A stretch of 63,770 nucleotides of DNA, counting the filler, from Armatimonadota bacterium (lineage in GTDB: Bacteria; Armatimonadota; Fimbriimonadia; Fimbriimonadales; Fimbriimonadaceae): the NCBI GenBank assembly GCA_031400935.1. It is 11 parts of 11 records of this genome, joined end to end, with 100 filler letters (N's around TTAATTAATTAA, not from the genome) between each part and the next. Parts side by side here need not be neighbours in the genome. Positions count along the whole stretch, not along the records: positions 5,951 to 10,844 come from JANNQV010000002.1; 10 more parts are not named here. The stretch is one strand, 5' to 3'. A program made the position numbers and the translations under genes. Position 1 is the first letter of the stretch, and every line of letters begins with the position of its first letter. Below, one piece after another: positions 1 to 63,770 of the stretch. The notes under the pieces are model-generated. The model saw nothing but the letters and a program-made list of their open reading frames with translations, was not told where the DNA came from and ran no database searches.

Positions 1-2
1 GA

Positions 3-200
3 TACGTCAATTCTGAAGGTATTGCAGACGATTCATCGAACCCAAATGGATCAATGGACAACATTGCTGGGGTACTAAACGAGAAAGGAAACGTACTTGG
101 ATTAATGCCGCATCCAGAGCGATATACCAAGAAGATTTTGGGCGGATGTGATGGAATAATGATTTTGGAAGCATTCCAGAAAGTTGCCAGCCCCCTTTAG
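3..200 (+). CDS. purQ: phosphoribosylformylglycinamidine synthase subunit PurQ, C-terminal fragment (5' truncated)
   Basis: Manual translation of frame 3 gives ...[28 protein letters not shown]...SPL*. NPNGS and MPHPER are PurQ signature motifs. Not in the ORF track. Confidence 0.92.
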
Positions 201-236
201 CTTTTTCAGATTGTCCCGATAAATAGACTAACCGAT

Positions 237-959
237 ATGCGAACTCGAATTTTGATTGCACTAGTATTTTCCTTGACTGGCGCGATGTCGCTTGCTCAAG
301 ATGCTTCGGCAAACAAGGTCGTTTTAGGCAAATTGGGGCAGTCTGTAAAGTCCGCCGTGATCTACGCTTCGGCGAGTTCCCGTTCACGAATTTACTACCG
401 TTTGAAGCCGTATGAGTACTTAGTGTTAAACGAGTCGAACTCGAAAACCTACACGCGAGTGCTGCTTAAGAACGGCTGGTTTGGCTATGTCAGGCGCGAC
501 GCCGTTGCGGTCTTGCCTTATGAAGTCACAAATTCTAAGCCGGTGATTCCGCAAGCCGTTTCCGCTCCCAACCGCGCTTCAGGTTCTGTTACATCGCGAG
601 GTGCCGCCGCGATTGAGGGACTTCGATATATCAATACTCCCTATAAATGGGGAGGAAATGACCCTTGGAAAGGTATAGACTGCTCCGGATTTGTCAAATA
701 TCTGACTGGGCCGATTATGAACCTGCCCCGAACTGCTTCGGAGCAAGCGAAAGTGGGTCAGTCTATCTACAAATTGGAAGATTTGATTGCCGGAGATCGG
801 CTCTACTTCTGGGATAGCCGTAGAGGAAAGATTGGGCATACGGGCATGTATCTCGGCAACGGGTATTTTGTTCATTCAAGTAGCGGTAAGGGCGGCGTAT
901 CAACCGATTATCTGGGCGCTGAGAAATGGCGCAAGATTTTGGTTTCTGCTAGACGGTAA
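237..959 (+). CDS. secreted NlpC/P60 (C40) peptidoglycan peptidase with N-terminal SH3b-like domain
   Basis: Signal peptide; PYKWGG..GIDCSGF and HTGMYLG.G.FVHSSS catalytic motifs. Confidence 0.9.
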   Translation: MRTRILIALVFSLTGAMSLAQDASANKVVLGKLGQSVKSAVIYASASSRSRIYYRLKPYEYLVLNESNSKTYTRVLLKNGWFGYVRRDAVAVLPYEVTNSKPVIPQAVSAPNRASGSVTSRGAAAIEGLRYINTPYKWGGNDPWKGIDCSGFVKYLTGPIMNLPRTASEQAKVGQSIYKLEDLIAGDRLYFWDSRRGKIGHTGMYLGNGYFVHSSSGKGGVSTDYLGAEKWRKILVSARR

Positions 960-1986
960 ACCCCAGCGCCTCTACAAACCCATTCCCGCCAAACCTCACT
1001 GGATCGCTGCATGGCAATCCAGTCTCTTTACTTACCAAGAGGCAAGCATCTCGTGCCTCGTCGTGCGAAGCCAAGTGCGCCGTATTTAGCGCGACCGCAA
1101 CAGTTTTCGGCCTTGGGAAAGTGCCGCACGACTCGCCCAGATCTTCATATAGTTTGATTAGCTCATTTAACGGTGGAATCGCGATCTCTGGAACGCGCTG
1201 CAAATGAGTCATTCCTGCCTTATGGCAAAGAATCAAATGCGTCGCCATCGAGCCGCGAATGAGCGGCAATGTGGCGGTGCTTCCTGGATGCAAAAGCGAG
1301 CCTTGGCCTTCCACGATAATCAATTCTGCTTCCGGGTAGCGCATCATTTCCCGCTCGATACAGCCACCCGCAAAATCAACCCGAACGGCATCTAGCGGCA
1401 CACCCGAACCCAAAAGGAGGATTCCAATTTGTCCGGTTGCAACAAATTCCGCGCGAATTCCCTTTGTCCTCGCCGCAGAAAGAATTTCTAAACCTGCCGT
1501 CATTTTTCCGATTCCCATGTCGGTTCCTACCATGAGCAAACGCTTTGCTGGAAGGCTTTTTGCCGCTCCCGTCGCAGGCGCAAGTCCTTCTGGCTCGATT
1601 CGAATGTCCCAAATCCACTGACCCGGTTTGAGGTTCGAATATCGGGAACCGAGGAGATCGTGAAGGCCGTTCACAACCGACATTCCTTTCGCCACCGCTT
1701 CATCTATCACCGGCCACCAAGAACTTGGAATCAATCCTCCAGGCGGCGCGATGCCGAGGACGAACACATTTGCACCAGCGGCGATTGCCTCGTCAATTGA
1801 AGAAAGCACTGGGCAATCTCGCGGCGAATCGGAAACCTCCTGCATTCGCTTGCCAGCAAATCGCGAATCCAAAACACACGAAACCTCATTTGGCGAATAG
1901 CGCAAAACACCGTAGCCCAATTTTCCGGTGAATTCGCCAATTGCGCCTTCCATAAAAAGCGCAAGGCGATCGGACGAACTTAACAT
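949..1986 (-). CDS. DUF1611 family protein (DgcN-like D-glutamate N-acetyltransferase)
   Basis: GTDMGIGKMT P-loop, ATGQIG and VEGQGSL motifs; coupled to a dipeptide epimerase gene. Confidence 0.85.
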   Translation of the reverse strand: MLSSSDRLALFMEGAIGEFTGKLGYGVLRYSPNEVSCVLDSRFAGKRMQEVSDSPRDCPVLSSIDEAIAAGANVFVLGIAPPGGLIPSSWWPVIDEAVAKGMSVVNGLHDLLGSRYSNLKPGQWIWDIRIEPEGLAPATGAAKSLPAKRLLMVGTDMGIGKMTAGLEILSAARTKGIRAEFVATGQIGILLLGSGVPLDAVRVDFAGGCIEREMMRYPEAELIIVEGQGSLLHPGSTATLPLIRGSMATHLILCHKAGMTHLQRVPEIAIPPLNELIKLYEDLGESCGTFPRPKTVAVALNTAHLASHDEARDACLLVSKETGLPCSDPVRFGGNGFVEALGFTV

Positions 1987-3017
1987 AATAGGGCAGCTCC
2001 GAGACCGGGCAAATCTTGCGGAACAATCACTCCATTCACAATAGGTGCTCCTGACGCGGGGTCCGGGTTTAGGTTCAAATGAGAATCTAAATCTATGTGA
2101 TCAAGCACCCCGCTGATGGCTGCCCCAGCGGCAATAGCTATGCTTGATTCGCTCATGCAGCCAATCATAGTTAGCAAACCGTGCGCCTTAGCCGTCGAAA
2201 TGATTCGCAATGCGTCGGTCAACCCACCGCACTTCATTAGCTTGAGATTCACGCCGTCAACCCAGTTCACGACTTTGGGAACATCAGTCGAAAAACGGCA
2301 TGATTCGTCCACAAAAATCGGAAGCTTTCTACCTTCAAAAATGTGCTTCAATTCGGCTTCATTGCCTTCTACCAAAGGCTGTTCAACATAGTCAACACCA
2401 CGTTCAGCAAGCCACGGAATCATCATATTGGCTTCATTGACATCCCATCCACCGTTGGCATCTACCCTCAATTTAACATCAAATCGTGCGGAAGATTCAC
2501 GGGCAGCTTCGAAATGAGCTTTATCGTGATCGCGCCCTTCGGGAGATCCAAGTTTGATCTTTAGGCATTTAGCTTTTGTGCTTTCTAAAATGAGCGGAAC
2601 TCGCTCACGTGTGACTTCGGGAGGGTTGATTCCAATCGTGACTGAAGTTGGAACCGTTGGCTTCGGCAACCCGAAAACTTTATAAAGCGGCTGGCCGGCC
2701 CTCTTTCCAAACAGGTCCCAAAGTGCCATGTCGAGGGCAGCCATGGCGGGAGGATCAATTTCTCGATCCTTCATCATCTGCCAGATTTCCCACGTCGAAA
2801 ATCGCTGAAGTTCGACTTGATTTATGAACGCGGAGAGTTGAACTTCTCCACGTTCGGCAGACCAATTTTTGCCTGTTGCTGGTGAAAGCTCGCCGATTCC
2901 TTGATATTCGCCATCAGTGACAGTTACAAATAGGTTCTCACTGCTCGCCATGGTTCCACGGCTGATGGCGAGCGGAAATCGTTTTTGCAATTCAATTCTT
3001 CGAAAAGTTACTTCCAA
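1980..3017 (-). CDS. L-Ala-D/L-Glu epimerase family (enolase superfamily, DgcA-like)
   Basis: KIKLG, DANGGW, EQP, DES, NLKLMKCGG and DLD motifs. Confidence 0.88.
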   Translation of the reverse strand: MEVTFRRIELQKRFPLAISRGTMASSENLFVTVTDGEYQGIGELSPATGKNWSAERGEVQLSAFINQVELQRFSTWEIWQMMKDREIDPPAMAALDMALWDLFGKRAGQPLYKVFGLPKPTVPTSVTIGINPPEVTRERVPLILESTKAKCLKIKLGSPEGRDHDKAHFEAARESSARFDVKLRVDANGGWDVNEANMMIPWLAERGVDYVEQPLVEGNEAELKHIFEGRKLPIFVDESCRFSTDVPKVVNWVDGVNLKLMKCGGLTDALRIISTAKAHGLLTMIGCMSESSIAIAAGAAISGVLDHIDLDSHLNLNPDPASGAPIVNGVIVPQDLPGLGAALLC

Positions 3018-3266
3018 TTTTTGGGTGCTCCGTTACGAGAGGGTTTACCTGGAAAACTTGGCTCGTACGTAATGGCCGAATTGCACTGAGTTTATAATCT
3101 TGTTTCTCGCAAAGGCGCAAAGTACGCAAAAGTCAAGATCTACCTCGCAACATCTGACACCATGGGTTTTGCCTAATCTAAACGAGAGCAGTATCAATCA
3201 TGATTCTTTGCGAGAGACTTAAGTTGCAATTCGGGAAACCCATACAAATAGTACAATTCCCTCTTA

Positions 3267-5159
3267 GTGCCAAACCCCGAAACAAAGCTCGCACAAAGAT
3301 TCAAAACCAACTTCCTAGAATCTCCCTGGCATCGTATTGTAATGCTCGTCGCATGGGCGCTCATTGCCGTTTCGTATTGGAATGCGCTTGGCGGGGAGTT
3401 CGTTTACGATGACCATTTGCAGGTTCAAAAGAACCCGCTCATCCAAAGCCCTGCGCTGTGGACTACGGCGCTCACGACCGACGTCTGGTCGTTCAAAAAT
3501 GCAGATTTGAGGCGAAGTTCCAACTATTATCGGCCCACTTTTTCGGCATGGCTCATCGTCAATTACACACTATTTCGAACCTGGGCTGGAGGCTGGCATC
3601 TTGGAAACATCTTGCTCCATGGCCTAGCGACCTGGCTAGGATTCCTGGTGTTGCGAAGGCTCAAAATTGTACCGATTGGAACGGCTATTATCACATGGCT
3701 GTTCGCATGTCACCCGATTCATGTTGAGTCAGTCACGTGGGTTTCTGGTTCGCCCGATATTCTCCTTGCGTGTGCGCTTTTCTTTTCCCTTATTGCCTAC
3801 CTGAAGGTCAGGAAAGAACCTAGCCTGAAATTATGGCTTTTAGTTCTTTTGGGAGCATTGCTTGGCGTCGGGAGCAAGGAGGCGGGCGCATTGTTCTTTG
3901 TGGTGATTGCCGTCACCGAATACGTCCTTTCAAGGCAAGAATCGCTTCCCAAACCATTCTTGCGAGCGGCAAAGGCTGCGCTACCATTCTTGGCGGTGGC
4001 TATAGGATTCATCCTGTTTCGCTATAAAGTAACCGGGCAATTTGGGGCGTCTGTAGGAAACACGCTGACAAACGCCTCGATGTTTGCTTCGATTCCTCAA
4101 GCGATAGCATTCTATCTGCGCCAGGCATTTATTCCGTACGAACTTTCTTCTGCCTACCCGATGAGAACACTTGATATTGGTTCTCTTGGTTTTGGAAACT
4201 TTTGGGCGCCGCTCTTTTTTGTTCTTTCGGCACTTGCAGGCATGGTGTGGGCGATCCGGCGCAATCCAATTGCTGCAATTGGCGTAACGTTTCTTGTCTT
4301 TGTATTGCCTTCGTTCTATTTTCGTGCTTTGCACCCCGAGCACATGGTTCGCGACCGATACTTCTACCTCCCGCTCTTTGCCGTTTTGGTAGCAGTTGCT
4401 TGCTCGATTTTTCACGATAGTTCCGTGGAGTGGGATAGGTTTCGGTGGACCAGGGCATCGTACATTGGCCTAGGGCTTGCGTTCATCTTGGCTTGTCAAA
4501 GCATGTCTTACAGCCGCGTTTGGCTCAACGATGCCGCACTTTGGGGGCGAGGAGTCGAAACCGACCCGAACGGCACATTTGCGCTCATGAACGTTTGCGA
4601 TGCGCTAAGGGTTCGCAATCGGCCTGCTGAAGCCATTCCTTTTGGTTTGCGCTCCATCGCGTTGAAACCAAAAGCTCCGAGGGCGCATTACATCGTAGGT
4701 CTGGCATACAAGGAGCTCCACGACTTCAAAAACACCGAAAAGCATTTCGCGGAGGCGGTTCGGCTCGGCGGGGATTCTTATGTTGCCGCCAAGCCTCTCG
4801 GAGACCTAATGGTCTCCCAAAATCGTCTCGATGAAGCTGAGCAGCTGTACCGACGCTCGATCAAACGATCCTCAAGCTATGCCCCGGCGGGGACGGTAAA
4901 CCTAGCAGAGGTTCTTTTGATTCAAGGGAAGGCTGACGAGGCGTTTGCGCTTTTGAAATCTAGAGAGGCAGATCGCGAGACCATCTTGATTCCTGAAGTT
5001 CAAAGAGCGTGGTTTGTTCTGGGCAGAATCTACCAGGCGTTTGACAACTCTGTCGAGGCAAACAAATGCTTCCAAAAGTACAGGGAGAGAACCGAGGGAA
5101 TGATGGGGGGAGATATTCGTGCATTGCGGGATGCCGCGAAGCTGTATATTGGAGAATAA
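3267..5159 (+). CDS. TMTC-like GT-C membrane glycosyltransferase with C-terminal TPR repeats
   Basis: FVYDD loop, YYRP, HPIHVESVTWVSG and SKE motifs, many TM helices, TPR-like C-terminus. Confidence 0.78.
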   Translation: MPNPETKLAQRFKTNFLESPWHRIVMLVAWALIAVSYWNALGGEFVYDDHLQVQKNPLIQSPALWTTALTTDVWSFKNADLRRSSNYYRPTFSAWLIVNYTLFRTWAGGWHLGNILLHGLATWLGFLVLRRLKIVPIGTAIITWLFACHPIHVESVTWVSGSPDILLACALFFSLIAYLKVRKEPSLKLWLLVLLGALLGVGSKEAGALFFVVIAVTEYVLSRQESLPKPFLRAAKAALPFLAVAIGFILFRYKVTGQFGASVGNTLTNASMFASIPQAIAFYLRQAFIPYELSSAYPMRTLDIGSLGFGNFWAPLFFVLSALAGMVWAIRRNPIAAIGVTFLVFVLPSFYFRALHPEHMVRDRYFYLPLFAVLVAVACSIFHDSSVEWDRFRWTRASYIGLGLAFILACQSMSYSRVWLNDAALWGRGVETDPNGTFALMNVCDALRVRNRPAEAIPFGLRSIALKPKAPRAHYIVGLAYKELHDFKNTEKHFAEAVRLGGDSYVAAKPLGDLMVSQNRLDEAEQLYRRSIKRSSSYAPAGTVNLAEVLLIQGKADEAFALLKSREADRETILIPEVQRAWFVLGRIYQAFDNSVEANKCFQKYRERTEGMMGGDIRALRDAAKLYIGE

Positions 5160-5163
5160 TCAA

Positions 5164-5850
5164 ATGTATTCGAATTCTTTAGTGCTTTTGCTTTTGATGA
5201 GTTCGAGCTTTCTGACAAGCTGCTCTCCATCGCGATCAAGAAACACTAATGTTCTGCAGCCAGCAAGCCCTGGCCAACTGAAGCGCGTAGACGACCCATT
5301 AAAGGGCGTCAAAGCTGTCATTTTGTCAGAGAAGGAAGGGGCCATTGGTAACCTGATTAGCAACGTGGAGGGTGTCGAAGGGGGATTTTCGGAGTCGGAT
5401 GCGTCCGGGGTTGTAATCCAATTCCGGCGGAACGGCAAGCCAGCCATCGTAAAAAATGGTTCGATTTCGGCAGAGCTCTTCTTACCCAACAAACAGAAAT
5501 GGCCAATAAGACGCTTTTATTTGAAAGACTCTTTAGGTGTGTTCTGGATTCCATCAGGCTACGACCTGGCTCCAAAGTATATGAAATTGGTGCTCAAATC
5601 TGTCATTTCGCCGAATCGCGAGTTAGCAAATGTAAAAGTTACAAAACTCGCGCCTGCGAAAACCGTTATCAAACCCAATGAACCCAAAATGGCAGGAAGC
5701 CGTTGGAAGATTATCCCTAAGGAAAATCTAGGGGCCGATCTCCAATTAGTTGGCCGACCACCAAATACTTGGTCGAAAGTTGAAGTCTTGCGAACAACCC
5801 ACGTTGACTATCGAACCCAAAGTCCTAAGGCGGGAGGGCGGAAGTTTTTC
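5164..5850 (+). CDS. hypothetical lipoprotein (3' truncated)
   Basis: MYSNSLVLLLLMSSSFLTSC lipobox-like N-terminus; open to the contig end. Confidence 0.5.
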
Positions 5851-5951
5851 NNNNNNNNNNNNNNNNNNNNNNNNNNNNNNNNNNNNNNNNNNNNTTAATT
5901 AATTAANNNNNNNNNNNNNNNNNNNNNNNNNNNNNNNNNNNNNNNNNNNNG

Positions 5952-6083
5952 AGAGACAAGCTCATTCATCACTATTTTGGTGTGAAGCTCGACATCGTTT
6001 GGGATACTGTAACGAACGTCCTTCCTGATTTCAGCGCTTCAATAACAGGCATCCTTTTAAATCGCGAAACTGGCGAACTTTGA
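5952..6083 (+). CDS. DUF86/HepT-like HEPN ribonuclease, C-terminal fragment
   Basis: Manual translation RDKLIHHYFGVKLDIVWDTV...; Rx4H motif followed by YFGV.L.IVW is typical of DUF86. Confidence 0.8.
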   Translation, partial: RDKLIHHYFGVKLDIVWDTVTNVLPDFSASITGILLNRETGEL

Positions 6084-6109
6084 GAGCCGCGAGTTTGCTA
6101 AAGCCATCC

Positions 6110-6790
6110 CTACGGCACTGCAAAAACAACCACCGAACCCGAATATTGCCCGTACCTGCCCTCTGCGCCGTAGCCTTGAACCCGGTATTCGCGCTTTTCG
6201 GCTTGGCCGGGCTCGAGAGGCGGACGCTTGTCAACAAAATGAATCGTCATCGCCACGCCAATCTGCTCCCATTCGCCATCGCTGCGGCGACAATCAACCG
6301 CCAGCAGCTTGTTTCGATTCTTGATCAGCCGCAAACGTACGTGCCAGTTCGAATCTGGAAACGCCTTCAAGGCAGGAAGTTCAGGCTCGCGCTCAGGCAA
6401 AGTGACAATTTGGTACGCCTCTCCGATTCCTGCATAATAGCCAGCCGAAGCGCGGATAATCGCAGCGAACCGGCGGGTTCGAGCTTCGATTCCGGGGAGC
6501 GCCTTTGGCGGAAAAGCTGGATTCACGGGCGGCGGAGTCGGCTGTTCGAACGCCGCGTTCGGGTTGCCAGATAGCAGAGCGTCCTTCCATGCCGTCATGG
6601 ATTCAGCATACGAACGAACCTGCAAAGCGAGGTTGACCGCAAGCTTCACCGATTCCGCATCGGCGACGATCTGGTCAATGTCAGCCAGCGTCAGCCCGTG
6701 CACCGTTCCAGTAACTTGCGCCTCGGCTGCAAAAGTGTTGTGGAACACCGCCTTCTCCGCCCCACGAATTGGATACCAATCATTCGCCAT
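6110..6790 (-). CDS. hypothetical protein, helical N-terminus plus fibronectin-III-like beta-rich C-terminus
   Basis: 226-aa ORF; its C-terminus resembles the partial ORF at 58474-58671. Fold assignment is inferred. Confidence 0.65.
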   Translation of the reverse strand: MANDWYPIRGAEKAVFHNTFAAEAQVTGTVHGLTLADIDQIVADAESVKLAVNLALQVRSYAESMTAWKDALLSGNPNAAFEQPTPPPVNPAFPPKALPGIEARTRRFAAIIRASAGYYAGIGEAYQIVTLPEREPELPALKAFPDSNWHVRLRLIKNRNKLLAVDCRRSDGEWEQIGVAMTIHFVDKRPPLEPGQAEKREYRVQGYGAEGRYGQYSGSVVVFAVP

Positions 6791-6792
6791 TT

Positions 6793-7044
6793 CGTTTTCC
6801 TATAATTAGTATACTTTACATTGATAATAGTTACCTTTTAATTTCAGAGTTGCACCTGCTCAATTTAATTAGTTCACGTTTTATCATGTTTTGACGCCTT
6901 TTAGATTCTCTATTGATACTTTCGAATATTTTAATTGCACTTTGAGATTTGCATATCTTTCTTTGTTATATTTTTATAACACTTTGTTTCTAACACAGTT
7001 TCCTTTATATCTCAGAAAGGTAACTGTCTTCTGCCCAGTTGAAC
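6793..7044. repeat. 21-bp-period degenerate array (12 units), AT-rich, non-coding
   Basis: C at 6793, 6814, 6835, 6856, 6877, 6898, 6919, 6940, 6961, 6982, 7003 and 7024. Units start CTTT in 8/12, CGTT in 2 and CTG in 2; the rest of each unit is variable. Confidence 0.85.
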
Positions 7045-7106
7045 GGAAGACTAGTAAATTGAACCTGTTTGGAGCAGCAATGCAGTGTTTCAAAAAGCAA
7101 CCGTCG

Positions 7107-7529
7107 TCAGATTTGCGTCAGGATAGCTTCGCAAGAGTTCCCAATCGCCTTCCTTCTCACCTGGTAGTTACCGTCGGGCAAATGCTCAATCTCCTTGAGC
7201 TGCTCTCCGAGATACGCAGCAGCTTTAAGCAATTGGGCTGGCATAGCATCGATATAGATGTCTCTATCAGGATTTTGCGCAAGAAACTCAAATGCTTGTT
7301 TTGCCAAAAAAACTTCGTTGAAACAGTCTCGACGTGAGACATAACCTTCTGGTCGAACCCACGTCAGCTCACTATTGTCGCTAAACCACTTGACATCATA
7401 GCCACGCCGAACAAACTCAGTTTCGAGGGCAGCTTTGAATTCGTCTATTGGACCTCCCTTGAAGCAACTAAACCGACTGACGCCAAGATTTAGTAATGCG
7501 TCGCAATACTGAGTGATGTTCATTTCCAT
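7107..7529 (-). CDS. hypothetical protein
   Basis: 140-aa ORF with TACACT 7 nt upstream of the ATG. Confidence 0.55.
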   Translation of the reverse strand: MEMNITQYCDALLNLGVSRFSCFKGGPIDEFKAALETEFVRRGYDVKWFSDNSELTWVRPEGYVSRRDCFNEVFLAKQAFEFLAQNPDRDIYIDAMPAQLLKAAAYLGEQLKEIEHLPDGNYQVRRKAIGNSCEAILTQI

Positions 7530-7692
7530 GTCTCCGAGTGTAGCACCTGGATTTGAGCATCCATACGTCTAAGTGAGTTAGATGAAGTCAAGTGTTTCAT
7601 GAAGTGAAGCCGGGAGCTGGAATAGAGCATACTTAGTTGACACCTGCCAGATGGAAGGGAGCTAACCACTTATTGCAGATTGGAGTCTGAGA

Positions 7693-9126
7693 ATGTCGAG
7701 TTCGCGTCTTTATTGCATTTTTTTCGGGGCAGTAGCCATACTGAGTTTATCATTTGCACAAGCTCAAACAGATTTGACCGCTTCTGAGGTCTTCAAGAAA
7801 TGCCAATCGTCAGTCGTGCGAATAGAAACGGATGAGTCTTTAGGTACCGGATTCTTTGTGAAGGACGGTCGCACAATTGCGACATGCCTTCACGTCTTGT
7901 CAGGAGCTAAGACCGCAAAAATCGGAACCAGTGATGGAAAGGTTTACACAATTGATAGTGTGCAGTTCGATGAGCCAAATGACATAGCCATCGTAACGAT
8001 TTCTGAGATCACTAGAACAAAGCCAGTTCAGCTTTCACTCAATTCACAACCTGAAATTGGCACGCCGATTCATGTGATTGGTAATCCTCTAGGATTTTTA
8101 GAAAGGACGCTATCGTCCGGAAGCGTTAGTGCTCTCCGAAATGAATCTGGAAAATCACTAATTCAAATATCCGCACCGATAAGTCCTGGTAGCTCAGGCA
8201 GCCCCGTTCTGAATTCAGAAGCCAGCGCCATTGGAATGGTCACTGCGTCCCAAGAAGAGGGTCAACTTCTTAACTTTGCTGTGCCATCGTCTGCAATCAA
8301 GCAAGCACTTTTGATTGAACCGATTGCTTGGTCAGTTTTCACTGAGAAGTTTAAGAAAGCGGCTACTCCATCGAAAATTGCCACAATTGACCTGACGGAT
8401 GTCTTTAATCCAACATTCAATTCTTTGAATCGAATGAAACTTATGGAATCATCGGCTTTGCAGCGATTATCTGACTCTGCGTTCCAGTCTGTGAACGCAG
8501 CGGCATCGCTAATTGAAAAGTCAGCAGATATTAATTCTCTACTAGAGCAATCTGTAGGCAAAGCAAGAGAGATGACACTGCAAACTGGTTGTCCGACTTG
8601 GTGTCGGCCCTATTACGAGAGGCTTTCAGCAATCAGTAATATTGCTAAAGAAACATACGAGCTTCAAACTCAAGCACTAATGGGATTTCAAACACGATCA
8701 AAGGACTTGGCAGAGACTGTTAAGGCTTGGATGGATTCTCGAAAGCGACAAAGTCAAGCCGAACGTGAATGGAAGACTTGGGTTTGGGAACATTTGGAAT
8801 TTAAGTGGATTCGGTTCGTCGAGGAATCCGATCCGCCTGCATTCTATTTTTCGACGGCAAGAGCCATAGTTGGTGCTTATCCTGACCCAGCATTTAAGTT
8901 TGAGACCCGAATATTTTTTACCGACGAAGCATCGAAGTTTCAAGCAGGTGATGTAATCAAAGCAATTCGATTCACGCCTGAAAGCGAATTTTCGGAAGTT
9001 ACTAATTGGAAAGAACTGAAGTTGCTGATGCTTGTTTTGCCAGAGACATCAAACGGTTTAACTTGCCGACTTAAGGTGCTCAGAAATCATGATTTAATCG
9101 AAATTGAATCGGTGATCAAGTGGTAG
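7693..9126 (+). CDS. secreted trypsin-like (S1C) serine protease with unknown C-terminal region
   Basis: Signal peptide; GTGFF, TCLHV, DIAIV, GNPLG and ISPGSSGSP catalytic triad motifs. Confidence 0.85.
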   Translation: MSSSRLYCIFFGAVAILSLSFAQAQTDLTASEVFKKCQSSVVRIETDESLGTGFFVKDGRTIATCLHVLSGAKTAKIGTSDGKVYTIDSVQFDEPNDIAIVTISEITRTKPVQLSLNSQPEIGTPIHVIGNPLGFLERTLSSGSVSALRNESGKSLIQISAPISPGSSGSPVLNSEASAIGMVTASQEEGQLLNFAVPSSAIKQALLIEPIAWSVFTEKFKKAATPSKIATIDLTDVFNPTFNSLNRMKLMESSALQRLSDSAFQSVNAAASLIEKSADINSLLEQSVGKAREMTLQTGCPTWCRPYYERLSAISNIAKETYELQTQALMGFQTRSKDLAETVKAWMDSRKRQSQAEREWKTWVWEHLEFKWIRFVEESDPPAFYFSTARAIVGAYPDPAFKFETRIFFTDEASKFQAGDVIKAIRFTPESEFSEVTNWKELKLLMLVLPETSNGLTCRLKVLRNHDLIEIESVIKW

Positions 9127-9187
9127 CTGCGACCTTCAAGATCGCATGGTAGAGTTCGTCTATCGCCCAATCTCCAAGAACACTTCC

Positions 9188-10844
9188 CTACAACAGCGCC
9201 GCTTGACGACTCGAATCAGGAATCCGGACAGGAACCAGAGTCGAAACCCCTGGCTCGCTCATCGTGACACCCAGCCACACCGGCGCGGCGGCGATGGTGG
9301 ACGTGTTGTGCGTGATGACGATGAACTGAATTTCCTTTGAAAAGTCCCTGAGAAGCTCGATGAACCGCTCGACGTTTCTGCCATCCAGCGGGGCGTCCAC
9401 CTCATCTAGCACCACCAGCGGGCTCGGCTTTACCTTCAAAAGTGCAAAGAGGAACGCCGTAGCGCAAAGCGAGCGCTCGCCTCCGCTGAGAAGTTCGAGC
9501 CTTTGCCTCTTCTTGCCCGGTAGCTGAACGTCAATCTCGATTCCTGATTCCAGTAGGTTTGATGGATTCGAGAGTTGGAGTTGGCCGCTTCCTTCGGGGA
9601 AGAGGCGAACGAATATCTCTTCAAACGCCTCTTGAACGGAAGAAAATGTCTCTTCGAACCTTCCGCGAGTGAGATTGTCGAGCTCCTTGATTCCGGCCTC
9701 AACATCCGAGATTCCGGCCTCGATGTCCTTGGTCTGTTCTGTCAGTTCCGTGTGGCGAGAAGTCATTCTTTCGTAGGCTTCAATCGCGCCGACATTGACG
9801 TCGCCCATGCTTCGAATTTCTCTTCTCAGCCTGCTCACAAGCTGTGAAGCGTCGCTCGGAATGTCGGTCGGAGGCTGCATTTCCAGCGCAGCTTCTTCCG
9901 TGATTCCATACTCTTCAATCAGCCTTTGCAAAGCCGCGGCCAGCTTGGATTCCATTCTCGCCCGGTTGAGTTCGGCTTGATGGAGCGCATCGCCGACGGC
10001 TTGCGAATTTGCCCTTGCTGCCTTTGCCTGCTCGCTGAGCTCGAAACTCTTCTCAAGATATTGCCTCTTTTGATCTGCGCCGCTTGCCAACTTCGCTTCG
10101 ACTTCCTTTCGCCTTTCGTCGGCTTCCAATTTCGATTTTTGGGCAGATTCAATTTCCGAAAGAGCGCGTTCTCTTTCAGGGCCGAGGTTTCCAGTTTTTC
10201 GAATCCGGTGCCCTTCGGCTTCCTCAAGTGCTGCAAGCTTCCTTTGGGACCCCGCCATTCGTTCTGCCGCAATCTTGCGCCGAGAATCTGCTTCGTGAAT
10301 TCTCGCTGAGGCGACCTCGGCATCGGCGCTGAGCGCAGAAAAGGCACGAAGGGCCTGGTCTCTTGCCCGTTCCAGGTTTGCCAGGTCAACTGGTTCGACG
10401 ACTGCTTCATTTTGTGACTGAAGCGACTGAATTTCCCTTTCTAGCTTTTCGATTTCTTTGCGAGTTGCAATCAGTTCGTGATGCACCTGAGAAGCCCACT
10501 GGTTTGCCTCGGCCGCTTCCAGTTTTTGAGTTTCCAGAACTTCCTTCAGGTTTGCAATGTGAGTTTCGATTTTCTGAATCTCTTGCAATTCTTTGGCTGA
10601 TTCCATTTCGGCCTTTTGAACTCTGGCAGAGATTTCGGCTAACTCCTCCTCAATGGCTTCCAGATCGGCTTTGCGTTGCACGACTCCGTAGGCAATCCGC
10701 GCGCCGTTCCCGCCTGTTACCGCACCGCCAGAATGAACCAACTCCCCTTCCAAAGTGACCAGCCGACTCCATCCACTCGTTTTGGCAAGTTTCAATGCAT
10801 CCGACAATGACTCAACGACCAGAATTCTTCCTAGAAGTGCATCA
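9188..10844 (-). CDS. smc: chromosome segregation protein SMC, C-terminal half (5' truncated)
   Basis: Hinge motif VTLEGE..GG.VTGG, long coiled coil, LSGGE signature, LDEVDAPLD Walker B. Confidence 0.95.
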
Positions 10845-10944
10845 NNNNNNNNNNNNNNNNNNNNNNNNNNNNNNNNNNNNNNNNNNNNTTAATTAATTAA
10901 NNNNNNNNNNNNNNNNNNNNNNNNNNNNNNNNNNNNNNNNNNNN

Positions 10945-13164
10945 AGTTAGACTCGTTTGGTTTGCGCCGTCATCTTGTACCGCACAGCTTGGCGGGCCAG
11001 TCGTGTCTTCAATCACGTTTACCGAAATTTGGTTATTGGCTCCCGTCTCCGCTATTTCACAGGTTTGAAACACGTTGTCGGAACGAAAGAATCCCGCCGT
11101 AATTGTGTACAAGCCATAAATGAAGTTTGGAGCACCTGGATTGTAGCCAAGTTGATCTCGAAACTCCCAGACGTTTCGCACTTCACCCGAAGTAAGTGGC
11201 GTACCATTTCCATCGCCTCCAAAGTGACCAACATCTTCGTTTGCGGGACCTCGAAGCCAAACGTAGCACTGGTTAATATCGTACGACTCAGAACTGTAGT
11301 TCTTCACATCGAAAGAACCACGTCCATAGCCGCCGTAGTACCAAGTGCCTAGTGAGCGATCAACTCCATCAAACAAGCCCAAGGGCTCGAAGTTTATGGA
11401 TTGCTCCATACCGTGGTTGTGCATTTGGGCGTTGATCTTTGGGTTCTGGACATCAATATCTGCATGCCATCCATCAAAGAACTCTTGTACCGAATACGGA
11501 CGGTGCCCGCCTGTCGTGTAGTTCCTCATCACTTGGAAAATCTCATCGTCGCCAAGGCTTGACCAATCGTATGGATCGGTTGTCGAGTTGCGAGTATCGT
11601 CGAGGTCTAGCATGAAAGCTATTACTGCCGACTCTGTGTTATAACCCCAATTTGGGCTGATACTCAAGCCGTCGGAGTTGCCGTTTGGCACGTCAAAAGT
11701 GCCATCCCAGTTTGAATCGCAATTGAAGGAAATCAGATTTCCTGGATCATAGCTGTTATAAATCCAATCATTTCCTTGGGCTGTACAAGAGTAATACGTT
11801 CCGAAGCCCTCCGTCCATGCTAAGCCGACAGAATAGTGCCCTTGAAAGCTGTGCTGTCCACCCGTTGCAGGGGGCCATTCGATGTCCGAAAACAGGCCGT
11901 CATGCATGCTGTGGCCGTACTCGTGCATCAAAACGTCAACTGAACTAATGTCAGGATCTTCGTAATAGATTCGATTTTCGTCCCTAACATAATAGCTGCC
12001 GTCTGTACTACCCACATACCACTGGAAAAATGTTTTTCTATTATCAAAGAGGATTCCTGCATAGAAATTCCAATGTTGCCATGCAGATGTGCCGTCGTCG
12101 CAAATCTGAAACGCTCGCTCAACGTTATCCGAAATGCCGAGGGTACCGCTGTCTGCTACATAGTTTGGCGCTGTAAATGTGCCGCCTAAAATGTTGGGCC
12201 AGTTTACGCCAGTTGTCACCGTGTACCCCGTTGTGGCAGCAGCGTTATGAACTTCGATTCTGGTGTTCTCTGAACGGAAAATCAGATACACATCTGCAGT
12301 TCCGAATGTTGCATCATCGGCATTGTCGAACGAAAGCGTGTAATTACCTGCAAAATCCACATTTGCTCGATCAAGAAAATCGTCAGCGGTAGTAGTGTCA
12401 TCATCCCATGCTTCAACCCATGAGCCATAGCCAGCTTTGAGAGTGGCGTCGGTGTGGCGATATCGCCAAGTGCCGTTAATTGTTACCGTTGCGTCGGTAT
12501 ATCCGCCAGTTGGAGGGTCTAGTTCGGCTCCATAGGGGTCGAATTTGTCGCTAAAAGGCTCTTCGGGAGGGTTGCCTCGCTGATGGAAAGACGGCGGAAC
12601 TGATTCCCGAACAATTTGTGCTGGATAGGGATCTTGCTGTTGAACAGGATCAACTTTGGGCCGTTCTGTAGTTAGGACTAAGCGACCTTTGATATTGTCA
12701 ATGTAAAGTGTCCGGCGCTGACCGAATTCGTAGTCCTTGCTTCCCGCAATAATCTGGACAGTAACTTGAAAATTGTCAAGACGATCCACGACCAAGCCAA
12801 AATCCCAGCCGTACGACTTCCCTTTGTCCATCGTTCCTTGGGAGTTGCTTCGTCCTGCAACTAACCGGACGCCTTGTGGAACGTCAATTCGCATTGTTGA
12901 GGCAGCACCGAACTCAGTGAGCATTCCTTCCAATCGCAGATTGAAGTGCTGGCCCACTCTAGCGGACCCTGGAGCAATCAAGCGAGTCTCGATGGGTGCG
13001 ATTGGCTCGCATCCATGTTTCAATTGCCGTTCCTTGTGCAGCTTTTTTAACCCTTTCACACCCTTTTCGCCCTGATTGGTTGCGCCGGGCATATCGGCTG
13101 CAGCAAACCCTGCCATACAAACAAGAGCTGCCAATAGCAACAATCTAAATCGTTTCAAAAACAT
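10945..13164 (-). CDS. large secreted zinc metalloprotease-like protein (gluzincin-type; 3' truncated)
   Basis: Signal peptide; HEYGH followed by a downstream WTEGF third-ligand motif. Confidence 0.65.
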
Positions 13165-13308
13165 TTATCCTCCCTCAAATAGAGCAAAGCTCTTAACCAT
13201 AGCTCGCAACAATGCAAGCTAGTCTCATTACCTACTGTATTGTAATCTAAAAACTATTGAATTGAGCGAAAAACATGGGACGAATTACTAGTTTTTGAAG
13301 AACAACGT

Positions 13309-14022
13309 TCAGCTCTCTAATGCGAGTCGCTGAAGTTCAATGAGTTCGTCAATTCCCTTCTTGGCGAGCTTAAGCATTTTGCCAAGAGTTTCAGCCGAAA
13401 ATGGCTCTGCTTCGGCTGTCCCTTGAATCTCGATGAACTTGCCACCACCAGTCATTGCGACATTCATATCTGTCTGAGCGGTGCTGTCTTCATCGTAATC
13501 GAGGTCCAGTACTTCTCGCCCGCGAACAATTCCCACGCTGACAGCAGCAACAGGTTCGTTGATCAAGTTCCTCTTAATCATGCGGTTTTGCTCCATCCAC
13601 CTAAGAGCGTCAACTGTGGCGACATAAGCTGCTGTAATGCTTGCACAGCGGGTTCCACCGTCGGCCCTTATCGCATCGCAGTCCAGCGTAATCGTTCTTT
13701 CGCCAAGGCCTTCTAGATCAACGATCGTCCTCAAAGTCCTGCCAATCAGCCTTTGAATTTCGAGGTTGCGTCCATTAGGCTTCATTTGATCGCGCTGATT
13801 TCTCTGTCTTCCTGAGCGAGGAAGCATCGAGTATTCCGCTGTCAACCATCCCTTTCCCGTATTCTTCATAAATGGCGGAACGCGATCTTCAACAGTTGCG
13901 GTGACCAAGACATGCGTGTCGCCCATGGTAATGAAACACGAGCCCTCCGCAAATTTTGCGTAATTGCGCTCAATTTTCGTGGGGCGTAGCTGGTCAACTT
14001 CTCGGCCGTCGGGTCTGGTCAT
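13309..14022 (-). CDS. rph: ribonuclease PH
   Basis: RPDGR, AEGS, TAEYSMLPR, EIQRLIGR, ADGGTRCASIT and EIQGTAE motifs. Confidence 0.97.
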   Translation of the reverse strand: MTRPDGREVDQLRPTKIERNYAKFAEGSCFITMGDTHVLVTATVEDRVPPFMKNTGKGWLTAEYSMLPRSGRQRNQRDQMKPNGRNLEIQRLIGRTLRTIVDLEGLGERTITLDCDAIRADGGTRCASITAAYVATVDALRWMEQNRMIKRNLINEPVAAVSVGIVRGREVLDLDYDEDSTAQTDMNVAMTGGGKFIEIQGTAEAEPFSAETLGKMLKLAKKGIDELIELQRLALES

Positions 14023-14048
14023 GAATCAGAGTTTACCGGAGTCTGAAG

Positions 14049-14096
14049 CCCCCTCCCTTTTTCGAGGAACGAGAAAGAGGAGGGCGTTGGGGGTGG
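14049..14096. repeat. REP-like GC-rich palindrome
   Basis: CCCTCCCTTTTTCG..CGAGAAAGAGGAGGG imperfect hairpin followed by TTGGGGGTGG. Confidence 0.5.
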
Positions 14097-14118
14097 AGTT
14101 TCCGAGTAATATGTTTTC

Positions 14119-14268
14119 ATGAACCGACCATCTAAGAAAGAGATCAAAGCCGCAGTCGAAAAACTTAAAGAGCAAAAGCCAGGTCAAGGGCCATCAATAA
14201 ACAGTGCCCCTAACCAACTTTCTGGAAAGAAAGGCAGTCAGGGGAAGATTAGAAAGCAGGGTGTTTAA
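14119..14268 (+). CDS. small basic hypothetical protein (49 aa)
   Basis: MNRPSKKEIKAAVEKLKEQKPGQG...KIRKQGV*; TAATAT 6 nt before the ATG; fills an otherwise empty gap. Confidence 0.55.
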   Translation: MNRPSKKEIKAAVEKLKEQKPGQGPSINSAPNQLSGKKGSQGKIRKQGV

Positions 14269-14283
14269 GCCTTTTGAACTGAA

Positions 14284-14787
14284 TTAGCCGCCCATCTTCG
14301 ATGGGTCAAATGGCTTGCCATCCATCAGCATATCTTGCTTCGTCCAGTTCATGATGGACATTTTCCAAACGCCGCCTTCTTTTCGGTAGGTGTTCATAGT
14401 GACCCCGACAAAGCCCATTGTGTGTTTTTTCTTGTCCGGGCCAGTCATTGTCCCTTCCATTTTGTGGCTTTGTTTGGCGACAACAGTATTTCCTGTCTGC
14501 TTAAAAGATAGGAACTTTGATTGGGCTACGGTCACTTTCTCCATCATGCCAACTCCCTGCTTCATTTCAGCAATCATTTGGTCATAGGTCAATGTTCGAC
14601 CCATTTCAATGTGCTTATAGTCTTTTGTTATCATTGGCTTGACGAGTTTTTCAAATCCGGCAATGTCTTTGTTCAAAAGGCACTTGTCAATTTTTGCCAT
14701 TTGGGCTTCGAACTGCTTTTGAAGCGGGCCTGCGAACGCGGTAGATACGAAAACGGCCAACGAAACGGATAGTAGTAGTCTTTTCAT
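14284..14787 (-). CDS. secreted NTF2-like/DUF4440-like protein
   Basis: Signal peptide; helix plus beta pattern ending TYRKEGGVWK. Confidence 0.6.
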   Translation of the reverse strand: MKRLLLSVSLAVFVSTAFAGPLQKQFEAQMAKIDKCLLNKDIAGFEKLVKPMITKDYKHIEMGRTLTYDQMIAEMKQGVGMMEKVTVAQSKFLSFKQTGNTVVAKQSHKMEGTMTGPDKKKHTMGFVGVTMNTYRKEGGVWKMSIMNWTKQDMLMDGKPFDPSKMGG

Positions 14788-14888
14788 GCGGCTAGTTTAA
14801 CCCTTTGAACTATCCAAATGGAACCGTTCTGGCTCATTTCTTTGTTTTTTTTTGTGAAAGCAAGAAAAATACGTTTTACGGTTTCTGA

Positions 14889-15917
14889 TTACTTTGCTGG
14901 AACCTTCATCACGTAAACATCTCCGTCTCCTGGGCCTCGCCGTGAGTAAAACAGAATGCTTCCATCAACGCCAAGAGCCGGATTCTCGTCCTCCGCTTTG
15001 TTATTCGTAAGCCGCCTTTGCCCGCTGCCATCGGCATTCATGATGTAGATTTCCTTTTGCCCATCCCGTTCTGAAACAAACGCAATTCTTCCATCAGGAC
15101 CCCATGAAGGTTGTTCGTCTGAGGCTTGAGGGGTAGTTAGCCGCTTCATGTTCGATCCGTCGGAATCCATGACATAAATATCGCAGTTGAACTGGCCAGT
15201 TGTTTCGCTCCGATTCCTTTCAGCTTGAAATACGATCTTCCCGTTTTGCCCCCAACACGGCTGGCTTGCCCGCTCCAGGATTCTTTGGGTATCGGAACCG
15301 TCTGGCCCCATCACATAGATATCGGTGTACCTGTCACGATTCGAGGCGAACACAATTCTTCCGTCTTTCGCCCATGATGCTTGCCCGTCGAAGGATGAAA
15401 AATCCGTCAGTTTGGCGAGATTCGTGCCGTCGGTGCGAATCGAATAAATGTTCGTGTCGCTTAAATGACCTGAGTACAATAACTGTCCTTCTGGACCCCA
15501 GCAAGGTTCAAATTTTGTGAGAGAATCGCTTTTTGTGATTTGTTTCTGGTCTGAGCCGTCAGAATTCATTGTGAAAATGTCTTCGCCGCCTTCTCTTCTG
15601 GAAGAAAACGCTATTTTCCCATTCGGCCCCCAAGACGGGTGATGATCTACAGCGTAATCAGTAGTCAAGCGTGTGACAGCCGGAAACCCAGAGGCAGCAG
15701 ACGCAACTTTTGAAACGGGGTTTGATGCAGACAGCTTGCCGCCGCATGAATTACAAAACTTGGCAGCAGGAGGATTTGCCTTCTTGCACTTTGGGCAAGT
15801 GACTTTGGCCTGAGCGATTACTGAGGTGTCCAGCCTTTCAGAAAAGAGGTCAATAGACCGCCCGCCTACCGCATGCCAAGCTCCAAATCCTAACAGAATC
15901 CAATGCCACCGGTTCAT
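14889..15917 (-). CDS. zinc-ribbon plus TolB/PD40 beta-propeller protein
   Basis: CPKC..FCNSCG ribbon; repeated PSWGP.G.IAF.S.R.G..EIY.M..DGS units. Confidence 0.85.
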   Translation of the reverse strand: MNRWHWILLGFGAWHAVGGRSIDLFSERLDTSVIAQAKVTCPKCKKANPPAAKFCNSCGGKLSASNPVSKVASAASGFPAVTRLTTDYAVDHHPSWGPNGKIAFSSRREGGEDIFTMNSDGSDQKQITKSDSLTKFEPCWGPEGQLLYSGHLSDTNIYSIRTDGTNLAKLTDFSSFDGQASWAKDGRIVFASNRDRYTDIYVMGPDGSDTQRILERASQPCWGQNGKIVFQAERNRSETTGQFNCDIYVMDSDGSNMKRLTTPQASDEQPSWGPDGRIAFVSERDGQKEIYIMNADGSGQRRLTNNKAEDENPALGVDGSILFYSRRGPGDGDVYVMKVPAK

Positions 15918-15993
15918 AGCAACAGTCTATCAAATCTAAGCAATTCTTACAACCCCTGCACAAAAAGTCTTTCCTGAGCAGGACACTTTGCTG

Positions 15994-17628
15994 TTAATTT
16001 GCTTTAACAGTCGTGTGCGGTAAATGCCCAAAAAGCGACTCTCGAAGCCCTTTGATTCGCGGATTGATCAATTCTGCATCACGCTGGAAATAAACCGGTA
16101 CAAAAGGTGCTTCTTGCAGCACAATGTCCTCTGCTTTGCCATATAGTTCCAATCTCCGTGCTTCATCGGCAATCGTGTCGGCTTCCCGACAAAGAGCGTC
16201 ATACGCCGGGTTAGCGTACCCAACGTGGTTTTCCGGTCCATAACTGGCTAACAAAACACTTAGGAAGTTTTCAGCATCCAAATAGTCGGCTGCCCAACGC
16301 ATGTGGAAAAACGGCATTTGATTTGCAGAATGCTTTTCAAGATAAGACCGCCATTCCATCGTATGAGTTTTCACTGAAATCTTGAGATTTTCAGTTAGGT
16401 TGCTGGCGACTGCTTCCGCAACTGTCTGGATGTCTGGTCGTTGCTCTCGGAATGTAATTTCGAGTTCGGGAAAACCTTTTCCGTCTGGAAATCCCGCCTC
16501 GGCAAGCAGCTTTCTGGCGGCAGCCGGATCATACGGCAATCCGACGACCTTTTCTCGGTATCCAAAAACGCCAGGTGGGACGATTCCGTTCGCAATTGAA
16601 TTAACGCCTCCTAAATACTGATTCACAATTTTGTCTTTGTCAATCGCCATTGCGATAGCCCTTCGAACTCGAATATCTTTGAATTGTGGTGTTGCCGTTT
16701 GATTCAAGCCGATGTACCAGATTGATGGGCGATCAAAAAACTGGAGGTGGCTCTTGAACTCTTCATCGTCTTTTAACGCAGCAACATCTTGCCTTTCGAG
16801 CATCACAAGATCAATTTCGCCAGATTTGTACTTGCTTAATCGCGTAGCGGGATCTTTGATTACAGGCCGTTCGATCTTGTCAATGCCAATCGTTCCGCCA
16901 TGGTAATTGGCGTTTTTTGTCAAAACAACGAGTTGCTCGGCAATGTACTGTTCTACGCTAAACGGCCCAGTGCCAGCCATTTCTTCCGCTTTTGTGATTT
17001 CCGCATCAGCAGGGACTTTATCTTTGTCAACCACATACGAAACTATGTAGGTTAGCTTACCGAGAAAATAAGGACGAGGCTTGTCAATTGTGATTGAAAG
17101 CGTGTAATCGTCAATGACTTTGAGTCCAGAAATCTCTTTTGCCGTACCGTCAAGTTTTGCTTGAACGCCGACAATGTCTATCAAATAGGTTTTGGCAGTA
17201 GTCGAAATCAGAGGACGCTTGGCGAGATCAATATCCTTTGCAGAGGGACGTACGGCTCTCTCAATTGACCATTTGAAATCCTCAGCCTTCACTTCCCTTC
17301 CGCTAAAGAATTTTGCACCCTTCTTTAATTGAAACGTGTAGGTTCTTCCATCCTTTGACAAATCCCATTTTTCGGCCAGATTTGGCGCGACTCGACTGTT
17401 TTCGTCCCATCGGACAAGGCCCTCATAAACTTGATGCAAAAGATCTATTGTGTCGCCGTCTTGAACAACAGCTGGGTCAAGCGAAGTGGGGTTTGTGACT
17501 ATTGGATAGCGAAACACATTCTTAGGCCCTCCCGCAGCTTGCTGGGCTTCCTTTGAAAACTTACCTGGACCGCAAGAAACCGCAAGAGTGCAAAGTGCCG
17601 TAACGACAAGCAAAGGCCAATTCTTCAT
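15994..17628 (-). CDS. peptide ABC transporter substrate-binding lipoprotein (family 5)
   Basis: Lipobox LAVSC; SLDPA, YEGLV, PNLAEKW, GTGPF and VRRAIAMAID motifs. Confidence 0.92.
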   Translation of the reverse strand: MKNWPLLVVTALCTLAVSCGPGKFSKEAQQAAGGPKNVFRYPIVTNPTSLDPAVVQDGDTIDLLHQVYEGLVRWDENSRVAPNLAEKWDLSKDGRTYTFQLKKGAKFFSGREVKAEDFKWSIERAVRPSAKDIDLAKRPLISTTAKTYLIDIVGVQAKLDGTAKEISGLKVIDDYTLSITIDKPRPYFLGKLTYIVSYVVDKDKVPADAEITKAEEMAGTGPFSVEQYIAEQLVVLTKNANYHGGTIGIDKIERPVIKDPATRLSKYKSGEIDLVMLERQDVAALKDDEEFKSHLQFFDRPSIWYIGLNQTATPQFKDIRVRRAIAMAIDKDKIVNQYLGGVNSIANGIVPPGVFGYREKVVGLPYDPAAARKLLAEAGFPDGKGFPELEITFREQRPDIQTVAEAVASNLTENLKISVKTHTMEWRSYLEKHSANQMPFFHMRWAADYLDAENFLSVLLASYGPENHVGYANPAYDALCREADTIADEARRLELYGKAEDIVLQEAPFVPVYFQRDAELINPRIKGLRESLFGHLPHTTVKAN

Positions 17629-17649
17629 TGTTGTAGTTTACTCACAGCT

Positions 17650-18387
17650 TCAAGTCAAATCTTTGCTATTCGAAGCAAATTGACGATTAGCTGAAAGTTT
17701 CGCCTCCGTCATTGATTCCCACAGGCGAACAAGCATATCAAGCGCTTCATTGGCAAATTTCAATCGTTCTGGTGGTTGATCTAGCTCGGTTACGGCACGA
17801 ACCCCGTAAATTACTTCGGCACGAACTTGGAATCTGTCTGAAAATCGATTTGAAACTTCGGGCGAAATGTAACCGCCAGCAAACGCCGAAACCCAACATG
17901 GTGACTCATCGATTTCAGTACCTTCTACGGCGCATTGATACCATTCCGGACGAAAGCCAACTTGCGACATTAGCTTCAGTTGCGACCAAATGAGCCAAAC
18001 AAGCGGATTTGAACCGCCATCTAAAAGTGCTAAAGCTGTAATGAGTAAGGAAAACTCGGCAGATGCCTCGTGTTCGTGGGGCAACGTGACGGATGCCAAT
18101 TCACAAAGACATTGTGCTGCCAAAACACGGTCATAGTCAGCGCGAATTCCTGGAAATGAAGAAACGGGCTGAACCTGCGTTACATACCGGGTTCGCCCAG
18201 AGGCAATGCCAAAGATCGAGGCTGTTATCGGCTCACTCGCTCCTGCAAGGCGCGAAGCAGGTTTCCTTGCACCCTTTGCAACCGCATCAATAATGCCTAG
18301 CTCTTGGGTCAAAATCGTCAGACGCCGGTCGCTTTCTCCAGCGTCCCGGCGTCTGAGCACGATTCCATGTACGGTTGTTTCAGCCAG
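17650..18387 (-). CDS. recO: DNA repair protein RecO (probable CTG start)
   Basis: TVHGIVLRRRD.GESDR.LTILT..G.I.AVAKGARK OB-fold motif. The frame extends to a CTG at 18387 preceded by GGAGG. Confidence 0.9.
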   Translation of the reverse strand: MAETTVHGIVLRRRDAGESDRRLTILTQELGIIDAVAKGARKPASRLAGASEPITASIFGIASGRTRYVTQVQPVSSFPGIRADYDRVLAAQCLCELASVTLPHEHEASAEFSLLITALALLDGGSNPLVWLIWSQLKLMSQVGFRPEWYQCAVEGTEIDESPCWVSAFAGGYISPEVSNRFSDRFQVRAEVIYGVRAVTELDQPPERLKFANEALDMLVRLWESMTEAKLSANRQFASNSKDLT

Positions 18388-18392
18388 TTAGA

Positions 18393-19127
18393 CTAGCCTC
18401 CCAACACGATGCGCTGGAACCATTCGATCCAGATGAAGTACATACGGTCAATGAGCAATGTGAACCGCATCATGACAGTTGAACCAAAGATCGCTCCGAA
18501 ACCCACCATGAGCAAGTATCTGCCAAGCTTTGTTGTTCCCTGCATGAACTTGCTCTTGAGTTCAATCCCGAACAAAAAGTACGCAAGCACCGACAGTAAA
18601 GTGATTGTAGCGATCAGATTTCCAATAGCTTGCGACAAATACACGTTTTGCCGAATCGTTGCATTCAAGACAGTTTCGGATGGCGCAGCATACGGCACGA
18701 GTCCGAAGTCCGTAGGGATCAGCGGTACCATGGAAGCATTAAGTTGAGGCCAAAATCTTTGAATCCATGCGTCAAACTGTTGGCCGGACCAAAGCCCAAT
18801 AATGATTCCAATCGGAATTCTGCCAACCCAAGAATGCTTTCGACTGAAAACAAAATAGCCGGCAAAACCGATGGGAAGCATGATCGCCCATGCCCAGAAT
18901 CCTGGCTCCGCAATGTTGCCGCCCTCTGCAATCGTTCCAACCATCTTGTTCCACCATTGCGGTCTAAGCGTCTCAGTCCATAGTATTACGAGCGCCCATC
19001 CAGCCGCTAGACCAAGGAAGACATGTTCCCAAAAACGATAGAACTTGTTTTCTCGCCACAACACGGTATAAAGTCCAATTGTCGCTATGACACCGAAAGT
19101 GAATTTAAGTCCAAGGTACGTAAACAT
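18393..19127 (-). CDS. uncharacterised multi-pass membrane protein
   Basis: About 6 TM segments; ENKFYRFWEHVFLG and GFGAIFGSTVM motifs; part of the DUF6754 cluster. Confidence 0.75.
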   Translation of the reverse strand: MFTYLGLKFTFGVIATIGLYTVLWRENKFYRFWEHVFLGLAAGWALVILWTETLRPQWWNKMVGTIAEGGNIAEPGFWAWAIMLPIGFAGYFVFSRKHSWVGRIPIGIIIGLWSGQQFDAWIQRFWPQLNASMVPLIPTDFGLVPYAAPSETVLNATIRQNVYLSQAIGNLIATITLLSVLAYFLFGIELKSKFMQGTTKLGRYLLMVGFGAIFGSTVMMRFTLLIDRMYFIWIEWFQRIVLGG

Positions 19128-20098
19128 TATTCGTTCCCCTTCTTGCGAGTCAACAACACTCCAATATTGCCAATAATAACGGCAATGATCATCAACCCAA
19201 TGGTGAAGTGGAGTGTCAAGTAATATTTAGTTCCTCTATCCATGTTCTTTTTGCCAGGCCAATTTGGAACTACATCTGTATATTTCTTCATGTTGTAAAA
19301 GTTCTTTCCAGATGAGTCAGGATAGTTGGCGCCATATTCCATCATGGTCTCCATGTCATACACTCCTTTAAGGCCGATAGAAAGCCCTTTTAGCTGGTTT
19401 GAAGTGTAGTAGTTCACAGTTTCCGGTCCCATGACTCCAGTAACCAGTCCGAGCATTTTGACTTTATCTTGCAATCTTTCCAGAGCAATTGTGATGGATT
19501 TAGAAGCTGTAACGACAATGAAAGCGCTGAGATCGCCGACTTTTTCGATTCCTTTCATAACTGGTGATTCAAGGACGCTCCGCTCGACGTTGTTTTGATC
19601 CTTGTCTTTGGAAGCCTTGAATGCGTCCAGCATGCTCTCGCCGATTTCTTTGCCCTTGCCTTCAGCGCCTGGAAAATAGCCAAGACTCACATAGTCTTCC
19701 CAGCGTTTGTATTCCCGATCCCCGTCTTTGATCCGTTCGGCATTCAACTCTTTCAACGCATTTCGGGCCACTTCGGAGGCTTGAGGGTCGGCAACTGACA
19801 TAAATGCGAACTTGATGTTCTTCCGCATCAGAATTCTCATTAGAGCATCAAACTGCCCGCGACTTTCGCCCTGAGTAGATTTTGTCCAGTCAGTTTGCAC
19901 GATGACTGTGCTTCCTTCAGGAAGCGTCATTAGTTCTTTGTAAAGGGCCGCCGAGGAGTCCTCGGGAACGTTCGGAATCGTGATCGAAACGAATTGTGGA
20001 ATTGTCGCTAGTATGATCACCAATACAAACCATATCCATCTTGGAATAGAAAGCAACTTTTCTCCAAACATCTTATTAGTTGTTTCTGGCATTGCCAT
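19127..20098 (-). CDS. uncharacterised membrane-anchored protein
   Basis: N- and C-terminal TM segments around a soluble alpha/beta domain; TAATG overlaps at both ends. Confidence 0.75.
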   Translation of the reverse strand: MAMPETTNKMFGEKLLSIPRWIWFVLVIILATIPQFVSITIPNVPEDSSAALYKELMTLPEGSTVIVQTDWTKSTQGESRGQFDALMRILMRKNIKFAFMSVADPQASEVARNALKELNAERIKDGDREYKRWEDYVSLGYFPGAEGKGKEIGESMLDAFKASKDKDQNNVERSVLESPVMKGIEKVGDLSAFIVVTASKSITIALERLQDKVKMLGLVTGVMGPETVNYYTSNQLKGLSIGLKGVYDMETMMEYGANYPDSSGKNFYNMKKYTDVVPNWPGKKNMDRGTKYYLTLHFTIGLMIIAVIIGNIGVLLTRKKGNE

Positions 20099-21030
20099 TA
20101 GTTTGAACCTCCTGCGCGTTCTAGACCAAGCCAAAGCCGTAAAGCCATGGCAAGTGCACCGACTCCAATTCCAAAGTCAATCGCCCTCAACCCTGGGGCT
20201 CTAAATGAACTTCCAATAAAGTCAGCAATTTCTTTCAATTTGAGGTTGTTCCAAAAGCTTGCTGGATCACCGCGGGTAATTAAATCAACCCCCATGTTCC
20301 AGTAGAGTGTAACGAGACCTAGTAGGCTCATCATGACCAGCAGAGCGGTCGCCAACAGAATCGTCGCTTCTACGGATCGAACTCGAAAAGCTCGATATGC
20401 GGCAGAGAGAATGTAGAAGGCGATAACGGAAAACATCGCCGCGTCCATGTTTTGAAGCAAACCATCAAATAAGAAATCCTGGGATTTCTTATAGAACGGC
20501 CATGCGTTTGGCTCCAATTTGCCTATTGCCTCTAGCTGAGCGGGATCCATGTTCAATTCGGTGAGCCATTTGTTGTAGCCCGCAATGATTATCAGCACCA
20601 TGGCACCAATCAAACAAACGCTGAAAACCCAATCCTTTTGCTGCTTGATGATTTTGGCAATGTGTATTCTTGCCAAGGAAAATACGCCCAGCAGCAAAAG
20701 CATAGCAACAAGAATGTTGCTTAAACCGCCAAACACGTTCACGGCATCAGAGAGCCAAAACGAAATCTCTTCGACCTTCCCACGTGGCACGTCGTCGGGA
20801 TTTCGGTCGTGCGGAGTTGGAACAAGCCAAAGCAGCACATAGAACAGTCCGCAGACAAAAGTAAATCCTGCGATTACATATTTGCGACCCTGCGCGGGCA
20901 TATAGAGTAACCCGATCAGGATTGCAAAACCGACAAGCATGGTCCCGGCAATCCACCCCCATATTGTGCCGTTAGGGCCATTGAAAAATGACGGTTCTGT
21001 CGCAGTCTGAGCTAAGAGGTTCCAACCCAT
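20098..21030 (-). CDS. uncharacterised multi-pass membrane protein
   Basis: AMFSVIAFYILSAAYRAFRVRS.EATILL motif, several TM segments. Confidence 0.75.
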   Translation of the reverse strand: MGWNLLAQTATEPSFFNGPNGTIWGWIAGTMLVGFAILIGLLYMPAQGRKYVIAGFTFVCGLFYVLLWLVPTPHDRNPDDVPRGKVEEISFWLSDAVNVFGGLSNILVAMLLLLGVFSLARIHIAKIIKQQKDWVFSVCLIGAMVLIIIAGYNKWLTELNMDPAQLEAIGKLEPNAWPFYKKSQDFLFDGLLQNMDAAMFSVIAFYILSAAYRAFRVRSVEATILLATALLVMMSLLGLVTLYWNMGVDLITRGDPASFWNNLKLKEIADFIGSSFRAPGLRAIDFGIGVGALAMALRLWLGLERAGGSN

Positions 21031-21962
21031 TATTGTCCTCCTGATGGTGCCACTGGTGTTACGACAGGCGGTCGTTTCTCACGAGGCGTAGCTAACGGAA
21101 GTGCCTGGTAAGGGTTGAAAATATGGTACATCGTAGTTTCCTTTGGCTGAGTTAACCGAGTTGCATCCAACTTTACAACTTCTCCTGCTTTTTCAAAATC
21201 ATAAGTATCCTCGGTTAGTTTTGTTCTCTCAAAACTAGTTAGCAAGATTCCTAAAGCAAGAGTCGCCATAATCAGCATCTTGCCCCAATCCTGGCCGAGC
21301 AAACTACCAACTAAAACAGGCTGCCTTGTCAAGTAAGCGGATGCGGCATAAAACTCGTCGCCGATCAAAACATAGTCGCAAGCCGCGATGAAAAACGGCG
21401 TTTGCGTGTTTTCAGTTGAGCTAGCAACCTGAATGGCTCCCACAGAATTCGCCGTTTCAGCAAAAATCATTGATTCTGCGTAAAATTCGCCTAAAAAGAA
21501 TGTCGCTGCAGTTTGTTCTCGAAGAATCGTTCCCGAAACTGCAGCCGCAAATGCAAATTGCCTGTCTGAAAGAAAACGAACAGAATCTGTGTCGTACTTT
21601 TCAGGACAACCCTCTTGGACATAAACGTCCCTGATAATTTCTTGGGCAACCGCGTATACGGGAGGCTGAGAGCAACATACTCGAATCGGAGTTGCAAATC
21701 GGGCTGCTGTCCTTGTTATGTAAGCAAAAATGTTAAGAGCCTGAACAGAAATGGCATTGAGGTCCCCCAACCCCGGCACCATAAGAACAGGACGTCCCAT
21801 CTCCGTCGAACGGCCTATGGCTTCGTCAATGGCATTTAAGCCGGCTATTCGACGAATAAAGACCTCTGAGTTCTTTTTCGCCCGCGAAATGTTAAACAAA
21901 ACAAACGCGACGATAAGAAGTACAAAGACCGTACTTATCCATCCAGTGTCGTAGTACTGCAT
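21030..21962 (-). CDS. DUF6754 domain-containing membrane protein
   Basis: IRRIAGLNAIDEAIGRSTEMGRP and PFFIAACDYVLIGDEFYAASAYL motifs, recognised from memory of the family. Confidence 0.75.
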   Translation of the reverse strand: MQYYDTGWISTVFVLLIVAFVLFNISRAKKNSEVFIRRIAGLNAIDEAIGRSTEMGRPVLMVPGLGDLNAISVQALNIFAYITRTAARFATPIRVCCSQPPVYAVAQEIIRDVYVQEGCPEKYDTDSVRFLSDRQFAFAAAVSGTILREQTAATFFLGEFYAESMIFAETANSVGAIQVASSTENTQTPFFIAACDYVLIGDEFYAASAYLTRQPVLVGSLLGQDWGKMLIMATLALGILLTSFERTKLTEDTYDFEKAGEVVKLDATRLTQPKETTMYHIFNPYQALPLATPREKRPPVVTPVAPSGGQ

Positions 21963-22270
21963 GATTCCTCCGAAGCTCCGCTAGGCGGAGTAATTTTTGC
22001 TTGCTCCAGGCGTACAAGCAACTTTTCTACATTTTCTGGCTTGCTTGCAAGGCGACTGTAATCGTTCATAAATTCAAATCCAACAAAAGGGACGATCAAA
22101 GGCGACAAAGCGACGAACATTTGTGAAGAAACATAACTCAGCGGTTTATGCATTTCCAACGCCAATATCGCAGGCATCTCCATCTTTCGTTTTTTGATTT
22201 CGGCAACTGCCCTATCCAAAAGCGATTCGGTTTCTTCCTCGGTTAACTCTTTTCGCCAAAGATCAAACAT
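21935..22270 (-). CDS. conserved hypothetical protein
   Basis: KRKMEMPAILALEMHKPL motif; overlaps both neighbours in the operon. Confidence 0.7.
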   Translation of the reverse strand: MFDLWRKELTEEETESLLDRAVAEIKKRKMEMPAILALEMHKPLSYVSSQMFVALSPLIVPFVGFEFMNDYSRLASKPENVEKLLVRLEQAKITPPSGASEESCSTTTLDG

Positions 22271-22713
22271 TCTTTTCCTATCTTATTTTCCACAAAGTCC
22301 AAAATTTCCTGCCTTGAACTCCCAAATCGAAAGATAACTCCTCGAAATTCTCCAAGTCTTGTATCCGTATCGAGTGGCGACAATTTAACCCAGTTCTCTT
22401 TAACTAATGCTCGCTTAACTTCCGGCCATTCTATTGCAGAGACGCTGATTCCGCACCGTGCGGAGCCACCTTTTTCATCCAATACGTAAGAAATGGGTAG
22501 CCAGAATTCCGTAGTGGCACCAAGAATTGCAAAAATTGCAATCAATGGGAAGATTACAGACTGAAACATCAGCCACCCAACACTAGCGGCAATGAAAGCA
22601 GTTCCAAGGACGGCGTACCTCTTTTCTGGAGCATTTTCATAGAGCCTAATTGACCATCGAAGCTTTGGCAAGTCAGTTTCGGAGAGTTCAGGTTTTGCTT
22701 GTGATTCCGTCAT
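22243..22713 (-). CDS. hypothetical 2-TM protein with PH-like C-terminus
   Basis: ATGA overlap with the prs stop; two TM segments followed by a beta-rich domain. Confidence 0.65.
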   Translation of the reverse strand: MTESQAKPELSETDLPKLRWSIRLYENAPEKRYAVLGTAFIAASVGWLMFQSVIFPLIAIFAILGATTEFWLPISYVLDEKGGSARCGISVSAIEWPEVKRALVKENWVKLSPLDTDTRLGEFRGVIFRFGSSRQEILDFVENKIGKECLIFGEKS

Positions 22714-23726
22714 CGCCAAGTACTAAACAAAGTGCTAACCGACTCGTTAAGATGAATTCTTTTGATCGCTTCGCCAATCAACGGAGCGACATCGAGAACG
22801 AGCAATTTCGGCACACGTTTTTCTGAAGGAACGGGAATGGTATCAAAAGTAATGATTTTTGAAATGACGCTGTCCTGTAGCCGTTGCGCGGCATTTCCGC
22901 TAAATACTGGATGACTGCAACTCACGACAACCTCTGATGCACCTCGTTTTAGCAGCGCTTCGGCACCCTGAATGATTGATCCCCCAGTATCAATCATGTC
23001 GTCAATCATTACGCATTTCCGCCCCTCGACATCACCAATGATCTCAACAATATCAACCTTGTTAGGCTCTGGACGCCTCTTGGCGATGATAGCAATTGGA
23101 GCATGGAGCATTTCTGCCAAAGCTCGAGCTCTTCCCACACCACCGACATCGGGCGAAACGACAACGATATCCTGGTCTTGATACCCTTCTTCAAGCATGT
23201 ACCTCCCAATGATCGGCCCAGCATACAAGTGATCCACGGGGATGCTGAAAAACCCTTGAATCTGTTCGGCATGAAGGTCTATTCCTACAACTCGCTGGGC
23301 ACCAGCTACTTGAATGAGATCAGCAATCAATCGCGCAGTAATGGGTTCGCGCGGTTTGGTCTTTTTGTCTTGCCTTGCATATCCAAAATAAGGCATTACA
23401 ACCGTTATTCGCCTCGCAGATGCCCGCCGAAACGCATCGAGCATGATGAGAAGTTCCATCAGCGTATCGTTTGCAGGAGCGCAAGTTGGTTGAATAATGA
23501 AAATATCGTTGCCTCGTGCAGATTCATCCACCATGATGCGAATTTCGCCGTCGCTAAACCGGGTGCTAGTCATCGCGCCGAGGTCAATACTCAAATACTT
23601 TGCTACTCGGGTTGCCAAATCATGGTTTGCGTTGCCTGCAAACAGCTTCATGCCCACCGCCCATGAGCCGTCGCCGTTTGTACCATCTAGTCTGATTTCA
23701 TTCGCTTCCGCCAATTTTGTGCCCAT
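22710..23726 (-). CDS. prs: ribose-phosphate pyrophosphokinase (start may be as late as 23651)
   Basis: FSDGEI, PYFGYARQDKK, DLHAEQIQGFF, SPDVGG and DDMIDTGGS motifs. Confidence 0.97.
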   Translation of the reverse strand: MGTKLAEANEIRLDGTNGDGSWAVGMKLFAGNANHDLATRVAKYLSIDLGAMTSTRFSDGEIRIMVDESARGNDIFIIQPTCAPANDTLMELLIMLDAFRRASARRITVVMPYFGYARQDKKTKPREPITARLIADLIQVAGAQRVVGIDLHAEQIQGFFSIPVDHLYAGPIIGRYMLEEGYQDQDIVVVSPDVGGVGRARALAEMLHAPIAIIAKRRPEPNKVDIVEIIGDVEGRKCVMIDDMIDTGGSIIQGAEALLKRGASEVVVSCSHPVFSGNAAQRLQDSVISKIITFDTIPVPSEKRVPKLLVLDVAPLIGEAIKRIHLNESVSTLFSTWR

Positions 23727-25072
23727 CCTTCCTTGTTTTCCTGCCTTGCCCGTCCGACGCCAAGCGCCTCGTTGGGAACATCATGTGTGATTACGCTGCC
23801 AGCCGCGATGAACGCATTTTCCCCTATCGTTACGGGAGCAACGATCGTGCTGTTCGAGCCGACAAAACTATTTGCACCGATGACCGTTTGGTGTTTGTTG
23901 TAGCCATCGTAATTGCAGGTTATGGTTCCGGCGCCGATATTTGCGCCGGTACCTATGGTTGCGTCCCCAATGTAGGACAGGTGGGAAGCTGAAACAGCCT
24001 CGTCAAGTTGCGCCTTCTTAATTTCGACGAAATTGCCGATTTTGCAATTGTCGCCAATCATCGAGCCAGGACGGATATGGGCAAACGGCCCGATCTTAAC
24101 GCCTGAACCAATAGTCGAACCATTGACTCGGCTCATATTTACAGAAGTTCTATTTCCGATTTCGGATCGTTCGATCAAGGCATGAGGGCCGATTTCACAG
24201 CCTTCGCCAATGTTGGTGCCAGCACGAATGACGGTCATGGGATGGATGAGCGTATCTTTTCCAATTTCAACATCAAAGTCAATATAAGTGGTTTGCGGAT
24301 CCAAAATGGTCACTCCGCTTTCGCAAACTTCTCTGATAATCCGATTACGAAGCATCGTGCTTGCTTCGGCCAGCTGCCAGCGATCGTTGACACCTTGTAC
24401 GATGCCAGCTTCGTGGAAAACTCTCGTTTCTACAATGCCGCCGCCGTCATGGATGATATGAACGCAGTCGGTCAAGTACATTTCGCCTTGTGCGTTGTCA
24501 CGCAAAAGCCTTGGCAATGTAGCAAAAAGAGTCTGCGCATTGAAGCAATAAACGCCTGTATTCACTTCGCCGATTCCCTTTTGGCGAATGTGAGCGTCCT
24601 TCTCCTCGACAATTTTTAGCGCTCTGCCATGGGCATCGCGAATGATTCGCCCATAGCCAGTTGGGTCGGCGGGGCGACAAGTTCCTATCGTGCATTGCGC
24701 GCTTCGAGCCTGATGATGGTGAACTAACTGCTGCAAGCTTTCATCGTCTAACAAGGGAATGTCGGCCGGCGCAACCACGACCGATCCAGGGAAATTTGAA
24801 AGCCGATCGTCTGCCATGAAAACTGCATGGCCGGTGCCAAGTTGGTCTTTTTGCCAAACGTAATCATAGGAATCGCCAAGCCGTTCCTTAATTTTTTCGC
24901 CTTCGTGTCCAATCACGATTATTGGGCGGTCAATCCCAATGGACTTCATGGCGCGACCAACAAGCTCAACCATAGGCATGCCGCAAACCTCGAAAAGGCC
25001 TTTCGGCATATCCGATTTCATTCGCGTGCCCTTCCCCGCGGCTAAGATGATTCCGGCTAAATCTGAACTCAT
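23687..25072 (-). CDS. glmU: bifunctional GlmU
   Basis: LAAGKGTRMKS, QLGTGHAV, hexapeptide repeats, GAGTITCNYDG. Confidence 0.97.
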   Translation of the reverse strand: MSSDLAGIILAAGKGTRMKSDMPKGLFEVCGMPMVELVGRAMKSIGIDRPIIVIGHEGEKIKERLGDSYDYVWQKDQLGTGHAVFMADDRLSNFPGSVVVAPADIPLLDDESLQQLVHHHQARSAQCTIGTCRPADPTGYGRIIRDAHGRALKIVEEKDAHIRQKGIGEVNTGVYCFNAQTLFATLPRLLRDNAQGEMYLTDCVHIIHDGGGIVETRVFHEAGIVQGVNDRWQLAEASTMLRNRIIREVCESGVTILDPQTTYIDFDVEIGKDTLIHPMTVIRAGTNIGEGCEIGPHALIERSEIGNRTSVNMSRVNGSTIGSGVKIGPFAHIRPGSMIGDNCKIGNFVEIKKAQLDEAVSASHLSYIGDATIGTGANIGAGTITCNYDGYNKHQTVIGANSFVGSNSTIVAPVTIGENAFIAAGSVITHDVPNEALGVGRARQENKEGWAQNWRKRMKSD

Positions 25073-25227
25073 TGGCGTTTCTTAACTTGCGCTACCATTG
25101 TGCTACTTTTGGGCGGGTTCTGGCAAGGTGGTCGGGGATATTGTTCGGGTTTGTTCGGGTTGGCTCATTACGAACTCCTAATTCCGAATCACGAATAGCT
25201 GTCCATCCCCTCAGGTAAAACCGAGGC

Positions 25228-25848
25228 ATGTCGCTAACGGTTCTCAATCATCCGCTTGCCGAGCATTTGATGGCAGGTTTGCGGAACAAAGACACTGCAC
25301 CCGAGCATTTTCGGCATTGCGCGCGAAGAATCACGACTTTGCTGGCTATTGAAGCTACTCGAGAAATGAAAGTTTCGAAATGCTCAGTTGAAACTCCTCT
25401 TGAAACCATGCAGGGCAAGGATTTTGCCCAGGGGCTATCTGTTGTTCCTGTTCTCAGGGCTGGACTTGCCATGCTCGAACCTATTGTCGAACTTTTTCCT
25501 GACGTTTCTGTGGGCTATATCGGGCTTGAGAGGAATCATGCGACGGCAGTAGCTCATTCGTATTACGTGAAATTGCCCAAACTTGCGGGACGATACACGC
25601 TTTGCGTTGATCCAATGCTTGCAACTGGCGGCTCCGCTTCTCAGGCAATTTCAATGCTGAAAGCCGGAAATCCAGCGGCGATAGTCATGGTTTCAGTAGT
25701 CGCTGCACCGGATGGAGTGGCTCGGCTCGAACACGATCATCCAGACGTTCCGATAATCATCGCAGCGCTAGATCGCGGATTAAATGATAAGAAGTACATC
25801 TTGCCAGGCTTGGGGGATTTCGGGGATCGGTTGTATGGAACGATTTGA
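25228..25848 (+). CDS. upp: uracil phosphoribosyltransferase
   Basis: VPVLRAG, DPMLATGGS and YILPGLGDFGDRLYGT motifs. Confidence 0.97.
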   Translation: MSLTVLNHPLAEHLMAGLRNKDTAPEHFRHCARRITTLLAIEATREMKVSKCSVETPLETMQGKDFAQGLSVVPVLRAGLAMLEPIVELFPDVSVGYIGLERNHATAVAHSYYVKLPKLAGRYTLCVDPMLATGGSASQAISMLKAGNPAAIVMVSVVAAPDGVARLEHDHPDVPIIIAALDRGLNDKKYILPGLGDFGDRLYGTI

Positions 25849-25936
25849 TTCCCTCGGCAGTGCTCGGAGCACTCCCCGACAGCAAGCGAAGGTATCCTAT
25901 GCCAGCATTGGCAACTTCGCCAATTCTCTCTAAACC

Positions 25937-26401
25937 ATGCGAATTCTCATTCCAATTAAGCGTGTAGTAGACCCCTACGCAAAAGTCAAACCACTTCCCG
26001 ACGGCTCCGGAATTGACACTTCTGCCACCAAATTTGAAATCAACCCATTTGACGAGATCGCAATGGAAGAAGCGGTTAGGATTAGAGAAAAATTCCCTGA
26101 TACAGAATTGATCGCCGTCTCGATTGGAGGTGCCGAATGTGAAGATCAGCTTCGGAAAGCCCTTGCAATCGGAGCGGATTGGGCATTGCTGATTGAAACC
26201 AATGATCTGCTTGATTCTGCCGTTGTCGCAGATGAATTTGCGGCGTTAGCCAAAGAACTGAGCCCGGACATCATTCTGATGGGCAAGCAAGCCACGGACG
26301 GAGATAACAATCAAGCCGGACAAATGCTTGCTGCGAAACTCACTTGGCCACAAGCAACATTTGCTTGCAAAATCGTCGTCGGCGAGAAATCTGTGGCTGT
26401 A
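25937..26401 (+). CDS. etfB: electron transfer flavoprotein beta subunit (3' truncated)
   Basis: KRVVD, NPFDEIAMEEA, ALAIGAD and GKQATDGD motifs. Confidence 0.93.
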
Positions 26402-26501
26402 NNNNNNNNNNNNNNNNNNNNNNNNNNNNNNNNNNNNNNNNNNNNTTAATTAATTAANNNNNNNNNNNNNNNNNNNNNNNNNNNNNNNNNNNNNNNNNNN
26501 N

Positions 26502-26664
26502 CTCCCATCGGATCAACAGGGATCGGGAAGCCTGGGATAATCGCGGCAATCAGTTGGAACAAATCTTCAAGCATCTGCCTGATCTTGTTCCTTCGCTCGA
26601 TCAAATCAATAATCTGGTTAATCTGCTCGATGATGTCTTTTACTTTCTGGCAATCTGTGTTCAT
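26502..26664 (-). CDS. hypothetical phage protein (3' truncated)
   Basis: ATGA overlap with the upstream ORF. Confidence 0.45.
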
Positions 26665-26831
26665 TTCATTCCTTCGACCGCGTTGGTCAGGTTCTCTAAA
26701 CTTCTTGATAGTTGCTGTAAATCTTTGTCAGGCTTCGCAGCTTCGTTCCATGCGGCTATCGCAATGGCAATTGCGGCAAATGCGACTACTAGCGTGAACA
26801 CCTGGACGCCCGCGCTACCTCGGCGGTTCAA
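26661..26831 (-). CDS. small single-TM protein with coiled-coil tail
   Basis: Manual translation MNRRGSAGVQVFTLVVAFAAIAIAIAAWNEAAKPDKDLQQLSRSLENLTNAVEGMK* (TTG start); its 5' part is identical in contig 9. Confidence 0.5.
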   Translation of the reverse strand: MNRRGSAGVQVFTLVVAFAAIAIAIAAWNEAAKPDKDLQQLSRSLENLTNAVEGMK

Positions 26832-27042
26832 TCTCTACTCCCACCTTGTTAGCAATCTTGCTCACATAGTAATCAATCTTGTGAACAGTCCGTTCTAGGT
26901 CATCGTTGCGCCTGAGACGGAGTTCTACGGTGGTAGCCCAGCCGCCAATCGAAAACCCGCCGACAGTCATCGCCCATACCAGCCCGACAACTAACTTTAG
27001 CTTCCTTTCCAGATAATCTTCGTGATCTATTGCAACGCTCAT
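26815..27042 (-). CDS. small single-TM holin-like protein
   Basis: One TM segment; directly follows the peptidase. The copy at 53325-53546 differs only at silent sites over the shared region. Confidence 0.6.
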   Translation of the reverse strand: MSVAIDHEDYLERKLKLVVGLVWAMTVGGFSIGGWATTVELRLRRNDDLERTVHKIDYYVSKIANKVGVEIEPPR

Positions 27043-27494
27043 ACAACCTCAAATGCATTCACAGATTTCCGTTTGTTCCACGGCAAACTTCCAACGCCAT
27101 GCCCGCCGTAGGACTCCATAGTCATTCCCATGTAAATCAGGAATACGTGCCTGCCTCGTGCCCGGCCATCCCTGGCATTGAGCATCCGTTGCAGCTTGTT
27201 CGGAACGATGAACGCAATGAAAAGCCTGTTTGTGTCCATCGCCGCGTACTTCACATCCTCGTACTTTTTGAGTTGCCTGAAATGCTTGCGGCAATACTCC
27301 AATTGGTTCATTGACCCGTCGGGGAGCATGATGTCAGCGCACCGCCTGAGCCAGTAGAGACTAGCACCAGAACAATCGATCGCTTTGATTACTTTCGGTT
27401 CCCACTTGGCAGGAGCCTTCGCACCGAGCAAATACTTGGTTTCGCCGTCCATCGCGTCGAAGTCTTTCGTTAGCTGCTTAAAATCAATCGCCAT
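27039..27494 (-). CDS. NlpC/P60-like cysteine peptidase, putative endolysin
   Basis: Y.LGAK, IDCSG and HV motifs; no signal peptide. Confidence 0.65.
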   Translation of the reverse strand: MAIDFKQLTKDFDAMDGETKYLLGAKAPAKWEPKVIKAIDCSGASLYWLRRCADIMLPDGSMNQLEYCRKHFRQLKKYEDVKYAAMDTNRLFIAFIVPNKLQRMLNARDGRARGRHVFLIYMGMTMESYGGHGVGSLPWNKRKSVNAFEVV

Positions 27495-27495
27495 G

Positions 27496-27828
27496 TCATT
27501 TCACAAAATGGACTTTCAAACTGCCTGGAGCGTCCATGAGAACCAGGCTGTTTATCGCTAGCTTGGACTTGGCAATCTCTCTGGCATGGTCGAACGGCAA
27601 CTCCAAAAGCTCGTAAATCGGTGGCAGGTTTGCATGAACTGCGTAACGCCAGCACATGATCCCCTTGAACCCGTTATCCTCGTTCTTGCCGCACTTGTAG
27701 ACATTGCCTGTGCCAATCAATCGGGCAACGATAACTCGCTTCGGCCAGCCGCGAAAATGCGATTCGAGCAAATCTTCAGCTTGTTTCTTTGGGCTGTATT
27801 TTGATTTGTCGAAGAAGCTCATGGTCAT
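27496..27828 (-). CDS. hypothetical phage protein
   Basis: 110-aa ORF tightly packed in the operon. Confidence 0.5.
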   Translation of the reverse strand: MTMSFFDKSKYSPKKQAEDLLESHFRGWPKRVIVARLIGTGNVYKCGKNEDNGFKGIMCWRYAVHANLPPIYELLELPFDHAREIAKSKLAINSLVLMDAPGSLKVHFVK

Positions 27829-27829
27829 C

Positions 27830-28423
27830 TCACGCGGCTAGCCGTTCGTCCATCTCGACGATTGCCGCAAGCTCCTCTATTGCTCTGTAGTAAATCTGAT
27901 AAATCCTCGACTCGCACAATGACAACTTCTTGCCAATTTCTGCGTTTGACAGGTTATCCAGCTTCATTAGGATCACCTGTCGCCATCTCTCTGGAAGGGT
28001 TGCTATCGCCGCACTTACTCTCGCAATGTTTGCGTCGTCTTCGAGCCTTTGCAAAATGTCGTCGTCCGTTTCGTAACCGCTCATCTGGTACCAATCAGAT
28101 TCAATTCCCTCTTTCAATTCGAATGAGAACATTTCAAGCCGTGGACGAACCTTTGCCCGGTAGCTAGTCCTGGTCTCTCCAAGTTGAAACTTTATCCTGC
28201 GAACGAGGTCAAGACACGCACCGTTCATACAAGAAAATGCGAATGTACTCCACTTTGCTTTTGCCGGATCGTAATCCTTGTACGCCCTTGCTAGCCCAAT
28301 GTGACACGCGCTTACCAAGTCCCCGTACTCAATCGGGAGATGCTTGGTTGCGCTCTTGTACTTGTTTGCCACATGGCGAACCGCGCCCGCCATGCTTTCG
28401 AAGCTTTCAGTTTGGGGTTGCAT
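27830..28423 (-). CDS. sigma-70 family RNA polymerase sigma factor (regions 2 and 4)
   Basis: DLVSACHIGL.RA..YDP...KWSTFA (region 2); LPERWRQVI..LSNAEIG..L.LCESRIYQI (region 4 HTH). Confidence 0.85.
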   Translation of the reverse strand: MQPQTESFESMAGAVRHVANKYKSATKHLPIEYGDLVSACHIGLARAYKDYDPAKAKWSTFAFSCMNGACLDLVRRIKFQLGETRTSYRAKVRPRLEMFSFELKEGIESDWYQMSGYETDDDILQRLEDDANIARVSAAIATLPERWRQVILMKLDNLSNAEIGKKLSLCESRIYQIYYRAIEELAAIVEMDERLAA

Positions 28424-28671
28424 GGTGATTCAAAAGATGACCCCGCCGAGGGAACGGACGGGGCCAATGGAAGGAGAGTCTTGGATTTTCTTGCGTTTGG
28501 ATTTGCTGGGGTCTAGCCAACAAAAAACGGAGCCCACAACCCTTTCGGGCATAGTTTCTCCGTCTGAAAATAGTATACGCAGAATTAGCATCAAAAGTTG
28601 CTCAACTTTCACAAAAAAATGAAACTTAGGTTCAAATGACAATATTTTTTGCGATGAATTTTGCGATGGAA

Positions 28672-29094
28672 TCATGTGTTTTCACTTGCTCCCCACCTAA
28701 CTTGATTCCCCTTCTTCCCAGCCTCAGAACGTTTCGCAGAAAGCTCGTGCCGGTTGTAATTCCTCACCAGAGCCTTCAATTTCCCAACCTCCCAGCCTTT
28801 GAGTTCCATGCTTGCCTTGTCAACCCTTTCCGGCGATTCGTCTTCCCAAAACCAGCCGTCGCGGAAGTACCTGATGGCGATCTTGATAGCCTGGTTTCCA
28901 TGATCCCAACGCTGGGCATTCAGGTAGACCTCGACAGCCGCATGGGTCAAGAGACAGCCGCGATCTGGCTTGCCAATCCGGGCAGCCATTTTTTGCAATT
29001 GCGTGTCCTGGTGAAGCTCTGCATCGGCTCCAAACTTCATGGCGCGAATGCGCTCGACTTCACCCCAGACATACAGGTCCTCATGCCAAGTCAT
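28672..29094 (-). CDS. hypothetical phage protein
   Basis: 140-aa ORF with a GGAG RBS; ends RSEAGKKG. Confidence 0.5.
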   Translation of the reverse strand: MTWHEDLYVWGEVERIRAMKFGADAELHQDTQLQKMAARIGKPDRGCLLTHAAVEVYLNAQRWDHGNQAIKIAIRYFRDGWFWEDESPERVDKASMELKGWEVGKLKALVRNYNRHELSAKRSEAGKKGNQVRWGASENT

Positions 29095-29238
29095 GCCAAT
29101 ATCTCCTCCGCGATTGCTTTCAAAATGGGATAAATTTGNNNNNNNNNNNNNNNNNNNNNNNNNNNNNNNNNNNNNNNNNNNNTTAATTAATTAANNNNNN
29201 NNNNNNNNNNNNNNNNNNNNNNNNNNNNNNNNNNNNNN

Positions 29239-29309
29239 GGGAGTGCGCGGGCTTGACCGCGCCTTTTCAATTTTGTGATTCAAAAGCGCGGTCAAGCCCG
29301 CGCACTCCC
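29239..29309. repeat. REP-like perfect 24-bp inverted repeat
   Basis: GGGAGTGCGCGGGCTTGACCGCGC (29239-29262) and its exact reverse complement (29286-29309), at a contig edge. Confidence 0.85.
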
Positions 29310-29365
29310 AAAAAGGTGAACCTATTCTTTCACCATTTTCAACCGAAAACTTAAAGTAGAAAGTC

Positions 29366-31267
29366 ATGGTTGAACTTGCAATCCGAATCTTTTTGGCGCT
29401 CGGCGTAACTGCTCTCGCATTGACGCAGCACCTCCCACAGCAAACGACTGTTTTCAAATTGACCGCAATCGCTGTTGCCTATTCGATTTTGCTATTTCAA
29501 CTTGAACGAAGGAAATTTCGAAACGAGGGTGTTTCAACCCTTTTCGCTTGCGTTGATTCACTCGCAATTGCGGGATGCCTCGGACTAATCGGCAGGCTCG
29601 ACACTTTTGGATTCCTCGTTCTCTTACCAATCGCGAACGCCGCCAGCCGATTCGGGTCACTGCCCGCTACCATGGCACCGATAGCCTTTGGCTCTATGGT
29701 TGGCTCGCACATGCTTTACACCAACGCCTCTAGCCCAAGTCCGCTCCTTTTGGTACAAGCTGCAGGAGTTTTAGGGCTTGGCATGATGCTCAACGACCGC
29801 GAAACTATCCGAACAGTTACAAAACCCGTTTTGCCAGAACACAATGACCCGACAAAGGGTGACCCGCAAGAAACTCTTGATCTTCGCGAATCCTTCCGCC
29901 GCCTTCAAGATATGTACCGCGACCTGGACACTCGTGCAAAGCGCGACAGAAGCGCGATCAATTTAGCAAAGCTTGAATCAGATGGCTCGGACAACTACCT
30001 GTCTGAACTTGCTTCACGGCTCCGTGAATTGAGCGGAGCAGGTTCTGTTGCAATCCTCATTCGTACAGAAATGGACGATAAGCTTTCCGTTCGTGCTTGG
30101 AACGGCCCCATGAATCCCAAAATAAAGGCGGCTGCATTTGAATTCAAATCTGGAAGCAACCTAGCTCAAACGGCCTTAGATGTTCACGCGCAGATTTCGG
30201 AACTTCTGCGCGAATCAAGCATGCTGCATTTGTGTTTTCCATTGCGGCAGGACGAGCGACTGGTCGGCGCGATTTGCACCTTCTGTCGCGAATCAGACCA
30301 GCTTGAAAACGCCAGCGATTTTGTCAAACAATCAACAGAAATTCTGGCAAAACTCATTGCCGGTCATTTGCGATGCCAGAGGCAAGAACTGAGAATGCGT
30401 GAAGCAGAAATCTCTTATGGACTGGCAGCGATTTTGGATGGCGCACCCACTCCGAGCGTCGCCGCCGCTCGAAGTTTGAGAGAAATTTTCCCTGCATTAG
30501 GTGTTGACCATTTGGCCACGCATTGGATTGAAGATGGACTGCCTCGGCAAGCAATTTGTGAAGGTCGCGAAGCTGAATTCCTGGAGGGTTTGAGCTTTTC
30601 AAAGGGTAAGGGCTTCCATGGCTGGTTGGCATTGGGCTCGCCAGAAGTCATAATGCCCGACGTTTATGAAGATTCAAGATGTCCCTCGTCCCATGCTACC
30701 AAGGAACGAATCTCGAGCTTCGGCATTTTCCCCTTGATGCTTGGCGAAGAACCATTTGGATTTGTCACAGTTGCTTCCCAGCGGGCAGGCGGAGTTGATA
30801 TTGAAGTTGTTGATTCTTTGCGTAGAATAACCGGTGAGCTCAATGTAGTCATTTCTCGCTTAGACCCATCGGAAAACGAGTCAAGCGGCATTTGTGCAGC
30901 ATCCGAGCTTCAAGAAGCCGCCAGTACATGCAAACGCGGATATTTGGTTCATTTGGAACCTTACCGTCGCAAGCACTTGATTGACCAAGTCGGCAAGCCA
31001 AAATTTGATGCGGCAATTCAGCAATTGACCCGGCAAATTAGGGGTCGGCTGCCTGCAGGAAGCTTAATCACGCGCCGACCGGAAGGCGATTTTGTTGTGC
31101 TTCTCAAAAACGTCTCTAACGAATTTGCGGTCAGCTGGGCAAATGAAACAGCCGCAATGGCGTCGTTCATCGGGGTTCGAGTTCCGATGACAGAAAACCG
31201 CATACCATTAGCGCTGAAGGCAAAAGTTGCTCGGGTCGGCAAGCAAAAAGACTTAATTTCGGCATAA
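29366..31267 (+). CDS. membrane protein with GAF domains and a degenerate GGDEF-like C-terminus
   Basis: N-terminal TMs; PLRQDERLVGAI and PLMLGEEPFGFV GAF strands; RPEGDFVVLL at the GGDEF position. Confidence 0.65.
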   Translation: MVELAIRIFLALGVTALALTQHLPQQTTVFKLTAIAVAYSILLFQLERRKFRNEGVSTLFACVDSLAIAGCLGLIGRLDTFGFLVLLPIANAASRFGSLPATMAPIAFGSMVGSHMLYTNASSPSPLLLVQAAGVLGLGMMLNDRETIRTVTKPVLPEHNDPTKGDPQETLDLRESFRRLQDMYRDLDTRAKRDRSAINLAKLESDGSDNYLSELASRLRELSGAGSVAILIRTEMDDKLSVRAWNGPMNPKIKAAAFEFKSGSNLAQTALDVHAQISELLRESSMLHLCFPLRQDERLVGAICTFCRESDQLENASDFVKQSTEILAKLIAGHLRCQRQELRMREAEISYGLAAILDGAPTPSVAAARSLREIFPALGVDHLATHWIEDGLPRQAICEGREAEFLEGLSFSKGKGFHGWLALGSPEVIMPDVYEDSRCPSSHATKERISSFGIFPLMLGEEPFGFVTVASQRAGGVDIEVVDSLRRITGELNVVISRLDPSENESSGICAASELQEAASTCKRGYLVHLEPYRRKHLIDQVGKPKFDAAIQQLTRQIRGRLPAGSLITRRPEGDFVVLLKNVSNEFAVSWANETAAMASFIGVRVPMTENRIPLALKAKVARVGKQKDLISA

Positions 31268-31361
31268 TCACGCGATTTTGCGCAATGTCTGGCAATTTTG
31301 CGCGTAGGCTTGCTCCTCTCAGTGAGCTACTCTAGATCAGTAAGGTTGGCGACCACTGAGG

Positions 31362-31967
31362 TTGGGGGCACGTGAGGTACTTAGGGGAATGAAAAAACAA
31401 CACAAACAGGCGGCTCAATTCGACAACCATTCAGCGCAAACTCTGTTTGCTCTCGCTCAAGTCGCATTTGACCAGTCAGAACTTCGCGAATGTCTAAGCC
31501 TTGCAAAGAGATCCGTTCGCAAAGAGCCAGATCACTTGGGTTCCTGGGAACTTGTGGCACGATCACAATGGCGACTAGGACACTACAGAGAAGCTTTGCA
31601 AACGATAGACCGCTTGGTTTCGCTCAATCCATACGAGCCGGGCTACTTCTATCTGAGAGGCATGATACTGCAAGGCTTGGGACATTGCGGGATCGCAATT
31701 GAGGCTATGCAAAGGTGCCTTTCTTTTGAAGATTCGCCAGTTGCAGAGCAAGCCATGGCTGCTCTAAAGGAACTTGAGTCGTGGCAAGCGGTATTGATTG
31801 CAGAAGCGTTGGAATCTGATCAAGTTTTTAGAATTGAATACGCCCGAAATTCGATTGCGGCGTGCCAAGCGAAGGGATTTCGACTTATTGTTGCCGAGCA
31901 ATCGAGAGTAAAAGCTCGAAGAGAGGCAACAGTGCGATCTCTGCATTGGACTCGGAACGATTCGTAG
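31362..31967 (+). CDS. tetratricopeptide repeat protein
   Basis: Tandem TPR patterns; start may be 31389. Confidence 0.75.
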   Translation: MGAREVLRGMKKQHKQAAQFDNHSAQTLFALAQVAFDQSELRECLSLAKRSVRKEPDHLGSWELVARSQWRLGHYREALQTIDRLVSLNPYEPGYFYLRGMILQGLGHCGIAIEAMQRCLSFEDSPVAEQAMAALKELESWQAVLIAEALESDQVFRIEYARNSIAACQAKGFRLIVAEQSRVKARREATVRSLHWTRNDS

Positions 31968-31998
31968 TTCGGTTTTGTTCAGGTTTAGAAGACAAAAT

Positions 31999-32054
31999 TA
32001 GGACCAGTAGGACAGGTATGACATATTCGTCCTACGAGTCCTAGGCGTCCTATA
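31999..32054. repeat. short inverted array of TAGGAC/GTCCTA units
   Basis: TAGGACCAG TAGGACAGG TATGAC facing GTCCTACGA GTCCTAGGC GTCCTATA. Confidence 0.55.
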
Positions 32055-32120
32055 GAGTCTTCAAACCGAGCCAATCTGTAACCAGATATACTCGTTCATC
32101 ATTCGAGGTACGATTTTCCC

Positions 32121-32843
32121 ATGATAAAACTAATTGTTCTTGCCTTTTCTGCACTCTTAATTGCCGGTTGCGATCCGAAGGAAGTCAATTCCTCAGGAAT
32201 CGCAGTCGGAGAAAGCACAACAACCACTATGACTAGCGAATCTACAACCACCAGCGAACCCGAAGTATCCGCAAGCGAATACGTCATTCCTTATCCAGAC
32301 CGTAAGCCAAAGGACGGCGAAGAAGTCGGAGTGTTCGAAACAGAGAAAGGCAAAATTGTCTTCATGTTCTTCCCAGACAAAGCGCCAAAGCACGTTTCAC
32401 AATTGAAGAAGCTTCTCAAAGACGGATTCTATACTGGAACACGATTCCATCGTTGTATGAACAATTTCATGGTTCAAGGTGGCGATCCTAATTCAAAAGA
32501 TATGTCGAAGGCTGGAATGTGGGGCACAGGCGGATATGTCGAGAATGGCAAAGAAGTGAACATTCCCGCTGAATTTACCGACATCAAGCACTTGCGGGGA
32601 GTTTGCAGTGCGGCACGTTCTCCGGATCCGAACTCGGCTTCGAGCCAATTCTTTTTGATGCAAGCCGCTTATCCTTCGCTGGACGGCCAATACTCTGCCT
32701 GGGGACAAGTGCTTTCAGGCATGGATGCAGTTGACAAAATCGTACTCACGGGCGATCCTAACCCGCAAGCGAACGGCGCCGTTGAACCTTCTGCCGCCAT
32801 TGTGATCACAAAGGCATCGCTAGAAAAATGGCCGGTTAAGTAG
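32121..32843 (+). CDS. cyclophilin-type peptidyl-prolyl isomerase lipoprotein
   Basis: Lipobox IAGC; FYTGTRFHR, FMVQGGDP, SASSQFF and LDGQY motifs. Confidence 0.93.
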   Translation: MIKLIVLAFSALLIAGCDPKEVNSSGIAVGESTTTTMTSESTTTSEPEVSASEYVIPYPDRKPKDGEEVGVFETEKGKIVFMFFPDKAPKHVSQLKKLLKDGFYTGTRFHRCMNNFMVQGGDPNSKDMSKAGMWGTGGYVENGKEVNIPAEFTDIKHLRGVCSAARSPDPNSASSQFFLMQAAYPSLDGQYSAWGQVLSGMDAVDKIVLTGDPNPQANGAVEPSAAIVITKASLEKWPVK

Positions 32844-32943
32844 TGGGGAGATTGTAAGGCTGTCTATTTTGGATTGCCGATGTGGAGAGCGGGCGAAGGC
32901 TAGGATGGGGGCGTTGCGCGGGATTCCGAGTGCGGGATTCGAA

Positions 32944-33085
32944 AACAACCAACAACCAACAACCAATAACGACTTCCACCCCCACCCTGCCCTCCCCCGC
33001 AGACGCTAAGCTTGAAGAGATAAAGGTTTCGCAGTCTGCAGGGGACGGTTTCGCGCTTGCCAACCAACAACCAATAACTAACAAC
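32944..33085. repeat. heptamer (CAACCAA-type) tracts flanking a CCCCCACCCTGCCCTCCCCCGC..GCAGGGGA REP-like element
   Basis: AACCAAC runs at about 32944-32970 and 33061-33085. Confidence 0.6.
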
Positions 33086-33109
33086 GATCCCGCCGGGTAA
33101 ATTCCACCT

Positions 33110-33303
33110 ATGCTCGATCCACGTGTTGCCCGGCTTGCCGAAGTTCTCGTCACCCACTCCACCGAACTCACTCCCGACGACCGCGTGATGATTCACGCCT
33201 TCGACATCCCCGATGAGGCTGTTTCTGAAGTTGTTCGAGCCGCGCAGGCTACAGGTGCTCAGGTCGTTGTCAAATCTGAGCATGCCCACGTCATGCGGCA
33301 GCA
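33110..33303 (+). CDS. aminopeptidase (M29/AmpS-like), N-terminal fragment
   Basis: MLDPRVARLAEVLV.HS..L...DRV.I N-terminus is typical of M29. Confidence 0.7.
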
Positions 33304-33467
33304 NNNNNNNNNNNNNNNNNNNNNNNNNNNNNNNNNNNNNNNNNNNNTTAATTAATTAANNNNNNNNNNNNNNNNNNNNNNNNNNNNNNNNNNNNNNNNN
33401 NNNAATGGAAAGAGAGCGCAGATGCGCTCTCTTTTTTATTTTGAATCGAGTACAATTTGCGGCTAAG

Positions 33468-33542
33468 GCCGGAGTAGCTCAGGGGTAGAGCAGCTGTTTT
33501 GTAAACAGCGGGTCGCGGGTTCGAATCCTGTCTCCGGCTCCA
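33468..33542 (+). tRNA. tRNA-Thr (TGT)
   Basis: GCCGGAG/CTCCGGC acceptor stem, anticodon loop TTTGTAA, GGTTCGAATCC T-arm, encoded CCA; TACAAT -10 at 33451. Confidence 0.96.
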
Positions 33543-33600
33543 GACTTTAGGTTCAAAGTGAGCCAATTTAAGAGTTCGGCCAGTTAGATAAAGTACCGTT

Positions 33601-33622
33601 TGACAGCAGAGTGACAGCAGAG
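33601..33622 (+). repeat. perfect 11-bp tandem repeat TGACAGCAGAG x2 (integrase arm-site-like)
   Basis: Direct repeat about 60 nt after the tRNA 3' end. Confidence 0.6.
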
Positions 33623-34038
33623 AGCTTGATTCAACAGCCGTTTTTCGGCATATCGCATTCCACAAAGCCAGACCCTATCGTTGGGAGATTTTTCGACATT
33701 CCAAACGGTTTGCCAATCGTTATCAAATGACTTGTGGGCCAAATGATGTTTTATTTTTCGAGGGGGCGGGGGTGGTCTCCATTTCGAAGGGGCGGGGGTA
33801 TGGGACCCAGCCCGGCACCTTCCGTCCAGCACTTCATTTCAAATTTCGCAAAAAATGGAATTTGGGCGTATTTCAGCGAAAAATATACTTCGTCGCAACC
33901 ACTAACATACTTTGGTCGTCATAATGGGTTGAAGGCGAACGAAAGCGCCTGAGTTAAGCGCGTACCCGGACTCCTAAATAGTAATGGAACCCAAGGGTCA
34001 AAATTGTAGGAAGGTGAATTAAATGAACAAGCTTGCTT

Positions 34039-34254
34039 ATGATTCCAACAAATGGTTCTTCCGCTGACGCCCGGCTAGCCCGTGCATTCTTTCGAATCCC
34101 TGAAGTCTGTGAGCAACTCTCGCTCGGACGCACAGCAGTTTATCGGCTGATTGCGTCTGGACAGCTTCGTTCCTGTAAGTTCGGTCGCTCGACCCGTATT
34201 TCCGCTTCTGCTCTATTTGAGTTTATTGAGGCGAAGGTCAACGAGGGGAGCTAA
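34039..34254 (+). CDS. excisionase-family helix-turn-helix protein
   Basis: FRIPEVCEQLSLGRTAVYRLIASGQLRSCKFGRSTRIS pattern (HTH_17/AlpA-like). Confidence 0.88.
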   Translation: MIPTNGSSADARLARAFFRIPEVCEQLSLGRTAVYRLIASGQLRSCKFGRSTRISASALFEFIEAKVNEGS

Positions 34255-34403
34255 CCGACCATGACAAGAAAACATAACCCCGCCTGGCAGGGCGGGGATA
34301 TTCTCATTGACTGCTGTCGCATCACTCTCAACGTTCCGCGAAGTGCAAGATATTGTTGCTTGGTCTCAACGCCCCATTTCTCTCATTACAGGAAAGTGGG
34401 GAC

Positions 34404-35078
34404 ATGAGCGACTCCGTTAAGTTGTCGAGCCTTATCATATTGAAATGTGGCATTGACCGCAGAGTGCTTCAAAAAGCAGTTGCTGACTTTGCCATTCACG
34501 TCACGACCAGTGTAGCATCTGGTGCCAATCAAGAATGGCAAATACCCTTTCTCTTGGTACGAAGAATTCAGAAGGTTCTCGCCGAAAACGACATTAACTT
34601 GCCATCGTCTGAAATTGGTCAACTTCGGACATTCGTAATGGAGTTCTGCGATTTGATTCGCCCAACAATCCAAGGATCGGGCCAATTTGACTATTATGAT
34701 CATGAAGAATTTTGGGATCGGTTCATCGGTCACTGGCACAAGCCCAAAACGCTTGAAGGTGAGCGATTGCTTGATGTTGCTCTTCGCAATGCACATAACA
34801 ATCCAATCACCTTGACACAAGACCTTCAAAGTCCTCGATTAACGGAACTCGCCTCGATTGCATATCACTTGCAACTGCTTAGGGATGACGAGCCCATTCT
34901 TCTGCCGCTGAGCCTTCTCGTCAATCTTCTCGGCATCTCAAAAGAGAGGGTTTGGAGTCTTCGTACAAAGTTAGTGCATATTGGGCTCTTGGTAAAAGTC
35001 CGGGAACATATTGCACATTCAAAGGCAAACGAATATCGCTTCCAACTTGATCGAACCGACCTATTCACAGTTCCATGA
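34404..35078 (+). CDS. hypothetical protein with C-terminal winged helix, putative replication protein
   Basis: LVNLLGISKERVWSLRTKLVHIGLL..KANEYRF wHTH-like end; follows the excisionase and precedes the iteron-like repeats. Confidence 0.5.
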   Translation: MSDSVKLSSLIILKCGIDRRVLQKAVADFAIHVTTSVASGANQEWQIPFLLVRRIQKVLAENDINLPSSEIGQLRTFVMEFCDLIRPTIQGSGQFDYYDHEEFWDRFIGHWHKPKTLEGERLLDVALRNAHNNPITLTQDLQSPRLTELASIAYHLQLLRDDEPILLPLSLLVNLLGISKERVWSLRTKLVHIGLLVKVREHIAHSKANEYRFQLDRTDLFTVP

Positions 35079-35087
35079 CTACGGGTT

Positions 35088-35209
35088 AACCCATGATACA
35101 CAGATACGCAAGATACACAGAAACCCAAGAAAAAGAGAATTCCAAGAAAAAAAGAAACCCAAGATTCCTAGATTCGCAAGAATCCCATGAAAAGAAAGAA
35201 ACAAAAAGA
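35088..35209 (+). repeat. 17-bp-period iteron-like array
   Basis: CA(A/T)GA ends at 35096, 35113, 35130, 35147, 35164 and 35181, alternating with 8-mers ending AGA. Confidence 0.8.
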
Positions 35210-35393
35210 ACAATAGGGAAAACTATTGAGTTCGATAAAATCCGACTGATTGCTTGATGGTTTCACTGCTAAGTGGGACTATCCACTGACCAGTCCAGCA
35301 CGGACTCTCTCTTCGATTTCTCATCCCGCGCAGGACTTCAAAAGCGCTGAAATTCGACTCTCTCAACCTACGTTCAGGTAAGTTCGTTGAGAA

Positions 35394-35543
35394 ATGAGAA
35401 TAGGACGCCGATCCCTCGTGCGGGACATTCGTGAACTCTGGTCAACGGAAACAAAATTCAGCGATTGGCTCGCGACCGAAAAGGGAACAGAGTTACTTGC
35501 TCAAGACCTTTCCATTGAAGTCGAGAATCTCGTGCGGGAGTGT
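35394..35543 (+). CDS. N-terminus of a DUF4268-associated/restriction-endonuclease-like protein (3' truncated)
   Basis: DIRELWSTETKFSDWLA..G.ELLAQDL.IE resembles the LR.VW..E..F..WL N-terminus of that family. Confidence 0.5.
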
Positions 35544-35643
35544 NNNNNNNNNNNNNNNNNNNNNNNNNNNNNNNNNNNNNNNNNNNNTTAATTAATTAAN
35601 NNNNNNNNNNNNNNNNNNNNNNNNNNNNNNNNNNNNNNNNNNN

Positions 35644-35947
35644 AGTCAGCTACCTTTTGGCTGGTGGAACAAGCGACTTCGCGCAAAACAATGTCGGTTT
35701 TGACTTTGCTATTGGCTACAACCTCAGCCAAAAACAAAGGCTCCAGGCGGTGTATCGGTTCGGCCATTCGACCGGATTTTTGCCGCAGGATGACGAGGCT
35801 TTTGAGTTTTCTCACGTTTATCAGCTTTGGCAAGGCGTTTCGCTGGTCAGTTCGTACAAGTATCGCAATGTGGTGAATCTGGACGGGAATCCTAGCGGAA
35901 TGTACAAGTCGAGCGGGCTTGATTTGGAGTTGAGGTTAGGGTTCTAG
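35644..35947 (+). CDS. outer-membrane beta-barrel-like protein, C-terminal fragment
   Basis: Amphipathic strands ending LELRLGF (terminal Phe). Confidence 0.55.
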
Positions 35948-36050
35948 TAGAGAGTTAGACGAACTTTTGAGGCCGCCAACTTTCCTCCTTTGTAGTCGAA
36001 GAGTCCAAACGCCAAAAAGGTCGACGAATTTCACTCTCTTGAAGTCGCAT

Positions 36051-36277
36051 ATCCTGAAGGGATTTCGTATGTCAGCCTAGGGTTCCCCGCAACTAAGGCG
36101 GGGAACCCTGGGCTATAGGGCACCAATTGTCCAACCCTGAAGTGGTTGTGTAAAAACTTTCCGAAATTTCATGTTGCGCAACCCTTGCAGGGTTGAAAAT
36201 CACCTCCATTCAAACCCCACATTGATTCGTTGTGGCAAATCAATGTGGGGCTGACATACTCAATCCCGATGGGATTG
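36051..36277. repeat. composite REP/REPIN-like palindromic element
   Basis: ATCCTGAAGGGAT, AACCCTGAAGTGGTT, AACCCTTGCAGGGTT and AATCCCGATGGGATT hairpins; outer inverted repeat GTATGTCAGCC/GGCTGACATAC. Confidence 0.7.
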
Positions 36278-36362
36278 GCGGGATTGTTACACGATTCTCG
36301 CGGTCAAGTGCCAATCCCGAATTCCTGGGTTGATGGGAATCCGTAAGTTGTTCGAAAAATGA

Positions 36363-36920
36363 TCAGACCAACTGAATCAGCAGCTTCTTAGCCTCTTTTC
36401 TTGTTAGCGGCTTCCTTTTTGTTTTGAATGACACTTTGTTCTCAACGGCCTGATCCCTGATTTCCTTGGACAAAGTGCAACAACAATTGAGAAGAATCTT
36501 GGAGCAAGATTTCAAGGCTTTAGGTGGAATGGTTGGAACTCCGAGGTTTCTTGTTAGTGCCATCGTAGCCACATAAAGCCCTGAATGCTGATATATGATA
36601 TGCAGAATTTTGCCGTGTTGATCAATGAGAGTTCGTGCACGCTTGAATTGGTGGTATTTGATGGTCGCCTTCAACAGCATTTCAAGGGAAGGCGCATGGC
36701 GCGGCTCCATTGCAAAGTTCTTCTGAAGAAATTTAACGGCTATGGGAATGTTGCCACGTTGCATTTCGAGATTGCCATAAAAGTAGAGGGGGCGCGAGGC
36801 GTTAGGGTCCAAAATAATCGCTTCACGAAACAACTGAAGTGCAGTTTCCGGGTCATAGTCCCCAATCACATGTCCGTAATCAGCAAGCCTATATGATTCA
36901 TTTTCGAAGTCAATTCTCAT
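36363..36920 (-). CDS. TPR-containing hypothetical protein
   Basis: A..LFREAIILDP and following TPR patterns. Confidence 0.65.
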   Translation of the reverse strand: MRIDFENESYRLADYGHVIGDYDPETALQLFREAIILDPNASRPLYFYGNLEMQRGNIPIAVKFLQKNFAMEPRHAPSLEMLLKATIKYHQFKRARTLIDQHGKILHIIYQHSGLYVATMALTRNLGVPTIPPKALKSCSKILLNCCCTLSKEIRDQAVENKVSFKTKRKPLTRKEAKKLLIQLV

Positions 36921-36978
36921 GAGAAAGGCTTGGTTTGCTCAGTTCATCTGCTGTTACCCATTTCACTCTCATCGTATG

Positions 36979-37327
36979 TCACCCAATCCTCAATTCATGC
37001 GTCCCCATCGCGATTTCCTGAGAATCATTCGTTGCCAGAACAACAGCACCATGTTCAAGTTGATCCTTTACCAAACTTAAGACCAGCTCCCGCCCTTCCT
37101 CATCTAGACCTGCGCTTGGTTCGTCGAGGAGCAATAGTTTGGGTGAAGACTGCGCCGCCAAAGCCAATTTCAGGCGCGAACGCATACCAGTAGAAAGCTG
37201 CCCAGCGTAGCGATCTGCTGCATCTTGAAGCCCAATTCTTTCGATCCATTTTTCTGCTTCAGGCGGAATATCGCGAAGCTCTCCTGCCAAAACTAGGTGC
37301 TCACGAACCGTGAGGCTTGCGTACACC
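36979..37327 (-). CDS. ABC transporter ATP-binding protein, C-terminal fragment (CcmA-like)
   Basis: LSTGM signature, LLLLDEP Walker B. Confidence 0.85.
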
Positions 37328-37427
37328 NNNNNNNNNNNNNNNNNNNNNNNNNNNNNNNNNNNNNNNNNNNNTTAATTAATTAANNNNNNNNNNNNNNNNN
37401 NNNNNNNNNNNNNNNNNNNNNNNNNNN

Positions 37428-38777
37428 GGGCTTGGGCTCATCGTAACGCTCGCAACTTTTGCAACAGGATTCATCGTGCGCCCATTTGGCGCGATCTTCT
37501 TCGGACGAATGGGCGACTTGGTCGGAAGAAAGCACACGTTTATGCTCACATTGCTCATGATGGGGCTTGCGACATTTGCTATCGGCTTGGTTCCTGGCTT
37601 CGATTCAATCGGCTACTTCGCGCCAGTTATTGTGCTCATTTTGAGGCTGATTCAGGGATTAGCTTTGGGCGGCGAGTACGGTGGAGCAGCAACCTATGTG
37701 GCAGAGCACGCGCCTGATGGCAAACGAGGCTTCTATACAAGCTTCATACAAACAACGGCGACCCTTGGGCTTTTTGTTTCGCTCTTGATAATTTTGGCAA
37801 CAAGGTCTATGCTAGGAGAGGCGGACTTCAACGTTTGGGGATGGCGAATTCCGTTCCTTCTTTCGAGCGTTCTTGTTGTGATTTCTTATGTGATCCGGCG
37901 AAAAATGGCAGAATCGCCACTGTTTCAAAGAACCAAAGACAAGGGCGAAATTAGCAAGAATCCGCTTCGAGAGAGTTTTGTCGCTCCCGAAAACCGCAGG
38001 CTTGTCCTCATTGCACTCTTTGGCGCAACGGCAGGGCAAGGCGTAGTTTGGTACACCGGCCAGTTCTATGCGCTCTACTTTTTGCAAACCGTCATGAACG
38101 TGCAGAGCGCCTCGGCGAACAAGATCATCGCATGGGCACTTGTTTTTGGGACTCCATTGTTCATTCTATTTGGATTCTTGAGCGACAGAATTGGGCGCAA
38201 GAAAATTATGATGGCTGGCTGCTTGATTGCGGTTTTGGCGTATATGCCGATCTATACGGCAATGCAGAAAACGATTCCATCCCTTGATTCGTTTACTATG
38301 TCAGCTCCAAAAGTTGAAACAGTGATTGACCCAGTTTCGAAGAAGGAAACGACCTGGAATGTGTCAACCGGAGTCAATGCGGAATTCAAGATCACGCGCA
38401 AAGATCCGCCGACACCATCCGACAAAGTGAAGCCTCAGATACAAATTACGCCGGATTCGACCGCCTATTGGACTTTGGTTTTTCTAGTTTTCATTCAAGT
38501 CGTGTTCGTGACCATGGTTTATGGGCCGATAGCAGCGTTTCTGGTTGAAATGTTTCCGACCAAGATTCGGTACACGTCCATGTCGCTTCCATATCACATC
38601 GGAAATGGCGTATTTGGTGGACTTGTGCCGCTAATTGGAACAGCCATGGTCGGGGCGACAGGAAACAAGTTAGCGGGACTTTGGTATCCGATGGCAATCG
38701 CTTCGATTACGTTCTTCGTAGGTTCGATTCTCATTCACGAGAAGAAAACGAATCAGGGTTTCGTTGAAGAAGGGTAA
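37428..38777 (+). CDS. MFS metabolite:H+ symporter (MHS family; 5' truncated)
   Basis: RPFGAIFFGRMGD.VGRK, GGEYGGAATY.AE and WGWRIPF motifs. Confidence 0.93.
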   Translation, partial: GLGLIVTLATFATGFIVRPFGAIFFGRMGDLVGRKHTFMLTLLMMGLATFAIGLVPGFDSIGYFAPVIVLILRLIQGLALGGEYGGAATYVAEHAPDGKRGFYTSFIQTTATLGLFVSLLIILATRSMLGEADFNVWGWRIPFLLSSVLVVISYVIRRKMAESPLFQRTKDKGEISKNPLRESFVAPENRRLVLIALFGATAGQGVVWYTGQFYALYFLQTVMNVQSASANKIIAWALVFGTPLFILFGFLSDRIGRKKIMMAGCLIAVLAYMPIYTAMQKTIPSLDSFTMSAPKVETVIDPVSKKETTWNVSTGVNAEFKITRKDPPTPSDKVKPQIQITPDSTAYWTLVFLVFIQVVFVTMVYGPIAAFLVEMFPTKIRYTSMSLPYHIGNGVFGGLVPLIGTAMVGATGNKLAGLWYPMAIASITFFVGSILIHEKKTNQGFVEEG

Positions 38778-38798
38778 GAGGTTAACCCGCAACAAGGA

Positions 38799-39500
38799 TT
38801 ACGGCGCAAACTTTGAAGGCGCAACGTCCATCGTGAAAAACTCCAGTACATCGTCAAGGCGATCAGCTTCAGCCTTGCAACCTGAAGCCACTTGTTGTGC
38901 CTTCGTTTTGGCTTCTTCGATAGACCGTTTCCGTTCCGAAATTTGCTCCTCTAGCTTTTGAATTTCCGTCGAAGCCAAACCGACAAACTTGTCAGCTTGA
39001 GCCTGATAACTTTCCGCGTAAGAAGCCAGTGCTGCCAGTTTCCGACTTGCATCTGCGATTACTTTTTCCGTACTTGCGCCGCTTGTCTTTGACATCGCCT
39101 CGAGCGTAATCTTCAACGTAGCCCGCTTCGCTTGGATCGGCAGTTCTGCCGGAAGCTGCGCCAAGAGCTCAATCACGTTTTCTGCGGTAAACGGCTCGTT
39201 TGGCAGCTTCGCCATCTGGTAAATTGCGGAATATGAAAGTGTTCCGTTTTCCAATAGAACGGGCACATTTGCAGGCTGTTCCTGGACTTGCGGCTTGATT
39301 TCATCTAGATTTGGGCCAGGTGATTCACGAACAATTTGCTCAACAGTTTTTGCATTTGGTGGCGAGGCAGCGGCAGTTTTTGGCAAGGAAGCCAAAAATT
39401 CAGCGTCGGACATCGTCGCAATAGCTGCTGGAGCTTTTTCGGCGGGAGGCATTTCAACGAACAAGCTCGCCGCTTTTCTGAGTGTGTCGCGAATGGGCAT
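38799..39500 (-). CDS. hypothetical coiled-coil protein
   Basis: Last gene of the ABC/OmpA operon; helical C-terminus. Confidence 0.7.
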   Translation of the reverse strand: MPIRDTLRKAASLFVEMPPAEKAPAAIATMSDAEFLASLPKTAAASPPNAKTVEQIVRESPGPNLDEIKPQVQEQPANVPVLLENGTLSYSAIYQMAKLPNEPFTAENVIELLAQLPAELPIQAKRATLKITLEAMSKTSGASTEKVIADASRKLAALASYAESYQAQADKFVGLASTEIQKLEEQISERKRSIEEAKTKAQQVASGCKAEADRLDDVLEFFTMDVAPSKFAP

Positions 39501-39509
39501 ATTTTGAAC

Positions 39510-40448
39510 CTACGGCAGATTATACAACCGATCTGCTCCAACTTCGATGTTCATTTCGTCAAACGGCGCGAGTTCACGCAGTGAATCGCTGAGATTGTCG
39601 CTTTGGTTTACAACATGGTCAATGTCGGCAAGGATTTGTTCTGGCGATCGAGCCCGAATTTCATCGCTGATTAGGCCAAAAGTATCTTCCATTAGTTGCA
39701 TCTGATGGGAAAGATTACTCAGAATTTCGCCGATGCGGGAGACATACTGGCTGCGTCGCCCTACGATTTCGATTCGTTTGTCGAAAAGTGCTTTGTTGTG
39801 CAAATTCTGTTCAATGCTCAGCCGAGCATGAAGCTGTTCGATGTCTTCGGCATAGCTTCCTTGAATCTCTTCGACTGCACCAAGCACCCAGTAGTCAGAC
39901 CTTTGAGAATCATCTATCACGGGAGATTCACCGATCTTTACGCGCTTCTTTTTTCCAGACTTCACGCCTGATTCGATTTCAAAAACAGGTTCGGCGCTCC
40001 TAACCTCTTCGAGAATTGATTCAATGTATGAATGAAATTCGTGCCGTTTTTCTGCAAAGAGCAAGAATTTTTCGAGCAAGTAATCAAGCTTGCGCAAAAC
40101 GTCGCGATAGTAGGGCTTGTCTCCGTCAGTTGGAGAAATGGTGCCGCGCTGTTTTTCGAGCCTGTTGAATCGCGAAATTTCTCCGTTCGAAAGGTGCGGG
40201 AAAACACGTTCTTTCAGTTTTGCCCGACGATCCGCAACCTCCTTATCGTATTTTGTTTCAAGCCGATCTTTATACCATTTTGAATCTGGAACAAATAGCA
40301 AATAGACGGCCTCTGCAATAAGCCCAACCAGTAGCGGAAGTGGATTCAGCGTGGCAGCGGACAAGGCAAAGAGTCCAGCCAAGCTGACAATATTCCCGCC
40401 CTCTTGAAAGGCAGTTCCAACATTGCTCGGTTTTTGAGGAGGCTTCAT
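39510..40448 (-). CDS. hypothetical 2-TM plus coiled-coil protein
   Basis: N-terminal hydrophobic hairpin, long helical region. Confidence 0.7.
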   Translation of the reverse strand: MKPPQKPSNVGTAFQEGGNIVSLAGLFALSAATLNPLPLLVGLIAEAVYLLFVPDSKWYKDRLETKYDKEVADRRAKLKERVFPHLSNGEISRFNRLEKQRGTISPTDGDKPYYRDVLRKLDYLLEKFLLFAEKRHEFHSYIESILEEVRSAEPVFEIESGVKSGKKKRVKIGESPVIDDSQRSDYWVLGAVEEIQGSYAEDIEQLHARLSIEQNLHNKALFDKRIEIVGRRSQYVSRIGEILSNLSHQMQLMEDTFGLISDEIRARSPEQILADIDHVVNQSDNLSDSLRELAPFDEMNIEVGADRLYNLP

Positions 40449-40514
40449 AGCAGAGTTCGAATCATCCTTTTTGCCAGGAAGAATGAATCTACCTTGCTTC
40501 GACGGTTCGACGAA

Positions 40515-41336
40515 CTACAGACGTGAAAAATCGTCTCGAATCTCCTGTACAGTCTGCGAAAACCGAGGCATGTGAATGACGGTGTCGTGCCATGCGAGGT
40601 CTCGTTCAATTAGATTGATGGATTTTTGGATTCGCGCGCCTGGGATTGGAGTTCCGTTCGCCTCTTGATCCCGCCCAAGCAGCCAAATGGTGTCGCAAAC
40701 TTGAACTGCCGCCGAAATATCGTGGGTTACGACGATGATCGTCTTCAATTCATCGGATGCAGCAACCTCCTGAATGAACTTGCAGACTCGATCAATCGCG
40801 TTGACGTCAAGCCCAGAAAACGGCTCGTCCATGAGCAAGAAATGCTCGCTGCACATGAATTGTTGCGCAATTGCCACTCGCTGCCTCATCCCGCCCGAAA
40901 GCTGTACTGGATACTTTTTGCCGTGGTCTTCGAGGGCAAATTGTTTGAGATAATCCATCGCCTTTCTTCGCGCTTCACTTGAGGACATATTTCCCAGCTT
41001 TCCAGAAAGGACGAGATTCCCCATAACAGTCCGATGCTCGAAAAGCGGATAGCTTTGCGCAACAACGCCAACCATTCCTCGTTTGACCGGAACTTGTGCG
41101 TTGCCGACTAATACTTCGCCAGTATCTGGCTCGTCTAAGCCTGCCAAGATTCGAAAAAGCCGAGTTTTGCCCATGCCAGATGGTCCGAGCAAACCCACAA
41201 CTTGTCCCTGGGAATGTCCTTCCCGATGAATATTCCGAATTTCGAGGTTGACATCGCGAAGAATCAGATTTCCACCAAGTGTCAAGTTGATCCCTTTGGC
41301 GCTCAAGAGCACCTGACGAAGTTCATGTTTCGTCAT
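40515..41336 (-). CDS. ABC transporter ATP-binding protein (TauB/SsuB-like)
   Basis: GPSGMGKT, LSGGMRQR, LMDEPFSGLD and VTHD motifs. Confidence 0.93.
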   Translation of the reverse strand: MTKHELRQVLLSAKGINLTLGGNLILRDVNLEIRNIHREGHSQGQVVGLLGPSGMGKTRLFRILAGLDEPDTGEVLVGNAQVPVKRGMVGVVAQSYPLFEHRTVMGNLVLSGKLGNMSSSEARRKAMDYLKQFALEDHGKKYPVQLSGGMRQRVAIAQQFMCSEHFLLMDEPFSGLDVNAIDRVCKFIQEVAASDELKTIIVVTHDISAAVQVCDTIWLLGRDQEANGTPIPGARIQKSINLIERDLAWHDTVIHMPRFSQTVQEIRDDFSRL

Positions 41337-42199
41337 GATGCCACCTTCCTATCCAGTTTCAAATCGGCATGAGGGCAAACGATTTTGCGGACGAAACCGA
41401 TCAGATAATCCTGGAAAATTCCTACGAGCAAGATCACAATTTGAATGGCATAGATTTCGGGTAGGCGAAAGAATTTTTGCTGGCTCAACAGCACGGTTCC
41501 GATGCCGCCTTCTGAACGAACGATTCCTTCTACCATGGTAAGCATCATCCAGCCGATTGCGGCGTTTTGGCGCATAACTTCAAACGCTTTTTCCGCCGTT
41601 CCTAAAACGATGACCTCCCAAACGACTCGCCATTCGCCCATCCGCAGAGTTCGGGCATGGTCAAATTTCTCCTTGGGAATTTCTTCAACAGTAGATGCCA
41701 TTGAAGTGAGGAAAAATACGGTCATTCCGAAGACGAGAAGCGAAAGCTTTAGCGGATAGCCTCCGCCAAAGAGCAAGATAAATATAAGCGAAAACCCTGC
41801 AAGACTAAGGAATCGGCCCTTGGTCATTGCAGAAACAAGCGGACGAAAAAATGGCAAAACAGTTAGATAGGAAAGTACAAGAGAAAGAATGGCAGTTAGA
41901 ATTAGGGCCTGAAAATTGAGCTTGAAACTGATCATCAGTTCCGGCCCTAAACCCTTTTCCAACCATAGCGTTTGGAGTGCGGTACCAACTTCCATTGGGG
42001 TCGGGAGCACTTTGAAAGGCGAATTCAGCCATATCAACAGAGCCGCACCGATTTGCACCAATGCAACCGTTCGGATCGTAGTGAGCGAGACAATTTTGTT
42101 GGGCGTAAAAGTGCCGATGAAATCAATAACTGGCACTCGCCGAACCTTTCTTGCTTCAGGTTCCGGCGAATTTCCCTTTGGAATAGGTGCCTCGCTCAC
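41333..42199 (-). CDS. ABC transporter permease (TauC/SsuC-like)
   Basis: LPTP.EV, EAA-like FDHARTL and GGIG motifs. Confidence 0.88.
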   Translation of the reverse strand: MSEAPIPKGNSPEPEARKVRRVPVIDFIGTFTPNKIVSLTTIRTVALVQIGAALLIWLNSPFKVLPTPMEVGTALQTLWLEKGLGPELMISFKLNFQALILTAILSLVLSYLTVLPFFRPLVSAMTKGRFLSLAGFSLIFILLFGGGYPLKLSLLVFGMTVFFLTSMASTVEEIPKEKFDHARTLRMGEWRVVWEVIVLGTAEKAFEVMRQNAAIGWMMLTMVEGIVRSEGGIGTVLLSQQKFFRLPEIYAIQIVILLVGIFQDYLIGFVRKIVCPHADLKLDRKVAS

Positions 42200-44028
42200 T
42201 AGTCTCCCGCTCGCAGGACGATCTCAACTCTTCGGTTCTGCGCCTTTCCTGCTTCGGAGCTGTTTGGCGATACCGGATTCACTTGGCCGTGCGAGAAAAT
42301 GCGAATTTTCCCTTCAGGGAAGTTCACCCTTGCTCGTTTTTCGATCCAAGATTTCACAGCGAACGCTCTTGCTTCAGAAAGCTTCATGTTTGAATCTGCG
42401 TTGCCTGCATTGTCTGTATGGCCATGTATCTCAACAACCGTGTTTCCTGCGATGAGCAAGTCTTGCATCAGTTTTCCTAGCTGTGAAGCAGCTTCTGGAG
42501 TAAAAGTAGCCTTGCCAGTTGCGAATCGAATTCGCCACGATTTTCTGCTGACAACTCGCTTTGGCGGTGCGCCTGTCATTGGCTTGATGGGGCTTGCCTT
42601 TGCAATTTCAGTAGTTGTTGGCGCGCTCCTTCGAGAAATGGAACGAACATACGAAGTGTCCGTGATCAGCGATGCCTTATCAAACGAAGGAAGCATATCT
42701 GGGTATTGCTGCTTGACGATGTTGCCAAATACCGTGTAAGTGGCATCGAACAAGTTCTGTGAACCTGAAACGAGCCCAAAGAGGACCAAGTTGTCGGCGA
42801 GATTATTAACCGAACTGCCGCCAAGTTCAACGGTCAATCCTTGCTTGTCGGTCTCGATAACGCCCCGATAATATTTCTCCCAATACTCAGGACCCGTATC
42901 AGGTTCGCTGAACACTTCATCAGCAATTCGAGAAGCATGTGTAAGGGCTTGGCCGCTAGATTTCACAGCATCGCCTCCCATAAACATAGCCTCAAGCATG
43001 TTCTCCACTTTTCCGCGATTGCTCTTCATCCACTTGTCAATTCCAATAATCGTATTTGGCATTTGAGAGCTATATTCTTTGGTTGAAACGATGGAAACCA
43101 AGCCGCCTTTCGATCTTGCAATCGTTACGTCGCCTGGAGTCCAGGTTACAACGCCTTGAACTGTTATCTTTTTCGTCTCGCCAGTTCGCCTGCCGTTTTT
43201 GACAATAGGTCTAGTTTCTGAATATCCAGCGATATACTTTTCAGCCGCATCAATATAGTCGTTTGCCGAAACCCAGTTCAAAGCATCAGGGTCGTAAGTT
43301 TTTTCATCTGGGTTGTTTTTTAGGCCGTTGTCGCCGAGCCATTTCAATGCGATATTCCAGTCTCCGTCTCGAAGGTAGCCCGAAACAACACCGCCCTTTG
43401 CAGCGGAAGGGTTGTCCTTCCAGCTTTGTGGCCCCATAAATTTGTCTTCGCCGCGCGAATATCCCATCGAGCCGATAACTTTGGCCTTGTATTCAGGACC
43501 AAGTTTTTCCAAAACACGATTTACGCCATCCAAGAACGAAGCCGAACCGTCGCCCATGATTGCCACAAAATGCGCTCCAATGTCTGGTTGAGCGTTGCCC
43601 CTGCTTAATTCATTTGCAAACGTTACTAGCTCCTCCTGCATTTTTGTAGGGTCGTCCTGGCGGATGTACTTCAGGTTCACGCCCTGCTTTGCCATAAGGC
43701 TGCCTTCTGTTGTTTCGGCTCCGCCATTCGCAAACAATCCGCCAAGTTGGGCGTTCCAAGCCCAGAGAAGCAGACGGACTTGTTGCCCTCCGCTTCCTGA
43801 AGGGCGCGATGTTGGAATCGCCATGTTCGGATTTTTTGAAGCTGTGCTAGTGGATTCAAGAGTCGGCAAATCAGCGCGAAGGGGAACCGTGGATTCACGT
43901 TCTTTCGCGGATGGCATAATCCCGCTCAAAAATCCTCCCGTGCCTCCTGAAATCATGCGAAATGCACCGTATGCGATTCCGATGACAACAAGGAGAATGG
44001 CAATCTTTCCAGGAGTTTTGATTTTCAT
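42199..44028 (-). CDS. membrane-anchored substrate-binding protein fused to an OmpA-like peptidoglycan-binding domain
   Basis: N-terminal TM; PBP-like body; GHTDNAG..N.KLSEARA and NRRVEI OmpA_C motifs. Confidence 0.85.
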   Translation of the reverse strand: MKIKTPGKIAILLVVIGIAYGAFRMISGGTGGFLSGIMPSAKERESTVPLRADLPTLESTSTASKNPNMAIPTSRPSGSGGQQVRLLLWAWNAQLGGLFANGGAETTEGSLMAKQGVNLKYIRQDDPTKMQEELVTFANELSRGNAQPDIGAHFVAIMGDGSASFLDGVNRVLEKLGPEYKAKVIGSMGYSRGEDKFMGPQSWKDNPSAAKGGVVSGYLRDGDWNIALKWLGDNGLKNNPDEKTYDPDALNWVSANDYIDAAEKYIAGYSETRPIVKNGRRTGETKKITVQGVVTWTPGDVTIARSKGGLVSIVSTKEYSSQMPNTIIGIDKWMKSNRGKVENMLEAMFMGGDAVKSSGQALTHASRIADEVFSEPDTGPEYWEKYYRGVIETDKQGLTVELGGSSVNNLADNLVLFGLVSGSQNLFDATYTVFGNIVKQQYPDMLPSFDKASLITDTSYVRSISRRSAPTTTEIAKASPIKPMTGAPPKRVVSRKSWRIRFATGKATFTPEAASQLGKLMQDLLIAGNTVVEIHGHTDNAGNADSNMKLSEARAFAVKSWIEKRARVNFPEGKIRIFSHGQVNPVSPNSSEAGKAQNRRVEIVLRAGD

Positions 44029-44242
44029 AATTGTCTCAACTATGCTCGAGTTTGGCTAAGCCATCTAATTCAAGCCGAAATGTCCAAATGTAAGTACGAA
44101 CGGGTACCTATTGGGGATTCAACACAGGCTTACGAATTCCTGCAAGGATGAATCCATGATTGTTGCACGTTCAACCCCGATCAGCTATAATTGAGTGGGC
44201 TTTGCGCCCGGAATTTTCCCTTCAACGACGAACGAAAAAACC

Positions 44243-46210
44243 ATGTCCACAGATACCGCCGCGAAATCGCTAAACAAACTCGACCTTCTCCGATTGATGC
44301 TAGAAAGCCGCGAAGGCGATAGGCGCGAAGGCATTCTGCTCCGCCAATCCAAAGGCTGGTTCCAGGTTAGCGGAATGGGGCATGAAGCGCTCGCCGCGCT
44401 CGCCTATTGCTTGCGCCCGAGCGACTACATTTTTCCGTATTATCGCGCACGCGCTTTGATGCTTGCCCGAGGAATGACCACTGACGAACTGGCTTTAGCC
44501 TATTTTGCGAAGCGGGACTCAACTTCTGGCGGACGCCAGATGCCTGGACACTATAGCTCAAGGAAATTGAACGTATTCAGCGTTCCGACCCCAACCGGCG
44601 CCAACCTGATTCCTGCCGCTGGCACGGCTTGGGCGATGCAACTCAGTAATGACGATTCGGTTTGTATCGCAAGCATTGGCGATGCTGCGAGCCGTCAAGG
44701 CGAGTTTTTTGAAGCGATTGCTTTTGCGATTCAAGAAAAGCTTCCCGTGATTTTCATTGTCGAAGACAACAAGTACGGAATTTCGACTGCAACCGAGAAA
44801 TACAACCCGTTTAGACTTGGAGTTTTTAGCGAAGATATTGTCACGAATGTTGATGCCCGTTACCCTGAAAAGGTGTATGCAGCAGGACTCGCGGCGGTAG
44901 CGAAAGCGCGAAAGGGCGACGGCCCAACGATTTTATGGTGCGATCTCGACCGTTTGAGCAGCCACACAAGCTCAGATGATCACCGTGTCTATCGCCCGCA
45001 AGAAGAAATTGACGAAATGGCAGGGCGAGACCCGATTCTGCTTTTGAGAGAAGAATTAATCGCGGCGGGGCAGTTGACTGAAGCCGAATTCGCGAAATGG
45101 GAAGATGATTTGGCGGCTCAAGTGGATGCCGCTTATTTGAAAGCGGAAACCGCAGATGATCCGAAAGCTGAAGAAGTCGAGGATAGAAATTTTGGCGACG
45201 AAGTCCCGGTTACCATGCCTCCAATTCAGCCTGGCCCACGTCAAACCATGGTCAATTCGATCAATCAAACTTTCCGAAAAGCGTTGGAAAATGATCCAAA
45301 GGTCATCTTTTTTGGCGAAGACATCGAAGATCCGAAGGGCGGTGTTTTCGGAATCACGAAAGGCCTTAGCGAGTCGTTTCCGAAGCAGGTTTTCAATTCT
45401 CCGCTAGCAGAAGCCACAATCATGGGCGTTGCCGTTGGCGTTGCGATTTACGGGATGAAGCCCGTTTTTGAAATCCAGTTTATTGACTTTATTTCGCCAG
45501 GTTGGAATCAAGTGGTGACGAACATTTCAACGCTTCGATGGAGATCGTTTGGCGATTGGAAATGCCCAATGGTCATTTATGCGCCTTGTGGAGCTTATCT
45601 GCCTGGCGGTTCGCTTTGGCATTCGATGGCGGGTGAATCGTACTTGGCGCACACAACTGGGATCAAAATAGCTGTTCCTTCGACTCCCGAAGATGCCGCA
45701 GGGCTGTTTTGGTCGGCGATTCATAGCGACGATCCTGTATTCATATTGGTTCCGAAGCACATCTTCCGAAAGCCGCTAACTGTGGAAAATGTTGAGCCAA
45801 TTCCTCTAGGAAAAGCGCGAATCCAAAAACAAGGAAGAGATGTGACAATCGTGAGCTATGGCAACTGCTTGGAGCTTGCCGATGAAGCTGCAAAATCTCT
45901 TGACGGCGAAGTGAGCGTTGAGATCATTGACCTTCGAAGTTTGATTCCGTGCGACTACGAGACGATTACGAGGTCGGTCGAAAAAACGGGAAGGCTTGTC
46001 GTGATCGCCGAAGACAACCGTACTTGCTCTTTTGCTCAAACCATTTGCGCCGAGATGGTTTCTGTGCCAGAAAGGTTCAATTTGTTCCTCTCTCCACCTC
46101 AGATAGTGGCAAAGAAAGACGTGCCGATTGGCTACCACCCGACATACGAATACGCCGCGCTTCCAAGTTTGGAGCAGGTGATCGAGGCGATTCGGGTTAC
46201 GATGGAGTAG
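44243..46210 (+). CDS. 2-oxoacid dehydrogenase E1, fused alpha/beta subunits
   Basis: GDAASRQG..EDNKYGIST TPP motif; GED..GGVF, NSPLAE, EIQFIDF and DLRSL beta-subunit motifs. Confidence 0.92.
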   Translation: MSTDTAAKSLNKLDLLRLMLESREGDRREGILLRQSKGWFQVSGMGHEALAALAYCLRPSDYIFPYYRARALMLARGMTTDELALAYFAKRDSTSGGRQMPGHYSSRKLNVFSVPTPTGANLIPAAGTAWAMQLSNDDSVCIASIGDAASRQGEFFEAIAFAIQEKLPVIFIVEDNKYGISTATEKYNPFRLGVFSEDIVTNVDARYPEKVYAAGLAAVAKARKGDGPTILWCDLDRLSSHTSSDDHRVYRPQEEIDEMAGRDPILLLREELIAAGQLTEAEFAKWEDDLAAQVDAAYLKAETADDPKAEEVEDRNFGDEVPVTMPPIQPGPRQTMVNSINQTFRKALENDPKVIFFGEDIEDPKGGVFGITKGLSESFPKQVFNSPLAEATIMGVAVGVAIYGMKPVFEIQFIDFISPGWNQVVTNISTLRWRSFGDWKCPMVIYAPCGAYLPGGSLWHSMAGESYLAHTTGIKIAVPSTPEDAAGLFWSAIHSDDPVFILVPKHIFRKPLTVENVEPIPLGKARIQKQGRDVTIVSYGNCLELADEAAKSLDGEVSVEIIDLRSLIPCDYETITRSVEKTGRLVVIAEDNRTCSFAQTICAEMVSVPERFNLFLSPPQIVAKKDVPIGYHPTYEYAALPSLEQVIEAIRVTME

Positions 46211-46439
46211 TTGTTGGGTATGGGTTATGGGGTATGGGGATGCTCGGAAGTTAGAGCGCCGAGCGGATTTCAAGCTTTAGACAACGAATCTGCACCGTCC
46301 CGGCATTGATAACCAACATCTAACAACTAAAAACCAACAACTCGAAGATCGGTCACTAGCAAATTCCACAAAAAATGCGCCATAATCTTGATTCGTTGCG
46401 GGTTCTATGTTTCCCGCCGTTGGACCCAAGAGGCGCATT

Positions 46440-46607
46440 ATGGCCAAGAAATCAGAAGCCCGAGAAATCATCCGAATCGTCTGCACCGAAGACGGGAAGA
46501 ATTATTATACGACGACCAAGAATAAGCGAAATACTACAGATCGTTTGGAATTGATCAAGTACAACCCGAGACTTCGTAAGCACACCCTTCATCGCGAGAA
46601 AAAATAA
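46440..46607 (+). CDS. rpmG: 50S ribosomal protein L33 (Zn-ribbon-less type)
   Basis: [32 protein letters not shown]. Confidence 0.96.
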
Positions 46608-46608
46608 C

Positions 46609-46690
46609 AATTTGAATTGACAGGATGAATCCTGTCCTACAATGAAACGTTGAATGAGAATTTGAACTGACAGGATAAATCCTGTCCTAC
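46609..46690. repeat. two 32-bp direct repeats (50-bp period), each with a GACAGGAT-N2-ATCCTGTC palindrome
   Basis: Copies at 46609-46640 and 46659-46690 with 2 mismatches; the minus strand reads GTAG plus palindrome. Confidence 0.85.
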
Positions 46691-46703
46691 TAAGGAACAA
46701 GAG

Positions 46704-46889
46704 ATGCCAAATCCTAAACGTCGCCACAGCCACCAGAGAACTGCCTTGCGCCGAACGCACTACATCGCGATTCTGCCCGAGATCGTAGCGACTAAACAAG
46801 TTGGCGGTGATCCATTCCGCCTGAATCACTGTGCTTCGCCTGACGGATACTACAAGGGCCGTCGGCTTCCTGGATTCAAGGACAAGTAG
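46704..46889 (+). CDS. rpmF: 50S ribosomal protein L32 (Zn-ribbon-less type)
   Basis: MPNPKRRHSHQRTALRRTHY..H...GYYKGR. Confidence 0.93.
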   Translation: MPNPKRRHSHQRTALRRTHYIAILPEIVATKQVGGDPFRLNHCASPDGYYKGRRLPGFKDK

Positions 46890-47061
46890 GCCACGTTGGC
46901 CGTTAGCAGTGACCGGTTCGCGGTTAGCTGAACGCATTTCGCAGAATCGCAACTCTGTCCATGTTGTTTTGAATATCAACCCTGTGTCTGTATTTGAACC
47001 AAAGTGCCACATCACATGATTGATTGCATTTCACGGAAAATTGAATTCTGCTAACCGCCAA

Positions 47062-48024
47062 CTAGAATTCAAGTCCCAACATCCTATCCAACTCAGGATT
47101 TGGAACCGATCCACGATCACTTATTGAAAGCTTGGGATCGAAAGCAGAACACGGCGTTCCAAATCTTGGCTTCGAAAATCCTAGCGTCGTGTTTCCCCTT
47201 GCAAGAATCTGATTTGCATTGCCATCGAGCCATGGGGTGAAACTTCGCGCATTGCAATAGTGACTCACAAACGACCTTCTCATTCGGTCGGTTGTGCGGT
47301 TGCTGTAGCTTCGGTGTAAAGTGTGCCCGCCAAAAAAAGCAACGTCTCCGGGTTCCATTTCGCAACAAAACTTGTTGGATTCGAGCCGATTTACCATGGG
47401 CTGCAAATCATTTCCAGGGTCGTCATCGCTGTTGCTATGACCTCCTACTCCGCCAACTCTTGGGATTTCATCCAAGTTCCAATCGCCATGTCCGCCGCCG
47501 TTTTTGGGAGGATAGATCGGCTCCGTATTGCTTCCTCGAAGCATCCACATGCACCCATTTTCTTCTTTGGCGGGGTCAATGGCAATCCATGCTCCGATTA
47601 GGGAATCTGGAAATGTCGGAATGTAATAACTGTCTTGATGCCATCCTTGCCCATCGGAACCTGGCGCACGGAAAAAGAGCATGGTCTGCAAAGCCGCGAC
47701 ATCTGGCCCTGTTAGTGCTTCCACTACATCAAGCACCCTTGGATAAAGCAGATAGCGCTCTGAGAGTTCGTCTACATAGTGAAGCATGTGAACTCGCAGA
47801 AGCCTCTTTTCCATTTCTGCTGTGGATTCCCCAGGGACAGGCGGCTCCACGCCTTCCAGCTGAATCCTTCCGTACATCAAGTCTTCTGAATACTGTTTGA
47901 GTTCGGCAACATGCTGAGGCAAAACAAGCCCACGAACAATGAGAAATCCATCGCGCTTGTAATCGCGATATTGGTCGACAGATACTTTGAACGGGGCCAT
48001 TGAGAGCCATGGGTGTTCGCTCAT
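47062..48024 (-). CDS. phytanoyl-CoA dioxygenase (PhyH) family Fe/2OG enzyme
   Basis: WHQD, WIAID..ENGC and GDV.FF...LHRS..N motifs. Confidence 0.9.
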   Translation of the reverse strand: MSEHPWLSMAPFKVSVDQYRDYKRDGFLIVRGLVLPQHVAELKQYSEDLMYGRIQLEGVEPPVPGESTAEMEKRLLRVHMLHYVDELSERYLLYPRVLDVVEALTGPDVAALQTMLFFRAPGSDGQGWHQDSYYIPTFPDSLIGAWIAIDPAKEENGCMWMLRGSNTEPIYPPKNGGGHGDWNLDEIPRVGGVGGHSNSDDDPGNDLQPMVNRLESNKFCCEMEPGDVAFFGGHTLHRSYSNRTTDRMRRSFVSHYCNARSFTPWLDGNANQILARGNTTLGFSKPRFGTPCSAFDPKLSISDRGSVPNPELDRMLGLEF

Positions 48025-48056
48025 ATATGGATTATGCTCAGATTGGTTCGGATTTG

Positions 48057-50156
48057 TTACTCGGCCATCAACGACGTTATTTCAGAAACCTGATATCTCG
48101 GTGTTCCTTTTCCAAGCCGAAGCAACAACTCGTTGAAAACCCGCCATGCCGACCTTGCATCTCCCAGCGCCGGAACAACTTGATCAATTGCTTGAACAGT
48201 CCCCACGCAATTTGTCCACGAACCCGATTCCTCTGCTGGAGCTGCCATCGGAAGAACCACGCTTGCATAAGCCAAACATTCGGATTCAGAAATGCCTTGA
48301 ACTACCAAAAACTCAACATTTTCAAGTGCGCTTTCCACTAATGCATGATCCAAACCGACTTCAAATGGGTCAACACCGGCTAGCCAAAGCGCCTTTACTT
48401 TTCCAGCGGCGCAGGCATTGAGGATTTCAAGGGTGTTCATTCCGCCACTTTCAATTTTCTTGCCCAAAGGCATAGTGTCTGGCAAAACTCCCCAATCCAA
48501 TGCGCCTTGCTCATTGGCTCCGGTTGCCATGAGGTTGAATTCCGATCCAAAGTTTGCAAGAGCCTCGACGGTTTCCTGAACGTTTTCGGAATTGTATATG
48601 CTTCGTGAAAGAATCAATGCTGAATTTTCATCAATCAGTATAGCCGCTTCTGAAATCAAGTTTGAAGCTATCCCAGTTTCAGTTTCAACCCGTTTCAAAT
48701 CAAAGGATTTCAGGCGATCTTCAACTTGCTTGTCAACTTTTGCTCGACCGGATCGAACCATTTCTGCTAGAAGGCCATTTGCGAGTATTGAATCAGTCCC
48801 AGACTTGTAACGAAGAATCACCTTGGCAAAAGTGTCGGCATCTGTAGGTTCAGATGATGCGATAATTACGTTCGTTCCGTTTTGGAACCAGGCTTTTCGG
48901 ACTCTCAAGAAAACGATTGGGAGTTCGTCAACCAGCGAAGTTCCAAACACGACAATCGTTGACTTGGATTCTAGGTCGGGCAGTTTGGTTTCGACTTCTC
49001 GGAATGGAACAGGCAAGCCATCTAACGCGTGAGGACCTTTCTTCAATGAGATCCGTTGATCTCGTGTTGGCAGAGTTGCCGCATATCGAGAATCCAAATT
49101 GTTGGATCCAAAACCCTCTCGAAACAACTTTTGAAGCAAGAAATAGCTCTCGTTCGACATCTCGTGCCCGGCAAGCGCGGCAACTTTTACCCCGCCTCCG
49201 GAGAAGTTTTCAAGAATTGGGTCAATGACCTCGCTCCACTTGCAACCAACCAGCTTGTCGCCATGCCTCAAAAACGGGGAACTGAGCCTTGTTTCGTTGT
49301 TGTAACTCGGCTCAAGTCCGAATTTGCCCTTATCGCAAGTCCATTCTTCGTTGATATCCTCGTTGGTTCTTGCGTTGACTCGAACCAGTTTGCCGACGCG
49401 ATAATCGAACCAGATGTTGCATCCGTTCGAGCATCCAGTGCAGATCGAGGCCTTGGTTTCGATGTCCCACGGACGAGCGCGGAACCTGTATTTAGCGTTC
49501 GTTAAAGCTCCTACGGGGCAGATTTCGATGACGTTTCCGCTGAACTTAGATTCGAAATTCTTGAGTTCAAAGGTCGAGGGCTGCATTAATGCGCCTCTGA
49601 ATCGGAAAGCTAGCTGGCTGTCGCCGGAAATCTCTTCGGTAAACCGAACGCACCTGCCGCATTGGATGCACCGTTCGAGGTCGAGCGTCACGTAATCGCT
49701 GAGCGGGAACGCCTTTGGCAAATGGCGCTTTTCTTCCGTGTAGCGAGTGTTCCCGGCTCCATAAAAAATCGTATTGTTTTGCAAAGGGCATTCGCCGCCA
49801 CGGTCGCAGATCGGGCAATCTAGCGGGTGGTTGATGAGCAAAAATTCAAGAACGCCATGACGGTCCCGATGCACCATTTCGGTATTCGTATAAACCGCCA
49901 TTCCTTCGGATGCAGGGAGGGTGCAAGCCGCTTGCGGCTTAGGCATTTTGCGGACTGTGCCGTCGGGCTGTTTGAACCCAATTTCAACAATGCACATTCG
50001 GCACATTCCCACGGGTTTTAGGCGCTGGTGATAGCAAAAAATGGGAATTTCAAGCCCAAGCCGCTTAACTGCCTCGACAATCAGCTCCCCTTTGGGGACT
50101 TGTATGTCTTGGTCGTTGATGCTGATTGTGATTGTGTCGGTTGCTACAGCTGCCAT
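48057..50156 (-). CDS. nuoG: NADH-quinone oxidoreductase subunit G
   Basis: FCYH..GMCRMC, NHPLDCPICDRGGECPLQ, RCIQCGRCVRF and CPVGAL Fe-S motifs. Confidence 0.93.
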   Translation of the reverse strand: MAAVATDTITISINDQDIQVPKGELIVEAVKRLGLEIPIFCYHQRLKPVGMCRMCIVEIGFKQPDGTVRKMPKPQAACTLPASEGMAVYTNTEMVHRDRHGVLEFLLINHPLDCPICDRGGECPLQNNTIFYGAGNTRYTEEKRHLPKAFPLSDYVTLDLERCIQCGRCVRFTEEISGDSQLAFRFRGALMQPSTFELKNFESKFSGNVIEICPVGALTNAKYRFRARPWDIETKASICTGCSNGCNIWFDYRVGKLVRVNARTNEDINEEWTCDKGKFGLEPSYNNETRLSSPFLRHGDKLVGCKWSEVIDPILENFSGGGVKVAALAGHEMSNESYFLLQKLFREGFGSNNLDSRYAATLPTRDQRISLKKGPHALDGLPVPFREVETKLPDLESKSTIVVFGTSLVDELPIVFLRVRKAWFQNGTNVIIASSEPTDADTFAKVILRYKSGTDSILANGLLAEMVRSGRAKVDKQVEDRLKSFDLKRVETETGIASNLISEAAILIDENSALILSRSIYNSENVQETVEALANFGSEFNLMATGANEQGALDWGVLPDTMPLGKKIESGGMNTLEILNACAAGKVKALWLAGVDPFEVGLDHALVESALENVEFLVVQGISESECLAYASVVLPMAAPAEESGSWTNCVGTVQAIDQVVPALGDARSAWRVFNELLLRLGKGTPRYQVSEITSLMAE

Positions 50157-50331
50157 TTCGGGTTGCTGGGAAGGTTACCCCGGTGGAGATGGCACATACA
50201 GGCAGGGCGCGCTGTCACTTGTATTGAGACTTGTAAAAGTTCAAACCCGTATTCCTACCAGCATTTCCGAACTTAATTGGCGTAAAACCTGCCTCATAAT
50301 ATAGGGAAGTCCTCAAAGAGGGTTAGGAGAA

Positions 50332-52692
50332 ATGGTTATGCGTCAATTTTTTGTTTTTGTTGGATTCAGTTTTCTGGCGGCAGCATCTCAGGCACAGGTT
50401 TGGCAGACGGCTCCTGCCCCTTTGGAAGCGCAGATCGTTCCATGGGTGCAGCAGCTTGAACAATTTGCAAGCTTTCAAGCTGACCCAGCCGCTTTAATAA
50501 CGCAACTGAAATTGGCTCCGATGGAAGGCCGAACGAATTCAAATGTCGGCTCTATTATCGAATTGCCCGCTCCCGACGGCTCTCTAAAGCGGTTCCGACT
50601 CTTTGAATCTCCCATCCAATCTCCCGCAGTCGAAAGGCAAACCGGAGTCAAAACCTACGCCGCCCAAGGCATTGACGACCCTTACGCTACTGGTAGATTT
50701 GATATCGGTATCAACGGATTCCACGGCATGGTTCTAACTCCAAATGGCGACTACTTCATCGAACCTGTGACGGTTGGCAACATGTCAAACCACATCGTGT
50801 TTTTCAAAAGGAATTACGTTCGAAACAGTTGGTTGGATTGTAAAGTTCAGGCTGCAGAAACCAAAAACCGGAGCCTTTTTGGAGGAAGAGTCATACTTCG
50901 CCCCGGACCAAATCGTATGGAATTTGACCTTGCGCTAAAGGGCACGGTTGAATACACGGCAGTATTTGGCTCAGTGGCAAGTGCAAACGCAAATTCGACA
51001 ACGGTCATGAACCGAGTGACTGGCGTTTATGAGAGGGATATTGCCATCCGAATGATCATCACAAACTTGGTGAACTATTTGACTGAACCTGACCCGTACA
51101 CAAATAATAACGGCGGAACGATGCTCGCGCAAAATCAAGCCACCTGCGACGCAAGTCCAGGCAACGCCCTCTATGACATCGGCCATGTGTTCTCAACCGG
51201 CGGCGGCGGCGTTGCTGGTCTTGGGGTCGTTGGAGTTACTGGTCAAAAAGCCAGAGGCGTAACTGGGCTTCCATCCCCAGTTGGCGATCCGTTTGCCATT
51301 GACTACGTGGCCCATGAAATTGGGCACCAATATGGTGCTAACCATACATTTAACACAACTTCCAATGGCTGTGGTGGTCAGAGATCGTCTACTCATGCCT
51401 ACGAAGTTGGAAGCGGAACGACGATCATGGCGTATGCAGGTATTTGCTCGCCAGAAAACGTGATGAACAATTCCGACGATTATTTCCACTACGACAGCCT
51501 TAATGCAATCGAGCCGATTCGAAACAACGTCGCCAGGGGCGGGACTTCGGTTGCTACAGGAAACATTTCACCGGTAGTTAATGCCGGTTCAGATTTCACA
51601 ATCCCAATGGGCACGCCATTCCGATTAACTGCTGTTGCCAGCGATGGCAACGGCGACGCATTGACCTATTGTTGGGAAGAATTCGACCTCGGAGCGGCAA
51701 CCCCGCCCATTACCGAGGCATCTAGTCCGCTCTTCCGTTCGCTGCTTCCATCAACGAGCCCAACAAGGTGGTTCCCTAAGCAAGCGACAGTTCTTGCCAA
51801 TACGAATGACCCATGGGAGCACTTGCCGTTGGCAGCGCGAGTTATGCAGTTCATGTGTACAGTTCGGGACAATCGAACTGGCGGAGGAAATTTTGCAAAT
51901 GATCAGGCAGCGGTTACTATTAGCGGCGCAGCGTTTTCGGTGACGGCTCCGAATACAGCAGTTAGCTGGACGGGAGGAACAAATCAAACCGTAACTTGGA
52001 ATGTTGGCGGAAGCGGTGGAACGGCGAACGTGCGAATATTGCTTTCAACCAACGGCGGCGCAAGCTTTTACGGCGGTGCGGCAACAGTCGTTTTGGCGAG
52101 CACCCCCAACGATGGATCACAAACGATAACGGTCCCCAACACTCCATCTACAACGTGCAGAGTCATTGTCGAAGGCGTAAGTAATGTCTTCTACGATGTT
52201 TCAAACGTTAATTTCACAATTACTTCGGGATCAACTTCTGCGAGTGTTGACCCTTCGACCTTAACCATTCTTGCCGGTTTGTATTTTGGCGGAAACCTGG
52301 CTTCATTAAATGCAGGCGATAATGACAAGTTAGTATTGCTTTGCGATGAATTCGACGCAATCGGCACATTTGAAATTACGGGCACATCGCCGTATGTTAC
52401 AAACACGCGAGTTGAACAGCTTGTCGTGACATCGGCGTCTCGAAACGATCTAACCCAGTTCACCAGAATGTGGAACTACACGACAAACGCTTATGAGCAG
52501 ATGGATGTTCGAACCTCAACAATTGCCAATGCCGGGTTCATCATCAATGTGACGACCAATCCATCAAGATTTGTTCAAACTGGAACCAGACAGATGAAGA
52601 CGCTCATGACTTGGGTTCCCCAAGCTGATGTGAGCAACATTGATGGCTGGACATCCAGCGCAGATCAATGCAGTTGGAGGGTTTGGAACTAG
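50332..52692 (+). CDS. secreted reprolysin-like (M12B) zinc metallopeptidase
   Basis: Signal peptide; HEIGHQYGANHTF and GSGTTIMAYAGIC Met-turn. Confidence 0.9.
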   Translation: MVMRQFFVFVGFSFLAAASQAQVWQTAPAPLEAQIVPWVQQLEQFASFQADPAALITQLKLAPMEGRTNSNVGSIIELPAPDGSLKRFRLFESPIQSPAVERQTGVKTYAAQGIDDPYATGRFDIGINGFHGMVLTPNGDYFIEPVTVGNMSNHIVFFKRNYVRNSWLDCKVQAAETKNRSLFGGRVILRPGPNRMEFDLALKGTVEYTAVFGSVASANANSTTVMNRVTGVYERDIAIRMIITNLVNYLTEPDPYTNNNGGTMLAQNQATCDASPGNALYDIGHVFSTGGGGVAGLGVVGVTGQKARGVTGLPSPVGDPFAIDYVAHEIGHQYGANHTFNTTSNGCGGQRSSTHAYEVGSGTTIMAYAGICSPENVMNNSDDYFHYDSLNAIEPIRNNVARGGTSVATGNISPVVNAGSDFTIPMGTPFRLTAVASDGNGDALTYCWEEFDLGAATPPITEASSPLFRSLLPSTSPTRWFPKQATVLANTNDPWEHLPLAARVMQFMCTVRDNRTGGGNFANDQAAVTISGAAFSVTAPNTAVSWTGGTNQTVTWNVGGSGGTANVRILLSTNGGASFYGGAATVVLASTPNDGSQTITVPNTPSTTCRVIVEGVSNVFYDVSNVNFTITSGSTSASVDPSTLTILAGLYFGGNLASLNAGDNDKLVLLCDEFDAIGTFEITGTSPYVTNTRVEQLVVTSASRNDLTQFTRMWNYTTNAYEQMDVRTSTIANAGFIINVTTNPSRFVQTGTRQMKTLMTWVPQADVSNIDGWTSSADQCSWRVWN

Positions 52693-52859
52693 GGCTGCCG
52701 GGATTTGCTTTCACAAAACCCTTTGTTTGTAGTTTTTGAATGAGCCGGGTTGCCCGGCTCTGCTTTAAGGGAATTCAATTTAGCTTGAACATGCTTGTCT
52801 TGTGCTAACGTTGGATTGAAAAAGCCATGCAAGCCACCGAGTAACATCGAGGGACTGTA

Positions 52860-53167
52860 ATGGTCATTTCTCTCCTTCTTGCTGTTTTCTCCGTATCGCA
52901 ATCCCAATCAATGATCTACATAATGGCAACGCCCCCGGTTCATCCCGGAAATATGCACAACTTAGGCAATCGTGCGCCGTTGGCTCCCAGGTCACTCATC
53001 AAGCTGCCAGCAGGTTCGATACGAGCAAAGGGATGGCTTCATGAGTATCTGATCAGGCAGCGTGACGGGCTTACAGGACACCTGCCCGAAATCAGCAAAT
53101 GGCTTAAGAAGGACGGCAACGCATGGCTTGCAAAGGACGGGAAGGGTACTGCCGGATGGGAAGAAGT
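52860..53167 (+). CDS. glycoside hydrolase family 127-like protein, N-terminal fragment
   Basis: LP.GSIRAKGWL...L..Q.DGLTGHL..GWEE motif. Confidence 0.7.
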
Positions 53168-53324
53168 NNNNNNNNNNNNNNNNNNNNNNNNNNNNNNNNN
53201 NNNNNNNNNNNTTAATTAATTAANNNNNNNNNNNNNNNNNNNNNNNNNNNNNNNNNNNNNNNNNNNNATCGCAATGGCAATTGCGGCAAATGCGACTACT
53301 AGCGTGAACACCTGGACGCCCGCG

Positions 53325-53546
53325 CTACCTCGGCGGTTCAATCTCTACTCCCACCTTGTTAGCAATCTTGCTCACATAGTAATCAATCTTGTGAACAGTC
53401 CGCTCTAAGTCATCGTTGCGTCTGAGCCGGAGTTCTACGGTGGTAGCCCAGCCACCTATCGAAAAGCCCCCAACAGTCATCGCCCATACCAGCCCGACAA
53501 CTAACTTTAGCTTCCTTTCCAGATAATCTTCGTGATCTATTGCCAT
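53325..53546 (-). CDS. small single-TM holin-like protein
   Basis: Protein identical to 26815-27042 from AIDHED onward. Confidence 0.6.
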   Translation of the reverse strand: MAIDHEDYLERKLKLVVGLVWAMTVGGFSIGGWATTVELRLRRNDDLERTVHKIDYYVSKIANKVGVEIEPPR

Positions 53547-54545
53547 CTATGCTATTGCCTCTGCTGATTCTAGGGCAAGACCCTTCCCAAAGAATTCAAA
53601 TTCGTAATCGCACCTACCTTCGCGCCTGAACGCATGGTCAAGTTCTTCAATGTGGTTGGTAGTGTAAACCCTAATCAGGTTATGAACCGATGTTGCGCCA
53701 TCAATAGATGAAAGCCTTGATGCTATTTTTTTGGCTTCATCTTTTGCAGAATCCTTCCTGTGTGCAAAAACCTGTTCGCATTCATCAAACAGCACTAACG
53801 AGCCTGGTTTGACTGTTGCCAACGCTCTCTCGAACGTCGAAGTATTGTCCGGTGCAATGACATACAGTTCCTTCTTCAAATGACTCGCAAGCGCAATCGC
53901 CATTGATGTTTTCCCCGTTCCAGGTTTACCATGAAGCAAGAAACTGATCTGCCAATTCTCGCCCCGTTCGGCATATTCCTGCTCCATGGTCTGCCAATCT
54001 TCGCACAACGCTACCATACGGCTAGGGACGCAATCTGGATGCTGAATCGAAGTTATTGACCTAAACGGGCGAGTGGTAACGCATTGCCAGTACCCATCCC
54101 ATGACCAAACACGAAGCCCCTCTACTTTTGATTTCTCGAATTCCTGAATCGTGGACGCTATCCATTCTAAAATAGGTCGCTTTGACTTTCTAGCGGCGGT
54201 TATTGTCAAATCTTCAATGACATTTCCGAGTGTGGTAACTTGCCTACTTGAACTTACAACAGCGTTCTTGCCGCCAACTTTCAGTACACGAGTACCGCTC
54301 CCTAGCCTCGTATTGAGTTTTGTTTTTGTCGCTGTTTGTCCAGATGCGTCAACCTCGTTAGACGAGCCAACAATTAAGCATGGTTCTTCTTCCCTGCTGC
54401 CTAATTTCCATGCAATAGCATCGTAAATCTGGCCTGTGCAGAGGATTGAAAAGGTTGCCCGGCGTTGCGCCCAACTCATCAATGTTGAAGCCTTGGATAA
54501 TGCGAAACCACTCAACGCCCCTCCAACTATTGCGTACTCAACCAT
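53547..54545 (-). CDS. Bcs1-like membrane-anchored AAA ATPase
   Basis: N-terminal hydrophobic helix, W....RP.RS..S linker, LLHGKPGTGKTS, VLFDE, IDG and TTNHIEELDHAFRREGRCD. Confidence 0.75.
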   Translation of the reverse strand: MVEYAIVGGALSGFALSKASTLMSWAQRRATFSILCTGQIYDAIAWKLGSREEEPCLIVGSSNEVDASGQTATKTKLNTRLGSGTRVLKVGGKNAVVSSSRQVTTLGNVIEDLTITAARKSKRPILEWIASTIQEFEKSKVEGLRVWSWDGYWQCVTTRPFRSITSIQHPDCVPSRMVALCEDWQTMEQEYAERGENWQISFLLHGKPGTGKTSMAIALASHLKKELYVIAPDNTSTFERALATVKPGSLVLFDECEQVFAHRKDSAKDEAKKIASRLSSIDGATSVHNLIRVYTTNHIEELDHAFRREGRCDYEFEFFGKGLALESAEAIA

Positions 54546-54999
54546 TCTTTACCTCAAAACAATTCACAGATTTCCGTTTGTTCCACGGCAAACTTCCAAC
54601 GCCATGACCGCCGTAGCTCTCCATAGTCATCCCCATATAAACCAGGAAGACGTGCCGGCCTCTCGCTCTACCGTCTTTGGAATTCAAATACCGTTGCAAC
54701 TTGTTCGGAACGATGAACGCAATGAACAATCTGCTTGCATCATCCTTGGCGTACTGCACATCCTCGTACCGTTTGAGCTTCCTGAGATTCTTCTCGCACC
54801 ATGCAAGCTGGTTCATTGACCCGTCGGGAAGCATGATATCAGCGCACCGCCGAAGCCAGTACAAAGTTGCACCAGAGCAGTCAATCGCTTTGATTGTGAC
54901 GGGCTTGAAGTTGGCAGGAGCTTTTGCCCCAAGTAAATACTTGGTCACTCGATCCATCGTGGTAAAGTCGCTCAGCAGTTTCTTGAAGTCTATTGACAT
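54538..54999 (-). CDS. NlpC/P60-like cysteine peptidase, putative endolysin
   Basis: Close paralog of 27039-27494; IDCSG and HV motifs. Confidence 0.65.
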   Translation of the reverse strand: MSIDFKKLLSDFTTMDRVTKYLLGAKAPANFKPVTIKAIDCSGATLYWLRRCADIMLPDGSMNQLAWCEKNLRKLKRYEDVQYAKDDASRLFIAFIVPNKLQRYLNSKDGRARGRHVFLVYMGMTMESYGGHGVGSLPWNKRKSVNCFEVKNG

Positions 55000-55016
55000 T
55001 TGCTTGTTAAAGACGG

Positions 55017-55229
55017 CTAGAAGACGATTCTAGACGGGGTAAGGGTTATTTGCGACAAAAGATAGGTGATCAAGAAAAAGCGCCCCAGCGTGGGAGTTGC
55101 CGGGGCTAATGAGAGGAGAATCTCTCTGTTCATGTTTGGTGTTTGGTCTGTTTGAATGTCGGCATCTAATGCGCCGCCGATAAAAGTAAATACCACGTCT
55201 GGTTCAATCGTGTCAAGCGGGTTTTTCAT
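55017..55229 (-). CDS. hypothetical phage protein
   Basis: ATGA overlap with the upstream ORF. Confidence 0.4.
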   Translation of the reverse strand: MKNPLDTIEPDVVFTFIGGALDADIQTDQTPNMNREILLSLAPATPTLGRFFLITYLLSQITLTPSRIVF

Positions 55230-55660
55230 TTTGAACCTATGGCCTTTTTATTTTGTTCCGCAAATAATGTTTTTGAGTCTTTTGCATAGGCGCAAACCAT
55301 GTCAAGAATGGTTGCCTCTTTGCGAGACGGCAGCCGTCCAAGTCTGCGTTCCATCCTGCCTGTATCGAGTTCTTCAAACCAATGCGCTTTGTTCACATAC
55401 TGGAGCATGGCAACGTTGAACAGGTACTTTCCTTGCGCTCTGAGCCAAATATCAACGCTGAGTGCTTCCTCATACGCTGAACCGTTGGGATTGAACTTGC
55501 TTGCGTTCGGTGAATCGTACACCAGTTCTAGGTCGCCATTTTCTTTCTTAACCCAGTACGTCCGGTTCTTGTGTGGAAAGCCTCCTTTGATTTTTGCTTC
55601 CATCCAGATTCCCCATATCATGAACGGCTTATGCTTGTCGTATTCTGGCGGTCGTCCCAT
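55226..55660 (-). CDS. hypothetical phage protein
   Basis: 144-aa ORF, coupled to both neighbours. Confidence 0.55.
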   Translation of the reverse strand: MGRPPEYDKHKPFMIWGIWMEAKIKGGFPHKNRTYWVKKENGDLELVYDSPNASKFNPNGSAYEEALSVDIWLRAQGKYLFNVAMLQYVNKAHWFEELDTGRMERRLGRLPSRKEATILDMVCAYAKDSKTLFAEQNKKAIGSK

Positions 55661-55863
55661 TACTTCCCAAACCTCCTTTCGATCTCGTAAGCCCTATCCG
55701 CGTCTCCAAGTCTTTTCAAGTTTTGAATGAGTGCCACGAACTTTGAGCGTACATCCCAAACCGCGTATTCTTCGATGCCCATTTGGTAAGCCGTTGAAGA
55801 TGGCGGTTCGTTCCGAAGTGCATCAATGACGATGTACTTTTTCTGTTGTGTTGAGATTGTCAT
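55660..55863 (-). CDS. hypothetical phage protein
   Basis: TAATG overlap with the downstream ORF. Confidence 0.5.
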   Translation of the reverse strand: MTISTQQKKYIVIDALRNEPPSSTAYQMGIEEYAVWDVRSKFVALIQNLKRLGDADRAYEIERRFGK

Positions 55864-55864
55864 T

Positions 55865-56059
55865 TCAGATTTTCCTTATTGTGTCCCTGCGACGTTGGTT
55901 GTCATTGTTCTTTCTGATTCGGTCGCACGGTCTGCATCTGTACGTTTTGACGGCGATTTCGTCTATATGGAACCACTTTTGGCAGATGTTGCATTGCCGG
56001 TACAGTTCCCCGCTGAAGTACCCGGTTTTCCCTTGGCCTATGAGCATGATTCCGTTCAT
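55865..56059 (-). CDS. small CxxC-CxxC zinc-finger phage protein
   Basis: CNIC and CRPC motifs. Confidence 0.55.
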   Translation of the reverse strand: MNGIMLIGQGKTGYFSGELYRQCNICQKWFHIDEIAVKTYRCRPCDRIRKNNDNQRRRDTIRKI

Positions 56060-56802
56060 GTGAACAGCCTTTCCTGTTGGACGAATTCTATTGCCAATTT
56101 TGCGCCTGGAATCAGAGTTTTAATCAGTTCATTTTGGAGTTGCTCGTCTGTCAGTTTACGGAGCCTTTTCAGAACTGGTTCCGGGATTTCTAACGAAGTT
56201 AAAGAATCGTTGTGCGGATTCTTGCCGTTTTTCCCAACGTAGGCTTCGGAGTTCTTTTCGCAAGAATCGCCAACAGAATCTGACGGTTCTTGTACAGACT
56301 TGTATTTTTCTCTTAACTCTTCCTTTCCGCTTCCCTTCCCTTTCCTATTCCTTTCCCCTTCCTTCCTTCCTTCCGGTACGAGAGGTAGACTAGTACTATA
56401 CATGTTATCGCTATGAGCATTGCGAGTACTACGCGAGTTTTTAACCCAAACTTGGCTATTATTGCGTGAAAAGTCTTTTGGAAGTGGGAATCTTGGCGGG
56501 TCATTCTTGATGTCTATGCGCTGATGTTTGCAAAACCCTAAAACAAGGCCGTATTCCTGATCTTCGACCACAAAATAATGAATAAATTTCTTTAGGTCTT
56601 GGCGGCATATAGTTTCCATTGACCGCTTCATATCCTGGTCTGGCTTGATCGCCCTTTTGAGTTGTTGGAACTTTGCTTGGAATACTCCTTGTCCATCGCA
56701 GTGCCCCCATAAACCGATGAATACAACCTTGGCTGTATCGCTCAAGGCTACTACATCATCGTCATTGAAAAAGTCTGGCTTGATCGTCCTGATTCTAGCC
56801 AT
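56056..56802 (-). CDS. phage replication initiator-like protein
   Basis: MARIRTIKPDFF..LS..A..FIGLW.HCD.QG N-terminus and EGRKEGERNRKGKG linker. Confidence 0.8.
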   Translation of the reverse strand: MARIRTIKPDFFNDDDVVALSDTAKVVFIGLWGHCDGQGVFQAKFQQLKRAIKPDQDMKRSMETICRQDLKKFIHYFVVEDQEYGLVLGFCKHQRIDIKNDPPRFPLPKDFSRNNSQVWVKNSRSTRNAHSDNMYSTSLPLVPEGRKEGERNRKGKGSGKEELREKYKSVQEPSDSVGDSCEKNSEAYVGKNGKNPHNDSLTSLEIPEPVLKRLRKLTDEQLQNELIKTLIPGAKLAIEFVQQERLFT

Positions 56803-56807
56803 CGCAG

Positions 56808-57140
56808 TTAGCCACCATCCAGGAAGTATGATATTGCCCGGTGGATATTCCAGATAGGGTCTGTGTAGGCTAGTACGCCGCGCAGGTAATCCTCTGGAAT
56901 GTCTTTCAGTAGCTTCCCGTCATGTTCGCCGTAGAACATTGTCCATTCGGCGATTCGTTCGGGCGTAAAAGGCTTTGGTTCTGGTCTTTCTTTCGGAACC
57001 TTCCCAGGCTCAACGAATTCGGGCAAGTCCTTCGCGTTGAATTTCTTGACGCTACCGAAGTGATGGCCGCAGTCCTGGCAAATCATAACTTTGGATTTGT
57101 AGGTTTTTACGGCTAATGTTTTGTGTGTGCAGTTCTTCAT
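56808..57140 (-). CDS. phage protein with zinc ribbon and DUF3820-like motif
   Basis: CQDCG; MFYGEHDGKLLKDIPEDYL. Confidence 0.55.
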   Translation of the reverse strand: MKNCTHKTLAVKTYKSKVMICQDCGHHFGSVKKFNAKDLPEFVEPGKVPKERPEPKPFTPERIAEWTMFYGEHDGKLLKDIPEDYLRGVLAYTDPIWNIHRAISYFLDGG

Positions 57141-57399
57141 ATTTACCTCAGATAAAAGGTGCCTCTGCCGCGTTATCTGTGCAAGGGTACTACGTCTTGC
57201 GGCACGGCAGAATCTTACCAAGTTTACCCAATCTATTTACCAGGTTCCCCATGTTCTTCCATAAACTCCCTAATCTCTTGAAGCAGCACCTTCCTAGTAT
57301 TCCACTTGGTTTTGGTCGGCAGGTGCTTGGTGCATTTCTCGTGCAACTTTGCCATCTCGATCTCTGCTTCTATCGCTTCAAAGTGGTGCGCTGTCAATG

Positions 57400-58014
57400 T
57401 CATAGATTCCCCCACTGAGTAGCCATTGCTTTTGCCATTCCTGGGAAGGTTTTAGATCGGTTTCGAGCGCGGTCTTTAGTGAACATTCCGCGATGCTTGT
57501 CATTGTGTTTGCCGGAATATGAACCGCTTGGACACCATGTTCGCAGCGGCTCGACAATCTCCGTGTGTTGGAGTAGCGGTAAGCCTTTGAGCCACAGTTG
57601 GGTTCTCTTTGTGAACGGATGCCCAAACTGCCAAGGCTGGATTACTTGGTCGTGTGTCGGGAGTGCAAATATCCTGCTTGGGTTCGGGTTCTCGATAGCT
57701 ACCTTCGCGCAGTCCGTCAGATAGAACGCCATGAATAGTGCCTTTGCTTCCAGTCCTTTCAAGTACCGCTCCGGGTTTAATTCCTTGCCTTTCCACAAGT
57801 GTCTAGCAGCTGCGTTTGTCAAGTACGTACACGGTGGGAACGCAATAATCATATCCCAGTTCTCTTTCAGAAGCGGGACAACATCACCTTGGATATGCCA
57901 CTCTGGATGCCCGCCAGAACACGGAAGAATATCGCAAGAGTATGCTTCATGCCCGAGCTTGCGGAACTCGATTGTTACCGCTTGGGATTCTTCGCACGCT
58001 AGTAGAACTCTCAT
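57400..58014 (-). CDS. short phage-type DNA cytosine methyltransferase-like protein
   Basis: VLLACEES, FPPCT (motif IV), IENP (motif VI), QPWQFGH..K.T.LWL and RSKTFPG.A.AMA.QW. Confidence 0.75.
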   Translation of the reverse strand: MRVLLACEESQAVTIEFRKLGHEAYSCDILPCSGGHPEWHIQGDVVPLLKENWDMIIAFPPCTYLTNAAARHLWKGKELNPERYLKGLEAKALFMAFYLTDCAKVAIENPNPSRIFALPTHDQVIQPWQFGHPFTKRTQLWLKGLPLLQHTEIVEPLRTWCPSGSYSGKHNDKHRGMFTKDRARNRSKTFPGMAKAMATQWGNL

Positions 58015-58473
58015 ATCGCTTCAAAGTGGGCGGGGGAGAGGGTCATTGGGGCACCGTCAGAACATCGAGTCCAAGTTCTGTGAATTCTGGTTTGTCGTGC
58101 AACAGCGCATACTCGACACCGCCTAATCCTAATTCCATGAGTTCATAGAACCAAAGCTCATACAGAGAATTCTCTTGTTCATCCGACATTGGTTGGGAGG
58201 TGTTAAAAGCCATCACCCCTTCACCACCTTAAGCTCTGCAAGTGCTACTGCTAGTGCGTCCCTCTCGTGTACGTTCCATCCGTGGAGTAGCCCGTATACC
58301 TTTTCCTCTTTAGGCGGTAGCGGTTTGCCAGACTTTGAAACCCGTTTGTCGTTCCAAATGGTCTTATCACCGNNNNNNNNNNNNNNNNNNNNNNNNNNNN
58401 NNNNNNNNNNNNNNNNTTAATTAATTAANNNNNNNNNNNNNNNNNNNNNNNNNNNNNNNNNNNNNNNNNNNNG

Positions 58474-58671
58474 ATCGAAATCCAATCGCAAGTCGGGCTT
58501 GAAACGACTTGGACAACGATTGCCTTCGACACCAACGCCCCGTACCTTGACGGCCGCGGTCCCGTCACGCCAAACACTCCCGAGCAAAGACGCTTCCGGG
58601 GCAGATTCAGAGATAACGACGTTCCATTTGGAACATGGAGCGACACCGTGAGCGTCACCGCTCAGGCGTAG
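58474..58671 (+). CDS. C-terminal fragment of a paralog of 6110-6790
   Basis: Manual translation IEIQSQVGLETTWTTIAFDTNAPYLDGRGPVTPNTPEQRRFRGRFRDNDVPFGTWSDTVSVTAQA*. Confidence 0.6.
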   Translation: MEIQSQVGLETTWTTIAFDTNAPYLDGRGPVTPNTPEQRRFRGRFRDNDVPFGTWSDTVSVTAQA

Positions 58672-58769
58672 CGCAATGAAAAGGTAATGCAGGTTATGAT
58701 CCGACTCTCGCCTATTCGCTTTGTCGAAATGAGCGAGTGATCAAATCAAACTGGCGAAGTGATAAATAA

Positions 58770-59930
58770 ATGACTTCCTCAAATTCTAGACACCGCGTCC
58801 CGGTGATTATTGCTATCTTGGTCTTTATCGCGATCATCGTTATTCTCGTGATTTGGAAATTTAGTAAGCCAGAGCTCACACCCGATCCACCTGTTGCAGA
58901 AGGAAAGGGCTCAAATTATTGGTCAAACTTAATTGAAGGAAGGCCAGATGACATCCCAGACTTGATGAAGGTCAAGTATAAAAACCTCCTTGAAGACCGT
59001 TCGCGGATATTAAGCAAGCAAGTCGTAGCTGGCGCAAGCCTTAGTCAAACAGACTTTCGAATCCGGGCAGTGATAGACCATGGCCAAACGTGGCAACCCG
59101 GCTCAACTGTGACCGTTGCATTCTTGCCAGTAAAAGACGAGATTACGAATCCCGGACCGGACAGCGGCCAGTTTATTGATAAACTAAGATGCAAGATAGA
59201 GAAGCTTGCAATAGAATGGGTAGATTCTCCTCCCCATAAGGCCAATCTTAAGCTTAGTTTTAGAGATGCTCAAGGCATGTTCCGAGAGTGGAAAGAAGGT
59301 GAATCAACTCACTCTGCCCAGATTCGAATAAAAATTGACACGCCTGAAGAATTTGGTTCCTTAACTGGGAAGGAAGCTGAGGATAAATTGATCATTGGCA
59401 AACCGTCAATGAAGCTCAAAAAAATCCAGAAAGATTTAGCAGATCCTGAATGGATGCGCTTGATACAACACGAATTCGGACATGCACTTGGTTTGTGGCA
59501 TGACCACCAGGATCCAAACGGAGAGTTCAAAGCCGCAATAATCGTTAAGACGCCAGATAATTACAAAGAGAACTTGAGAGCCGGTTCATATATTCCCGAC
59601 GATAATGGTATTAGCCCTGGCGCGTATCTTTGGTTCAGTGAGTTCCCTAACAACAAGAGCAGCACATGGGTGGATGAGCAAGTTCTCGCGCTTCCACCAT
59701 CTGGCAAATGCCTCCAAGTTAGCTTTGACACGAAATCCATCATGCGCTACTACCTGCCCATATTTTTGTTCAAGCCTGCCGAACAGGGCAAGTTTGGTTC
59801 GGCCAAGAATTATGCAATTTCAGATTTAGACAAAGAAGCAATTCGGCGGTTTTATCCTTTCGAAAAGGAAAAGGTGAAAAAGATCGCAGAGTTTCAAAAT
59901 TCATTCAAGATGACAATTTCCGGCAAGTGA
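58770..59930 (+). CDS. membrane-anchored astacin/M12A-like metallopeptidase
   Basis: N-terminal TM; HEFGHALGLWHDHQ; DTKSIMRY Met-turn. Confidence 0.8.
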   Translation: MTSSNSRHRVPVIIAILVFIAIIVILVIWKFSKPELTPDPPVAEGKGSNYWSNLIEGRPDDIPDLMKVKYKNLLEDRSRILSKQVVAGASLSQTDFRIRAVIDHGQTWQPGSTVTVAFLPVKDEITNPGPDSGQFIDKLRCKIEKLAIEWVDSPPHKANLKLSFRDAQGMFREWKEGESTHSAQIRIKIDTPEEFGSLTGKEAEDKLIIGKPSMKLKKIQKDLADPEWMRLIQHEFGHALGLWHDHQDPNGEFKAAIIVKTPDNYKENLRAGSYIPDDNGISPGAYLWFSEFPNNKSSTWVDEQVLALPPSGKCLQVSFDTKSIMRYYLPIFLFKPAEQGKFGSAKNYAISDLDKEAIRRFYPFEKEKVKKIAEFQNSFKMTISGK

Positions 59931-59959
59931 AAATTGTCTCAATTCTCGGAGGAAGCAAC

Positions 59960-61246
59960 ATGAAGATTCAAAAACTCATAATCGTCTCATTCGCTATTCT
60001 AACTACAGCAGTAGCAAATGGGCAATCCAAAGTCACGATTAACTATGACTGGCAAAACAAGAAGTACACGGTGAGCACCGATGGAACCGATGGACCTGGG
60101 CTTATTCGCACCAAAGAGGCTAGACATAAAGCAAACGTTGGCGATGACGTTTCGATTCGGATCACGAACATAAACACGAACACCTACGGAGCCAAGTTCA
60201 AAATCGAGCTAAAGCCTGCTGAAGGGAGAGCATTGACCGATGCTATCACTACACTTCTTTCGAGCGGATTCAGAAGTGGTGATTTCAATAATGTTGGCCC
60301 TTCGACAACTGAACCTTGGAATACATACAGAACTGCTTGGTCAGCTTCTAAAAAGACTGAATTTGCATGGGAAGGTGTCGAAAAAAACTTAAAGGACTTC
60401 AAGGAAAGCTATGCAAGAAATGCAGTAACAACCCTAAAGTCGTCGGTTGTGGCAGCTGTTGTTGGTTCAAAAGCTGGGATTGTCGAGTTAACACCTGAAT
60501 CAATTAGAGAATTACGGACAAATAGGTTGGCATTGCTAGCTGACGCTCGGGCAAAACTCGAAACTTGGTATCTATCGAATGTTGCAAATAACCAAATTCC
60601 GGAAGATATTAAGGAGCGAAACGTTGAGGAAATCAAGTTGCTTGATAAACATGCTGCTGCTCTAAAACTCTTGATCGCAGGCTTGAATTACGCCATGGAC
60701 GACGAGAATTTTGTTATTGAATCTGATGCTGCGACTCTTACAGACAACGATGATATTCTAATTTCGACTGAGATCACTCCGAAAAAGGAGAATGATGCGG
60801 CCGAAAAGCCAGAGAACTTCTCAGATTTCTTTTTTGCAAAGCGAAAACTAAAAGACTACAGCGTTGGAATTGCGTACGATGAGCTCGTAGATGGAAACTA
60901 CATTCTTCGCGGTTCTACTATAACAGCAGGTGCCACTGATGCCCATCGGCTGGGGCTTTTTGCACTCCACCACATTCCCATTGGCGACGAAAATGGCAAG
61001 TCTGTACCTGCAATATCGCTCGGCGCGGGAATCAAGACCGATGAGGAACTTCGAACCTATATTGGATTGAGTTGGTATTTTGGGAAAGATCAACGTGCTG
61101 TTTTTACAATTGGCTATGCCTTTGGAAAGGCTCTGCGGTTGGATGGCTACGAAGTCGGAAATAATTTGCCCGAAGGCGAAACCACGATCCCGACAAAGCG
61201 TGTTACTGAGAAAAAACTCTTTATTGGGTTTTCTATTAGACAATAG
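59960..61246 (+). CDS. secreted hypothetical protein with C-terminal beta-barrel-like region
   Basis: Signal peptide from MKIQKL; amphipathic strands ending LFIGFSIRQ. Confidence 0.6.
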   Translation: MKIQKLIIVSFAILTTAVANGQSKVTINYDWQNKKYTVSTDGTDGPGLIRTKEARHKANVGDDVSIRITNINTNTYGAKFKIELKPAEGRALTDAITTLLSSGFRSGDFNNVGPSTTEPWNTYRTAWSASKKTEFAWEGVEKNLKDFKESYARNAVTTLKSSVVAAVVGSKAGIVELTPESIRELRTNRLALLADARAKLETWYLSNVANNQIPEDIKERNVEEIKLLDKHAAALKLLIAGLNYAMDDENFVIESDAATLTDNDDILISTEITPKKENDAAEKPENFSDFFFAKRKLKDYSVGIAYDELVDGNYILRGSTITAGATDAHRLGLFALHHIPIGDENGKSVPAISLGAGIKTDEELRTYIGLSWYFGKDQRAVFTIGYAFGKALRLDGYEVGNNLPEGETTIPTKRVTEKKLFIGFSIRQ

Positions 61247-61473
61247 AAAATTGTCGTCCAAACCTTGCTATGGCTAGATGTCGGGGCGTATATTCTGCGA
61301 CCCGACACTCGATGGCTCGCTCTTGATGTCGCGATTTTGATGTCGCGACCCTCTCCTGATCCCTCGGCTCTCAAAGCTCGTTTCGAAACTCAATAAAGTC
61401 CATCCAGCTTTCCTAACGAGCGAAGGGCCGAGGGTCTCATCGGGACTTCCAGAAGAACCAGCTAGAATGAGAA

Positions 61474-61701
61474 ATGGTCGAATATAGCTTTTCTCGTCTC
61501 GGATTTCGAAAGTCGGTCATTGATCCGCTTTCTGACGATGAATCGTTTCGAGTCATTACGCCCGCTGGAGTATTTGAGATGACGAAGCGGGAGTTTTACA
61601 CGACTTTTCTCAATGTAACAATGACCATGAGCTATCGCGAGCGGGGACTATATCACTACCCGACAGTTCCATCAAAAGCACTGCAATTCAAGATTCGTTG
61701 A
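61474..61701 (+). CDS. small hypothetical protein
   Basis: 75-aa ORF; TAGAAT 5 nt before the ATG. Confidence 0.5.
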   Translation: MVEYSFSRLGFRKSVIDPLSDDESFRVITPAGVFEMTKREFYTTFLNVTMTMSYRERGLYHYPTVPSKALQFKIR

Positions 61702-61721
61702 CACATCTTTCGTTGTGGCTA

Positions 61722-61949
61722 CTAGTTCCCAATTACCTTTCCTGGCAGAGGAGTCGCTTTTCCAATCTTAATTAAAAAACGCAAAGCCTCATTGACAGCT
61801 TCCGCAGTTGGAAATACTTTTGCCACATCTGGAGCGATTTCAACATAACCGCCTTTCAGTTTTCGACCCGGTCCCCTTGCGACAACTGTCATCGAAGCGA
61901 AATCGTATTCTGGTTTCAGAGAGTCATCGGTTTCAAATGTCTTTTTCAT
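61722..61949 (-). CDS. BrnA-like antitoxin
   Basis: DD.LKPEYDF...RG..V.IAPDVAKVFPTAEAVNEALR.LI pattern. Confidence 0.7.
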   Translation of the reverse strand: MKKTFETDDSLKPEYDFASMTVVARGPGRKLKGGYVEIAPDVAKVFPTAEAVNEALRFLIKIGKATPLPGKVIGN

Positions 61950-62010
61950 AGCTTTTTCTTTCAGATTCATTTAGCTCAAAGCGAATTCGGTTCGCTATGG
62001 AATGGCAAGC
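61933..62010 (-). pseudogene. possible degenerate BrnT toxin C-terminus
   Basis: ..NRIRFELNESERKSYEKDI* overlaps the antitoxin start and lacks the usual IISAR motif. Confidence 0.35.
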
Positions 62011-62256
62011 NNNNNNNNNNNNNNNNNNNNNNNNNNNNNNNNNNNNNNNNNNNNTTAATTAATTAANNNNNNNNNNNNNNNNNNNNNNNNNNNNNNNNNN
62101 NNNNNNNNNNCGGTGCCATTTACGATAGGTTCAAAACTGCATACAGAATCAAGTAGTCAAGTTCAAACTCACCACAAAGAGCCCAAAAAACACCATGCCC
62201 TTTAAAAAACGCAGAAAACCAGGAACTTGACCCAACCCGGTATCCTTATACTTCCC

Positions 62257-63768
62257 ATGAAACCGTTTCGGCTATACGATTCCATGACTCGGCAGGTGAA
62301 GGAGCTCCAAACCGCCGAGCCCGGCCATCTGCGTTTCTACACCTGCGGGCCGACTGTTTATTCCTACGCCCATATCGGAAATTTTCGAAGCTTTCTCACC
62401 GCTGATCTGGTAACCCGCACGGCTAGGGCCCTTGGTTGGAAGGTGACTTGGGTAGTAAATGTCACAGACGTAGGACACCTCACCGATGATGACGTCGCCG
62501 ATTCCCAGGGCGAAGACAAGATGGAAAAGGCGCTCAAAAGCAAAGAGGGTGAGCAGTTTCACAACGTTTGGGAACTAGCAGAATTCTATACCGACGCCTT
62601 TTTGAGGGATTGGCGAAATCTGAACCTGACAGAGCCAGATGTTCGTCCGAAAGCCACACAGCACGTCCGCGAACAGATCCACGCTGCCGAAGAACTGATT
62701 AAAAAGGGCTTTGCTTATGAAACTCCAACGGGCGTTTATTTCAATGTAGAGAAGTTTCCCGAATATGGCAAATTAAGCGGAAACACGCGTGAAAAACTTC
62801 GAGACGCTGTGCGAGATGTGGTGCAAGACGACAACAAGCGCGACCAAGCCGATTTTGCCATTTGGAAAAAAGACGACAAGCACCTGATGCAGTGGTATTC
62901 GCCGTACGGATGGGGTTTTCCGGGCTGGCATATCGAATGCTCGGTCATGTCGCGCGCCTATTTGGGCGACACTTTGGACCTTCATAGCGGCGGGGAGGAC
63001 AACCGTTTCCCACACCACGAATGCGAGATCGCGCAAAGCGAAGCGCTTTATGGAAAACCTTTCTGCAACCATTGGCTGCACGTGAGTTTTTTGCAAGTTG
63101 ATGGCAAAAAGATGTCGAAATCGCTGGGGAATTGGTACACCGTTCGCGACCTGGTGAATGGCAAAGGGGTGGATCCCCTCGCCCTTCGATATGCGCTGAT
63201 TTCGGTTCCCTACAACAAGCCGTTCAACTTTACGATGAGGACTCTTGAGGATTCTGTTCGAACCATTGAGCGCTACCGGGAATGCGCCAAATTGATCGAC
63301 GCGGCAATAAAGAGCAAAAGGGAAGGCGATGACAAAGTCGGGCCAGCTTTGGACCGGCTGAATCAAGAGGCAGTTGATGCCATGTGCGAAGATTTGAATA
63401 CGTCGGTCGCTCTTGCCAAAGGCTATGAAGCGACGAAAGTAATTCTAAGGGAAGGGGCAGCACTATCCAAAGCCTCGGCGGAGTCGGCTTCGGCATTTTT
63501 GGCGAAATACAACGATTTGATGGGGGTTGTGCCAGATGCCAATGTCTCACAAAAAGTGATTGGAGAAATTGTTTCTGCCAGCGGTGGCTCGTCTTCCAGA
63601 GTAGAGGATCAGCTAATTGAAGCCAAAATCGCTGAACGCGCTGAAGCCAAAGCGTCTAAGGACTTTGCGAGAGCCGATGCGATTCGGAAAGAACTTGACG
63701 CAAAAGGAATCGAACTCCGCGATGCGCCTGAAGGAACGACTTGGAAAGAAAAATCAACGCTGAGTTAA
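62257..63768 (+). CDS. cysS: cysteine--tRNA ligase
   Basis: CGPTVY..AHIGN, PGWHIECS, FPHHECEIAQ, KMSKSLGN and ADAIRKEL motifs. Confidence 0.97.
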   Translation: MKPFRLYDSMTRQVKELQTAEPGHLRFYTCGPTVYSYAHIGNFRSFLTADLVTRTARALGWKVTWVVNVTDVGHLTDDDVADSQGEDKMEKALKSKEGEQFHNVWELAEFYTDAFLRDWRNLNLTEPDVRPKATQHVREQIHAAEELIKKGFAYETPTGVYFNVEKFPEYGKLSGNTREKLRDAVRDVVQDDNKRDQADFAIWKKDDKHLMQWYSPYGWGFPGWHIECSVMSRAYLGDTLDLHSGGEDNRFPHHECEIAQSEALYGKPFCNHWLHVSFLQVDGKKMSKSLGNWYTVRDLVNGKGVDPLALRYALISVPYNKPFNFTMRTLEDSVRTIERYRECAKLIDAAIKSKREGDDKVGPALDRLNQEAVDAMCEDLNTSVALAKGYEATKVILREGAALSKASAESASAFLAKYNDLMGVVPDANVSQKVIGEIVSASGGSSSRVEDQLIEAKIAERAEAKASKDFARADAIRKELDAKGIELRDAPEGTTWKEKSTLS

Positions 63769-63770
63769 AA

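Follow-up and report, generated by a model that had tools for sequence, protein, structure and literature searches.

Phased operator arrays are known from plasmids. Iterons (e.g., of R6K, RK2, pSC101 and P1) are direct repeats beside the gene for a Rep initiator, and parC of plasmid R1 is a centromere array read by a small dimeric protein, ParR. LytTR operators (AgrA, ComE, AlgR) contain two to three 9-bp direct repeats with a spacer of 12-13 bp. In CRISPR arrays, near-identical repeats of ~23-50 nt alternate with unique spacers of similar length. At 10.5 bp per turn of DNA, a whole number of turns first coincides with a whole number of base pairs at 21 bp.

Dimers of omega/ParB of plasmid pSM19035 are described as binding, side by side, contiguous 7-bp heptads upstream of genes; the heptads lie in direct and inverted orientation, with seven of them in one native site (->-><-->-><-<-), and at least 4 contiguous units are needed (PMC9499535). 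BrickBuilt of Porphyromonas gingivalis is described as a 23-nt minisatellite/MITE that forms one sequence family in one species (PMC4596501). Guide arrays are given periods of 60-79, 18 and 5 nt in a survey that, by its own account, dropped clusters with both a period that is a multiple of 3 and a lag-3 peak (bioRxiv 10.64898/2026.10.21.760802). Arrays of 21 nt may therefore have been filtered out.

Here we describe a 21-bp array in the genome of an Armatimonadota bacterium (GenBank assembly GCA_031400935.1). We refer to the whole stretch of DNA analysed as the window; it is 63,770 nucleotides long, filler included, and all positions count along it. The array lies directly upstream of an orphan gene, and arrays at homologous loci have 10-18 units. 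Our results point to an undescribed regulatory DNA element in which spacing rather than letters is kept.

The array resembles iterons in its direct repeats of ~17-22 bp at roughly two-turn spacing, its association with one gene and its lineage-specific sequence. Unlike iterons, it sits in a chromosomal setting, near SMC and TPR genes and on a contig with SMC and a protease, and the arrays have 10-18 units with only 4 bp per unit kept in the window. The fold searches listed no Rep-like or winged-helix fold for the protein. A tblastn search of 72,556 plasmid records with the window protein gave no family member. We rejected an iteron replicon because of this lack of a plasmid match and because the family genes are dispersed on chromosomal contigs.

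Like centromere and operator arrays, the repeats are contiguous and upstream of a gene, and many of the arrays have a strong 7-nt sub-period. In contrast to centromere arrays, the unit is 21 bp rather than 7 or 11, the arrays are not on plasmids, and there is no linked partition ATPase or ribbon-helix-helix protein. Genes for ParA, ParM or TubZ NTPases or ribbon-helix-helix proteins were absent among the neighbours (Pfam, 18 loci; window neighbours), and a type Ib/II partition centromere was rejected on this ground. LytTR operators share the 21-bp centre-to-centre spacing of direct repeats, here with 10-18 repeats. Response regulators of the LytTR or a LytTR-like type lie upstream at the Bacteroidota-like loci L025 and L028 (PF04397 scores in L025 only). 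We rejected a LytTR reader because PF04397 had 0 matches in the window's genome (95.6% complete), compared to 5 positive genomes among 14 controls.

CRISPR, TIGR and VIPR systems are similar in that the gene for a partner protein lies beside tandem units, each of them part constant and part variable. They differ in that no targets of the array were found in its own genome and the protein fold is unrelated as far as tested. The first-pass annotation of this DNA had held that the array is not a CRISPR, and we agree: the unit is only 21 nt, 4 nt are constant, and there is no unit turnover. BrickBuilt, as described, is also an intergenic, spacerless tandem array with units of about two turns and promoter elements inside; the arrays here accompany a single gene family in several phyla and are not a dispersed MITE like that element. 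We found no published description of a chromosomal array of 10-18 units that belongs to a single gene and is free in sequence; the cluster list of the Evo-PIN preprint may hold 21-nt cases.

The array in the window

The orphan gene (6110..6790, minus strand) encodes a protein of 226 aa. Upstream of it, 12 strictly phased, non-coding units of 21 bp occupy 6793..7044 and read N17-AAAG on the gene strand. Column counts confirmed the description in the first-pass annotation of 12 consecutive 21-nt units from 6793 with zero indels and with phasing that stops 2 nt short of the ATG at 6790, and its list of unit starts (CGTT, CTTT x6 and so on) was matched exactly. On the plus strand, column 1 is C in 12/12 units and column 9 is a pyrimidine in 12/12 (T in 9, C in 3), as had been claimed. 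Columns 2 and 3 are each T in 10/12 units and G in 2/12, and column 4 is T in 11/12. The low GC content was borne out, with a computed fraction of 0.29 for the array and 0.30 for 6791-7051 in place of the 27% counted by hand.

The 21-nt period was significant when compared to 500 composition-preserving (dinucleotide) shuffles. Per-column information at period 21 was 0.516 bits, versus 0.194 bits after shuffling (z = 10.2). Periods of 42, 7 and 14 were also raised (z 6.9, 6.9 and 5.0), indicating a weaker 7-nt sub-period beneath the 21, and periods of 20 and 22 were not (z -1.3 and -0.9). The pattern CTTT-N17-CTTT-N17-CTTT occurs four times in the window, always inside the array (0.04 expected). 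Tandem Repeats Finder gave no report of the array, which agrees with the earlier statement that it is not a simple tandem duplication. Each of the six frames has 4-8 stops, in line with the claim that there is no intact heptad-coding ORF.

Several elements lie in or beside the array. An 8-bp hairpin (GTCTTCTG / CGGAAGAC) had been read from the sequence at the far end (7026..7051). It is present, but its arms (7026-7033 / 7044-7051) are 7/8 complementary with one T.G, and it is not conserved as such in the orthologous locus L005. A better inverted repeat, with 15-nt arms (6992-7006 / 7016-7030), 87% complementarity and a 9-nt loop, lies at the gene-distal end of the array; L005 has CCTTTCT/AGAAAGG at this place. 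The last unit contains a -10-like hexamer, TATACT (6808..6813, minus strand), 17 nt before the ATG. The same hexamer is found in L005 at an equal distance from the ATG and may be a core-promoter element. On the gene strand, no full promoter came out of a strict sigma-70 scan of the window.

The motif CAGGTTCAATTT (7054..7067, minus strand) lies at the array's 5' border. A shared form, [AG]GTTC[ATC][ATC], is found at the 5' border in the window locus and in L005, L007, L010, L011, L038 and L061, and in the GC-rich loci among these it becomes CCAGGTTCAAAC(A/G)GG(C/T)TCAAAAC. This motif is missing from many other loci and is therefore lineage-specific rather than universal. The upstream neighbour is an ORF of 140 aa (7107..7529, minus strand) that belongs to no family and lies outside the conserved module. 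An Rfam scan of 5951-8000 gave 0 matches at E<=1. A search of public runs gave no RNA run that carries this sequence. Contigs from four public DNA runs include others that share the 5' end of the gene and diverge upstream of 6797/6818, and no variant in unit number was readable in them.

Arrays at homologous loci

We found that the 21-nt period accompanies the gene family. Among 37 non-redundant homologue loci, 21 was the strongest of periods 6-45 in 27, and in 5 others a 7-nt sub-period was strongest with 21 second. Periods of 20 or 22 were favoured by 0/37. Neither the 21 nor the 7 pattern was found at five loci: L016 has a period of 41, L031, L046 and L047 have no array period, and in L034 a small inserted ORF separates the gene from the array, which lies ~520 nt farther upstream. 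Distant members (L053 and L055-L058; E 1e-11 to 1e-19) had z values of 9-19 at 21 and <5 at 20/22. The periodic flanks upstream of homologues in several phyla support the earlier proposal of a real gene-plus-array pairing. Neighbour genes vary from locus to locus, and the orphan gene is the only consistent partner across phyla.

Of the 32 arrays called, seven, among them that in the window, have stops in every one of the six frames, and where GC-rich arrays have open frames these share neither frame nor strand. A consistent intact heptad-repeat ORF across the array is found in no relative. None of the three refuting outcomes named in the first-pass annotation (flanks of homologues without a period, a period that is not significant, an intact heptad ORF in relatives) was observed. 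We rejected a coiled-coil coding region based on the stops in every window frame and the inconsistency of the open frames elsewhere. In GC-rich relatives the units are nearly uniform. Within-unit dyad symmetry was significant (p<=0.05, column permutations) in 14/32 arrays, where ~1.6 would be expected; the window array had none (p 0.34 by the same test).

About half of the loci have no more than 60 nt between array and start codon, and in the window, L033, L024 and L048 this gap is 8 nt or less. Four GC-rich loci have a near-consensus promoter at the array edge nearest the gene: TTGACA-N17-TAAGAT in L011 and L061, TTGACA-N17-TAACAT in L014, and TTGACT-N17-TATAAT in L041. The strict scan found none in the other 28 of 32 loci with an array call. 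In L041 the periodic stretch is partly downstream of the predicted promoter, so some of its units may be transcribed.

The sequence of the unit differs between lineages and between paralogues of one genome. We compared the window locus with L005, an 87%-identical orthologue. The genes are 85.7% identical and their 4-fold sites 67.6% identical (73/108). The arrays are 56% identical, with equal register and unit number and no indel in 252 bp. Five columns in the anchor region agree in 8-12 of 12 units (12/12 at G), and most other columns agree in 2-7. The AAAG anchors are kept, and divergence in the non-anchor columns is no slower than at synonymous sites. Two pairs of proteins that are 83-84% identical (L011/L061 and L042/L062) have consensus units that match at 10-11/21 positions, against a background mean of 9.3, and their differing residues form no clear specificity patch. 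Selection acts on the phase of the array, not on its letters.

A scan of the window's whole genome showed pure 21-nt non-coding arrays at only five places. Three of the five precede paralogues of the orphan family. The genes behind the two others are unrelated to it: one is a PDC-S14 candidate defence gene, the other an orphan of 319 aa; the latter, behind the array on contig C46, was considered as a relative of the family and dropped (hhalign probability 0.4%). A sixth copy, on contig C60 (L032), is truncated where the contig stops and has the same units as the last three of the C18 array. One paralogue, on C17 (L031), has no array.

The orphan protein family

The AF2 model of the 226-aa protein (pLDDT 90.4) has an N-terminal helical hairpin (helices 10-27 and 35-74), followed by a Pro-rich linker, two short helices and an FN3 domain (residues 133-226). 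The earlier guess of an Fn3-like fold was right: residues 133-226 form a seven-strand beta-sandwich that can be superposed on solved FN3 domains (Z 10.0-11.9, rmsd 2.0-2.7 A, 84-90 residues aligned), and Foldseek gave FN3 matches at E 1.7e-4 and weaker with a probability of 1.00. The Pfam fn3 profile itself gave no score on the protein. A conserved motif of the family, GQxExREYR, lies on the FN3 domain.

We found no recognisable DNA-binding fold in structure searches with the whole model and with the N-terminal domain. The N-terminal domain alone had no Foldseek match at E<=0.001, and its best VIA match (Z 5.7) is within noise for helical models. As regards a winged-helix Rep fold, the searches listed only FN3 matches for the C-terminal part and noise-level helical matches (Z up to 5.7) for the N-terminal part.

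The protein is predicted to form a symmetric homodimer. The dimer model reached an ipSAE of 0.83, against 0.00 for the best of 3 controls. At least 66% of contacts were common to the three runs, with a partner pLDDT of 84 or more. In calibration, the ipSAE mark was reached by 20/30 proteins solved as one-chain pairs and by 1/23 single chains, counts that hold only roughly here because a custom alignment was used for the dimer model.

The family comprises 2852 representatives (50% clustering, E<=1e-3). Its arrays are found in Armatimonadota and in relatives that look like Bacteroidota and Verrucomicrobiota. The family is unnamed, with only 'hypothetical protein' given by ESM Atlas and cluster names, and neither the 226-aa protein nor its 140-aa neighbour belongs to a Pfam, NCBIfam, PHROG or PADLOC family. 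Viral contigs yielded 0 relatives with the pattern used, and tblastn with the L028 protein found no match in phages.

Discussion

We favour, with confidence a little short of an even chance, a promoter-upstream, helix-phase-locked DNA platform that is read by a putative protein and sets transcription of the gene. The array would act in cis and in the form of double-stranded DNA, directly upstream of the core promoter of the orphan gene and partly overlapping it. Its units, each with one short feature (here AAAG), would be locked to two turns of B-DNA, so that the feature recurs ~12 times on one face of the helix. Copies of a protein could then dock side by side on this multi-site platform, and the docked copies would set the transcription of the orphan gene. 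The period of exactly 21 bp, never 20 or 22, together with promoters at the array edge in four loci, makes action as double-stranded DNA the best-supported part. The dyad symmetry of 14/32 arrays, taken with the predicted homodimer, and the few places in the genome that have such arrays also speak for the platform. A point against the platform is that the anchor in the window is only 4 bp, which offers little for sequence-specific recognition. Further points against it are the window array's lack of dyad symmetry, the adjacent protein's lack of a recognisable DNA-binding fold, the differing units of 83-84%-identical proteins, the arrays before two unrelated genes, the loci L031 and L046 with no array, the L041 units downstream of the predicted promoter, and the 28 loci in which the strict promoter scan gave nothing. 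The first-pass annotation had proposed a scaffold on which a protein, perhaps the product of the adjacent gene, polymerises or wraps DNA. Action on double-stranded DNA at two helical turns fits our results best; the adjacent protein as binder fits them less well. That product, as a predicted symmetric dimer, is one candidate reader, though probably not the right one.

It is possible, but in our judgement unlikely, that the module is self-templated, with helical-FN3 dimers polymerising on their own array at one dimer per two turns. The outcome might be autoregulation of the gene or a nucleoprotein filament. The orphan protein is the only gene product consistently linked to arrays across phyla, the predicted homodimer would fit the dyad units found in 14/32 arrays, and a strongly conserved patch, GQxExREYR, lies outside the dimer interface. 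The 40-residue helix of the model would span ~6 nm, a length comparable to that of 21 bp (7.1 nm). However, the structure searches gave no DNA-binding fold, the units differ without relation between proteins of 83-84% identity, two genes outside the family also have arrays before them, and the C17 paralogue has none.

The platform that we favour includes a dedicated reader. We think it quite unlikely that the array is instead sequence-independent architectural DNA, in which in-phase bends or soft spots tune the promoter without such a reader. This would account for a constant pitch alongside freely changing letters, also where the genes are 83-84% identical, and for arrays before unrelated genes. 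However, in a wedge model with assumed parameters, the curvature exceeded that of 90% of period-preserving column permutations in only 2/24 arrays, and several arrays came out nearly straight. With this model, curvature of the window array was above 97% of plain shuffles and above only 73% of period-preserving permutations. Conserved cores and an excess of dyad symmetry are also unexpected from curvature alone.

A periodic leader RNA, with the array as a long 5' UTR whose hairpins or AAAG anchors bind copies of a protein, had also been proposed, and as a general explanation it seems to us distinctly unlikely. Arrays that stop no more than 8 nt short of the start codon, units that in many arrays are able to form 4-7-bp hairpins, and the L041 stretch that partly follows its predicted promoter are consistent with it, and VIPR, as described, offers a precedent for a protein filament on periodic RNA. 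However, the promoters of L011, L061 and L014 are downstream of the array, the units of the window and L011 do not fold, and Rfam gave no match. G.U mismatches set against A.C mismatches gave no consistent strand bias (for example, 18:2 in L062, 2:21 in L061 and 8:27 in L007), although these counts are not independent between units. An exact 21-nt period is natural in B-DNA, and we know of no RNA reason for it.

A minimal repeat-plus-spacer guide array like CRISPR, TIGR or VIPR, suggested by the constant and variable part of each unit and the uncharacterised protein alongside, is highly improbable: variable parts of homologous units in the window and L005 differ by point substitution without turnover, arrays in GC-rich relatives are near-uniform, searches of viral contigs, phages and plasmids gave no family member, the known guide-array periods (as listed in the survey) are 5, 18 and 60-79 nt, and the 11 variable 17-mers showed no excess of matches to the genome that carries them (<=1 mismatch: 0; <=2: 3, with 5.3 expected; <=3: 61, with 72 expected). 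We give just as little credence to a decayed heptad-repeat (coiled-coil) gene, for which 21 nt would be 7 codons and the in-phase plus frame reads L-x6 heptads, or to a functionless neutral minisatellite, in which unequal crossing-over preserves any period once set, since no relative has a consistent intact ORF across the array, independent lineages have 21 and never 20 or 22, the 252 bp shared by the window and L005 are free of indels although their identity is 56%, and the array is always 5' of the orphan gene family.

Beyond the helix-phase-locked platform itself, the arrays might belong to a phylum-spanning, undescribed class of 'pitch-coded' control elements whose function hangs on an exact two-turn register and not on sequence, with helical-FN3 dimers as a dedicated filament-forming partner and with a role as a switch for fast-evolving, multi-copy genes of the 'conflict' type. 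We regard this wider reading as speculative and rather doubtful. Another array in the window's genome fronts the PDC-S14 candidate defence gene.

Automated surveys that discard periods divisible by three may miss this whole class of arrays. Here, an unnamed family of thousands of proteins is tied to a long non-coding array that keeps only its pitch. A reader protein, if found, would show how cells read DNA by register, and would provide a compact, re-programmable part for promoter control.

A phase-locked array upstream of an orphan gene

We found that the array in the window is real, significant, non-coding and helix-phase-locked. From position 6793 on the plus strand, 12 consecutive 21-nt units follow one another with zero indels, and 2 nt separate the end of the array from the ATG at 6790 of an orphan gene. 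Units start with C[T/G][T/G][T/C] (C in 12/12, T in 10/12, 10/12 and 11/12, respectively) and have a pyrimidine in column 9 in every case; on the gene strand a unit reads N17-AAAG, and we call the AAAG the anchor. These column counts confirmed the first-pass annotation, which had described gap-free units with an invariant C and a pyrimidine at position 9. It had also proposed a comparison with shuffled sequence, in which the period of 21 was significant: mean per-column information was 0.516 bits vs 0.194 in 500 dinucleotide-preserving shuffles (z = 10.2). In the same test periods 42, 7 and 14 were likewise raised, and periods 20 and 22 were at or under expectation. The triple CTTT-N17 pattern occurred four times in the whole window (0.04 expected), each time within the array.

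The tract is AT-rich, as annotated, with a computed GC content of 29-30% rather than the ~27% obtained by hand. The 8-bp terminal hairpin noted earlier is present with arms that are 7/8 complementary, and 6992-7006 / 7016-7030 form a better inverted repeat. Each of the six frames of the array contains 4-8 stops, in agreement with the earlier statement that there is no intact heptad ORF. Tandem Repeats Finder did not report the array, in line with the view that it is no tandem duplication, and an Rfam scan around it returned nothing at E<=1. A weak period-21 signal at 9618-9858 lies inside an SMC gene and, unlike the array, most likely reflects coiled-coil heptads in coding sequence.

The orphan gene encodes a predicted helical-FN3 dimer

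The orphan gene is an ORF of 226 aa (6110-6790, minus strand). Its product had zero family matches in Pfam, NCBIfam, PHROG and PADLOC. An AlphaFold2 model, made with 20 homologues in the alignment, had a mean pLDDT of 90.4. From the N-terminus it predicted helices 10-27 and 35-74, which form a hairpin, then a linker rich in proline and a pair of short helices; a beta-sandwich makes up the C-terminal end. The modelled sandwich is an FN3 domain: it aligned with FN3 domains over 84-90 residues (Z 10.0-11.9, rmsd 2.0-2.7 A), and Foldseek matches to FN3 began at E = 1.7e-4. The Fn3-like label first given to the gene was borne out by these matches. Folded separately, the N-terminal half reached a pLDDT of 93.9 and had no convincing structural match (best Z 5.7; nothing in Foldseek at E<=0.001).

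A two-copy model gave a symmetric dimer formed through helix 47-77 and linker 79-107, with an ipSAE of 0.83 vs 0.00 for the best of three controls. Among proteins with solved structures, 20 of 30 one-chain pairs and 1 of 23 single chains attained this value, counts that are only approximate here because our own alignment was used. Contact agreement between runs was at least 66%, and partner pLDDT at least 84. The modelling supports a symmetric homodimer.

Profile searches of 1.84 billion cluster representatives returned 2852 family members at E<=1e-3 and 1700 at E<=1e-10, typically ~228 aa long; those looked up were named only 'hypothetical protein'. The family was present in 24 of 401 genomes searched, including the source genome of the window (G000), with at most seven matches per genome. 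We found no members in viral contigs, phage records or plasmid records.

Arrays accompany the gene family

We compared upstream regions of homologues from four sources: an Armatimonadota MAG whose protein is 87% identical (L005); 24 metagenome loci (L006-L029, proteins 24-43% identical); paralogues in G000 (five full-length and three fragments at contig ends); and loci of 23 other Armatimonadota genomes. Near-duplicates (L009, L015, L019, L020, L023, L026) and L032, with only 81 nt upstream, were left out. For the 37 loci kept, the 450 nt preceding the start were tested for each period from 6 to 45. The first-pass annotation had suggested looking for periodic flanks beside homologous genes, and these were found: period 21 was strongest in 27 of the 37 loci. 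Five more had period 7 on top and 21 second, and L016 had period 41. L031, L046 and L047 had no clear period in the 450 nt, and in L034 the array lies ~520 nt further upstream, beyond an inserted small ORF. None of the 37 preferred period 20 or 22. Distant members (L053, L055-L058; E 1e-11 to 1e-19) also had an array directly upstream, with z of 9-19 at 21 and <5 at 20/22. Arrays comprised 10-18 units, and the gap to the start codon was <=60 nt in about half of the loci.

Several loci had features of their own. L034 (G000 contig C62) has two copies of a ~55-nt ribosome-binding region (1043-1100 and 1449-1503), which contains a CCCC...GGGG hairpin. L006, on a GC-rich metagenome contig, has ~10 tandem GAACCCT heptamers (482-565) between array and start codon. 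The AT-rich (Bacteroidota-like) loci L017, L018, L021, L024, L025 and L028 have in common a conserved sequence, ...GGCAGaAGTTCTtaAAaATgTTGGTTGGTTgTA..., at the array's 5' border, ~420-520 nt ahead of the ATG. Response-regulator genes are found close to several such loci: L025 (LytTR type), L028 (receiver plus LytTR-like), L018/L019 (NtrC type) and L027 (LuxR type).

Many 21-nt arrays have a strong 7-nt sub-period. Between genes, G000 also contains 20 or more arrays built from tandem 7-nt units (AAACCCT, CCCCAAA, ACCCCAT, GGTTGTC, CTCCGCA, GATTGTG, AACAACC and others), for example at C62:89712-89830, C17:165-290, C65:61014-61105, C8:6357-6555 and window 32944-32970. They commonly consist of a G/T-rich block and then a C/A-rich one, and long inverted repeats arise in some. 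They are reminiscent of the cyanobacterial heptamer STRR repeats.

Pitch is kept and letters are free

Unit sequences are unrelated between lineages: that in the window is AT-rich, and others are, e.g., CGCTGCCATCCTCCGCCCTGT, GGGACGTCCCGGTGTTTTGCC and GTATATGGAAGTTTATTATCC. Even G000 paralogues differ (N17-AAAG on C2, TTCC-N5-GGAG on C18, GTGG...CCAC on C62). At the best circular shift, consensus units of loci whose proteins are 83-84% identical (L011/L061; L042/L062) matched at 10-11 of 21 positions, and distant pairs at a mean of 9.3. Despite the differing units, the sequences flanking the arrays are conserved between L011 and L061.

The closest comparison was with L005. The genes are 85.7% identical, and 67.6% (73/108) at 4-fold degenerate sites; the arrays are 56% identical, with the same 12 units and 0 indels over 252 bp. 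Five anchor-region columns agreed in 8-12 of 12 units (the G of AAAG in 12/12), and most other columns in 2-7 of 12. Constraint thus acts on the register and on a short anchor, and the non-anchor columns drift no slower than synonymous sites.

The window joins contigs of a single metagenome-assembled genome, and the gene and its array occupy the beginning of one of them, C2 (4.9 kb). The assembly graph of runs X1 and X2 was broken up inside the gene (window 6062-6818). Several short contigs from these runs span 6062-6736 with 2-28 differences, and contigs common over 6707-6797/6818 diverge further upstream. We conclude from this divergence that the samples hold a mixture of close relatives, either copies or strains, with diverged arrays, which also explains why many family genes are at contig ends.

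A possible docking platform at the DNA level

We placed the function of the array at the DNA level because an exact 21-bp period is simply explained in B-DNA: it spans two turns and so returns to the same helix face. Four GC-rich loci have near-consensus sigma-70-type promoters at the gene-proximal edge of the array (TTGACA-N17-TAAGAT in L011 and L061, TTGACA-N17-TAACAT in L014, TTGACT-N17-TATAAT in L041), and chance matches should be unlikely in such loci. In L011 and L061 the entire array is therefore upstream of the -35 box; in L041 the periodic stretch is partly downstream of the predicted promoter. A strict sigma-70 scan found no full promoter at the array in the window, where the last unit contains a -10-like TATACT, 17 nt from the ATG and at the same place as in L005. 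In the reading that we favour, it is quite possible, if somewhat short of probable, that arrays of this type are docking platforms for a protein upstream of the promoter, on one face of the DNA.

The main rival is that the neighbouring dimer itself would read the array. The family protein is the sole gene consistently linked to the array and is predicted to form a symmetric dimer. However, structural searches revealed no DNA-binding fold in it, dissimilar arrays front similar proteins (the 83-84% identical pairs), and the paralogue at L031 has no array. A whole-genome scan also argues against this version. Pure 21-nt non-coding arrays occur at five places in G000, three of which front family paralogues (C2, C18 and C62), but two precede non-family genes. 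One (C32:77174-77363, units GGCGGTTTCCCGCYNRGTTGT) lies between the gene for ribosomal protein L25/Ctc and one of 281 aa that matches DUF4357 as well as PDC-S14 (E 3e-98), a candidate defence family of PADLOC. The other (C46:13098-13245, units TTGAAGAAGACCTTCCCGACY) is upstream of a 319-aa orphan gene that neither Pfam nor PADLOC assigns to a family and that hhalign does not connect with the FN3 family. An extra copy on contig C60 (L032), truncated where the contig stops, duplicates the final three units of C18.

As for other proteins that might dock, LytTR regulators would suit a 21-bp spacing and one is encoded upstream in L025. They were not supported as readers of the array, since no LytTR domain was found in G000 (95.6% complete).

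The idea that curvature by itself might explain the arrays was weakened to some degree by a wedge model, in which only 2 of 24 arrays were more curved than 90% of period-keeping permutations and several were predicted to be almost straight. A periodic leader RNA, also raised in the first-pass annotation, was disfavoured as the general form. Within-unit dyad symmetry reached p<=0.05 in 14 of 32 arrays vs ~1.6 expected (column permutations; absent from the array in the window, p 0.34). Mismatches in the putative stems had no consistent G.U-over-A.C bias, so a gene-strand RNA hairpin is not general. The suggested repeat-plus-variable-spacer array was rejected as a guide array: the 11 variable 17-mers of the array in the window had no excess of near matches in G000 (0 at <=1 mismatch, 3 vs 5.3 expected at <=2, 61 vs 72 expected at <=3). 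A coding sequence was rejected as well, with all six frames closed in 7 of 32 arrays, including every AT-rich one, and no common open frame or strand in the GC-rich ones.

In its working the proposed docking platform resembles iterons, plasmid centromere/operator arrays and LytTR operators, but the arrays differ from each of these in at least one defining feature. Of the plasmid systems, omega/ParB of pSM19035 occupies 7-bp heptads that are contiguous and of mixed orientation, with four as the minimum (PMC9499535). Known guide arrays have periods of 5, 18 and 60-79 nt according to a survey that discarded clusters with a dominant period that is a multiple of 3 plus a lag-3 peak (bioRxiv 10.64898/2026.10.21.760802). 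BrickBuilt of P. gingivalis is a 23-nt minisatellite within a MITE (PMC4596501). Full-text literature searches, covering articles without supplements, found no published account of a 21-bp array tied to the helical-FN3 family. The array in the window belongs to a conserved, apparently undescribed gene-plus-array module.
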